Assembly (NCBI GenBank): GCA_965285935.1
Contig: OZ260663.1
Coordinates: 72,602,001-72,666,000 of the forward strand
Reading direction: 5' to 3'
DNA: 64,000 nucleotides
From: Ophelia neglecta
Lineage: Eukaryota
Shown: positions 1 to 64,000 of the stretch, one piece after another
Layout of the letters: every line of letters starts with the position of its first letter
How positions within the stretch are numbered: the first letter of the stretch is position 1
Notes under the pieces: model-generated
What the model saw: only the letters and a program-made list of their open reading frames with translations
Told to the model about the DNA's origin: nothing
Database searches by the model: none
Program-made: the position numbers and the translations under genes

Positions 1-3000
1 AAAGATTGCTGATCTCACTATTATCAATGCATACATTGATTTTGACACATTAGATTGAAGTAACATCGTTATATATACCTCAGAATATCATTCCCTTCTT
101 AAAATCTGATTATAATATTCGGCGTTTACTGTTTTGATTAAATATAAAGTTAAACGCTTAAGGCAATGTAAAACCAAAAGGAACTTTCATCTCTAAACGC
201 AATGTATATTTGAAAGGAAATAAATTAACGTTCTGTTTAATATCTTGTTCAATATATATTGCAACCTCGCATGCACATTGTTTTGTGCATTAATGTAACT
301 GTGTTGAGTAAACTTGATTAATATTAATAAATATTTTGATTTATGGTTTTTAAATTAGTAGGCCCCTTTATTATAGTATGTTGTAATAACAATATCTACT
401 GGCATCATTGAAATGAAAATGAAATGAAGAAAAACTATCATATATCAGATGTCTCACTTTAAACATGGCCCATTTAAAAGGTCATGTGAGTCATAGTGAA
501 CGGCAGAATACCATAGACAACCAAAATTGAATCTGCAGGTATAACATATGCCTACTTATCCACATTAGAACTATAGCTACCCCACCGCCTACACAGTGTT
601 CTTAGAATGTTAGATTTTGGATGATTATGTTTCAAATCGGATTACTGATAAATCGCATGATTTTTGCTTCCATAGCTTAAAATATCAAATTGCAATGATA
701 AATTACCATATCATTTGGAATTTGGTTATATTAGCAATTTGCTTGCAGAAGGCATTAAACTTGCTTTTTAACAATTGAAGGACCAAACGGGAAACAAACA
801 AGTTTAAGCTGTCTACAACTTAAACTGCAAGCTTAAATGTTAGTATTACATTAAACGTATGATTATTTAAAATTTGAAAAATACTTATAAAACTAAACAC
901 CTGACAGTAGGCTAGAACCAGTCGCTCAAGACATTCCTTTCGATGAGAACTGACTGCTTTTCACGGGCCACTTATCCCGAAGAAATCCATTTGACCAAAG
1001 GTTGTATAAATCCTCCATGTTATAGTTGCTATCTAAAATGGGAACGATTTTTTTAACATAAACATTTATTGGCATATTTACTATGTCTTAATTTACATTT
1101 CACGTGATCTTAGTGGCTCATGTGATTATGTAACTATATATTTAAATGTTTTGTCCCCAAAGCCCCAACCGTGACTCCTGATTATGATCGTGTTAGCCTC
1201 AGGCTAATACCAAATAAATCTCTTGTTTTCAACTGATCCAAGCATTATGTTGTATGTTAGATCTACGTACTCATGACAAGGGCGCATCCGGCTGACTGCT
1301 TGGTGTCCAAAATCGATTAATAATCGGTTATTTGTTTCAGGGAAGAGAGGATGTTTATGGACATCTTCCGCATACAAAATTGTATTATGTTTTATTTAAC
1401 ACCATGATCGTGTTATCAAAACCACGCATATAGCCCAAAGAACCATAAAATAAATGAAGTATTAAGGAATCAGTCGTTCTTAGAATGCTATGGGGATTTT
1501 CACTTCTTTTTCAGTTTTGGTTATTGACAGTACACACCCGCACTCCTAAGCACGGTAACTCCAGATACTTATCCTTCATGGCGAGCCTCAAAATATGACA
1601 AAATATTTCCCTTGCTATTTGCTCTTAATAGAATAAGATGCATCGGAATCTTGTTCATGTGAAGCAAACTGTTAATGTTGCCATCATGTCCTGTTTCCGA
1701 ATGCGCTGAGTCACTGGAAGATGCTAAACATCATGTCAAATTTGACCTTGGGAATGGTATCTCATTTTGACAACAAACGTCTCTTTCGCTTTCATTGAGC
1801 GCTTCGATTTGTTTTGAATTTGAAATAGGCTAAATCATGGACCATTAAAAGAGGCTGCAGTTAAGGTGGATGCAAAATATGTGTTAATTTTAATAAAAAG
1901 AATGTTTTCACTTACATAGCTAAGGGTTTCTATCATCTTGATTTCGAACCTTTATCAACGCACGGATTACAGTTCATGCATGATAATATCGCCTCATGTA
2001 CAGTAATCATAATACCAACAAATAGTAAAGATATAAAAGGCAAAGCAGTGATTTTCTTCATATTCATTCTGTATGAGAATCCTGACGTGACAGTCTGTAG
2101 AGAGCAACACCTCCAAGGAGTCCTTCAGGTAATAAATATAATCTCGTTACCCCATACAAAATGTCATTCTCAACTATCAACCTCTAAAAGGTTGATAACG
2201 TTAAGTAAAACACACCATGGACGCTAGAGAAACACCTGTTTTATATGGAAGCCGACCTTCACGATTTCTTTCGCGGAAAAAACTATAAAAATATACACGA
2301 ACAAGAATATCCATTGTAGCTGCCTGTGGTAGTCTGCAGTAGACTTGTCAAGTCGACAACCTGGTTTGATGAGTTCGGAATGACCGGAAGGGGAAATACA
2401 CCGGGAGGGTCTTATTTTATATTGCATCTTTCATGCAGTTGCATAGCTGCCGTCGGTGACACAGTTTTGTAAAAATACTAACTGCTTTTAGAGTAAGGGA
2501 GAAAATTCTACCAAGTGCACCCAGGGTACCTGGCACATAACAGAAACGAGTGGATATATCCGGTAAAGATGAACGTTCATTATCACCAACTGTATGGATT
2601 TTTCTCGTCAGGACATTTCCCCACATTTTCCGTTTATAATTAGAGGGTTACGTCAGTTGCACTGTTTTTGAATCCAAAGAATTCAACGAGTCCTATTCGT
2701 TATACTCAAGATACAAAAATATATGAACCACACATACACCAGTTGTATTAATTCATACAACAGGCTGAACGCTATGTCGGGCTTGGATTAATGTAAATAC
2801 TCATTGGACAAAAAAGTACATCGTTCATGGTAGAATAAATACTTATCTTATTCCAAATTTATAAGCGAAAATATTGAGATAGGTATAAGCAATATCGAAC
2901 GAAATCGTAGACTAATTAATCCGTTTTTCCACGGGACCTGAAGTTATAATGTTATGTTAATTGCAGAAGCCAGAAGTGAACAGGACAAAATATTTGATTG

Positions 3001-5899
3001 ATGGTAGAAGAAATTGAGTTCTACTTTTAATAAAACCTTAATGAAAGGGGAAACTATGATATAAAAATGCCATATTTCATCAATGATGACAATTTTAGGA
3101 GACCACTCGTTAAGCAAGTTGATTTATTGTTGATAATTCTCACAACGATATATCAAACGCTTGCGACATCAACATTCAGGCCATAGCCACTTCTCTAAAG
3201 GCCTGGCTGGTTTAGAGTTCTTTGCCTGAATTACAAAACCCTGAAAATAATCTCTTTTTTAATCAAACTATTGAAACCTCAAACCATATTAGGTGTTTCG
3301 CCACTTTCTCTTGGTCGGAGATATTCATAGTTTTTTTCATGTCCTTCGGACCAATACATTTCGAGCAGGTACAACCTTACAATCTACTTCTAGTAGCTAG
3401 TATTCCGAACAATGTCTCTACGACCTTTTTCTTGTACACGTGGAATTTGTTCTGAACACAAATTTAACTTATGCAATGAAAATATGGAAGAAAATTAATT
3501 GTTTAATTACTGAAACTGCATCACTTTTTCATTTGCAGGACTCTAAAAATATTCAATTTTTCATAGGTCGACGCTACAAAATCGTCTGGGAGTCAAGTCT
3601 ATAAAAATGCACTGAGTTTGCACCAAAAAATTGCGGGTAAACATGGTATATAACAAAGTTGAATCGGTGAGGGACTGACTAATTTATTTAATTTTTCCTA
3701 ATATTCTAAAGTCCACTTCGATGTCTCCATCTACATGCAGTTTGGAATGTTTGAAGCGACAAACCGAAATCTTGTTGCCATGGTTATCGGACAAATAACA
3801 TTGACAACAAGGAGGATAAAGACATTTCGGTGTTTTTAGTTAAGGGCGAAATTGAAATAAATCAACTTTTATCCGCGTTATATTTAATGGCATTACCCGG
3901 TACCTGCATGGAAAGCGGTAATTTCATTTTTGGCCAATAATTAAAAATGATGGGTTGATTTGCACACATTCTTCACTAAAAATTGAGCCTGAAACAAGAA
4001 CATGCGCTAAACCTGTTGTTATTAACTGAAATGAGTCGAAAATTAAGTCTTAAATCTTACAGAACCCGACCCCAGGACTATGGGTCCTTTGTTAAAACAA
4101 GACGGAATCACACATGATCTAACAAAAGACACGAGTCTCGAAGTAGACACAATGCATGCTGGGAAAATCGGAAAATAGCTAGTCAGGAGCCTATGTTTAC
4201 TACTGGCAAATTGAATCTTTTTTCAAGAAGGCGTGAACTTAAAGGCTACTTACTTCTTGAAGGAAAACTAGATCAAAGTAAGATTAACTATCGGCCTGTC
4301 AGTACTGTATCGATCGTTTAGTTCTAAACAGCGTGGACAATTGTCTAAGAACTTTTTTAATTGAACGGAATTTAATCATATGTATACCTAAAGGTGGAAT
4401 AAAGAATTGGCTGTGTGCAACTAAATTGTCATCCTGTTAAGCAATTTTGTGATCTTTTCATATAAAGATAATAGAATAGATTTAAATCCACGACTTGGAG
4501 CACAGATGGTCCCCACAGTTAGACCCATCTGAGTTGGTTGACTGATGCGCGCCGAATTATGAAGTTAGTTACAGGTTATTGTTATTGAAATGGCTTTCTA
4601 TTGATTGATATAAGGGGAAGGTTGACTAGATATATAGTATAGAAAAAAATCTCGCCCGGGAATGATGGCAAATTCCGAGCCATCATAATCCACGCTCCAA
4701 TTTCTAGTGCTTTCTCTGACTCATCCTTTAACATGATCTATAACTGCATCGAAGCTACTGCTACCCGTGGTCGACGATAGACAGGGCACAGACCATAAAG
4801 TAATGTAACCGGGTCATCTGGACACGGACCTAATGAGATCCCATGCTGTTAGGAATTGCTCTGTGTCGTTCAGGCCGCATTGCCTTCTGGGCAAACAACA
4901 CCAGAGCCCAGATAGCCACCATCATGCATGTTTAAAGGCATTCACTCCTAGACAAAATGGGCTGTAGTTAGTTACAAAGTACAGTACTTTGGCTCTCCGC
5001 AAATATGGACGGGATACTCCTTGGCAAAAGCTATCTTTGGAGGTCTTGTTCATCCCAGGACAGATTAATGAAACGAGACAAGAATCACCACCGTTGCCAA
5101 TGTTATCACTGCTAAGCATGTCATCGTTACAAACCTAGGCATGCATTGAGAAAAAATATGATTGTGTCTTATATTTAAATGTTAGAAAAAATATGGTCCT
5201 TATTAATGGACAATCGCAATACAAAATCAAATAACTATATTGAATAAACATGCACTTATTGATTGTTTCTTTCTAGACTACTGTCGCGGGCACATATTGG
5301 AGTGTCGCTTATTAGAAAATTGTCTTTGCTCAATGTGTTTTAATCGTATCAACCACATGCATGTTCGTAGGGTTAGGGTCCACCATTTATAAACAATGTT
5401 TTTTGATCACCGAATTTGGAAGATTGAATCAGAAAATGCCAACTTTAACGTGTTTTCAACATGCCAAGGCGTACTGTGTATGAGTGAATCCATAAATTAT
5501 CTAGTTCTACCAGGTCAGTAACTTCTTGGTTCTATACGAGACTCAGTTCTTCGGAATGAGATTTGAAGGGGACTTGCACTGGCTACTGGTCTACTAACAC
5601 CAGAGTTTTCACAGACAAATTCAATATCCCTTTGAGGCATTTAGACAGACAATCAGCAACTCTCTGGTTATCTGACAGACCACAATAGACAAAAACAATC
5701 CCTTAATCTCATTGTGGCAATTTCACATTTTGCTTTTCAGAGCTTTTTGCAAATAAGCCCATTTTGCTGTGCCTGCATCCCAGAAATGACATTTAAATTC
5801 TAATGTCACTTCAATGTTCTGACTAGAATTGTTGAGCAATTATGCCTTTCGATTGAACTTGTTACATCAGTTACTTGGTGTCTAAAAAATCCTTTATAA

Positions 5900-6270
5900 G
5901 GGAGCGTTCATTATTTATGGCCGGGGGGGGATAAATTTTTGAAATGAGTACGTCAAAATAAAATTGCTCCCCCCCCCTGGAAATAGGTGGGAAAAAAATT
6001 GCCCCCCCCCCTCAGAAATAGGTGGAAAAAAATCGCCCCCCCCCCCCCTTGGAAATAGGTGGAAAAATAATTGCCCCCCCCCCCCATCAAAGACAGAATT
6101 TGTCTAAGTATGATCAGTTTCACTACACACTTGTGTACAATATATATTTCTATAAAAAAGCTACACAAAAGTGTCAATAAGAAATACGTGATAAAACGCT
6201 TTCCCTGTAAAAAGGGTTAAAAAAATACCACCACCCCCCCCCCCCCCGGCCATAAATAATGAACGCTCCC
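5900..6270. mobile_element. PIF/Harbinger-type (Tourist-like) MITE
   Basis: The ~31-bp TIR GGGAGCGTTCATTATTTATGGCCGGGGGGGG is present at both ends. The TSD is TAA (5897-5899, 6271-6273). Internal repeats consist of a C-run plus GAAATAGGTGG-A-run. Confidence 0.85.
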
Positions 6271-8578
6271 TAAACGCATATGATTCTTCAGAAACGTTGA
6301 TTGAAAAGCAGATTCAACATGGACTTGAATAATCACAAGTGAGGCCTTACAAGGGTGCTGCGGGAGGGAGCTTTGTGTGACTTCTGTACTTAATTTAGAC
6401 CAATTGCACTGCACAAATCTAATAGCATGTGTCAAATAAAGGTGATAATCAAATTTAGCATCTTGTGAAAGTGTTCAACTGTAGTCAGCCTGAGCTGGGT
6501 AACTGTTCAGGCAATCCTGGCTAGGACTTTATATCGTCACAGCCGATGAAATGTACTTGACTTTACTCCCTTGGCGTTTAAATGTGAGGAGATATTTAGT
6601 GATCATTTATACTGCCGTTCAAGCACATAATTAAATTTAACACCACTAGGCCTAGATATAAAAATGTGTAAAATGTGGTTCGGATAGTTTTGAAGATCGG
6701 ACCTCAAGAACTGAAATTTGAGAGTTCTGTATTGAGAAGCTTATGTGTTATTTTTAGGCTAATTTCAAATACTGGGTAATATGTAATGTTAAATGCCATG
6801 ACCTAGTTGCAATGATTGAAGTTAAAAAAGGCAAATGGCAAATCCCCAGCCAATAAACGGAATAATCGATCCAAAATATATATATCCTAAATAAGTCAGA
6901 ATTTAGCCGGAAGTGGCAACCAAGTGCTACAAAAATATGAACCTTCTCATCCAGAAGTAAATGAAAGTAGCATGAAAACTACCAGGAAAAATAACAATAA
7001 TATACAATTTTCTTGCACCTCGAATTTTCCAGTTTTACAAGACTGCGGTCAAACTTTAAACTAAACGAGAGCGTTTTAAATGCATGACGAAGATGAAGTG
7101 TGCCCTGGTAGATTCTGAGATGGGACTCTCTTATAAGAAAACGACAAACCAAAATTGTAAAAGCAGCAGTTAACATTAATATCTGTTCGAATGTATCACT
7201 TACAGGCAGCTGCAGTACCAACATTATAACTTAACCGAATCAATAATAGTGTACAGAAATAACAAATAAAATTTGATATATTGCACTGAAAAGTTTATAG
7301 TGAACCGGTTCCATCGCAGACCACAGTACGTATAGTCCAACACAGAACAAACAAATCAGGGGCCAACGTAGGAAGAAAATGAAATATGTTTTTGGTAAAA
7401 GAATCTACTATGGTCTAGGCTCTCTGATTGAAGGGATTAGAGTGTCTGTGGGCCTGCACCAGGTGGTCTTTGGTGATTTCGGACCTATTTAACAGACCGT
7501 TTTGTCTGCTAGGAGTCCACTCTCGTTTTTTGCATTACCCGATGTGCAACGCAAATTATTAATTTGGTACACTCATTCTAAGCAACTGTGAGCAGGCGGT
7601 TTGGAATGATTGATATATTTTGCAATGATAAGTTTAAAACCCGTCCTACCTACCCCGCATAACGGCAAGAACTGGATCATGTTAGTGATAAACGGTAGCT
7701 GAACAGTGCGAGAGCCTTCCAATATAAATAAGTTTCTTCTCGTTAACTTTGGCAGTAGCGCCTGATTCGACAAATCACCGATATTATCGGTTCATAGCAA
7801 TAGTGCCAGTGATTCACTCGCAGTGACTGCAGTGTTTGTCAAAATAGAACACTGTGCGGATTGCAGATTTGTGAGGTCACGCCTGTGCTCTGGTTCTATC
7901 CCAATAGAAATGATATTATGCTGTACCTGGTGCGTCTGTACTACGTGTAATATGTATTATATGTGTGATGCAAAATATAACTCGAAACATGTATTGAGAT
8001 AACAAACACTATCATATAAGGTAAGGTTCCAGGTGGGAGCAACTAATGCAAATGTTGTAGGTTTAACAGAGGATTGGCATGAACTCAGGAATTGACGTGG
8101 GATTGTCTAAGAGACAAGCAGGTCTAATGTTTCATAGCACTACTCGATCAACGATAACGATACACCCTTAGCCACCAAGAACAGTATAAATAGTGCAAAT
8201 TTAATCCTTCGCTGAGCAAATTAACCAAAGACGGGAGAAGACATCCGCCAGACGAAGCAAAATCCTTAAACTAAATAATAATGCGGGAGTGGACAACCAG
8301 ACAAAGCAACAGCATGAATCAAGAATATTCCATTAAAGCGGTCCGAAATCATCAGCAGTCAAAGATCCACGCACATCAATCCCCAGCTCCCAAACAGTAA
8401 GAAATTGAAAACCTGAAAATTGATATCACTTGCAATTAGAAGAAGTACCTATTTATCAATGAAGCGAGAAAGAGCACAAAATAAACGAGTCAAGGCAGAA
8501 CAGAGATGAAATTTGCCACAGGAGCGCATGTGATCCATAAACTCCCTCATAATGTTAGACACTAAAGATAAATAACAC

Positions 8579-8869
8579 TAATAATAATAATAATATCATA
8601 CTATATATCGCTCAGTCCATGTATGCCAAGTTCAAAGGCGCCTCACAATAAATTATGAACAAGCAGTTCCGGATAAAAAAAAAGAATTGCTTTATAAAAC
8701 AACTGTAAGAAATTATTAATTTAAAAACATTGTCCACTGAACAACAATTATCACAGATAAACAAACACAGATACAAACACTATTGATCTTTATAAGCCAA
8801 TCTGGATGAATGTGTCTCGAGCTGCTTTTTGAAGGAAGCCACAGACTTAGCAGATCTTACATGAACCGG
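8579..8869 (-). mobile_element. 5'-truncated L2/CR1-group LINE 3' end
   Basis: The minus strand translates PVHVRSAKSVASFKKQLETHSSRLAY, like the L2 ORF2 C-terminus (P..IR.A.SL..FK..LKTHLF..A). A short 3' UTR follows, ending GGCGCCTTTGA...GCGATATATA...(ATT)n. Confidence 0.7.
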
Positions 8870-11800
8870 TCTAACCAATGACAGATAACGTGCATAGATT
8901 CCTACTCGTACTAAGTAACAACACTATGCTTACAGGACCATTCACTTGGTGGAACGACTGAATTCGTACTAATGCTTATGACTATAATATCATACTAGCA
9001 GTCACAAAAAAAGATGAACTAGCACCAGACTACATGAAACTAGGTATTTAATTGATATATAAGATAAAAAGCAATTATGCTGAGTCCCTTATAGCCCAAT
9101 TTCCCATATGAACGGATGCAGTAAAAAAACCTCGAGCTGATATGGAGCTCACAGTAGCAATAAAAACCTCCTCGATAGCACCAGATAACAGGTAGACCTG
9201 TAGTTTAGGTTTAGTTCTGGCATTCTTTTGATACATATGATACGTACATGCAATCACAGACGTAGGAAAGAAAGTTGTTGGAAAGCAGAAGTTTTAAGCT
9301 TAAGAAATTAGAGCAGGAACCAAAATATAACAGGAACATTTCAGGGTTGGTAGATTGCAGAGGTTGCTGGTACATAGCGAGATGTCGGACGAGTATATGA
9401 GTTGTAGAGTATATCGAGGCATTATTTTAGTGTTACTGATGCAACACCATAAAACTGCAATATACTCGACAAAATCAACAGGGAGACCAATGAAAGTTCT
9501 TCTGCAACTTAGGTTCCTCCTGACGTCTGCCAATAAGCCCAAATAATGAAATGGAAATGGATTGAAATGGAATATTCATGTTGACAAGCCTGGCTCCAAC
9601 TCAAACGATGCTCCCAAAGCGGAAAAGTAAGAAGCTATGCCAAAATCGTCAAAGAGAAACATAATGATTAAAATAAAAGTTGGTAAGAACTAAAAGTCCA
9701 AATAATCCCCTGCCATGGGCATGTACTTTAAACAATACTTGGACAGACGATTATTTTTGGTATAGAACAGTTATTTACAAAGGGATTTAATATCGGCAAA
9801 GTACTTTCCTTTAATACCAATTGATGTGTCGTCTGTTTTACTTGAACATCGTCTTATCACAACATAAAATAGCAATGGGACCAAAGAGGATAGGTTCTGA
9901 CATCAAAATAAAACACGAGCTATATGTCACTGATAGAGTAGATGTGTCTTTTCTCATGTAACATAGCAATGATATTCATGAGATAGCTATGATTGCCGTG
10001 TGATATTTGTGTTAAAGAAGACTGATTTGCTTACTGCAAGAGTTGTAACTCGCAATTTGAGCAGTGGCAATTCTTTTTTTGCACAGAGTTCATTGTCTTC
10101 TCTGTTCATTTATATTTGTAATCGGAAACAAAGTAATATTGTAAATAATAAACAGAATTTTCATTTCGTTCCACAAGTTCAACACCGAGAAATTTGATAC
10201 ATTATTTATGGGTTACGTTTATTCTGCATCACAAGATGGCAACACTAACTGTAATTTTTATGCTCTCAAATACATTGAACAAAAATAAAGGTACATTACA
10301 CCATAGAAATTGAATGGTTTTGAATTGGCTTTAATGTAAGGCGTTTTACATTTTAATATTAAGGCAAATAGACACTCGTATGTTCAAGGTGATTTTCATT
10401 TTATCATTATGCTATCATCTGCCATATCTTCCTTTCAACTGCTTTTATGCGGCAGAGTCGCTAGCAAACAGGTATTTCCGACATGGCTGACAGTCATATA
10501 TACTTGGAATACAGCCAAGCATCACGAACAAGGACACTTTCTTGGGTTATCCTTCTAATAATTTGACACGACGCGAACGTGTAAGGTGGTGTAGTCTTTG
10601 TTAGATCCGTGGGAATCATGGACACCGAATTCAGCTATAACACATTGTCCTTTTATTGTACTTCAAAGCACGCAAAAAACTACAGTATTCTAAACAAGTA
10701 TATTTGCAACATTTTGTGCGGCATGTGCATGACGCATCGGAAATCTGATCTCAGCACCCAGAAAAAACAAGAACAAGCATGTTACAAAACTAGCTATCAG
10801 AAACATATTAGTAATTACAACACGGGACATAAACTGAATTCCGGGTAGCAATTCCCCTCCCATCGGGAACCCAACCAACAATAATTTTCCTGAATTAAGC
10901 CCCGATGAAAGCGGGCCCGCCCGCCGAAAACACGACACACAACCGGTGCCCCGCCCCACCCCAATACAATATCGTTACTATAATATAATATATAAGAAGC
11001 CAATTGATTTCACAGAAAATACACCGCGCATATCACACATATAAACATTAAAAATTCGAAATCATAAATTTATTTACTGGCATTTTACAGCAAAGCGGTC
11101 ATGAAAATGAAAATCAGAAGTCACTGCCACCGGTACCACTGTTACTGCTGTTCCTGGTTCCCGCCAGGGGGCATAAAGCGTCATTCATAATTGCTGGTGT
11201 TGTTGATGTTTATTTTAAAGGTTCCCTGTATGAACCACCCGTATTTAGTAAGCACTTCCCCTTGGTAAGTTGTTAATTGTGCTTAATTGGATATTCTTAA
11301 AAATGTTGATAACGTATTCAACGATTAATCGTCCTCGCCATTAAAAATTGAAACAAACTTTTCAATTGAAGTTCACTAGTTAAAGAATGTGGTTTTGGTG
11401 CTACTCGCAGGTCACCATACCTTGAACGCACGGTAATTATGTACAGCTCATCCTCGTGATCATTACACAAGCTATATAGTCTACTGTCTCATTTAAAGTA
11501 GTGGCTTAACCATGCTCAAACCTCGTATATCAGGAAATCTTTTCGTATGCGGAGCCTGCACAGCCACTGCTAATTTCGTTGAGAAAAATTAGGCAAAAAC
11601 CAAGGCATTTGTAAGTCACTATAATTGAGAACCCAGTGTTTATACAACTCCCCTTTGCGTTCAACTAGAAAGGCATTAAAGTACACCAGTCTTATTTCAC
11701 GAATTTTGAACTACACAGAAAATGATTCACATATTGGTGATTATTGCAGGCAGTTGCTTGAGGGGTAATTGAGGGAGTAAGTAGTGGTATGTTAGGGACA

Positions 11801-14800
11801 AAGTAAAACCTTTAAACAGTCAAACACTGAAATAAGCTAAGGAGAAACTCTACTGTTGACAGGTAAAGAAATGGTTTGTTCGCTATTTTGATGTATACAA
11901 TTTAGCGGGAATAAATCCCAGTGTACACTCTCACCATATGTGTGATATAGTCTACTCAGCAATGTCATTATTTACAGAATATATTTCAATACCTATTGGC
12001 ATAGTCACGTACTCAAAAAAAAACTAGTTCCGAATGAACTTCATAGCCCGTCATTGAAATGGATGTAGTTGGCACATCGAGCAATTTATGACTTTCAACG
12101 CTCTTTCCTCATGACAGAAAAATCCAATGGGAGAAGAATTAAGGGTTACGTTATTCGTGGACGGATACGTGTATGCCTAGATAATTATGTCTTTTACTCT
12201 GCTTTTAGTAGCACTTAAACATTAACGGCTGTGTTGAAAACAAAAGCGTCGTCCGCAATGCATTTAAAATCGTAAAACATGTTTGCAAGGACCCCAGTCC
12301 TAAATACAATTATGCACATTACAGAAACCTAAAAGCATCTAAGAAGCTCCGTTCAAGTAACTATTTGGGTTTAACGGGCTGTAGTGTCATTTGCCGAAAG
12401 GGCATATTTTTGTTTAACTGTTTCTGGAGACTTTTTGTTCGCTAACACAACCGTCATGTCCTATCCAAGATGTCCTATTCTGTCATACTTTGAAACCCTT
12501 ACGAAAGGAAAATAGATTATTGTGCAGCGGGTATCCACACCCATTATGGTCTGAAGAACATAAGTGGAACAGTTACTTATCTTCATTCATTAGGCGTACT
12601 AAAATTCATCCGGTAATTGGCTTATCACAGTACTTTTCTATATCAGGGTTATTCCACGATTTTCTAAGAGGATGTTGGCAATGCATGAGAGAACGCAGGA
12701 CTAATGGCATTTTATTTTCTTTATATCACTTCATAAACGACGACAACTTAGGGTTCGATTGATGGGCAATTTGATCTTATATGCGGCATGCGCACGTTTT
12801 CCAAACACCTCTGACGTCCTCCCTGAAGTATTGGCCAGAGTAAAGTGACCTATAAACCAAACTATTTGGCTATAACATGAAAATGCACGGACAGGTAGTA
12901 TAACACAATTTATATAGGATGAAGTGTACAGGTTGGAATAGCTATGCGTTACCGGTTACCTGATTCAAAGGTGTTCAAATAGAAGAAAACAAACAGATCG
13001 AACGGTTGAGGTAATATTGCGCCCTTACTTTAATGTCAGGGATAAATGCAACCAATGAAATGTTGAACTGGCTTGGCTTGACTTATCGTGTTTCTTATTG
13101 CACCAATTGAATAATTGATTATTCCAAATAACATTTATCATCACAGGTCAGAGATATTTATCATTTAATTTTATTCTGTAATATGTTTCCACTACTATAA
13201 GTAATTAGGAATGACCAAAATCTGACAACATATTAAGTGGCTTTTTATAGCACTATCGATACAAATTTGTGACAAAATTACCCCCCTTGGGTCCCGCCTC
13301 GCCCAAAAAACACAATTATTAGTAATGAAAATAGTGTAATAAAATTGAATGCAATCGAATGCTCATATCTGATGATGTAATAGTATAATCACAATATTTT
13401 GGAAGTAATTCGAATGCATTAATTACATTTTCCTTTTGACATGATTAATTGATCTGCATTTCTCGTCAATGCCGTCACTAACAAAATGAACACAAATCGT
13501 GAAACAAACGACGCCAGTTATCATACCATTTGTGGCGGCTGTTGTGGAAAATTGGAATTTAAGTATTGTACCGAAAAAAAAAGGAAAAACTGGTATGAAT
13601 ACCTGACAGACAAAGCAAAATAATAACAGTTATCAAGAATGTCATTAAAATATCAGTCCGAAATAATCAGGATTCTTCTGTTCCAGGCCTATAAAAGCGC
13701 AGTTTTCTCTAACCGTAAATAAGATGGTTAGCAAATTAATAATTTAAAATTATATTCATTTCACTTGTAATGAAAAGCAGGCAACAGTTTGCCAAGACTC
13801 GAATCAGAGCACAAAATAAAGGAGTTTACTGGGTCAACATGTACCACGGATGAATTATTACTAACTATGAGCGCCTTTAATGGACTTGGCTCTCTCAATA
13901 ATAATAGATTGTAGAGAGATTTGTCTCGATAAACATAATACCAAAGAGGTTTTTTTTTATTTAATACAAGCACGGATGCTTATCATTTTCAACATATTAA
14001 TTGATCAGCAGCATCTCCGATGATCGATCAAAATCAACCTGTAAAACAGTTTGCATGTCCGGTGAGGCATACTAGCTATTTGATAATAAGTTATCCCGCT
14101 TAACAACTGTTAGCAAAATAAATCATTAAACGTACGATGTGCGTCAAATAAAAAAAGATAATGATCGACAAACCATAGTTCGCTGTCATCCGATAGTAAA
14201 ATGCCGCCGGACAATAATGCCAACAATATAATTTGATATCATTGAAGTCATGTGAGCTTCTAGCACTAACGATTCTTTGAAGATGGGAACTCACAAAAAT
14301 TTTGTTAGCCGCATTTTGTCTACGAGCATAACCGCTTGAAAATTGATCAAAACAACATTTTGCTAACGTGCAATCAAAAGGAATCTGTTCGACAATGTTA
14401 AACACTGTAAAATGCTGCAAATTGTATTTATATTGAATGATGAAACAAGCTTTGTTGTACATATAGAACTGAAACTTTTATGGAACTGATGATCGATCTT
14501 TTATGAGTCTTCAGAATTAGTATAGATTTAATTGTATTTATTCTTTATAAAGATTTTTTTTGTTTATACATTTTTTCGTTTTAAATCGCCGGAATAATGC
14601 CCCTACAACGGTCAGGATCAGTCAGATTCGCCATTGCTGTAAGATGAGCAAGAGAAGTTCAAATATGAAAATAAAGAATGTTCAATCTCTATAAATCTGT
14701 GGATGATTAGACGTCAACCTTTCTATATGGGTAACCTAGCTTGTCTGATAGAGCGTTCGTTAAACCGCCCCTTCTGTGGCTGCCGTACACGGGTTGATCT

Positions 14801-17800
14801 TTTTTTTTTCTTTTTGATAACAATAAAATCTCATATCTAGTCTCCATGGTTAGGCATTTGTTTCACATAAACATGTATCGAGAAATATGTCGATTACCTT
14901 AACATATCACCCGACAAACTACGAGAAGTATTACGAAGTGTATTATTCAATATTATAGACTATCGAGTAATACTATTTGTCAGGCTATATATCTTTTTAA
15001 AGCAGATATACGAATAACAATATAATGAAACGACTCATTTTTTGAGTGAATATGGACAGGCTGTGCCAAATTGTATGTTTTTGCGACAAGAACATTTGTT
15101 TTCTTACAAGCTACATGTATACCAGACATAAGCATGCCAAAAAAGTATTTAAGCGTTCTGACAAGCATTTTATTTAGCAATCCTGAAATGTCAAAGAATT
15201 ACATTGAAGCCAGATGTGTTTCGGTTGAGGTAGAAGGTCAAACGACTTACAGAAGGCAATGATAGACAACAATTTGGCACAAACCAGACCTCAGGATATA
15301 CGGTATCATCTGTCAGTACAAAAAACGCGAAAACTATTGCAATTTTAAAACTAAGCGATTTGTTATAATGATATTCAGATGCAGTCCCTTGCAGCGATTT
15401 GACATCGACATTGAGAGCAACATGCAAAAACATTGCCTGTGTGGATAGCATAGCATATCAGCCACGATTTTGTTTTTCCTGTTAAGAAACAACATCATGT
15501 TTTGTTCTTTATTTTCTACGAGAGGGCTCACTGAAATGTTCACCAAGTGGACGAAACTAAACTCGACTTGCACAATGAAAACCAAACTAGTCTTGGTATT
15601 TTCTTCTTGGGAGAAAGGAATGTGAGATGCACAAAAGAGCTTCATAAAGATTCAACGAATCCCTTGCAGCAACGATCTGCCTTTAGAATCGAGACATCGA
15701 ACCCTTTCAAAAAGCGTGACATTTTGTAGATTTATCCTAGGCTATAGGCAGCGGACGGATAAACATTAATGTAAGCAGTCTGCATTATGCTTTGCACCTT
15801 ACTTCAAGCAAATCAAGCAAATGCTCATAAATTCGATGAATAATAGGCCTACTTTATGTTCCAATTGATCTGTTCACGAGAAAAGTATAGATAACCTCTG
15901 ACATATCCAAGCCATAGAAATTTCTTTTTTAAAGGTTTCGTGATGGACGTAAAATCCGACCATTTTTTTCACATTTGAGATTCATAAGAATAGTAAATGG
16001 AACAGGTTTTTTCCCATAGCGAGAGCCGTGCTTGTGACAATAAATTATATAAATGTAAGTTAGACAGGGTATGGACGTAGACGCATATGATATAAAATTG
16101 TAAAGAGAAGGAGATTAAAAACGAACCGTCTTGCAGTATTCTAAAGCTGATTTGTTATAAATTGCGGAGAGTCGCAAACTTACAAAGGTGTTAACATGAA
16201 CATCGCCGACCATGATGTCCATGACTGATTTGCTCGTCACAACCTGATTCTCCAGGGTACGGACAACACCAAGGGTAAACAAATGTCGTTCGGACAGGAA
16301 GATGCGCAAGTCCAAACTCGCAGGTAATGAAAAAGGATTTCATGCAGGTTTGTTTCAAAGTAAAATTGTCCCTGCTTTTTTATTACCGAATGGCAACATA
16401 ACAGCACAAAGTTTACTTATAGTTGAAGTGCAGAGTAAGTCCCTTCATGGTATATCAAACGGTATTTGATGGGCTCGGACCCAGGCCTACAAATGCTTAT
16501 TTAGCGACAGGATGTAATGTATCTATAAAAGGAGTCATTCAGTGATTATTTTACTAACAAATTTTGTCACAAAACAGATGACCTATTCACCTTTAAAAAT
16601 GCGGCATTTTTTCACTGACTAAGTGTGAAACATTGATTTGTGGGACATCCTTCAGATGGCGTCTCACTTGCGTGTCTACACGAAAAACATGAGTTTATAC
16701 CCTGCAGACAAAGCAAACTCGTTAATCAAGAAACGTCCATAAGATCGGTCGGAAATCATCAGAAAGCAGCGGGTACAGGCTGCTAAACGTTTAATGTAGA
16801 CCGTCGGCCTCGGCAGTAGGACAGCTACCAAAGCATGCTATCACAGCTTAATCCGCCATTCTTGAGACAATGTGCTTCTAAGATTTTATAAGCAATTCCC
16901 TCACTACTCTTCCCTGACTACTTCAGACATGGCCCTTGCCAACCGCCATCTTGGAAAGTTCATAACGTTATATCGGATACGTGACATGCAGATTTCTTCC
17001 TGCCTGTTGAATGTGACCCCATTGACCATCTGGCTCTCCAATGGCGGATGCACTAGACCCTATAACTGTGACATCACATCCAACGCGCAATGCCGTAACC
17101 ACTGATGAGAAAATGTCACCGAACGCCAGCGGGCAAACTGCAGGGCACAGATATTATTGGACAAGGAAAGGTGAATATCGTTATATCAAAAATCTATAAT
17201 AATAAAAAAATAATGCTAATTCAATTCTGCCCAAACCCGAGACGTCTTAATTCGCTTTAAACAATCTTCTCCTCAATCAGACTAGCCATAAACACGCGGA
17301 TATCCCCAGAAGTTGCGAAAGCGCCACCTGCGTAGTGTACACGTAGTATACCATTCTATCTAGCAATCGAGAGCAATAAACAGTATTATTTAATTCTGGC
17401 ATATCTTTCTTATACCATATATGATAAAACTATCCATCATAAAGTTAGCTTTGAGTCAGATATCAACAAGGTATGTTATCGCTTCTGCGATAAAATACAT
17501 ATATAGTGCGCCAACCAGTCCTTACAATACTAAAATATTCCTAAATGACAAAATTATGTTCGCGAAGCTTCTTCTCCGCCATTGTTGACTGTTCTATTAC
17601 GTACTTTTCAATCATTTTTCATACAAAATACCAGATAAGAGACAGGGATATATGTATAAGATATGCGAGGTAATAATATTGTAGCTTAATGAGTAAGTTT
17701 TGGGGACAGGGTTAGAGTTAAGAATGAAATGCTTCAGTTAGGTTGTTAGCAAAACCCGACCACTAACCCTGTCGCAACCCGTGTATATCTTATTTCCCTT

Positions 17801-20379
17801 GGATCTCCTATCAGGTTTTACAGTACGCCTTTTTGTCAAGCCTTTCAGTGTCAAGGCGACCAAATGAGTCCAATCTTATATATCACTGGTACTAGTTACC
17901 GCTGGACAAAGTAGTACCTGAGCCGCACCCAACTGGGTTTGGCCAGACCGAACAAGGTTTAGCAAAACAAATGACAGCTAATTGGGTCTGAGAGGTTGTT
18001 TACATCTCAGTAGCAGGAAATATTTGTAAACAGCTGACAGACGCGTGCACTATGGGTGGCACTATGGACGCCGCCTGTTAATCATACCATTAAGTCACGT
18101 CGGAAGTCGGTTTGGTTGTGCCATCACCAAGACAACGTGCACCTGGTAAATATATCTTATAATTCCCGTTACAAACTAAATTATAGACACCTAGTTTATT
18201 TCCCAAAATCAACCCTGTATAATCTTTCACCATTGAAAACACGATTTGAACTATTGAATCGGGTAGGCCTTCGTGGCTTATAGTGAGGCAACGTGTATTG
18301 TTTGTATCGAAAGATAAAGGGCTTCTCGCAGCAGGCAATGCATGCCTGGTAGAAATTAAACCATCCAAACCATGCAGCTCGGCTTCGGAGCTGTGTGCTG
18401 AAAAAGTCACCATATGATTTGGACGTTCATCGGTCTACATGGAACCTGATAGTGAAATGTTAAGCCGCCATTTACACGTGTTTTTTAAGTGTAAAAGAAT
18501 TAGGTTCCCCTGGTGTTCTCGTTGTAACGACAACTTTGAGTATAATCAACAGTGACGGGGGCCCTATTTTATCAAGGGTATACATTTCCAGGGAGGATTA
18601 AACCGTGCTGTTCAGCAAAGTTATATTAGCCATATACAAAAAAAAGGAATATAAAGGTAAACGAGAGTTGACATTTTGTAACCGCACTGAGAAATAAGAT
18701 AAAGCGTTCGGTTCATAGTAAGGGGTCTATAATTCACATTTTTTCGTACAAAAAAAGAGCGAATCCATTGCGCTCCAATCCCTTGCACTTTTCAAACAGC
18801 AAAGAAAAGGTTAAATTCTTAGCTGGGCTTGGTCGAATGAGCTGATGATAAGCTTTATACACTATGCCCTTTACTAATGTACATTGATTCAAACATAGTG
18901 GGTATTTTCAGGGTAAAACTAGACTATTTCTTGTCGTATTATAATAAGCTATTATACCTCATATTAGTCTCCAAGTTCCCCTATTATTCTATTACTAATG
19001 AGACCTAAGACAAACCCAGGATACAATCTCTAGACGCCTCAGTAAGAAGGTATTTGGAGCACAGCCACTATCAACAAAAACATTCCATCTCAGGCCCAAT
19101 TTATAAAAAGAGTTTCCAAACATACAAATCGACCAGAATGTGTAAGAAAGCACCGTCTTTGTTTGGCCCCGAGGGTATTGCGAGAATCCAAATTAGCGAT
19201 TGGCTTCTTTTTCTTTTCCCTTCTACCTATTTTACCTGAAGCTCTCAAACATAACGCGGTTTTGTATATTTTCTCAATAGCAAGCTCCACGGTATACATG
19301 ACACAGCGGAAGTAACCGGCTTGAGATTTTCTATGTAAACGCACGCAAATGTTTATTATTGTTTGTGCTAAAACATGAAATTTATCTGGCACTTGACACT
19401 CTATCAAGAATAGCTACCTGAGTAGCTACCTCTGTTTTGTGTGTAGGAGGTTTTCCAAACGATATGCAGTAGTACAGGTGTGTAGAACTTCGACTGCGTT
19501 TCCCATTTTTCGCTTTTCCCCATCAATTTTACAGTCTTTATCAAAATTAATAACCATTACGACACTTGATCGTCATGATGTTCCTTGTCCTCTCCCTTTA
19601 GAGTGTAGAAAAGTTTCGATCTTGCCTACCTCCAGCATTTAATTTTAATAAAAATGATGTATAATATATCTCTACTCGTAAAGAGCACTATCGTTCAGAA
19701 ATAAGAGACGAGGGTTTTAGTTTTTCATGGAACTACACCGGCAACCTGTCCAGTCGTGGGCCATATTCTGACATGCTCTCCTGAGAGTGTATATTGAGTA
19801 CTCTCTCCAGTTAATCGCCCCCTGAAATTGTTCACTCTCCACAGGCTTATCCCGAAAGGCTTTTGTCGTAACGCGCTGGTAGTTGAGCTGGCCATTACGC
19901 AGCTTATTGGACGATTTTTCACCTGCTCAGCGCTAAAAGAAATCACCTACAACTCCTGAATAAAATTAAACCGGTACATTTCGGCACAGATTAGAGGTAC
20001 AGTGCTTACACTTAACTGGAAAATGAAAGCATTCCCCTCCCCACCGTACATTAATGTGTGTATACAAAACGGAGCTCTGTGGTCTCACAGTTGCTGATGG
20101 TTGCCAGTCCAAGATCAAGGGCGAGCACTAATAACCGAGGTGTTTTTGATGAACTGAACTCGATCAGGTCTAAGGAGTTTTATGTTCCTGAAATGCAAAG
20201 TGTATAAATCGGTTCTAGGAGTGTTTGTTTTCAAATATTATAACCTTGCCAGGGGGGATTTTTTTCCCAAGAGAAGCACGATTTTCAAAGCTATGACCAA
20301 AATGTTCCAGCTGATGACTGAATAATTGACTAATAATATAGAAGTAAGCAAAAGATATCATTCCAGTACAAACCTATAT

Positions 20380-21000
20380 TACGGTAGCCCATCGTGCGAA
20401 ATTTGTAAGGGTAAAGCTCCAACAATTACGCGCGCCTCGTGGACGGCATCATTTTCCTTACACCCCAAGGTGAGTGAATCTGTTTTATCTACCAATGTAT
20501 TGCTTGGCAGTCTTTGTGTAATACATTAAACGAAAGTTAGGAAATTCGTTGTCAATCCTGTGTACTGGTTTGATTTATCGAGATAGCTATTTGTGAACAA
20601 TTCTCGAGCAACATCAAGCGTGGGCGATATTAGGAGAAATAACACCTTAAGTTCCCGTTGCTGTCGGCTTGGTGCACTTTTCGAACCTGAAACTTAATTG
20701 ACAGTAGCTACTGATAACTGTTAACATGTCCATGGTATCTGCTCAGTTTAGAATGATGCGGTTTTTTTATCCTAGCCGTTCAAATAAGTTTTCGATGCGC
20801 GTGTGTGTAAGGGCACGGCGCGCGTGTAAGAAAGGGCACTAGCCGAGAAAAGGGAACGTAAAAGTAAGGCAACGCACTTTCTGTGATTGTTGCTGTTCAG
20901 TTCCTGGCTTAGAAAGTGGTTCTTTTGCAATCTTTTACGTACAAATGGTCGACCTTTGCCAAGAAGTCACTGATTTTAAGCCATGTTTTCCATAGACTCA
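20380..21000 (+). repeat. Left terminal inverted repeat (~621 bp)
   Basis: Aligns by eye to the reverse complement of 28139-28759 with about 16 differences, only 2 of them in the outer ~380 bp. Similarity ends after CCATAGA(C/A)TCA. Confidence 0.95.
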
Positions 21001-21228
21001 AGTATTCTTTTTATAATGTTTAAATAGCGCAATACTATATTGAATGTTTAGCCTGTTTCATGGTTCTTTTATAAGACTTAGCCTATAATGCCATTTGCAA
21101 AGAGCGATATCTATATATGATCGGCCCATTTTATCTATTTCACAATGTTTTGTGAAATATATTTCACTGTATCTCTCAGCGTTAATTTTAATAAACGATA
21201 TGTGCATGTTTTTTGGCATTTCAGAATC

Positions 21229-21884
21229 ATGGAATTCCTTGAAACAAGTGTCCACGAGGTGCATGGTGATGATGTATCGTATTCCTGCGATGAATGTGAT
21301 TTAAAACGCCCAAGTTGTCCAATCTGAAGAGACACTGCTGCCGCATGCACGGCGAGAAAGTACATGGTTGTACACAGTGTGACAAAAAGTTCGCTCTCAA
21401 ATCAGATGCCATTTATCACAGTGCGGCACATACAAGAAGTTACCTCTGCAGTTCCTGTGGGAAAGGGTATGCTAGCAAACATGGTTTACAAGCCCATATG
21501 GACACTGTACATTCATCTGCGGGTTTGAGGTGTAAACTATGTGATAAAACATTTGCGTTCCAGTGCCAACTAAAAGACCATATCAATGCTCACCATGAAA
21601 TACTCATGCACTCATGCCAATTTTGTAATAAAAAGTTTGCAACGAGGTCATCTGTGTGTAATCATCGGAAGATTTGCCACAAAAATCCAAAGAAAGAAAT
21701 TCATCCTTGTTCCAAATGTGGGAAAAAGTTCAGTTCCAAGGAATATCTACGGAAGCATGACATTGGTAAACACAGCCTCAAACAGTTTCGCTGCCCATTT
21801 GAGGATTGTCAGGAAGTGTTCAACTGGCCACAAGGTCTCAAAAAACATAAAAAAAAAACACACATAACATTGGACTGTATTTAA
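21229..21884 (+). CDS. Tandem C2H2 zinc-finger protein (7 fingers), second gene of the transposon; 1-nt frameshift near 21307 in finger 1
   Basis: ORF 21315-21884 contains six complete C2H2 fingers. The upstream frame from ATG 21229 (MEFLETSVHEVHGDDVSYSCDECDLK) supplies the CxxC half of the finger that ends KLSNLKRHCCRMH. Only 5 nt separate the halves where 6 are needed. An acceptor-like TTTTGGCATTTCAG ends 4 nt before the ATG. Confidence 0.8.
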
Positions 21885-22316
21885 GTGTCATTACTAGGAA
21901 CGAGAGTCATATATATTTATAGATAAATTCGTAGACGCATATACATAAAATGTTACCCTAATTGTTATGGCTGCTGTGCACTAAAAAGCGTGCCTGCAAG
22001 GTATCGGAAACCGGAGGCCCTATGATCAAGTTTTAAGTTTACAACGGCAGAATTGTCTATATTTTAAGTTGCGTTTCTCGTTTATGTTGACTTTAAACTT
22101 TTTAATTCACAACTACATCTGTATTTTATTGTTCGATAGCTACTCTAGTAGAAGTTTAAGCCTTATACTTTTGTCTTATTGGTGATTAATCAAACCAAGG
22201 ATGTCTGGTATACAGCATACCACGTCTTCGTGACATATTTTTGATCATTGAGTCAGTTTTTTTTACCTTAATTGAGTTATTTACTGATTGATGTGATATG
22301 ATGAAGGATAATATAC

Positions 22317-22325
22317 TTTATTAAA
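22317..22325. terminator. Candidate overlapping bidirectional polyadenylation signal (TTTATTAAA)
   Basis: AATAAA on the minus strand (22322-22317) overlaps ATTAAA on the plus strand (22320-22325), midway between the two convergent stop codons (21884 and 22783). Confidence 0.4.
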
Positions 22326-22782
22326 TGGTGCTTAAAATATTTAGAATCATTAGGTACAAGCTTTTTAAATGTATTATCAAATCACAGACCACTAACTCTG
22401 ACCGGTGCAGTGTACTTCCCTTCGTAAAAACGCATATTGTGTTCACATTATAGAAGTTGAATGCACAAATACGAAGAAGACAGGTCATTTCGAGAAAGCA
22501 TTTACTAGTACAATTGATTAACAAGACTTATATATAATCGACAGTATTAACATTAAAGTTCGTTCAGGAATCGATAATTCGAGCCATGTGCTTTTTTATG
22601 ATGTTTTTTTTTGTCAATGTTCGTTCAGCAAAATAAAGTTTGTTCATAAGTTGTGTTATACAATAAAATGGAAAAATGTTCTACTTCTTCTCATATTACA
22701 TGTTAACAAATATGTATGTGCTATCAAGCCGGCGTATCTTCACAGAGAAAATCATATCCACCGGGTTTTCACTTGGACCCAC

Positions 22783-25700
22783 TCACACTCTTTGGTGAGA
22801 CATAAGTTTCGACTCATCGGTCTTATAATACTGCCGGACTCCACGAGCGCCTCTAGACGGGGAGTCCGGCCCATGTATCCTGGAAGACTTTCGCTTCTGT
22901 TGACGCTGCGAGCGCTCCTTCTTGTCAAACATATGATCCCTGTTAAAAGAAAGGAAATCTAGTTCACTTGTTGGTAATGTACATTTCTGCATACAAATAA
23001 ATTAAAAATTCATTTGAACAAAATGGAATTAAATTGGGATTAGCACCTGACAGCAATTTGATTGATGCACAAGGGGTCAATTCTACCACACGCTTGCTCT
23101 TGGGATTGTGCCGTATCCATTGGACCTGTCAAAGTGTCGTGTTGTGAATAGACTCGCTTTTTTGAGGTCATCAAAGAAAATTTTCTGCAATGAAATACAT
23201 TAGTAAATACGTTTTTTGTGTTAGAGCAACAGCACAAGTCAGTTAGTTAATTTCTGTACGAAAATAGTACCTGTTTGGGTCCAAACGCATGTGTATGATC
23301 TCACAAGCACTGCTGAGTGCTGGTTTAATCTCGTGTGGCTGAAGGACCCCAGAACCAGAGGCATGCAAATCCTGAAAGGTGCTAAAAAAGTGTTCGCCGT
23401 CAAGGCTACCTATAGCACGAGCATTGTACGACTGCTTGTCTAGCAAACCAAATAATTGTATGCGCCTTTCAATCCCAGTTAACAGACCCTCGTATAACAC
23501 CACTGGGATGTCCTTAACGTGACTGGTATAGGGGGAAAAGTGGCTGAAATCAACGTCTCGGAGAAGCCATGCTTTAAGATCCAGCAACCACTCTGTTCTC
23601 TGTGTGACTGAAATTCCGGGACTATCAACAGATGCATATGCATGCCTTATGAGGCGACAAAATTCTGCTTCCTCAAAATCACCATTACGTGACATAGCCT
23701 CTTCCACTTCGTCAGTGAATAGGGCTGACGCGAATTCAGGAGATTGTTTGTCAACCGTGCAGTCTTCTACAATTGTCCTCTGGAGAATGTGTTTGGTTTC
23801 ACTGCTTTCTGCCACCCTAAGCCATGCGGATTTGTATATGTTCGCCTTCTGCATTCCATTCTTGCAAATCTTTGATCTGAATCCAGTAAATTGGTGATAA
23901 AAATCTAAAATGAACAGGCTGTACTCAGCTATGGAGGGTATGTATTCCGGCCTAGAATACCAGTGAATGGGATTGTATTGAGAGTTTATTCCCTCGATGA
24001 TGATGCCATCTTTGAAAGGAAGTGAGGCTTTCCAGTCCTGCAAGGTTTTGTGCCAAGTATACTCTGCCCAAACTGCACCAAGTTCGTCCTTCGGTAGTTT
24101 CTGCAACAAACTTTTTAGTACATCACATACTCTATGTTTTCTAATCTTATTTTCTGAGCTTTTCAATCTCGAAGAATCTCCGTATTGCAATGACAGGAAG
24201 TTACATATGCCTTTCTTGTCATTCTTTGATAGCTTGAAGCCATTTGCTCTAATTTCATCCAACACAGGATCAACTATCTTCTGTAGGTCATTCAAAGTGT
24301 ACATTTCATTTATGATTTTAGCTGTGCGTAAGGACATCTCAAACATGTCAAAACTGTCAGCCAGCACAAGTTTCTTCTCCAAGTTACGTTGCCGACGACT
24401 AGGCTGTCTTGACTTAAAATCACCTGAGAACGAATTCCACATGCTTAAAAGATGTTTTTGTTGAAGATGAAAATGTTGCTCATCATTACCTTCTTGCTGG
24501 TTGGTGTTGTTACCTGTGACATCATCTATATTTTCTTCCACATTTGCCTGTTCAGCGTCTTCACAAATTCCTAGGCTATCGCCGAATGATGAACCTTCAG
24601 GGGCAGTATCCACCCAATTGGCAGTTGATACGGCTGAATATTGATCTTGATCTGTCTGCATCAAATAATCCACTAGATGATCATTTTCCACCAATACATC
24701 CCCAAGGTCTGTTTGTAGCTCATTCTCGGTTTCATGGTTGCTTGTCATGGTTGGTTCTAATGCTTTTTTTATACTAGACCCAAGCTTAATACGTTTCATC
24801 AACGACTGTACTGATGGTTCTTGCCAAAATGGAGAGGTGTCTCCATTTGCGGTCGGGATGGCGAGGATGCCGGAAGCCATGATCACTCGTGGTTGATCAT
24901 CAGACACCTCTGTCTTTAGATCAAATTGGTGTTTTGTCGCATGGGCTTGAAATATGTCCACAATGTTCAGAACTAATTTAGTCTTTTGCTGGGATTTAAC
25001 ATCTTTGTAGTGATCTTTCTGTAATTGTAATATGGTCAAAGGCTGGTTTTGTGAGTCTCTCAGAGCAAGTTTTGCCCACTGACCATCTGAACAGCTGACT
25101 GGGACATAAATGCCTGCATGGTGCATTTTTTGCAGAATTTCATAGTGCATGGCTCTCATCTTATCCGCTGACAATGAATACCCTTTCAGTGCATATCCCA
25201 CAGGGAGTGCATGTGGTGCCTCAGGATTAAAATACCTATCCAAATCGCTTGCTACCCAAAGCAGAACCTCACTTGGTTTCTCCTTCGTTCGTAGGTATGC
25301 TTCTTTTACTATCATCAGACTATGCTCACAAAGCTGTCGCAACTTTACCAGTTGAAAGGTATCTTTGCGGTCTTGTTTATGACGTGAATGGTGCCAGATT
25401 TGGCCTGAAGATGTTGAATCATGTGCACAGGGAACTGCCTGAAGGGAAGGGACTTCACAAATAAATTTCACGTTTGTTTTCATGAACTGCTGACATGCTC
25501 TCTTCAGTTCAACAGATGACGATGGGAACTTGGTTGGTCGTCTTGCTGATGGCGAACCATAAATATCAATGCCCAGTTGAATGATTTGCTTGGTCAATTC
25601 CTCATCGAAATGAATTTCCAGCACGGTTGATGACTCTTTGCTCCAGGAGACGTATAGTAGTTTTTTTGTGTCTGTTGCAGCCATTTCAAGCAGAACTTGA

Positions 25701-27981
25701 CAAACATACCTCTCCGGCAGCGTGTAATGGACGTCTGTCGTGAATCTTTTCCCAGGATAGGGACATTTTATTTCCACTGAAGTTGCTTCACATGTTATAT
25801 CACTTGGTCTTATGTCACCATCTGGGCTCACAATGAGGAATGGAGCTTCATCTACTTCTGCAAGTATTGTACAACCCTTTTCAAAGAACACGCTTCCTGC
25901 TTGGAGCGAAGGTATTATTTTGCATGTCAAGGTCGCAACAGCATCTAACTCATGATGAGTTCCATAGTCAAGTAGCTTCTGAACATCTTCTGTAAATGGG
26001 GCTTTTGGTTTGCCATGCATCACGCTGTCGAAGTGTTCCTTCATGTCGTTCAATTTCCCTAATCCAAGTGCCGAGTATGCAGTGCTGCCTGAAATAGAAA
26101 TACATTCACCTTTTCAATTATTTAAGAAAATTGATCACACTCATTTTTGGCTGTTCCTCCTGCTATTGACAATACGAGGGGCAACAGGGGGAACAGTGAT
26201 TTGTCACTAACGGTGCCTCCTTGGTAAATATGACATCATATAAAGAAAACGAATGATTGGTCACTTTTATATAAGGGCAACAGTGACTACATACTGCAAA
26301 ATCATACACTATGTTTTCTGACCTGTAATTTTTGCTTTCTTTCGCAACTGGAACCAAGGTTGAGATCGTTGTTTTATGAGTTCAGGATCTGTCTGTGATT
26401 CGTCATTGGCAAGGCACACATAATTACCTTGGTGCAGCATACTGATAAAGCCCTTTCCTTCTTGGTAATTCTCATCATTTTGCATAATTGCTGCAGCATG
26501 CAAACACGTATCAATAGTGTCCATTGCTTGCTGCACACATGCATCTATTTGCGCAAGAGCTGTTCTCAAGGCGCTGATGATGTAACTGTATTTGGGGTTG
26601 TCTTTTTTACATTTCTCAGCTTCTGCCTTGTTCATGGACTCCCATTTGTCTAAGCACAAATTTTTTTTCACCTTAACCTCTCTCAGTTCCTTAACTCGGA
26701 CGCTTAATATATGGACAATTTGACGGCAGTCTTCAATCAATTTCTTGTTGTTGACTTCCTTAATGTCAATTCTTCCCATCTTGATTTCATAATCGCACTG
26801 TTCCATAACACATGATATCGATTTCGCTTCGATGTCTAGTCTTTCTTCTTTTTCTTGGAGAGTGGGCGGTCCTTCGTGGCCAAATAAATTTACCACTGCA
26901 TCTTTTCCTTTGGTGCAGGTATTTATTTTTTTACCTAAAATGTAATTGAATTATTATAAAATTAGATACTGATTGTTTAATAATACAATCATTAGGATGT
27001 CTACTATATTATATTATTTGTCGGGTACATACCATCAAAGCAAAGTTTGTGAGGTTTGGTCTTGTCCAGTAATCGAGACATAGGCTCCATAAAACCAGCT
27101 TCCATGTCTGCCATAAATGGTTCTTGTTCCAATACACCCTTGATGGGTACAGCAAAGTTTATTCGACTCTTTGAAGGGTCGAGGTGGTCTTCCGGTGAAG
27201 TGCCCTGACCAGTGTTTTTTTGACCACTCATAAAGAACAGGAATTTTCGTTTAAAAAGCTTGAAGCCTGCCCTCCAGAATGCCTTAACCTGTTCATCGTA
27301 TCTCATTTGTGAAGTTTTGTTCACACTAAAATAGTCAACAACATCCAAGAAAAGAAGGTAACTTATATTGTTCATCGGCAGCTTTCCTGAAGAAACAAGG
27401 TAGAATAGTTTATTCCATCGCATCAATTGCCCATGCTCTTTAAGTTTGTGTAGAACGTCGGGTAATAAACTCTGCATGCGATTTTCAACTGATTCAAATT
27501 CTTCCATGTCGTCCACTTCAGGATAATATTCAGTGTTATCAATAGGTGAACTATGCCCTTTTAGCTCATCTTCATTTGTAATATTCAAAACCGAAAAGCT
27601 TGCTTCAAGACAATCTTTCTCTGCGCTGCTGAACAAAGCCCTCTTAGCACTTACTGATGAATTGTCACATTTGCCTTTTTTCTGTGCAGGGCTTTTAGAT
27701 GGTGTTTGAACTGCCCTGAGCTGAATCTCGTCAGTAGAAATCACAATTTCATTGCCGCTTTGATGTTGGTGCAGAGGCACAATATTCGAACCGTTTACAG
27801 TTATAATTTTTGAAATCATGACACTCTGCCCCGTTTTAGGGTGAATCCCAAACTCGCGGATTTTCATGGGTTTTGTGCCATGACTCTCAATGAGATGTGA
27901 AGCTAGATCTTTGAAGGTTGTTGGCCCATGTGGACAATAGCCACAATAGTAAGCCCTGTTCATGTCTGGCAAAGGGTCCAT
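22783..27981 (-). CDS. P-element-like DDE transposase with inserted YqaJ (lambda exonuclease-like) domain, 1557 aa; exons 27981-27033, 26934-26323, 26088-23271, 23184-23047, 22939-22783
   Basis: Five ORF-track ORFs join in frame through GT-AG introns (phases 1,1,2,2; 4674 nt). Junctions read KLCFDG|KKIN, KAKITG|STAY, LDPNR|KFSL and IAVR|DHMF. Motifs: N-terminal CGYC..HLIESH finger; D316 (CFDG); YqaJ motifs QRSQPWFQLRK..ITGS, YGTHHE567, SPD610G, E626IK628CP, YVCQV; EVLLWVASD..LPVGY; SD855G; D1249FYH; D1300KQSPEFASALF; SLDGE1419HFFS. These match the P/THAP9 motif series FDEM, xDG, DxxH, KMxVxxAxxxFS, QDxLExxFS from memory. Confidence 0.85.
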
Positions 27982-28028
27982 ACCTATAAGAATATAAGTT
28001 TATTGTCAGAGTATTAGCAATATCTATA

Positions 28029-28033
<5 letters not shown>

Positions 28034-28074
<41 letters not shown>
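28034..28074. repeat. (AT)n microsatellite, about 20 units
   Basis: Directly visible. It lies between the right TIR and the transposase splice acceptor. Confidence 0.95.
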
Positions 28075-28078
<4 letters not shown>

Positions 28079-28138
28079 GTAGTTTTTAAACTGAAATACA
28101 AGCAGTCATACATTTATCAATGAAAATGAGTTTTATTG

Positions 28139-28759
28139 TGATTCTATGGAAACATGGCCTTAAATCAGTGACTTCTAGGCAAAGGTCGAACATTTGTACG
28201 TAAAAGATCGCAAAAGAACCACTTTCTAAGCCAGGAACTGAACAGCAACAATCACAGAAAGTGCGTTGCCTTACTTTTACGTTCCCTTTACTCGGCTAGT
28301 GCCCTTTATTACACTCGCCCCGTGCCCTTACATACACGCGCATCGAAAACTTATTTGAACGGCTAAGATAAAAAAAACCGCATCATTCTAAACTGAGCAG
28401 ATACCATGGACATGTTAACAGTTATCAGTAGCTACTGTCAATTAAGTTTCAGGTTCGAAAAGTGCACCAAGCCGACAGCAACGGGAACTTAAGGTGTTAT
28501 TTCTCCTAATATCGCCCACGCTTGATGTTGCTTGAGAATTGTTCACAAATAGCTATCTCGATAAATCAAACCAGTACACAGGATTGACAACGAATTTCCT
28601 AACTTTCGTTAAATGTATTACACAAAGACTGCCAAGCAATACATTGGTAGATAAAACAGATTCACTCACCTTGGGGTGTAAGGAAAATGATGCCGTCCAC
28701 GAGGCGCGCGTAATTGTTGGAGCTTTACCCTTACAAATTTCGCACGATGGGCTACCGTA
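28139..28759 (-). repeat. Right terminal inverted repeat (~621 bp)
   Basis: Reverse complement of 20380-21000. Confidence 0.95.
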
Positions 28760-31700
28760 TATATCGAAAAACAGTAAATGTTGAAGAAAGAGAATAAGGT
28801 GTAAGCGACAGTAGTCACATGAGGATAATGTATCGAGATATAATACTAAGATATAATGCTATGACATAGTCTGAGCTACAAAATGATCAAGTCTGTAGTT
28901 CATTTCTGGCCAGTACATTTTAGCATCATTCTAAATGACTACGCCGTTCAACCGTGTGGAGGGTTCCAAAAGTTGGTCATTGTAATTGAGTGCCTTACTG
29001 TCATGCAGTCGGCACAGTTCAGTAGCCAGAGTTGGGGAGCATGCCGCGGCTTCGAATAATTTTTTATGAGCTGCAGTTCTCTATTTCAGCTGTTAAATGA
29101 TTCTCATAATAACCATGTATTGGTGAAGTATGATTTAGCGCACAAATGACTTACATAACTTATTTAGCAAACTAGGACTAGGAATCAAGTAAACACTGCA
29201 CGAACGAGACATGTTATCCTTCGGGAAACAACACCGTTAATACATTCTTAATGTCAGCCCTTCTTACAATGCCGAGTTGAACAAACAAGCGCAATTGTTC
29301 TTCTTTCAGGTAGCAAAGCATATAATAATGTAACCTATATAACCAAAATGTCAGCGTCCTTTCTGAAGAAATATAGATGATACATTTTGCGCAATATCGA
29401 TATAAACCGTTACGATATACGACTTTGTTCAAACAACTGTGAAAGGCATTATTTCGGAAAATATCAGTTTCCTTGCTACCAATAAAAATAGAAGTTCTGG
29501 GCTGGTTTGGACCTGCCTAGAGTAAACTTACCAGACAACCAAAGATGTACAAGGGCCCGTATAAACAACGATTCATTGCAGGGTCTAAACAGTACAAGCT
29601 CTACAGGGTGTTATGGAGTGTTAGAAAAAGTATTGTGTCCAGATTTTCGTTACTCGGACTCAAAGCCTATCTAGATGTAAATTCTCAGATCTTGATGTCA
29701 TGGGTTCAATGAATTATCGGTCTGTTTCTATCTGAGACTTATCTATGTTCATTGTTGTAAACAACACTTCATCCTGCTACTTTAAAATTAAGACTAAAAT
29801 ATCTCGTCAAACACTGTTCTTAGAATGGAATGTCGATTAATATATTATGTAAATGGCACGTAAGCAGAGCTCGTTTAACACAACAGACGCATGTATGTGT
29901 TAAGTCACAACAAAAGAAACGTGTCTTGTTCACTTTACAGAATTAACATCACTTTATTGCAACGCAGAGGATAAGTTACAACTGATCTTACTCTCAATGT
30001 GGGTGTTTGTAAGTGATAAACCTGCATTACTTTGCACACGGCCACGTCTAAAAGATATGTGCAAGACAGCTAATGGGCGAGGTATCAAAAAGTCACCTCA
30101 TCGAGGCCAGACGCTTGGAAGGAGTGTCCTAGGAAGTTCTGAGCCGCCTGGTGCTAAATGGACCGTACAATCAGCTCCCTCTTTAGACAACAAAGAGCCT
30201 TTACATCTTGAGTTAGTAATGTTTTATTGTATTTATAGAGACGAGTTCGTCTGTAGTCTCACACTTGGGTATATTTCGCCTTCGAAATTCCCACGTGACC
30301 AATGACTCGATTGTTTGGTTTGATATCATCGATAACTATGGACTACTTCTCACTGCCAGTGATGTCAGATTTACCTTTTATTCATTCAACTTCATATCAT
30401 ACACATAACTAGTATCATGAAGTGTGTGTTTTGACAATTGGTTTTATTTTGGTTCTCGAGCTAGCCATTGTGTTTCGTATGTCCACTATTAAGCGTTTTA
30501 TGGTAATTGTGGGGCCGAAAGTCCATCTCCAAACTCGCTAAACTTTCCTTTTCGACATTAAATGTTTGACACAGATTTTATTATTATATTTTTTTGCAAA
30601 AGTATGTTGCTTATTAGATACAGAATAAATGCAGATAGTCAAAAATAACCATTGGTGGTTAATTAACCATGTAAATTTCTTTCTATACTCGCAGAATAAA
30701 AAATAACTCTCTGCAAGGTGTCTTACTAACCACACTGGGAATTGGTGTGAAGTTCTTGAAGTATTTTACGAAAAAAAATTGCCACGGCATTGCGTCACAA
30801 GAGGTAATCCTCTCCTAGTCACCAGTCAAATTAGCAGCATTCCAGCTGCGTTATGTTTGAGTGAGCAATGCAAAAAGGCATATATATTCGCGGAGCAATA
30901 TTACTTTGATGTGAATCCCGTAATCCTCGCCTCTCGCTGGGACACCTTAGCCACAGTGACTTCCCATCAGTGATAGTAGATCACAGACGTATGATTAAAC
31001 CAAACGTTCGCCAAAAAGTTGCACCTGGCGAAAATTACTCGGTAATCGTTTACTCGCAGACCAGAGTTGTTGACCTTGTTTTATTTCCGATAGGGTCGGA
31101 TAAGGAGGATGGCAGATGCTTAAACAGGCCTGCTCTTTTGATTTCTGGATTTCATTTCTTCCATGTTGGTGTCAGCCTCACAAAGTCTGTAAATTATTGG
31201 GCAAGTCGCTAGGGTCAAGTCTTAGGCATAAAAAGGCAGATAAGTTATTGGCAAAGAGTACCTCTAATTTGCTTTATTGCACAAAAACTGTACAACTTTA
31301 ATTCGTTGGTATCCGCAACCTCGCTTTATATATTTACTCCGCCGTAGAGGGTTTTCCCTGTACATGTATACAGATTTACACTGATTTATCCCAGTCTGGT
31401 TCAACTTTTATTGTCACTTTTGATTTATTTGCCAAGCGCTATGTTCGAGCTAAACATAAGTAGTTATTGGCAAGTGTGTGAAATCCTATCTACACTGAAA
31501 TCCATCGGCGATGAAGGGGGCCGTGCCATCAGAGTGGGTATTTATTGCGCCTTCCGGGAATCAAAGACGTCCCTCACCTAAGCTTTTCTGAGTCATTTTA
31601 CTGGCGTGCTTCTAGGTATTTGACCTGATAGATAGTGCCAAACTGTGCCCTTGAACAACACAGCATCCACTGTAACTTATGCTTTTAATTCCCAAAACCT

Positions 31701-33729
31701 CAAGCTGTTTGTAACGTTAGTCAACATACTTGTCGTCGTGTTTCCAACACATTTCTAACACAACTGAAAACATTTACGAACATAAATCGGCAAATAGAAG
31801 AATAAATATTTCTGTTGAAGCACTGAGGGAGGCTGAATACTATGAAAAGCCGACGCCCAAATATCGTTTCATTTGTTAGGCTTGAACATCATTATAATTG
31901 TAAAATGATGCATTGAGACACACCCGGGCCTTTGTTTTTTGTGTGTATCTACTAATATGTGATACGTTATGCCATAATTACCTAGTAAATTGTAATGCGA
32001 TTGCGGTCCAGGCTTATCATCTTATTACAATGTACTGTCCTTTTTATTTCTCCAAACATTTTCACAGTAAAACACTGTAAGAGACAAATGTCCACTTCTC
32101 CGATAAATTCCAAGGCCATAAAAACAATTACACAGGCCCACGAGAGAATACCACGTCTGTTTCATATTTCGGATAAGCAGATTTCACCCAAATTTGATGC
32201 GATCTTATCGAGCCGGTGGCAACAAAATCTCAGTCGACATCAACGTTAATAGATCTCCGATAATTGGAAACTGGTTTAACTTTGTCTTGTGGGTTCTTAG
32301 ATTTCGCCCTGCGGCCTTATGGGGGTCGAATATCGTATATGTTTCCATCTCTCTGCTCCTCTCGGTCGAGGTCTAGAAACCCTTATTCATAAACGTGAAT
32401 TCAAGGCATTCTGTATCTTATCTGTCACTTATTTCATCATAAAAATATTTACATATCTTTATTTCGGGTCATGGTGAGTCAAGATTTATCCGGAGAAGTT
32501 TTTTTTTTCAATTCAGTGTCAGTAAGTATATATAGTATCCAGCACTTTGCTTGCCTTAGTGTGATTACCATGTATTCTACAGAATAAAATATCTGACTTG
32601 AAGATTAATTCACCGAAAAAAAATTCAATATTGTAGAATTATCATTCTTAAGTTTTTTTTTATTATCACATTAAGGTTGAGATCTAGAGTTTAATATAAA
32701 TACATAATCTCATTTCAATTTTCACAGCAGTGCTAGTAAGCAGGACTTTTACATGCACGACTAAACTATGCGACAAAGAGTACCATACTCATGGCAAAGT
32801 AAAAGCGAAAAATGTCCGAAAAAACCTTGACCTTTATTTGATGTAAAACAGATTTTTCTAGCTCACGAGGAACTTCGATGCAGAATTTGAATAATAACCC
32901 CTTCATGTTCGGCTTTATTCGTGGCCCGTTGAAAAAAAATTCTGGTGATTTAACAGTTTAACTTTATAAAAAGCAAAGTTAATAACTAAATTCACATGCA
33001 ACCCTACATAGTTCGCTTATAGCAGTGTACCCCCCCACCCCCTCACCGTTCCTCCCTTCAGTATATAAAATATGGGCAACTCCCACCAACTCCCTCCCAA
33101 CCGCAGACCTCTCCTCACTTAACCAATAATCAAACCCAAGTAACACTTCAAAATTCAAAAGTGCTGACAAAGTTATTTGTCCGCCCATCGAACGCTGAAA
33201 GGAAACACGTGACCACGAGACCTCTTACGAGGAAAAAACGTGGTCTCGTCATTCCTGAAACATCACACCATGACCTCAACACGACCACGATATCTTATAT
33301 GCGGAGCAGACGGGAACATTAGTGTCTGGTTAAATAGCAGTGTTGAAGGTTTGACTTGTTAGAGTTGCTATATTTTAACAAAATGAAAATAAAATAGAGC
33401 TTAGGCCACGAGGCACGTACGTATATTGATTTTAGCTATCTGCTGTCTCTTTTACAAATGTGTAGCACACACACATACGCACACACATACACATACATAT
33501 AGCCCCTATTTAAGACACTAATGATAACCAAAATGTCAATAAGTGAGCTTATATAATGTTAGGGGCAATCTGCCAAAAGCCGGGCAGTTATTGGATTGCA
33601 TTATCTAGATAACATGACTTTAATTATACATTTTTACTATAAATCTATCAGGCGAGTGTCTAATAGAGAAATCAGGAGGTAATTGGCTGAATAATAATAG
33701 CAGACGCGAGTTACCAGTGGCTAGCTGGC

Positions 33730-33919
33730 CACGTGGTTCTTGTTAGAGGTTTGACAGGCAGCCGACCTTGGTTGGCTAAAAGGATACTTGGCACCAGACT
33801 GTAACTAATTAAGCTAAACAAATGGCCACTGATTGAGCCTGAGACGTTGCTTATATTTCGGGCTACGAAATATTTGTAAACAGCAGAGCGGCGCCTGCTC
33901 TGTAGGAGGTTGTGTGGAC
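33730..33919 (+). repeat. Old dispersed repeat, with further copies at about 17943-18069 and 45271-45402
   Basis: GAAATATTTGTAAACAGC is identical at 18017 and 33867. ACGTGGTTCTTGTTAG is identical at 33731 and 45271. All three copies share a collinear AAACA(A)ATG..CA.T..TTG..(C/T)CT.AG block. Confidence 0.6.
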
Positions 33920-36900
33920 AGTGGCTGAGTTCTCTGAATACATCCCCACACAACCCTGGAGAATCTGCAACTTTCGATGAACAACATATATTATGGCGTT
34001 AAAGGCTTAATAAATAGTAGAGGAAAGGATTTAGCAAAAATACAAGTAGGGTTTTGTTGACAGCATTACGGGGGCAATATTGATAAATAAGGAATGGGCA
34101 GACGATATGTTTTTGGCAATAATAGACCATTGTATTGAAATAAAAATATAAAAAATTGCTTTTATCATATACATGACATTTAATTTGTTACCGGCAGGCC
34201 CTGATTTATGACGGCACATTATTACACCCCAGCATACAGACCTTTAACATCTGTGCTATCCTAACTCCTTCGGTATAACAGAAAACACGGAGGCGGCCTT
34301 GGCATCCAAAACTTACAATTCTTTCAATGAAGCCCTTCTTGCCGCCAATTACCCACTCATCTGTTGAGTGGAGAGAGATTCGCGTCAAGGTCTCTTGGAA
34401 GAGGTTATTATGCCTACCCGGGAAGCCAACCCCCGGGTAAGTCATACATTCATAGTACCAAAAATAGCATTAAATCATTTGCAGTATTCATTTGGGAATT
34501 ACTTCTATCTTCTATATATAAGCACCTTTTATTACACAACGTGTAGACTTGTTTCATGAAACCCTCTTGCAAGTGTTCCTTTGAAGTGTAGCGACTCAAA
34601 TAGCGGAAGCAACGTCCAAACGTCCTTATCCGCACAAAGCCACATCATACATGTTCAAATAAATTGCAGAATGCAGCGGCTAATGGAGTTGGTAGCATAT
34701 ATAATGAAAAGAAGAAACAGTGTCAGGCCAAGAAAACTCCTTGGGGGACACCATCAAAGCTCATTTTAACAGACTATAATTTTCCATTAGATACAACAGA
34801 GTGTCTTCTGTTGCATAAAGTGCAAAAGTTAGTGGAATATTTCTAATGTCGTAAGACTGGGTTGAGTTAGAAAAGGACCTTGCATGTGTCGGACAAATAT
34901 TAACAAAGAAATTATTAAAGCTAACCGGAATCGTTCATTTTTAATTTTCAAGTTGCTGATTTTAAGTGCCAGACTCTTTTAGTGCGATATTTAATTGAAA
35001 AAACATGCCTTTATTATGGGCTGAGAGTCAGATTAGATCAATGACATTTAAAAAGCAACTATTCTTGCTTAATGAACGAATACTGTGTTCCATCCCTGTT
35101 ATATAAAGGGGTAGATTTGGTGTGTCAGATAAAAATAAACACTACTAAAATGTGGTGCCTTTACACACACCAACTGTATGTCATTATTATAACTCATTGT
35201 TTTTAATGTACCTCATTAGTGGATTCATAATCAAGTTTTGGAGTCCAGTCCCTAATGCTCCTGTAAGTTCATTTTAATGTGTTGACCGTTAAAATGCCTA
35301 TTTACCAGTCAGGAGTAGTTAACATTTCGAATTGCATTGAATTGAATTGAAATCCATGGCCAGGACTAATGGGAGGACACATCGAGATAAATATGGTTCT
35401 GCTTTAATACTCTTACCTTCTGGTTGATTAGCAACTTGGCAAAAGATTATTTTAAACATATACTGTGTATGATAATGCTTTCGGTGTCGGCAAGTCTGGA
35501 AAATGCTATCATTTCGACCTGTGCTCTCGATGGCATCATTTCGAGTGTCCCCTCCTCCTCATGACTTATCTACGTCATAGCACTAGGCGGGCCGTAAAGT
35601 TTTATGAGAAGGCAAAAGTCAAATAGCTACCACTGACAGACGAGGCGTAGACCTTTGGCAGACCCCATAAAAAAATTACCAAGGTGTCAGCAGAACGCTC
35701 AAAGTATCATCACCCTGGTTGATAGGGAGAGTTGGCAATGACAAACATATACAAGCTGCTTTGCTCTGATCCATGTATGTAGTTATAGTGATCACGACAT
35801 GGTGTCTCCCGAGCAGAGTCATAGATACACAACTCCACCCTTGCTCAATATTATATTTCACTTGGCAAAGTCCAATGGTGTCTCATAAAAACTACATGCA
35901 CTTTTCGATTATTTTCTCCAATATTTCGGGAGAGATTAGACACTCTTGCATATGCATCACCTACATTATATTTGCCAATGAGTGGTTTATGTATAATATG
36001 CGCGTCCCCCTTCTTAGAAGAACAATATGGTCATTTCATGACATAATACTCATATTATAATATTAGCGTTGAGAGACGATTTGAGTTTCATAAAGTTTCT
36101 GTCAGACACGATCATTTAGCTGATTAATACTTAAACTAACCAGGCCATTTGACGTCGCTACTACGCTATAGGAAAACGCTTCACGTAATCTCTCCCTCTT
36201 TGAGGGGCAGTGACTTGGAGCTAGCTGAATCTAGAGGTGAAGTTCTGGAAGGATGAAGACTCATGTCAAAGTAAATACCAATATGTGGGTTTTGCACACG
36301 TCCTTGTTTTAGAATTTAGTGTGAGACAATAATGTGTGCAAATAATATATTTGTGTCCGTTCATAACATGAATAAATTACCATGCTTTATATGAGAATGC
36401 AGCATATTTAAGCATCTAAGAAATCATGATAGTACATGTGTAAGATGCAGTGAATGTTTTACTAATTTCAAATGAGTTCTTGCGTCAGTGATTTTCTTTA
36501 AACCAGTGTTAACTTACACAAATCTTATGATTCAGAATAAGACTTGAGGGGTCTGAGTGTTGCTCGTTTTGCATATACATGGTTTCAAAAAATAACTATC
36601 ACCTTCTAATCTCTTATCATCGAAAGATGAAAGATGACATGGGTAACAAAATTCCCACACAACATCTCTGATATGATTACATTACCGAGTGATGACAGGA
36701 TGATTAGTTATGGATTGTGATCCTGAGAGATAACACGAGACCGACCGACCTCATACGTGGAAACACTATATTTCATTCCCGCGAGGAGAATTCGAGGGCT
36801 CCCTTGCTGCCAGCCGTCTATATTTTATCCAGGATAGGTTCATATCCGGGCTATGAGCTGGTTGTAGATTGGTCTTAATTAACACCAACGATCGAGATGC

Positions 36901-37314
36901 TTGTAGATAAAGAAATCAAAAAACATTTCCGCTTTTTGTCCCGAAAGCAGAAACATTAGTCATTTGTCCAGATAGCGAAAAGCAGCGGGTTTTAAACTAG
37001 GCATTGTCGGTGAATAGGGTCAGTTACAAGCTTAACTTCTCTCTTTATTTAGTATTAAATATGGGTAGCACTGATATGGGTAAGGTAAAAGTTCCTAATC
37101 CACAGTGTCGGTGAATTAACGTTAATTACTAAGGCGTTAATTGGCCTCAAGAGGATGTACGATTGGAGGGGAGTGTCTGTGTGCGGGGAAGGGGGGGGGG
37201 GCAACTTTAACTTGAAACTTGGAAGTTTTGTGTCTTTCCTAAAAGGGTGGGGAGGTGCTCATTGCAATGCGGTTCGGGGTGTTGAGGGCGAAGGGGGGTT
37301 GACGAATGTTGTGG

Positions 37315-37797
37315 GCCGGGGGAAGGTGTACATTGGAATGCAGTTGAAGGGTGCTGGAGAGGGTGTACACTGGAATACAGTTGGGTAATATTGAGGGCGG
37401 TGGAGAGGGTGTACATAGGTATGTGATTGGGGGATGTTGATTGCGGCGGGGAGGGTGTACATTGGAAAGAAGTTGAAGGATGTTGAGTGCGGCGGGGAGG
37501 TGTACATTTGAATGAATTGTTGGATGTTGAGTGCGGCGGGGAGGTGTACACTGGAATGAAGTTGAAGGATGTTGAGTGCGGCGGGGAGGTGTACATTGGA
37601 ATGAAGTTGAAGGATGTTGAGTGCGGCGGGGAGTTGTACATTGGAATGAAATTGAGGGATGTTGAATGCGGCGGGGAGGTGTACATTGGAATGAATTGTT
37701 GGATGTTGAGTGCGGCGGGGAGGTGTACATTGGAATAAAGTTGAGGGATGTTAAGTGCGGCGGGGAGGTGTACATTGGAATACAGTTGAGGGATGTA
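37315..37797. repeat. 45-bp G-rich minisatellite (about 11 units)
   Basis: Unit GGATGTTGAGTGCGGCGGGGAGGTGTACATTGGAATGAAGTTGAA. It explains the 15-aa periodic ORFs in the track. Confidence 0.92.
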
Positions 37798-40122
37798 AAG
37801 GGCGGTTTCACCGCTGTGGAAGGCAAACAATGATGATAGAAGCTGGCATAGTGCAGGGTGATGTGATGGGTGGTGATGACATTTAATAAAAGGTACCGAA
37901 TTGGAGTACAGGGCAACGAAAAGTATAATAAATAGCAACTGTGGGAGGTCCCACATGAAGGACAGTGAGTAATGGGGAAATAATGTAGGGCGGCGAGTGA
38001 TGGGAAAATCGGTGGACAGCGATGGGGCGACGTGGATGGCGGTGGGCGGTGCTGGGCAGGGCGGTCGAGGGTTGTGAAAGGCACAGACAGCAGTCAGGCG
38101 TTGAGTGAAAAATGGTGGGTGGCAGCTTGTGGTTTCTTGAAATGCAGGGATGCGCGATAGAATGAAGTAGAGAACGGTGGAAGGCGGTGGGTGAGGTAGG
38201 GAAGAAGGGGAAGGAGAGAAAAGTTTAATAAGCGCTACTTATTTAACGTTTTTGTAGAATATTACGATGGCCAACATGGCATTTGGATAATCATTTCCTG
38301 GTAAATCGCCACATTATCATGTTCGAAATATGGACCCATGATTTCCTTAAAGAGTCCATGGTTCAAAATAAATGCTATAGGTAACATATAACCACTGTGT
38401 ATTAACCTTCTTAATTTTTTTATTTTATTATTATCAAGCTCATATTTCAAACGACATTGCTTTGCAGCATGGTCCTAGTAAACCCTTGATTAATGATAAC
38501 CTCTAGGGAGTATAGAGCCTGCTATAATTTCTCTTTCACGATATCAGTCTCGTTTTTTTGTTAAATGAATTGCCCGGGGTCCTTATCAATGATTTTCAAG
38601 TACAGTGTATAAAAAAAATGCCCATGACCCTAACCTAGGCCTGGACTTTAATACACGTGATCCAGGGCTGGACATCAGTACCCATGTATGATCCTTGCCT
38701 AGGGCTGGACCTTACTGCAATGCATCATATTTCAACCATCAATAAGACATGGAAACGCCAAATCACATCTAACAAGATTGTGATGTGTTTCAAATGGATC
38801 CGATAATCAAATGGTCTCATTGTTACGCATTTGTCTGAGTTCTGAGACTGACCAGTAGGTTTGCTCAACTGAAACATTCTTTTCGTTTTAACCTCTGGCA
38901 AGACGGCGTTCTGTCTCAGAAGAGCTTCATGTCCTATTGATTATAGTCTCGGAGGCCAGCCGGAGGACAGATGCGGAAGTGTGCCCAGGAGATGTCCACA
39001 CAGGGCTAACGTATGGTGCCCCAATATCGTCAGTGACTGAATATCGACGCATAAATTTTATGCTTACTCGTTCTCTCGGCAAGAGAGCCACGTTTGAGGT
39101 TTTGATGAAAACAAGTAATTTTTTATGTTTTTATTTTTATTAAGTAGGCTTACTCAAATTATGTAAAGACAGGAAAAAAATACATTATGACAGGTTGAAA
39201 ATAAGCCACTACGTATGTACTCAGGTAGACTGCACCAAATGACGGCAGCACAGGAGGCGATATTTGATTATTTAAAACACTAAATGCCAAGCGAAGCTGT
39301 TTGTAAAAATCCTCGCAAGTTTGAGCATGGGGATAATTCGGTATTTCTTTTGTTAACGGGTCTTTGAAAATCAGGACATTATTTGTTCTCCGAAATTCGA
39401 AATTTGCCGAAATAAAGTGCCCATCGTCAAGGGTGCCCAAATATCGTCGACCATTTAAACGATCGATGCTCGTTTTAAGCAATGAAAGACCGAGGAAGCA
39501 AGACTTTAATTAGAATACAAGATTAAATTTTTAATATCCATTTGCAGAAACCACATTGATTAACCTGTAACCATTTCCTAATGACAAATGCCAAATCAAA
39601 GATACAAGGGCAACACTTGTGACGATATAAGTACCAAAGGGTAATTAGTGCAATGTTCATTCGACGAAATTCGGACCCGGGATTTAATGTCGCCTATTTT
39701 GACTGATCATTTATTTGCTAACTCGTATATGCTTTCTTTCCTTTTATAGCTTTAAAAGGTCCACATGCTTGGGTGAATTTCGATACAACAAATGCAACCT
39801 TAATTATGCCATCGAAAAGAAAATCACGGTCATTAGTGAGTGTGTAAATGGTAGTGATGCTTTCTTCTCCAGCAGTGACGGTGTAATGACAGCCGTTACG
39901 ATGTACAGACTCCCTCGTTGACGATATTCAGATAGGCCTACCAGAGTCCTTAAATCATCGTTTCCAACCACCCACGGAAAAATGCAAAAGAACTTTACTG
40001 ATAAATTCAATAACTCGGAGCTTTCAGTGAATGTGTTCCCTTGTTTTGCACAATTGAATGGGGACATTTGTCTGATTTAGGACATCACAGTGATGCTTTT
40101 AGTGAAACTGGTGATGATATTG

Positions 40123-40319
40123 CAGTGGCGGATCCAGGATTTCAGGAGGGGGGGGGGGCACATTTTCCAAGGTTGACAAGGCCGATGTCTGGAAGGTCCC
40201 CGGTACCAACCCTCTGAAACCACCTTGCGTGGGTCCAGAAATAGGCCCTGGTCCGGGCCCACTATTTGGCAAAAGGAGGGGGGGCGAGTCCCCTGCCCCC
40301 CCCCCTAAATCCGCCACTG
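40123..40319. mobile_element. hAT-like MITE with 5-bp TSD
   Basis: Ends are CAGTGGCGGATCCAGG and CCTAAATCCGCCACTG. TATTG is duplicated at 40118-40122 and 40320-40324. G- and C-runs lie subterminally. Confidence 0.75.
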
Positions 40320-43300
40320 TATTGGGTCATCACACATTGTATGAGCATACACTTAGACCAACACGTATAATGGTGTTGCAGAATTTGTGGCCGGATAATG
40401 ACATTGACTCTGAGTTGTGCAGGAGAATGGCATTGCTCTAAATGAAGATTTTACTTCTGGTGATAAATAAGAGAGTTCACGACCGCAATTATTCAATGAA
40501 CAGTCCGGATTCGAGAAATCAACCTTGTTGATTCTCTCATCAATAATTGCGAGGGGGGGGGGGGGCAAATTTTCTAGATCTATATTTCACTAGCTCCACA
40601 TTGAACAGTTTTGTTCGCCTTCATTATCGGGGACGGTAGGACATCCGGAGTAATTTCGAGGCTCAGCTCGACCGATGGGACAAATCTGGCAACGTGTCTC
40701 AATCTTAACAATTACTAGCATCATCGATCATTGCAGTTTTTTCTCCAGCAAATATCGAGGGCAGTGACTCCATTGGCTGCCCCTCTAAGGAGATGGAGAC
40801 TGATTTGGTAAGCCCGCTGCCTATTGCCCATTACTTACAACGGTGTTCTATTTTAAAACCTTAAATTTTGATGCAGGAATTAAGTCATCCCTGTGATTTT
40901 ATTTCTGCCAAAGAGGTATATATTATTTTTGTCACACCCGAAACAAAAGTAAACTGCTTGGTAGTGGGAAAAAACTTTTTATAATGAATTCAACCAAGAT
41001 TTTTCAGACATAATTTCGTACTTGATAAGGCAAGAAGTGAAATAGATAGGCCAAGTGCTCGATATTATATTTTTAACACATTTGAAAAGCTATCAACAAA
41101 GTTCGGGGAAATACGCGCTATGTAAAATAACCCAACGAGTTTTCGGACGCCGTTATTAATCCAATCTGCCATGCACTACTCCGTATCTTGTCTCAAAATA
41201 CGAATCTGCCAGAAGCAGAACAAACCAGTGCACACTAGGCATACTGGAAATTTGCAAAACCTGATTCTCCTTTTCAAATTCGGACATGACTGGTTGGATT
41301 CGCGCTGAAAAATGACTGCTTGCACATTACCACCGATGGCCAGAAGTGACGTCTGCAAGAGAAGTGTGCTTTTTAGTAGTCAATTAATGTAGTAAATAAC
41401 CACGAAGGAACCCTAAATTACCCGGTAACAGGTTAAACTAGGTGTTAACTACACCCACAACCGCTAAAAACAGTATATAATTATGTAAAAGAATTACCAA
41501 ATTCCAGTAAAACTTGGGGATAAGGGGATCTAATGAGTGTCCAACAGTCACCATCTCCTTAACTTAGCCAGCTGTTCTCTGTCTTTTTAAATGGTTGTCC
41601 TTTTGACCCGCTCTGACATTTATTGCTTAAACTGAGCTTTGATTAAAACCAAGGTGGCGGCAAATTGATCGAGATTATCACAGTTTGCATTAACTTATCT
41701 AAAGCAGGCTCAGAAACAAACTGATTAGTTCATGGGAAATGTCTGTTTCCTCCAAAAACTACGTACGAATGAGACAAGTAAATATGGGAGTCCAGGGCGT
41801 GGGGCTTTGCCTATCACTTAGGTAACCGAACCGTGGAAGATTCGGCCATAACATTAATAAGATAATTGGCGGTAAGGGCCATTAGATACTGACAGACGGC
41901 GCTTCTGAGTTGAGCGATAAATGACACTGTTGTCTGTGCAAGAGGTCATTTCCTCGTGGGTCAATTGATGCAGGCTGGCCAGTAACTCCCATCGACATTT
42001 TTATCGTCCCATCTTTGTTCCAATTTGTTCTCACTGAATCATTCAAAAGAGTGTTTGTCAGACAATCGCTTGATGGCCGGTTGCTATAATCTAGTAATAT
42101 TATGTGGGGTTTATTGGAACAGGCGTATCAAAGGAAATAAACATCTTTAAAATTATCATAGACGAAAAACACCTGGAATGAGTTAACAATTAATAATGTT
42201 TTTAAATTATAAATGACATACAGAGAGATAAGTGGTTTTGTCAAAACTATTTAAGCACTGAGCGACGATAGGGGGCGCACGTGTTATATTAAATGGCCAT
42301 CAGCTCTGCGATAATCCCGTCCTTTCTGTGCTTGAAAGCAATTAACTCACCGAACTTATTGATAAAAAGACCAAGTGATGGTTACACAAAGGACCGTGTA
42401 ATTTTCAGCTCTATGTGGTTTAGATTTACGGTCATTTACCTCTGCCTACAGTTCTGGTCTTCTCGGGTAACTTAACTTTGAGTATTCCATGTAGGCTATT
42501 GTTTACAGAATATCATGACTGTAGGCTATATCTAATACTAGAATTTACTTATTAATTTTTACAGGCCATGTGCTAAGGGAGGGAGTTGGCCATTACACTA
42601 ATACATGCCTACATCTAGGCTATATAGTTTACGGATTCCTCTTTCCTATCTCTCTGTCTACAAGGACCGAAAACACCTGAGCAAAATCTGCAAGTACTAC
42701 ATATTACATAGAAGCACGTAGCTGGAAATCGTTTATACAACAAAACTCAACGGTGCCCGACATCGGAGCCATACCTGTGCTGCTTGGGGCAAACTGTACT
42801 CTACATTTCTGTCTGATTCAGTAGTTTCATATCACTTTGGCCTTTTCTTGAGGTGAGCCATCCGGCCGAGGGCACATGTATGTGGGATGTTTATTGCTTG
42901 CAGGGATAATTGGAAGGGAAGCCGGGTTCCTGGACAGAAATTTATAAAAGAAGGCAGACGTTTATGTGACTATTAGGGCTTATCATAGCTTTAATGTAGT
43001 TAACATTCTAGATGGGATTTTATCTCGGCCAGACTGGTACTCGTTGAACGCTAAATTAATAGAACCAAGTTTCGATCATTCCAAGGGCCGAGTATCCTTT
43101 TAGTCTTTGATATACCATGTTTTTTATATTCCTTTGAGCACAATACGTTTAGAAAATACAGATTAATGTATGCATAAAAATATGATCAAACAGAAAAAGA
43201 AAATTACATGATATTTTGAAAAGAAATATTTTAATTTCAGTGCGAGTGTTTTAGGATTAATGAAAAGAACTCAAAAGAAGGTTATCTGTGAAAAAAATAA

Positions 43301-43959
43301 TAATGAAAAGGAAAATATTAATTAATTGCAGGCTTTAAAAGGTGTGATTTCGTAATTTAATATTTTACAGAACAGCACACGTATAGCTACTTAGTGTGTG
43401 TCGGTTCTAGAAGCTTTTATTTTAGTCTCACATTCTTCTTCCTTGAGTACAACAGCAACACAATGAATAGCATGCTGGCAGACATATCTATTATAATGAG
43501 GGATGGAGAAAATCCTTAAAAGTAGTCTGATATCATCACGAACCAGGCGTCAACCTTCAGGTCCATAATTGAAAATATAACGTTACCTGTAACGAAATTA
43601 AATCTGATAAATAGAAAGAAGTAGATGTTACTTGCAAAGAGAAGTAGTCAACAGTGCAGTCGTGCAAAAGCAGACGACATTAACACTTTAAAATACCTTT
43701 TTTTATTTTTACAAATTTGTAATCGATAAGGGGAGACCTGTCTCCTTGACATTGGCCAAAAGGAAAGCGATTTTCCTTGTGTTAAAATTAACAAACTTAG
43801 ATTCCGATTATATCGATTACTGACTATTTCATTTAAGCGCTGGTTAGGACAAGTAAGTGACCGACTTTCGATTCTACTCGATGATCGTGGCACCACAAGT
43901 AAATGGTTTGCCCTGGCACTAATGCAAGAGGCAGTATCATATGACTAGCCTAAAGGCAG

Positions 43960-44315
43960 ATGGCGGTATTTAAACCGATGAAAATGCAAAAGGCAGTATC
44001 ATATGATAAGTACAATGTCAAAAGGCAGTAGAATATGATAAGTACAATGTCAAAAGGCAGTATCATATGATTAGTACATTGTCAAAAGGCAGTAGAATAT
44101 GAATATTACAATGTCAAAAGGCAGTAGAATATGATTAGTACAATGTCAAAAGGCAGTAGAATATGATTAGTAAAATGTCAAAAGGCAGTATCATGTGATG
44201 AGTACAATGACAAAAAGCAGTATCATATGATTAGTACAAAGGCAAAAGGCGGTACCATAGTTTCGTACGAAGACAAAAGGCTGTATCATATGATTAGTGC
44301 AAAGACAAAAGGCTG
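43960..44315. repeat. 32-bp minisatellite (about 10-11 units)
   Basis: Unit GTACAATGTCAAAAGGCAGTA(G/T)(A/C)ATATGAT(T/A)A; consecutive units start at 44010 and 44042. Confidence 0.9.
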
Positions 44316-47300
44316 TATCATAATTATGATGAGCGCAACCCGATGTAAACCGAAGCTAAGGCAAAGGGCGCTATCGATTAAAATCTCATATTTCAACTTA
44401 TTTATAAAAAAATTGGTATTGTATGAGAAGGATGCAACGTATGGATGTATTTTGATAGCGTTGGATGGCAGGGCGTCCATGATGAGAGTCCAAACTGAAA
44501 ACAAACTAGACCATGGAAAACGTTAGACAAATATAAAATATGCTAGAGAATGGCTACTATGGGCTAGGCTCTCTTTTAATGTTAGACCATGCATACTTGA
44601 TGAAATGGTGCACTTAAACACATGACTAGGCCTAGATAAAAATTAATGAAAGTTGTTTTAAGTCCTTCAGCCTGAATTGGAAACCGGTTTTATATCTCCT
44701 GGTAGAGCAATAAAATGCCGTTCATTTTGTAAAATAACTAATGAGTAAGTCAAGTTTTAATTGTGACTGATAGGTACTTCTGCATATGTGGAGGAATGTA
44801 GTTCTACCCACAGAACAATATTAGTCAGCCTTGCCAGAAAAACAATGCAAATACCGACGAGGGTTGTCTCATTGGCCAGGAATAATTCTCTTTTCGTACT
44901 ATAGGCTACGAGACGAGAAATATTACTGCCGAATGAACATCTGTAACTTGCATTGCCCAATGAACGCCATTGTTTAAATCGGGTGGTTTTTCCATTCAAC
45001 GTCCACCAATGAATTCAAGTCTTACATGTACAACTAATTCCGTTTGATTCGTAGGCTATGTCTACGCTTTATGTATGTTTATACCTAAAAAATGCCGCCG
45101 CGAGCTACAATGATTGACCTGGATTCAAAGGTCATCAGTCACCCAGAAGGACTCTTGTCGAGCCAAAAATATATATATATATTTATGTGACGCTTACCCT
45201 TTCTCTAAATCGGATCAGAGAACATTCTGTAAAGTAAATAATAGTGTGGTTTAGGTTTAACCTTTGGCGGACGTGGTTCTTGTTAGGAAGTGGACAGACA
45301 ACATAGTAAGCCCTGCCTATTGAAACTTGATTCCCAATGACAGCAACAAATTGAGGGGAAACAATGGCCACTTGTTGATCCTAAGGCTTTATGCGTTTCA
45401 GGTCAAAACAATGGCTGCAAAAGGGAAGACTAACATGCTTTTAGATTGTCTGTCTAAAGCAATTAACAGGAGGGGGCTATTGATCTATGGTGTTTCAATT
45501 TTCCATGGACATATAAGTCCCACGCACTTTCCCCGGATACAGGCGAAAACCAAGCGGTTTGCAATATACCGTCAAATCATAATGAACGGCGCCTCGAATG
45601 TTGATTTTGTACTCAAAGGCCTTTCTATTCGTTAGAAAAACAAAGTTAGATCATGGACATTTTAGACAATAGCTACATTTTGGGTTTTCGTTGACACAAA
45701 CTTGCTTTCAAGGGCGACTACAAGTCAGTGGGAATGTTATTGACATTCATTTTGACTTTGGCTCGAAGGGTGGGCCAAGAGACCTTACGTTCGTTCATAT
45801 TCTATCATCTATTTGCCTTATTTAAATGATGCATATAATTATTTGACCATGACAGCCATTCATGTTAACTGTAACAGATATTTTATTACAGCGGCAACAA
45901 CAAAAACCAAGTCTAAGAAATAATAAAGAGATACGTCAAAACCAACATTATATTCAAAACTCCTTTTTCAAAGGAAAATCGCAATGGACGCATCCATAAA
46001 AAAACAGTAATTGAATTCGCAAGCGCCTTATTTAGTGCTTACTCTTGATTTTCCAATAAGAAAAACGGGTGCAAATTGATAAATTGCCCAAAAGCTAGTT
46101 CCAAATGAAAATCCCCTCTAAAACTGCTACACAGTCCTCATGTGACTCAGCGTTATTGTTTTGTCCTTTAATAAGACCCATGTGATAAGTCGACCAGTGA
46201 GACGATGCCTATCAATGTGTGTTGTTAAACGGAAAATTTAAATGTAAACTCCATCAGGCGAGGAATGGAAGACCGCTTTGCATGCTGGAATACTGTGTTA
46301 GGAAAGAAAATCAGGTTACTAGTTATGTTCTGAAGCCACGCTCTTTGTCTGTCTGTAAACTTTAGTGCCCGTTTACCTTGAAATAATTACCAGGATTACG
46401 AGCCTAGGCAAGGTACGCTTTATGCTGGAAGCACGCAACGGGAATTTGCAGTAAATGTAAATCCTTGTATACCAGAGATGTATAAACCGGGAGATTCGAA
46501 TTGGGCCCCTCGGCATCAAGGAATTATTCGCGCTTTTCATATGCTAATGAGCTGCGAATCAGGTCGCACATGCGCAAAAGTGTAAACAAGCTGCGAGGAA
46601 GCCCCAGTAATGACGAAGAGCCACTTTTAGCAAGGCCACAATGGGACACTATGAGGAGTATTTTGGTCTATTTGTGAAGTATACAATGAAACTCAAATAG
46701 TTATAAAACACACACTCATTAAACAAAATTGATTTTTGACCGAACATTTAAGGGCAGAAGTACAAGGCGAAGTGCTAGTATAATTTTCCAATATGAGCCC
46801 TTACAGCCTGGATCTCTACGGCTATCGCTGAATATATCTGTGAGAAAATAACGGCACAAACGCTTGCTATTAAAGCAATAATACTACGTACCGATTCTCT
46901 GTACTAAATATTTAAAATAATGTTAAATTTACCTTCTAAGGTGGATTAAAACGCTGACTACGCCAATTTATTTCTGTTTGAGTTTGGTGACCGCTGTTTG
47001 CTCGGCTTTCTCGATGTGAACACAAAGAAGAAACATACATTGGTTTGTCCGAGGAAGGCTTGGTCAAATGCCGTCTTATGTTTACACATGCATTATATTT
47101 AGTCAAGATGTCGTGCTACGCTGCTTCCTGTAATGCAGGATGATCTGCAAATCTTTGCACTCTGAAGCGTGTCAGCTAAGTGTATGATAAGCCTCTGTAT
47201 TTTGACTTAAATGGCTGTTTAATGGTGGGAGCAGGAGAGTACGAACCCCCCATTGCCCAGCAGTTTCATCAGATGTTTATGGACTGTGTGAAAGGGGTAA

Positions 47301-47399
47301 GTTCGAGGGGTGGTGGGGTCAACCCCTGTCCATTGGGTGAGGTCACGTCCCCGGATTATAGTTGAGGTCCTACCTATGGATGTGGGATGGCGTCTCACT

Positions 47400-47940
47400 C
47401 TTGGAGATTGGTTGGGATCATCCCCTCGGATACAGGTGCTAACCCATGCCTTGAGATTGGCTGGGCTGCCATGCAAGAAGTTTGAGTGGGGTCCCATGCC
47501 AGGAGATTGGGTAAGGCCCCATCCCTGCAGATTGGGTAGGGTTCCAACCCTTAAGACTAGATGGGCTCCCACCACTGGAGATTTAGTGGGCTCCCACACC
47601 TGGAGATTGGGTAGGGTCCCCCACATGGAGATTGGGTAGGGTTCCATAGCTGAAGAGTGGACTGGATCCCACCAATGGAGATTAAGTGGACTCCCACGCC
47701 TGGAGAATGGGTAGGGTCCCACCGATGGAAATTTGGTAGGGTCCCACCCCTGGAGATTGGATGGGCTCGCACTAATGGAGATTGGGTGGGTCCCACCCAT
47801 GGAGATGGGATGGGTCCCCCTGGAGATAACATGGGCTCCCACCCATAGATATTAAGTGGGCTCCTACGCCAGGAGATTGGATTCCTACCCCCTCATCCCT
47901 GGAAATTGGGTGGGCTCCCACCCCTGGATATTGGGCAGAG
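47400..47940. repeat. Degenerate 25-bp minisatellite
   Basis: TGGAGATTGG-like cores at 47601, 47626, 47676, 47701, 47726, 47751 and 47776. Confidence 0.85.
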
Positions 47941-49239
47941 CGCCACTTCAGGTAACTATTATATCTACGCCGAATTACAGGCCACTTACGGGGAAGAATC
48001 CTAACAACGGTTTAGAAATTGAAATCAGATAATATGCACCATTAGAAAACTAGTTGGTGTGTGTGTGGGGGGGGGGGGGGGCGGTAAGAAGATTATTTTG
48101 AAACTTTTTTTAAAAATTACTAAAAACAATTATTTTTCCACTTTGTTACAAAATAAAATTATTCAAACCTTATTTTTTTAAATTGTAGTAAGATAGACTT
48201 TTATTTCGGTTGTTGGGAATACCTTGTTTTTCTAAATATGTCCAACAAACGTTTTTCACAAACAAATGCCACCCCTATCCCAACCCACCCTAGCCCTCAC
48301 CCACACCCACCCATCCCCACGCCTCCAAGTGATATATTATTTCCGTCACTACAATCTTAAAAACAGTTTCCTTATTTCTAGGAAAACACGGAAAATGTCA
48401 ATAGAAATGTTTATTTTAAACATTTTAGATAAAAGATGAACATAAATGTACATGTAGTAGATCAATTTATTTCAACACGTAAGCCTAAGATATCGGTACA
48501 GAAAGAACACAAACATGAAATATTAAAACAAACCAAACGACACAACACGGTTAATACAAATTCACGAATATTCACAGCCTAGAGTCAGCGACAATGGAGC
48601 GTTAAGTAAATAAATATTCATAGTTCACTGTAGAAATATCTATTGTTACAATGGTACATTTTGAAAAGATGTGAAAATGACCATAGACGTTATATTACGA
48701 TTGACGAAAAAGCTGAGGTTTGATTACGAAGCACCTATTATATGACAACATGTTAATTCGTGCCCACAATAAAAATCGCAAGCTCTTTAAAAAGCCTATA
48801 TAACGAGGAATGCGCGTTCATATCACAGTGGAATCTTTAGGTGAATAAATCAAAATGTCATTTTATAAAACATGGCAAAATTGTCCAGTGTCTCAGACCT
48901 GTTAATTTGCTGCAACGACTTGCACACAAAGCGGGGGAATATATAAAAGGTCCTTGTATTCAGAGCGTTAAATTAGATTGTTGCTGATAAGTGTATAGGA
49001 TAATGCATGGGTTTTAAGTAATCAACCCATATTGTAATCCATATTTACCCTGCACGTGTGGTTTTGAGCTCGGCCAATATAGAGTAATGATTGAAAGTAC
49101 ATTTAAGTTTGTGAAAGGTGGGAACGCGACCTGACACCTTTATGGTCGACCCTTTGTATCCTTTTCCTTGCTTTTATTGGCACAGTTCAGATATATCACA
49201 GAAGCAGATTTGACTGTTCACTTGTAATGATGTCCCCGA

Positions 49240-52200
49240 TCAACAGGAAAAGTGAATCCACAGTTTGTGCACAAAAGGAAGCAGCAATGCAGACAATATG
49301 AACTGCAGGGGGTGATTTTGCATGCCAGAACAGCCACTAGGTGTGTCAAGAGATTTGAACTTCTGTTTGTCCTCCGATGACTCCTCTTCGTCGTATATTC
49401 TGTGCTGCGTTGAGCCAGGGAATGGCTGTGTTTCACGTGTGTCGTCAGAAGGGTGAACAACGGCCATTTTCGGTTTTGCCATTTCCGGTTTGGTTTTGGG
49501 GTCTTCCGGTAAACACGCTTCTGTCAAGACAACCAGGTAGCTTTGTTACCATTCATACATTGATTGTGATTTCTCCAGAAAGTAATGAAGCATGATGGAT
49601 ATCGAGCAAATTAATTCATTATTTATAAGACATTGTAACCTACCTTTGACATTCCTCAAAGCGTACCGGATGTGTTCATTTGCAATGTTTTCCACTGCGT
49701 GGTTACAACCAAGGTCTGTGCCGAACATAGTTATTTCCGCATCTAAAACACGAAAACTCTGAAACACAAAGGAGGGTAAAAACCTAATGTATTCAGCGGT
49801 GCGAGTGCTGCGCTGCTATGTGATATAACAATACAATAAGCCTGTCCTGAGCCACTTGACCCGCCGCTCCCAGGGTACACCAGGGCAGCAGCCGTGCCTA
49901 GCAGACGAAGCAGCCCACACAGCACAAAATACTGTTTTGATCATAATTTTCTGACCGTGGAATGTTATACTCATCCAATCTTACATAGCAATTCACCGCT
50001 CCGTGTTCTTCCTTCCACCGTCTGGCAATCAGGAACTGTTTTTCTTCCTCCTGCCACCACTGAAGACACTCTAGTTGGGCCACTAATTGAAAAGGAAGAA
50101 ACCTTTTATGAAATTCAAGAGATGAAAGGTGTGACCTTTCCTCAGTGACAGGTTGTGAGTTTGACCTTATTCATGGTATTATTATTATTATTACCTACCA
50201 GGCCTGTTGTAGCAGGTTGACAAAATGTCGAGACGTCCAATACTTATACACTCTGACGTCACAGCTACCTGACACCGGGAGATGTCGTTGGGGGGCGTAG
50301 TGTAGCGCCCACTGTAGGGACATGCCCGTGGCGTCATCTTTGTCGCTGAAATCATATTTCCAATTAATCTCGAAGCACCGTGAATACGTGCTCTCATAAC
50401 GGTAGTCCTGTTAAAGTACATGAGTCATATTACCATTCATGATAACTTAAACATTAAATTACAATATAAAGTTTTCTTACGTATTAACAGATGCTTTCGG
50501 GCCTCAATAAAATTTTCACTGTTGCATGCTACATGGTTCTCCTGAACAAAGTCGCCTGCAGGAATATGAAAAGAAATCATAGAACTTCACAAAAACACGA
50601 AACGTGCTAATGTAACTTTCCTAAAATGTTAAGAATCACGTTGCTTGCTTATATAGGCAACATATAAAGTAATATTGGTTTATAAGTACCTATAACTGGT
50701 CTGGTTTTCACCCTGTACGGCCAGGTACATGAACGATTCGTATTGCTATTTTATTTATATCTCCAGTATAATTGATCGTTAATCTCTTACCCCTTTGTAA
50801 TTCCAATATATTCGGTTGTCTTTGTGATATTCTAAGACACTGGAATGCTGGAGCACTGAAATAGGTACAAATCGTCATACCCGCACCTGATATGATAACC
50901 AATCATAGGGCACAGTATTTAAACTGACCAATAATATAAGGGATTACAAGGAAAAACACTACTGCAGCTACTTGTGTTACCCTTACCATTGATCTAGCGT
51001 GTAACTGAGCACTGTCACTGCATTGGAATGGGTATTGTTTTCTTCCTCAAGGCGAATACATTTGTACGAGCTCCTTATATGGGCAGTCGTATTGGGGTTT
51101 GCTCTGTACGTGACGTGAACAACTTTTCCCAACGGGTCTTCGCTGTGAAACATATGTTTACCCGACAGGTCGCGCCACGAATCACTTATCAACCAATAGG
51201 GAAACGAACATTCCGGCTCAGGCCATCCGTAAATGTCTATAAAGAAAAAGATACAAAAAAATATGAGAGGATTAAAGAAGAAACTAGAGTCTAGACATAA
51301 CTCAACATAGTGAAAAAGTGAAATCTCTTTTTTTTTTCAATTGTGGGTTACACCATTGACTCCAGATTAGCGCATCTGATTGTAGTCATAAAAAGCCACA
51401 TTTTACGTTACATAATTAAACACTAGGACATAATATCAATTTCTTTTGGTGTTATGAATAAAATTCTCTTTTAACATAGCCACAGTTGCAAACCTTTTGT
51501 GAACTCCATCACCATTGGTCCGTCTCTTGCGTCTCTCAAGCCCCGACAGGTGGCGTCTGCTGACATTGAGATATATACTACTGTCCCCAGCATCTGATAC
51601 ATCTGAAAGAGGTAAAAGACCTATAGTTATTAGCAGAAGGTGATTTATCATAAATTAGACATCGTGCACCTTCCTAGGCGATTTCCAGAATAAAACGAGA
51701 ACTAATAGGACAATGTGTCTGGGACATATAACAAACATCAAACACTGACCGAACAGCGGTACATATCATCTTTATCTTTCACGATACTTCCGGTAAAGCG
51801 GCCGTACAAATACATATCTGATCCGTCTCGCCACGAGGCCACACATTCCAGTTCCATTTCTGTAAATGTAAATTATAGAAAATCAATGGAAAAATACAAA
51901 ATAAAAGCAACGGACAAATTGGAGAATAGACTTAATGGAAAAGGGACCCAAAAGGATGAGTTGGGCGGTCAATACTATACTCTCCCGCCCTTTCGAGAAT
52001 AATGCGACTCTCCTTTTTAAAATTCTTTTACTATTCATTTGTTCATACCTCTATCCGCTGTATATGCAGCGTATGTACAATGTCGAAAGCCAAATCTGAA
52101 CTTAGACTGGGCGGCACACTGGTGTACGTAAGACATGGGACTTCGACAAAAACCGCCTGAGTTGTTGTTGTACGTGAAGTGATAGGCGCCTTCAAACGGG

Positions 52201-55200
52201 CATGGAATCGGCATGGTAGGCTCTAAGAGGAAAATAAGAGATTTTGAAAATCATGTCCTTACATTATAGGAAAATATTTGGTGCGCACTATGAGGTTCAT
52301 GCAAGCCTAGGCGAATGAAACCTTAAAAAAGCCATTTCCTGGCAAATGCACACTCTGAACTATTGGGTCGGCCAGTAATATATAAACGCTTATGTTTTTG
52401 TCGCAAAGGCTTTAATTTGTCGCAAAGGCTATGTATCAAAGTTTGTCTTCTTAAGAAAAGAAACACTTGAACGAATATTCTATATATGGGTACTTTTACA
52501 AGGAAGATATTTAAAACAAGCCTGCATAGTAGATCTACAAAAACACATTTCAATCTTATATAGTTGTCACGCACTAAGTTGTAATGATAGCAGATTTGCG
52601 TACAATGAAAGAAATGCTATCTGTCTTGATCACTATATAATAATGCCTATCTACAAGTAACGCTATATCTTCTTTTCGTTATAAACAGATTTGAAATATC
52701 AAAGAACAGCAAGGAGCTATCATGGCGTCTGGACTTGGTCATCCATTTGTCTTTATGACAATTACAATGTCTACATAGTATATAGTATTTCTTTAATCGT
52801 TTTGCTTCTTGGTGGAAACGAAAACAACAACCCAACCCTGTTTGTTAGCGCACATCACCCATATGCACCCAGTCGGATTTTTACCTTTGACTAATGTATG
52901 CAAGACTGCTTCAACTCTTATCTGAGCACAAATACTGTGTAAGGAATCTCGGCCAATACAATAGCCTGAAAGTTAAGGGCATATATTGAAATCATAAAAA
53001 GACAGATGCGGAGAACATAAGGATTTCATATTCATCGAGTAGTGTGTACTTATATCTCTATGCATAATATTAATTATGAAACGTTCAAACTAAAGTTATG
53101 TGTGATACTTCTTTATCTCGTCAGCATAAAGCAACCATACAATTGTAGATAGATGGTTATTTCTAATTTAAATTAATAGTGACATTCCTTTCACTGATAT
53201 GCTATCTCGAGTAATACAAGACAGCAGCCGACACTGTCGTGATATACTCACTCTCTTTGTACTGAATGATATTCGGGTGTCTCTGCATGATGATCAGACA
53301 CTGGTGGCAATGCTCATTCCTGAAACAACAAAATAACATTCTGTTATATCCAATTTCCGAACACAGGGGAGAGAAAAAAATCCTACCAGTCAGTGTTTTA
53401 GTACATTTAGAAGGCGAGGGGAAGCAAACAGCGTTTGTTGGTTTAAACAGATGGTAACGATCATGCAAGACGGGAGGTCTGGTTCACTCAATCCGACATT
53501 TATTGCTCCAAGTTAGACTTGAGAGAAAACAAACCTGACGCAATACCAACGTAATTAGCATTGTTATCGGTTGCATATCTAATCCAGGCTCAAACCAACT
53601 TTTTGAAGGCTGTAAAATCTTCTAAAACAAACTGTACGGTGGATAAGAAATGTCAAGCGGGTCCCAATGTAGATATGCACATTTCTGAGGCAAGCAGGCT
53701 TGGCTGCCACTTATCACCAATACAGATGAACCATGAAGACAAGGGCAAACAAATGTCATCAAATAATTGGGCCTTGGACTAGTTTGATTCCGGGAGACGC
53801 CATAACGATGTTGAGCCGTGATTTACGCCGGTTTCTGTGTCAGGAGGTTATCTCTTCCCCAGTGTGCTGGTGAGAAAACTATGGAGACCGATTAGCCATA
53901 TATATGTAGCGTCCATCTCTATTCCCGCTTGGATTTGTACGTCCAGAGTTTCATTTACGGGTCATATAAGAGATATACTGTAATAAGTACGCCCTATACT
54001 GTTCTCAATTGTATCCCAGCATTCTAATTCTGTGTTTGACCAGAGCTGGCATAAGATGACAGACACACTTGACCTACATCGCGAGAAAGCCAGGCTAGAC
54101 GTATTCCTATCATGTGTCTGGTTGTGTGGAAACATTCTAACCCAGTCAAGGTCAAAGACTGACCTTCAAGGACAAGAAAAGTCTATCGATGTGTATATCA
54201 ATATCACCAGCCAAGCCTATCATGATGGATCGCAAGTATAAGATTCTATAAGCAAATGTAAAAGGAATCTGTTTTTGCTTCTTCGCCTTGGTATTATGCA
54301 TTGGATCAACAATACAGCTATCGGCATCTTTCCCCTCTTCCGCTCAGTGTATTTGAGCCGATAGGAACCAAAACAAAACTGCGGCGTATAAATATTTGAT
54401 CAGACAACCTTGTGGGCCAGACACTAAAGTGTTTATTACTTGCTGCACCTATTTCCTATTTTCCGAGATTATCTTCGTTACTGATATTTTATCTGATCCA
54501 TTATAACGTAGCTGGTTGTTTTGGTAGAATGGAATATAGGCTCGCCGTGTTTATCGCTGACGGGTATTAGCCTTGTCCGCGATTCTGGCTTTTTCGCTTA
54601 AACGCATTCCTATAAAGGTCAGTTTTTTTAAAAACATATAGACATCAAGTTTCTAAGCAAAGTGTTGTTGCTGTTCGCTTTCTGTACAGCCATATATGTT
54701 GATGTAGTGGTATTATATTACTATAATAAGTATGGTGTTATAAGTATATTATATGCGTAAAGTTATTGTTGCTAAAATCCGCCTTGTGAAAGCATTGATA
54801 TTGCGATGTCTAAAGTAAGAATCCTGAAATAAGTTCAAATAATTGGTTTTTTCAAAATGGTATTTAGTGTCTTGTGTGCTTTTTAAAGGTCTAAAGTCAG
54901 AATCGTGAAATGCTGTTTTATTCAAATGACATATACTTTCTTATTCATGAGTTAGTGTTTTTAAAGCGTACGCCCATCAGGCATAGTGTCACGACGCATG
55001 TAAAAAATTCAATAGAGTGCGGATAACTTGGGTAAAAGAAGGCGACAACTTGGATTAACTTCAAAGTGTCTTCGCGTTTATACTAAAAACATACCGAAAA
55101 ACTAATACTAATTAATACGGGACAAACTTGCACACTTTGCTGTTCTGAGAATATGACGACGAGCGTGATAAGTTATTGTAGGCATAATATTAGCATGAGC

Positions 55201-57149
55201 GAAAGGTGACTTGTGATGATTTGTGAATTGACGGAACACCTCCATTTTAAATGGGGTTCTGAGTATTGATATATGCGCATACTTAAAAGTGCTTTGCTTA
55301 CATATATGAGGCCATAATTAACTCCTAATCAAGGGTACTGTGCCACGCTGTGGATATAGGTAAGGCGTGAGTTAGGGAGGGTTAATGATGCATATCCTGA
55401 GCAAGTCGCTTAGCGCCCAGCACAGGCAGCACAACACATTTCACATTTAGAGGTCGCCCCATTGCATACACATCTGGAGCCTTTCGTAAATACCTCGCAG
55501 ATGTTTTTAGTAGCATGTATATACTATTTGTTTCTTGCACTTGTTGAATCTTTGTTGATACACATGCAATAATCTCATGGAGAGAGAAAAATCTCCCAAA
55601 CTGAGCCATTGGGCTCAATGTAAACCGACGGTTAGACCTACAAGGGCACGTGTCTCATTCAACTCAACAATCTGAAAATTCGATAAAACGCACTAATTTT
55701 GGTTTTAAGACACCGAGTGTAAATATAGACTCTAGCTGTTAAAAGGCAGAAAAAATTATTTAATTGGTCTAATTTTAAAATACACACACATACAAGGTCA
55801 AATGCTACAAAATGGGAAAAATGTGGTTTCCTATAGGCCTAGGCTTTCTATGTTGTTCTATAGGCTTTATTGTCCTATAAATTAGACTGAAATCGTGATT
55901 TGCGGATTTTACATTGAATATAGGTCAAATTCAAATCTGAAAACACAAACTACATTTGAAATTGTAGCCCCTATTTTTCTATACCTGCTCCAGGGTCATT
56001 AGAGGTTTTTTTCATTTGTTTATTAAAAACCTTTAAAATCGATTGTTTTCATCAGCTCTGTTGATTTACATTTGTGGTCCAGATATGAACACAATATATA
56101 TGAAATCAATTAAAAATTGCACGACGCAAATATTAAAATACATGCAATTGGAAATAAAATTCAATGGTACGCATAATATAACCTTACCACATACGCCTAT
56201 TTACAACATAATTACAAATGCAAATTAAATTGATATTTAAAAAACTTTATCGATTTTCCTTAAGATAAACTATAAGCCTTTCTTAAAATTACTGCAGTGT
56301 CATATTTCCCACAATTCACCGGGCGTCTATTCCAAAGCAAGGGACCTGATATGTGAAATACATTTGAAAGTTCACAATAGGGAAAAATTTGACATCAATT
56401 TGTAATCCTGATTATTTATTATACATGTACATCTATTCTGACACACTGAAGAAATGCTTTCTTGTCAGATAAACTATACGGGGCAATGCCTTGAATACAT
56501 TTATATAAAAAAGAATTGTGGTATAATCATTTCCTTGTTTTATCGTCATTATATAACTGGTCTACCTGCAGGGTTATATTTATTTCCGTTGCAATGGCAA
56601 ATAAATATTTTATGTGTATACTCAAAGATAATCCCCGGCCAGATGTTGGCATTGATAGCGACCAAAAGAAAATGTGATAGAATAGCAAGTTTGTTTTCGA
56701 ACGACAAAAGAATTTGCGTACTTATCATACTTGTCATGGTATCTAGTAATAATATTACTCGCCTCTTTTGTACCAGGTTAAGCTTTTACTTATCCTAAAT
56801 CGCATGGTATGTACAAGGTATAGTGATTTTACCGGGCTGTTTTGTACCATGTAGTGTAATTAGTAATTGTTACTCGCCAGTTTTGTACCAAGTAGCGTGT
56901 TAAGTAATTGTTACTCGCCTGTTTTGCATCAGGTAGTGCATTAGTAATTTTTTACTTGCCTCTTTTGTACCAGTTAGTGTATTTAGTACTTTGTTACTCA
57001 CCCGTTTTGTATTAGGTAGTAGTCCCGGTGGCGATCGGTACATATACCTTTTTTAGATATAGTCCTTTCGGAGATGATTACTTCCCCGATACCATTCTGA
57101 TACCACTGTCCTCTCCACGCCCGTGGAAACGAACATCGTTCTCCAAAGG
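49240..57149 (-). CDS. Host gene, 5'-partial: Cys-rich extracellular repeat protein (DUF7042/7043/7044-like from memory), probably GPI-anchored; exons 57149-57002, 53319-53252, 52965-52885, 52222-52049, 51859-51750, 51602-51494, 51236-50987, 50855-50791, 50555-50481, 50345-50199, 50082-49985, 49758-49644, 49520-49240
   Basis: 13 exons with GT-AG introns and fully compatible phases (1721 nt, ~573 aa). Recurring motifs: CSFPRAWRGQWYQNG, CHQCLIIMQRHPNIIQYKESYC, PIPCPFEGAYHFTY, LECVASWRDGSDMYLYG..YRC, CSFPYWL..W, FQCLRISQRQPNILELQRG, ACPYSGRY, LECLQWWQE. The C-terminus is SGCSG followed by hydrophobic LQFILSALLLPFV. The first (signal peptide) exon was not located. Confidence 0.85.
56744..57020. 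repeat. ~40-bp minisatellite (6 units) overlapping a host exon/intron junction
   Basis: Unit TAGTAATTGTTACTCGCCTGTTTTGTACCAGGTAGTGTA. The last unit includes the splice donor at 57001 and about 19 nt of exon. Confidence 0.85.
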
Positions 57150-58382
57150 CTGAAATAGAAGGAAACAATCACTTAGGGTTACATAAATTAAGTTACATTA
57201 TTCGAGTTCTAGCCAAAGCTCTAAATAAAGACACCGATCTACTGATGATAATAAAATTCGCTAATATAGTTTGGTTTTGTTGAGATGAAAAATGTGTCTC
57301 TTTAAACGAAACATAAATGCAAAGCAGTAGGCCTAGATATGAAATCTCGTACTAAAGTTTTGTGCAGACTGAAAGGGTTATCAATTTTTCGTTTCATGGA
57401 GTGGACATCCGGCAGACAAGGTTGAATCATTAGTCAAGAATGGTCCATAATTAAATCGCCCCGAAAATATTCATGAACCAGCAGCCACAGCCCAAAACAC
57501 ATTAACAAATCAATCTCCTCCCCTCAAAGACTGTTTAATGATTATTCCAAAGAAGTTTCACCACATATATAAAGGTGAGTACTTATTATGAATAACAAAA
57601 CAATATGCACGATTCTGTTGTTAACAATATCTTATGGTCTTGGTGAACAGTATTTTAATGGACGAGCTTTTATGGCAAATAACGAAAGTATTGCGAATCG
57701 TCTAGCTAATGGTAATATTTCGTTAAGGTGAGCGTTAATGCAAGAAAATATTAACTTGCAGACAGCAACAATGGAAAAAGAATAATCGCTGTTAAGTTAC
57801 GGTCGAAGGGATTAAAAGGTTGACTATTTAAAAAAAAACCTATTAATAACTGTGTTCATCGCTGATTCAACTATAGTTAGGCGATCGAAAAGTCTGCCGC
57901 GGTAGCTTCGACAACCGTTCTCCCTGTGCTACGTGGTCGACTGGAAATTAACGGCGCGGTCGTAGGCGAAATATTGGACCTTCCCTGCGCGCATTCTCTG
58001 GAGAGTTCCATCGTGGTGCGTGGTGCGGTCAGGGGAAAGAGGCCACTGGATACCCGCTGGATAGCTCTTCATCGTCGCCCATGTGTACATTATAAGCATT
58101 TGAGAAAGCATTGAGTTACAAAACTTTTGAACATCCGGAGGTCAACGTTTTGTGCCAAAGCCTGTAGCAATAAGTGTTCTGCTACTTTTGTATATCTTTG
58201 CTCTCTTAGAGTTTGGTATTAAAAAGTATAAATATAACTCCTTTTAAGGACACAATATGTATATAGTACTATCACTTGCAGCATGTTTGAACCCTGCAAA
58301 CGGCGTGGCACACCGGCGGGCCAATAGCAACTTCTAATCCCTAAATCCTAAAGCTAAAGGGCATGCATGACGTAAACCAACG

Positions 58383-58607
58383 GGCTATTGATTAAACACG
58401 GACGCGCGGAAGCTACGTGGACGCGGAGGTCATGGGTATTTCAGAACGACCGGAAACCAAAAATAGCTAGCAAGGCTAGGGTCAGGGCTGAGTGTTAATT
58501 TCAGGGTTAGGCAAAGGTTAGGGACAAGTTTAATTGGTCTAGTGCTTTGTTCTAATTTCTGGATATACCTCCGCAAGGCTCCGCGCTTCCGCTTTTAATC
58601 AAAAGCC
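58383..58607. mobile_element. Small non-autonomous TIR element with 8-bp TSD
   Basis: TIRs GGCTATTGATTAAA / TTTAATCAAAAGCC. AACCAACG is duplicated at 58375-58382 and 58608-58615. Internal GCGGA/TCCGC inverted motifs and GGTTAGG-like repeats are present. Confidence 0.75.
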
Positions 58608-61600
58608 AACCAACGAGACAAGTAGTAAAGCCCTGTGGAATCCTGCTCTACAGCCATGGTATGTGCGTAAAGGTTTGGCAGTTTTGTTTCTCATCACCTA
58701 ACTGTTTGTCACCCATCTTAGAACAGTGTTTGGTAAATAATCCAATAACGACTTACAATATATATAAACGGGTCAGTTATGTCCTTCTACCAATTACAAA
58801 GAGAAAACGTGTGGGTGCGGAAAGGGTATTAGGGTGTGGATGGGCTTTTGGCGAATATCCTTTGGATTGAAATCAACCAATGTTTTTGATGAACGATAAT
58901 AAAGGTATAGCCTATACAACTTAACGGGCGGCAATAATGGGAAAGAACGACCGAACTACAACGAAGGCTGAGCTCAATCAAAGATTGATTATTTCATCCA
59001 ATTCATATCAATTTAAGTAGATCCATCTTGTTTCTGGATTGGTAATTTGCTATTAATCGACAATAGCCGTTTCTTTTTTCTTTGGAGATAGTGCTTAGTC
59101 CTACTGTCACCACAGACAAACGGACGTGCCATTTTAAACCATTATTAAGTTGGTTCTAACAACCAACTAACAGTCCGAAAGAATGACCTGCCTTGCTTCA
59201 TGGAAGCAGTTGATTGGTCTTCTGGCCCACTATGATTGGCTGATTTCTGGTAGCAATTACCTAGTAGCTTTTATCCTGACCTGTCATGTCATGCTTATCG
59301 ACTGTCAGCCAACAGAAATTCAACGAGGAAAAAAAACTCAATATGCAATGGAGACACCAGCCTAATAGCTCATCTTACTCCCATCTTTATTTGTACATGA
59401 TAAGCGGTTGAGTAAGCACTGATTTATGAGAGTTTTGGCAATCTGGATGTCAGCGGTTACCGCCAGAGTTGCTGGGACTTTCAGAGCCTGGAGCAAAATG
59501 TATTCTACTACTTCCGTGCTCGTTTCTAGGATAGCTAAGCACCTTAGAACATTAGTTTCGTTAATCCTGGCTCTCTGTGAGAGCAGGTTAAAAGTAGGCC
59601 ATCCAAAAATCTAGCCATGACAAAAGGCCTCCAACCACGACATAAGGGTTGGTATAAATCAGCCAATTATATCATATAGGTATGTGATAAATCATAACGC
59701 ATGCGCTTGGCGACGACAGCCAACCTGCCTAATAGTATCTCGCGAAGGCGACGTACCAACAATTATACCCCAAATGTTGCACTCGCGATCCCTTGAGAGT
59801 TAGTTATGTTGATATCAATCTCAGTCGCATCTACTTAAAATTTGAATTTATTTCTTGTCTAAGATTTTGCCCAAGCAATGGGTGTTATTCTTATCACTGA
59901 AGAGTTCCTCCGATTTGGCGCAGTCCAGTAAAATAAACGAGAGACCTTTGTATTCATTTCTACGCAAGCTTATGTTCACCTTAAACCTGATTATAATGAT
60001 GCATGGCGCGTGAACGTGCAACTTAAAGTGTGATACGGTGGTCATAAAAATGTTTCCGTTTTTGCTTCTCGATAACGAGGCTTACGCCGACCAGGTGAGA
60101 CACTACCGGCAGACAAGATCAATGAAATACTCATAGTACAAAGATGCGGCATCTATCTTTTTGTATTATGCGTGCATGGTATGAAATATCCGCGCTACAA
60201 TATCTGGGCTTTAATATTGAACGATCTCATCCCGGCAAAAAGCAGCTCAATTGTCGCCTGAAGATGGACGAGGAGGGCCAGCAAACGTGACACGCCAGAC
60301 AGGCCAATTGGACTTATCCAACTATGACAAATTTTCTGTAACCAAAATATGCCGGGATTATGAATAATAAGTGCTTTACTTAATAACTCTCGAGAGTAAA
60401 AGAGAGTTAATTTTCTTTGTTTTTGGACGCCTTAGAACGATATTGACATTACGTCGACACGCATAACGACCCGTGTGATCAGGCGTGTCAATATGATTAA
60501 CGGGGGGCTTGAAAATCTCCGACACGAATGGCACAGGAGCACACGGAGGCAATATGATGTTCGGAATGAAATTCAGAAAGGGTCAATATTAGTCAAGCTC
60601 CCATTTTATGAGATAATATCTCATTCCAGCGGACACACCCATATAATTGATTAGCACAGAGAAGCCGGAATTCGGCACGTCCGTCAAACAAAAATTGGCC
60701 CCTCGACTGGATTACCACTAAATCTCGTCTGCTCGTGGGCCTAATCAACCTCTTGGGTCGACAAGCGGGCGCTCGTCTCGCGTGTCCTTCGCTAATAGAG
60801 CGTGTTGGCTAATTACACATCTAAAAATCCGGGAGTCATGCCGGCAAATCCATCGAATGGCTTCCTTTTTGACTGCAATATTTCAGTCGTCGGAAGTTGC
60901 CTATATGCGACAGCATGTAGCTTCGTGCTGCTAGACTATATCAATTTAAGGAGCACGCATGCTGCATGACAAAACACATAGTTATGAACAGTAGCCAATT
61001 TGACAAAGGTTTACATTGGATCTTTGGCCTCTAGCAGTGCCGGGCATTTTGCAAGAACCCCCATCCTTTTTCCCTCGATAATGATGTTTGAAGGAAGGAT
61101 TAAATCACAGGCTCAGAAGCTTGAGGGTTTGTAGTCGCAATGACAGCCATGATTATTATCTTCCCCTCTCCTCAGTTGCTGTCACGCAGTGACAAACACT
61201 CAGACCTAATCATCGTCATGCTCTCCAAATGTGTTCTTGGCCACACTAAAAACGTGTTAACGACCAATGGCGAATCTGTGTACACCTGCCAAGTAAATTA
61301 TAATGGTGTTACCTACACAGCCTGGGAAAGTAGAAATGGCTCAGAAAAAAAGAGCGACAAATACGTCTTGGCCATCTGAGCACATCCCCTATATCTCAAT
61401 TATCGCATCTTTGGAGATGGGTTATTCCGCTGTTTTAAGCCATTCTCATTTCGGGCAAAGCCCACCAAAACATAAATAGAAGGTGTGTGGGCAGATGGTA
61501 AGGGAAGTAACCAATAATTAAACTCCCTCCGCTACTCATCTCCAAAATAGCATCTAATCCACGGGGATTGGCCAGTGCAAATTACAAAGTAACATACAGT

Positions 61601-64000
61601 TTCAGCGCCTGCAGGCCGGTAGGTGGGGGGAGAGGCACGTACTGCCATCTGGAACCAGTTTAGGTCTATCTATGCTACGATGGAAACGGGTATCTTTTTT
61701 AGCTTCATTGATTATAGAAAATAGCCCCCCCCCTTTTTTTTTCGATGGGATGCTTAAAGATAGCCTCGCCATTATCGTAGCATGTAGGATGATGCTAGGA
61801 TATAGCCCCCAATACTTTGCCTTGCTATTAAAAGCCAATTTTCGTCCTGACACGTGTACTTTCCTTCATCGAACTGCTACTGGTGGACATCTTGAGTTAA
61901 AGCTTGGGCTTATTGATACAACTTTCTTCCATAATTTTATACATAGTCTATTTTTTTCAGCAAAAAAACTACAATAAAGACACGTGTCATACTATGTTAG
62001 GAGATAGGGTTTTTCAATGGCATTGCTAGAACAATGACCCCCCCCCCCCCCAGTTTGTGTTCCCGGCAGTGCATCACTACCCTAAATACTTGTCAGTGCT
62101 CCCCACCCCACCCCCCACCCCCGCCGCCGCTGGCCTGAACATTGGTTATGCTTTCTTGCCCGCTTCGTTCCGAGCTGCAGGGACGTAAAACAGATTTCAA
62201 TTGCAACATGTAAGCTGGCTAAAGGTCGCGCGTTTTGTTGAAAACTTGACGATTTTAAAATTCTTTCAAATTTGCCCAGCTACACATTCCTCTCATCTTC
62301 GTGTCGTGTGATATGAGACGAAAGTCAGCCCATGTGATGTGAATCTATCACCACTTCATCTGACTTATCGTGGTAGACATTACATTTAAATGTATACATG
62401 CACTGTGTCCCACTTGTCGACAGGTCGCGATCAAACATGTCAGTCATAGTTAACATTTTAGATAAATCGTATGCTAGTTATTATAATGTTTTCATATCTT
62501 TAATAAGGGCGAGAAAACCCCCAGAAGACCTCTCTCCAGCAAACTCTTCCCGTGTGTTCATCAATATCTAAAAGATCAAGGCAAAACCTTCCTCCCAGTC
62601 ACAAGGTGAAACATCTCCTGTAGGTGTCCCGGAAATAATTATCATAAGCTTGATGAGCAAGAAAAAATACTAGCTTCATCCCTGGGACCATCAAGTATGT
62701 CAACTTCTATGTTGAGGCGGCGTCTGACCCAGTCTGGACACACCTGTCAGTAACTGTAACTCAGGTGGGCTTCCACCGGAAGTGCAATCGCATTCCGGTA
62801 TCAAGAAAATGAGCCTTGAAACCTACGTGACTGGCTTGCCTGTGTTAAGGGCGAATGGCACCTCGGCGTTCCTGGCATGGTCAAGTTCTCTCTCGGTAAT
62901 TATGAACAAGACCAAACGGATGCCACGTTTCAGATAGACCCTGACTTCCTCAATTTCGTGTATGTCCACTCACAGCATTCCCGATACTCCATATGCAATT
63001 TGTGGAGGACGGCAAGAACATTTGACCCGCAGCCGCAGAAGGGGTTTATGGTCTCTATGTTGACTAGGAACAATTCCAAATCCAGAGTTTGTGAATGGGT
63101 GGAAACGAGGGAACACCCTCATACATGTAGTTCGAAACATCAAGTGGAGCACCTTGTGTGTTCTTGTGCAGAGGCATGTATACACAGAGACACACCGGGA
63201 GTCATACTGGACCGAGGATGTCGTGAGTCTAGATCCGCCTTCTCTCTGCTCCCTAGACGGACTTTCCAGTAGCCTTTCATCAATGTTTTCCTTGTGAGAT
63301 GGAAGTCTAATAAGCTCATACAGACAATATAATCATTGAATTCCTCGTGCTTTATACTAGATTTTGTTACAGTCCCATAAAACATACTCTCCAATCATCA
63401 AAATATAAAACTATATATAACAGATATTATTTGTATTAGAAACACAATAACATAAAGTCAATTCATAAATGACGCATTATAATATTCAAGGAAACAACTA
63501 AACTGAACTCATGGCATGTGTATGATAATGATCATACTACATGTATATTGGGTAGTCTACATTGACAGGTTATTTTGTATTGAAAATATATAATAAGGTG
63601 TTAACATTAATGTTCTGAATTTAAATGTGGTTTGAATATATAGAGTCGGTCTTTAGGGTCGGCTTCACTACTATACAGTATCATTCTTGGTTGTGTTGCC
63701 GACTTCATTGAATAAATAGCCATGTCTTGTCCAAACGGGATGAAAAAAAGTCATACATAGACCAAGATAGATAGACTCAGTCCATAAGTATGCAAAATAT
63801 TACCGTAGCCTGTGTAAATCCTGACTTTTGATGGGTTGATGTTCTTATCCTTTGTAGTTTTTTCTAGTTACTGTCTCCTGCCTTTACAAAGCCTGCCTTA
63901 CTGTGTTGTATGGTGGGGCTATATGATTCATACAAAACCATACTTCTGGCTGCCCCCCCCCCCCCCCTTTCCAGATGCGGTTTATCAGGTGGACAGAACC

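Follow-up and report, generated by a model that had tools for sequence, protein, structure and literature searches.

A P element-related transposase with a lambda-exonuclease-like domain predicted to lie within its RNase H fold

Results

The window analysed here, a 64,000-nucleotide stretch of the Ophelia neglecta genome, carries on its minus strand the gene for a transposase of ~1,500 amino acids in which, very probably, a domain of the YqaJ/lambda exonuclease (lambda-exo) type and accompanying helices are nested between the strand bearing the first catalytic aspartate and the next strands of a P-type RNase H fold. Conservation of this architecture extends across marine invertebrates, and we found no description of a transposase with a nested exonuclease in the open literature. 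More tentatively, and at a little under even odds, we suggest that the nuclease trims the non-transferred 5' strand where the element has been cleaved. For the architecture and this role taken together we adopt a compromise figure of roughly 0.6.

Predicted fold and catalytic residues

We made an AlphaFold model of residues 1–1200 of P0030 (pLDDT 89.4, pTM 0.80), to which the window protein is homologous over its whole length. VIA-align superimposed this model on 6p5a_A, the Drosophila P element transposase, with Z 29.3 and an rmsd of 3.0 over 377 of 442 residues, and Foldseek matched the two with an E-value of 9e-5. The aligned region runs from 58 to 1199 in the model and from 135 to 569 in the chain, and spans both sides of the insert. 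It also covers a helical region that stands at the place of the GTP-binding insertion domain of the P transposase. The same model gave Z scores of 13.3 for Transib (6pqx), ~12 for RAG1 and 9.8 for Hermes. The inserted domain itself (model residues 361–564) matched lambda exo, with Z scores of 15.9 for 3sm4_B, 15.7 for 3syy and 15.2 for 1avq over ~185 residues and a Foldseek E-value of 2.5e-5.

Sequence comparison predicts that D316, D855 and E1419 are the DDE triad, equivalent to D230, D303 and E531 of the P transposase (positions of all features are given in Table 1). When a profile of the family was compared by hhalign with 63 canonical THAP9-like proteins, three collinear pieces aligned with modest E-values (0.028, 0.0014 and 0.0014), pairing the aspartate of DGKK with that of the canonical DE, the aspartate of DGQ with that of CDGAS, the two D-x2-H motifs and the two glutamates. 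The helix that returns into the RNase H fold was likewise aligned with the short helix preceding beta-2 in canonical P-like proteins. D316 is invariant in the homologues (35/35 and 38/38), as are the D, H and R of the D-x2-H...R motif in the family, and D855 and E1419 are each retained by 90% or more of the family members. The profile alignment and the alignment to 6p5a together suggest that the three acidic residues would cluster in space. The first two aspartates are 539 residues apart in the window protein and 509–602 apart in 41 of 41 family proteins, compared with 73 (D230 to D303) in the Drosophila P transposase (PMC7776569).

The Pfam models of the P type miss the window protein because sequence similarity is too low, and none of PF21787, PF21788 and PF21789 matched the window exons at E ≤ 0.1. 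PF21787 (TNP-like RNase H N) was matched by 14 of the 35 homologues, at profile positions 64–132 only and always after the insert, with a best E-value of 1.4e-5 and a score of 25.8 bits (cut-off 24.6). PF21788 and PF21789 matched none of the 35, and the beta-1 pieces of the homologues had no Pfam match.

Table 1 Features of the gene and its host element, with positions in the window
Feature	Position	Strand	Basis or remark
Left TSD, TATAT	20375..20379	.	identical 5 bp at both element ends
Left TIR, first letters TACGGTAGCCC	20380..20988	.	arms 389 nt (99%) and 227 nt (95%)
Last coding exon, conserved basic C-terminal tail	22786..22941	-	stop 22783-22785
Likely exon 4, minimal matched part (R-K-F-S-L-M-T-S-K-K-R-V-Y)	23139..23186	-	AG acceptor 23187-23188
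Exon 3, to likely donor GT 23270-23269	23271..26088	-	unspliced frame stop at 23243-23245
E1419, predicted third catalytic residue, S-L-x-x-E-x-F-F	23393..23395	-	aligned with canonical D-P-L-E Glu
D-x2-H...R motif, helical insertion region	23876..23908	-	aligned with canonical D-x-P-H-L-L-K-x-x-R-N
D855, predicted second catalytic Asp, x-D-G-Q-W	25085..25087	-	aligned with canonical C-D-G-A-S Asp
RNase H strands beta-2, beta-3 (EVLLWVASD ... LPVGYALKG)	25181..25270	-	
Returning helix into RNase H fold	25295..25354	-	homologue-model helix 625-645
YqaJ/lambda-exo main part, exon 3 start	25547..26088	-	PF09588, TIGR03033, profile, fold
PD-(D/E)xK residues D610 (S-P-D-G), E626, K628 (E-I-K-C-P)	25766..25822	-	aligned with lambda exo
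K628	25766-25768	-	aligned with lambda exo E-L-K-C-P
E626	25772-25774	-	aligned with lambda exo E-L-K-C-P
D610	25820-25822	-	aligned with lambda exo S-P-D-G
Exon 2	26323..26934	-	GT-AG
YqaJ/lambda-exo N-terminal part (Q-R-S-x-P-W...L-R...I-T-G), exon 2 end	26323..26383	-	
Long helical segment of insert, ~125 aa	26483..26863	-	homologue model; weak Sec3 coiled-coil match
Exon 2 start: rest of DGKK and conserved beta-hairpin G-x-V/I-x-L-x-G-H-E	26870..26932	-	
Exon 1: aa 1-316 and first base of Gly317	27033..27981	-	
D316, predicted first catalytic Asp, DGKK	27034..27036	-	aligned with D of canonical DE
Predicted HTH-like DNA-binding domain, aa 205-290	27112..27369	-	fold match and hhalign
N-terminal C2H2-like zinc finger (C-x2-C ... 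H-x4-H)	27880..27951	-	read from sequence
Right TIR	28150..28759	.	inverted-repeat arms as for left TIR
Right TSD, TATAT	28760..28764	.	same 5 bp flanks both ends

The inserted nuclease and the N-terminal domains

The ~450 extra residues between the D316-bearing beta-1/hairpin and beta-2 are made up of a helical module followed by a complete YqaJ/lambda-exo domain. Helices of the insert lie at residues 206–227, 241–282 and 293–328 of the homologue model and, because two of these three long helices (42 and 36 residues) directly succeed one another, the model points to an arm formed by a helical hairpin more than to a nuclease-tipped stalk; our initial annotation had envisaged a coiled-coil stalk. 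PF09588 was matched by exon 3 alone with an E-value of 4.9e-6 and a score of 27.3 bits (cut-off 22). Since the domain is interrupted by intron 2, this match is confined to the C-terminal half of the profile; the homologues match the whole profile (positions 1–145) with E-values down to 2.9e-14. TIGR03033 was matched as well (E 6.7e-5), and the family profile matched lambda exo and LHK-Exo (E ~1e-5) with their catalytic motifs in register. The conserved arginine in the part of the domain encoded by exon 2 aligns with the 5'-phosphate-binding arginine of the lambda exo motif W-H-K-L-R, and 35/35 full-length homologues preserve without change the catalytic residues of the nuclease in S-x-D-G, E-x-K-C and Q. 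Our initial annotation, made from the window sequence, had placed a YqaJ domain with a full PD-(D/E)xK motif set inside the RNase H fold and considered both catalytic sets intact. The homologue model bears out the nesting by its matches to 6p5a_A and lambda exo, the motif set is present by the above-cut-off PF09588 match and the alignment with lambda exo, and both catalytic sets prove invariant or nearly so across the family; the residue numbering used then (D316, D610, E626, D855 and E1419) agrees with the coordinates.

At the N terminus, a C2H2-like finger occupies the place that THAP has in P transposases and recurs in several homologues. Its fold match is weak (Kaiso fingers, Z 3.1), and no THAP domain was matched in the window exons or the homologues. 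The HTH-like region found its best match among 48,161 chains in 6p5a_A (residues 205–290 of an exon-1 model against chain residues 137–199), at a Z score of 5.0 that is weak alone; hhalign also pairs this domain with the canonical P-like HTH. A coiled-coil dimerisation element N-terminal to the HTH is not evident here.

Gene structure

The predicted gene has three GT-AG exons and at least two small downstream exons, and the region first annotated (25085–27036) forms its central part. Exon 1 encodes the N-terminal finger, a disordered linker, the HTH-like domain and strand beta-1, which ends in D316. Introns 1 and 2 are both GT-AG and phase 1, and the codons they split, GGT and GGC, encode glycine in each case and so complete the family-invariant motifs D-G-K-K and I-T-G-S-T, both of which are contiguous in intronless homologues. 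Coding probably continues past the exon-3 stop: a likely GT donor at 23270 comes right after ...LDPN, and two further coding pieces, at about the positions in Table 1, resemble the C-terminal tails that are conserved among homologues. The likely exon 4 matched the tail of an Owenia homologue (E 3e-4), and the last coding exon, with the motifs R-D-H-x-F-D ... S-R-G-A-R-G-V-R-Q ... D-E-S-K, matched the tails of P0009, P0034 and P0003 (E 2.8e-15, 3e-14 and 1.4e-13).

The three sequencing runs in which the sequence occurs consist of genomic contigs with no splice joints, and the splice model of the window itself is a prediction from GT-AG sites, motif reconstitution and homologues. Homologues of exons 1, 2 and 3 are collinear in another genome, and the exon-1 domain is N-terminal to the remainder in 52 homologous proteins. 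Furthermore, in P0010 and P0013 the domains follow one another as in the window within one uninterrupted ORF each (4329 and 4098 nt, respectively), which for the family answers the concern, raised with the initial annotation, that exons 1–2 and exon 3 might belong to separate transcripts.

The host element

The transposase gene is held by an 8.4-kb element (20380–28759) with terminal inverted repeats (TIRs) of ~610 bp that start with TACGG. The element is a young, recently active cut-and-paste DNA transposon. The genome has ~26 copies at different sites, and perfect 5-bp target-site duplications (TSDs) flank 10 of the 10 paired copies checked; matches to the terminal sequence number 53 in the genome versus 0 in a control. 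Four copies are full-length, are 99.4–99.5% identical and have open, intact exons. Most of the copies are internally deleted, many to 1.6–3.2 kb, with both ends kept. We looked for excision footprints and found none.

Discussion

Relationship to known transposases and nucleases

By its modelled fold and its sequence, the predicted transposase is a distant but structurally clear relative of the P element/THAP9 transposases. It shares with them the HTH, the RNase H core and a helical region that precedes the Glu helix, as the structural superposition indicates, together with an alignable DDE triad and D-x2-H motif and the partial match of homologues to PF21787; like P elements, its host is a cut-and-paste transposon with TIRs and internally deleted derivatives. 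Unlike them, it has ~450 residues of helices and lambda-exo nuclease between beta-1/hairpin and beta-2, a first-Asp motif that reads DGKK instead of DE, a C2H2-like finger instead of THAP, and TIRs of ~610 bp. The TSD also differs, at 5 bp, from that of P elements, which make 8-bp target duplications (PMC7776569), and from the 7–8 bp of the P superfamily.

The inserted domain resembles lambda exo, YqaJ and LHK-Exo in fold, in its catalytic Asp, Glu and Lys, in its N-terminal W...R...T-x-S motif and in matching PF09588. Lambda exo and YqaJ are free-standing enzymes, whereas the domain described here forms an internal part of a 1,500-residue eukaryotic transposase, and we saw no partner single-strand annealing protein. 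A YqaJ exonuclease domain is also found in another eukaryotic cut-and-paste element, ISL2EU (PHIS), as a protein of unknown role with a second ORF of its own, next to that of a THAP-bearing DDE transposase of the Harbinger type (PMC4482050, PMC4122938); ISL2EU has a 2-bp AT TSD and TIRs that begin with GG (PMC4482050). We reject membership in ISL2EU, given the internal position of YqaJ inside a P-type transposase, the 5-bp TSD, the TACGG TIRs and the lack of any match to a Harbinger-type domain in the window exons or homologues.

Two further systems share the 5-bp TSD. In Tn7, the DDE enzyme TnsB cuts the 3' ends and the PD-(D/E)xK nuclease TnsA cuts the 5' strand. The likeness is one of function only, in the combination of a DDE enzyme with a PD-(D/E)xK nuclease, and we claim no homology; Tn7 is bacterial and uses two polypeptides, and TnsA is restriction-endonuclease-like, not lambda-exo-like. 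Transib and RAG1 have an RNase H fold with a helical insertion domain, but their structural match (Z 12–13) is far weaker than that of the P transposase and their terminal sequence differs. RAG1/Transib Pfam models had no match in the window exons or homologues, and on the Z scores we also reject membership in this group.

Possible roles of the nuclease

We hypothesize that the RNase H site would nick the 3' ends and perform strand transfer, as in P elements, while the built-in nuclease would process the other, non-transferred 5' strand of each cleaved end. Cutting or trimming this strand 5' to 3' would leave 3' single-stranded extensions on the transposon ends, which would be those that P-type transpososomes hold, and the enzyme would do in a single chain what Tn7 does with two nucleases (TnsB plus TnsA). 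Phage lambda exo forms a toroidal trimer and requires a free double-strand end, and such an enzyme may fit poorly inside a transpososome. It is possible, but somewhat doubtful, that these transposons form a superfamily-level P-related lineage in marine invertebrates defined by a single-chain two-nuclease transposase, with the RNase H site acting on the 3' strand and in strand transfer and the lambda-exo site cutting or resecting the 5' strand. If true, this would be a new eukaryotic solution to the second-strand problem of cut-and-paste transposition, independent of TnsA/TnsB.

The proposal in the initial annotation, that the nuclease could resect or trim the ends of the donor or the element and so promote gap repair or TIR annealing, is plausible. 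In one form of it, which keeps the same architecture and which we consider unlikely, the lambda-exo domain would resect the flanks of the donor chromosome 5' to 3' after excision, and homologous recombination with the sister or homologue as template would mend the gap, restoring the element and raising its copy number. Lambda-exo family enzymes indeed produce long 3' tails for recombination, and the predominance of internally deleted copies with retained ends is what interrupted template-directed gap repair classically leaves behind, but such copies are common in transposons without a nuclease of this kind and host cells resect breaks already. The separate YqaJ ORF of ISL2EU (PMC4482050, PMC4122938) indicates that several transposon lineages recruited this nuclease and is also in keeping with donor resection; here, however, the domain is inserted in the catalytic fold and is neither a terminal fusion nor a separate ORF, which suggests that it acts beside the transposase active site.

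An improbable alternative is that the insert serves chiefly in architecture or regulation, for example through dimerisation of the long helices or binding of DNA ends, or that its substrate is neither transposon nor donor ends but, for instance, target DNA or competing nucleic acids. The P transposase requires a coiled-coil dimerisation element (PMC7776569), and the 42- and 36-residue helices of the modelled insert could be seen in this light, as no such element is evident N-terminal to the HTH. However, the invariance of the catalytic residues of the nuclease across the full-length homologues argues for retained catalysis.

It is very improbable that the nesting is a gene-model artefact in which exons 1–2 belong to a separate gene or remnant, YqaJ is an N-terminal fusion and the true first Asp follows it, for example in S-D-L-D-R; this reading is already largely refuted. 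The splice junctions of the window do come from GT-AG sites, motifs and homologues, and several database proteins begin at the YqaJ domain, but the latter is because gene callers do not join the exons, and in L001 the parts that such proteins lack lie upstream. The order of domains is the same in intronless single ORFs, the DGKK aspartate is invariant whereas those of S-D-L-D-R are not, canonical P-like profiles put the S-D-L-D-R segment on beta-2 and have no Asp there, and the 6p5a alignment begins well before the insert. Finally, some P-derived genes such as THAP9 are domesticated (PMC7776569), but that the present gene is a domesticated host gene and not an active transposase is the least probable reading of all, as it lies between 610-bp TIRs with 5-bp TSDs in an element whose copies occupy different sites, four of them near-identical and full-length.

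Gene layout and spacing of the acidic motifs

The coding sequence of the transposase gene is predicted to be divided among three main exons, and both of the introns between them are GT-AG and in phase 1, with split codons (GGT and GGC, each encoding Gly) that complete the D-G-K-K and I-T-G-S-T motifs. On recount, the residue numbers in the initial annotation (D316, D610, E626, D855 and E1419) were all correct, and the roughly 470 extra residues it described correspond to about 480 residues from D316 to the strand EVLLWVASD (residue 794). The distance between D316 and D855 is 539 residues. In P transposases the first two Asp residues are less than ~100 residues apart. In the Drosophila enzyme these residues, D230 and D303, are 73 apart, and the large insertion is a GTP-binding domain located after β5 (PMC7776569).

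Table. Positions of features in the window, in the model of the family protein P0030 and in other sequences
Feature	Sequence	Position	Strand	Remark
Host element	window	20380-28759
D316 codon to D855 codon	window	27034-27036 to 25085-25087	minus
Exon 1	window	27981-27033	minus
Exon 2	window	26934-26323	minus
Exon 3	window	26088 onward	minus
Predicted continuation of gene past exon-3 stop	window	22783-23270		3' part of gene
Two additional predicted coding pieces	window	about 23139-23186 and 22786-22941		matched to homologue tails
37-nt skip	window	27416-27454		in exon 1
Hairpin before insertion point	window	26870-26932
Multi-finger C2H2 zinc-finger ORF	window	21315-21884	plus	inside element, convergent with transposase
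Frame upstream of this ORF	window	21145-21327
(TA)n microsatellite	window	28020-28074		in element, between transposase start codon and right inverted repeat
GC skew jump	window	36001-38000
Gene call, faint C2H2 match	locus L033	16219-16950		convergent, downstream of homologous transposase
Gene call, faint C2H2 match	locus L001	17140-17787		same strand, downstream of homologous transposase
Undivided PF21787 matches (examples)	source genome	C1:140564517-140564957, C5:33328862-33329302, C5:74503125-74503565
Helical N-terminal domain	P0030 model	up to about 170
10-residue strand	P0030 model	174-183		DGKK at its end
Small hairpin	P0030 model	185-195
Three long helices	P0030 model	206-227, 241-282, 293-328
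Alpha/beta domain	P0030 model	about 340-613
Helix	P0030 model	625-645
Strands	P0030 model	652-660, 672-680
Helix	P0030 model	686-702
Strand, then second Asp	P0030 model	706-712, then D713
Long helical region	P0030 model	beyond 713		final helix bears E1160

The gene is predicted to extend beyond the stop of exon 3, based on a GT donor directly after ...LDPN and on two further pieces that resemble the conserved basic C-terminal tail of the homologues (R-x-H-x-F-D ... S-R-G-A-R-G-V-R-Q ... D-E-S-K). Three public sequencing runs from one sample (5,251 letters compared) yielded genomic contigs that are continuous through the introns and so carry no information on splicing. The contigs of all three runs also include a form of exon 1 that skips 37 nt with AT..AG ends and probably represents a different copy or allele in which a deletion shifts the frame.

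Homologues join the three exons in one protein

The exons were searched separately, and natural intronless homologues were used to represent the whole protein. An exhaustive search with exon 3 returned 1,329 cluster representatives at E ≤ 0.001 (273 at E ≤ 1e-30), and many of these relatives are 1,250-1,600 residues long with the exon-3 match beginning at residue 330-580. Homologues of exons 1 and 2 are found in those same proteins, immediately upstream and in order; in the family protein P0009, exon 1 corresponds to residues 1-306, exon 2 to 308-515 and exon 3 to the sequence from 531. On another contig the three exon pieces are collinear on one strand, and two further family members, P0010 (4329 nt) and P0013 (4098 nt), are each encoded by one uninterrupted ORF with the full domain order. 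The spacing between the two Asp motifs is 509-602 residues in all 41 family proteins in which both could be located. Exons 1-2 and exon 3, which the initial annotation had considered might belong to separate transcripts, are therefore joined in homologues, and the collinearity, the single ORFs and the Asp spacing indicate that the nested insert is constant throughout the family and does not arise from the gene model by accident.

A P-type fold on both sides of the insert

We modelled residues 1-1200 of P0030 with AlphaFold2 using a 64-sequence alignment (mean pLDDT 89.4, pTM 0.80). Foldseek searches of the PDB with this model returned two families at E < 1e-3, the lambda-exonuclease enzymes and the Drosophila P element transposase, which are the two folds that the initial annotation had proposed to look for. 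In VIA-align comparisons the P element transposase chain 6p5a_A scored Z 29.3 (rmsd 3.0, 377/442 residues, model 58..1199 against chain 135..569), ahead of lambda exonuclease (3sm4_B, Z 15.9, model 361..563), Transib (Z 13.3), RAG1 (Z about 12) and Hermes (Z 9.8). The model aligns sequentially with P transposase, starting 300 residues ahead of the exonuclease domain and covering 87% of the chain range containing D230, D303 and E531, which means that sequence flanking the insert on both sides builds the P-type fold. This alignment suggests that the three acidic residues cluster in one site. When exon 1 of the window was folded alone, half of it was disordered and its last strand did not form, and the best match of its ordered part among 48,161 chains was again P transposase, where residues 205-290 align with the HTH (chain 137-199; Z 5.0), a match that is weak by itself, yet in the expected place.

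The exonuclease had also been placed on a coiled-coil stalk, and here the model agrees in part. Three long helices do lead out to the nuclease and one leads back; however, the helices of 42 and 36 residues directly follow one another, so they probably form a hairpin arm, and from the topology the nuclease would sit close to the core on a short two-helix neck.

Support for the P-type core also comes from sequence profiles. The TNP-like RNase H N-terminal domain (PF21787) was matched by 14 of 35 full-length homologues, at best with E 1.4e-5, above the curated cut-off. These matches cover profile positions 64-132 only and always lie C-terminal of the YqaJ domain, the pattern expected of a domain split by an insertion. 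Pfam searches with 91-residue pieces around DGKK from ten homologues gave no P-type match, and hhalign against a five-sequence P-like profile from the source genome was too weak. We repeated hhalign with the family against 63 of 138 canonical THAP9-like proteins, which had been retrieved with one ordinary P-like transposase of the source genome, and obtained three local alignments that are collinear and do not overlap. The first (E 0.028) spans the HTH and β1, pairing the DGKK Asp with the canonical 'DE' Asp and aligning the hairpins that follow; the second (E 0.0014) runs from β2 to β4 and pairs the Asp of x-D-G-Q with that of C-D-G-A-S; the third (E 0.0014) runs from the D-x2-H motif to the Glu and pairs S-L-x-x-E-x-F-F with D-P-L-E-x-x-F-G. 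Singly these E-values are modest; as an ordered set the three pieces agree with the structure. Across the aligned family the Asp of DGKK does not vary, and conservation reaches at least 90% at the second Asp and at the Glu.

In the hairpin before the insertion point, the family alignment shows strong conservation of an acidic motif, G-D-(I/V)-D-L-W-G-x-E, that is without counterpart in canonical P-like proteins; in the window it reads G-K-D-A-V-V-N-L-F-G-H-E.

The nested exonuclease site

In Pfam searches of the separate exons YqaJ alone was recognised, on exon 3 (E 4.9e-6, 27.3 bits, cut-off 22), and since intron 2 cuts the domain, the match covers just the C-terminal half of the profile. Searching the YqaJ part of the window directly by sequence against the PDB gave no match; the family profile matched lambda exonuclease, LHK-Exo and mimivirus R354 over the whole domain with E about 1e-5, and only this profile, not the window's sequence, reaches lambda exonuclease. 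The alignment with lambda-exo-type proteins includes S-P-D-G, E-x-K-C-P and the N-terminal W...L-R...T-x-S, to which D610, E626, K628 and the Arg of Q-P-W-F-Q-L-R correspond in the window. Together with the fold match, this bears out the full PD-(D/E)xK motif set read from the sequence at the outset. Within the nuclease motifs, none of the 35 homologues compared departs from the Ser, Asp, Glu, Lys, Cys and Gln, which shows that selection acts on the second active site. The putative catalytic residues are intact, as first described, and conserved in the family at both sites.

The host element

The element is 8,380 bp long, with inverted repeats of 389 nt (99%) and 227 nt (95%), and its ends begin TACGGTAGCCC. 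The terminal 26 nt have 53 matches in the 762-Mb genome, corresponding to about 26 elements, versus none for the control. Four copies are full-length, 99.4-99.5% identical, with the three main exons open (99-100% amino-acid identity), and the remaining copies have internal deletions (1.6-3.2 kb). A perfect 5-bp duplication without fixed sequence flanks all 10 of the paired copies. A search for excision footprints, in which ≥ 10 nt from both TIR ends would lie no more than 30 nt apart, found none and was uninformative. The element is a recently mobile cut-and-paste transposon. Whereas the P element has an 8-bp duplication and a THAP domain, this element has a 5-bp duplication and a C2H2-like N-terminal finger.

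A possible role for the second nuclease

The data confirm the initial observation and establish that one chain combines a P-type core with two nuclease sites, both intact and conserved, and that the element was recently mobile. They also support the structural interpretation, in which a second nuclease is nested in the transposase of a P-related lineage. On what we infer to be the most likely reading, the nuclease would act on the 5' strand at the element ends. The RNase H site would generate 3'-OH ends and join them to the target with a 5-bp stagger, and the lambda-exo-type site would handle the 5' strand, either by cleavage or by 5'→3' resection. The ends left by P transposase have 3' extensions of 17 nt, which are kept single-stranded in the transpososome, and the mechanism of its second-strand cleavage is not known (PMC7776569). 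A 5'→3' nuclease beside the active site would yield 3'-extended ends like these. The nearest functional analogy, for which we claim no homology, is Tn7, where the 5' strand is cut by TnsA, a PD-(D/E)xK protein, beside the DDE enzyme TnsB. The main rival is that the nuclease resects the donor gap, favouring recombinational repair; the many internally deleted copies are consistent with this, although they are not specific to it.

Second-strand handling is the chief mechanistic difference between families of transposons that use DDE transposases. A naturally occurring P-type enzyme whose catalytic domain contains another intact nuclease gives direct access to this question and is of high interest for the study of transposition mechanisms: either active site is open to point mutation, allowing the two to be compared, and the element looks recently active in the source genome, so that a working element for experiments may be available.

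Distribution and earlier annotations

Named family members occur in Batillaria attramentaria (a gastropod), Owenia fusiformis (an annelid) and Branchiostoma belcheri (an amphioxus), with no label beyond 'YqaJ viral recombinase domain-containing protein' or 'hypothetical', and the ESM Atlas gave only an unnamed YqaJ cluster of 1,399 residues. The source genome has at least 24 matches to the undivided PF21787 domain, several of them in open frames of 650-850 residues, so that canonical P-like elements and the YqaJ-bearing lineage are present side by side; the nearest named relatives of these canonical proteins are in Mytilus and other bivalves, a resemblance that hints at a molluscan host.

In ISL2EU transposons YqaJ is a separate second ORF whose role is unknown (PMC4482050, PMC4122938), and papers on mollusc genomes have counted genes with YqaJ as recombinases or as relics of viruses (PMC7826175, PMC10225492). 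A link between YqaJ and a P-type transposase was not found in the open-access literature, with subscription journals and Repbase Reports outside the scope of the search. The family accounts for many invertebrate genes annotated solely as 'YqaJ viral recombinase domain-containing protein'; such genes have also been counted among endogenous viral elements (PMC7826175), and at least some are transposases.

Neighbouring features

The multi-finger C2H2 ORF lies near the transposase in the window, and gene calls with faint C2H2 matches lie downstream of the homologous transposase genes at L033 and L001; a partner gene may therefore be conserved. The element also contains a (TA)n microsatellite. Elsewhere in the window, the GC skew, about 0 over the rest of the sequence, jumps to 0.346 in a segment with a GC content of 0.43.
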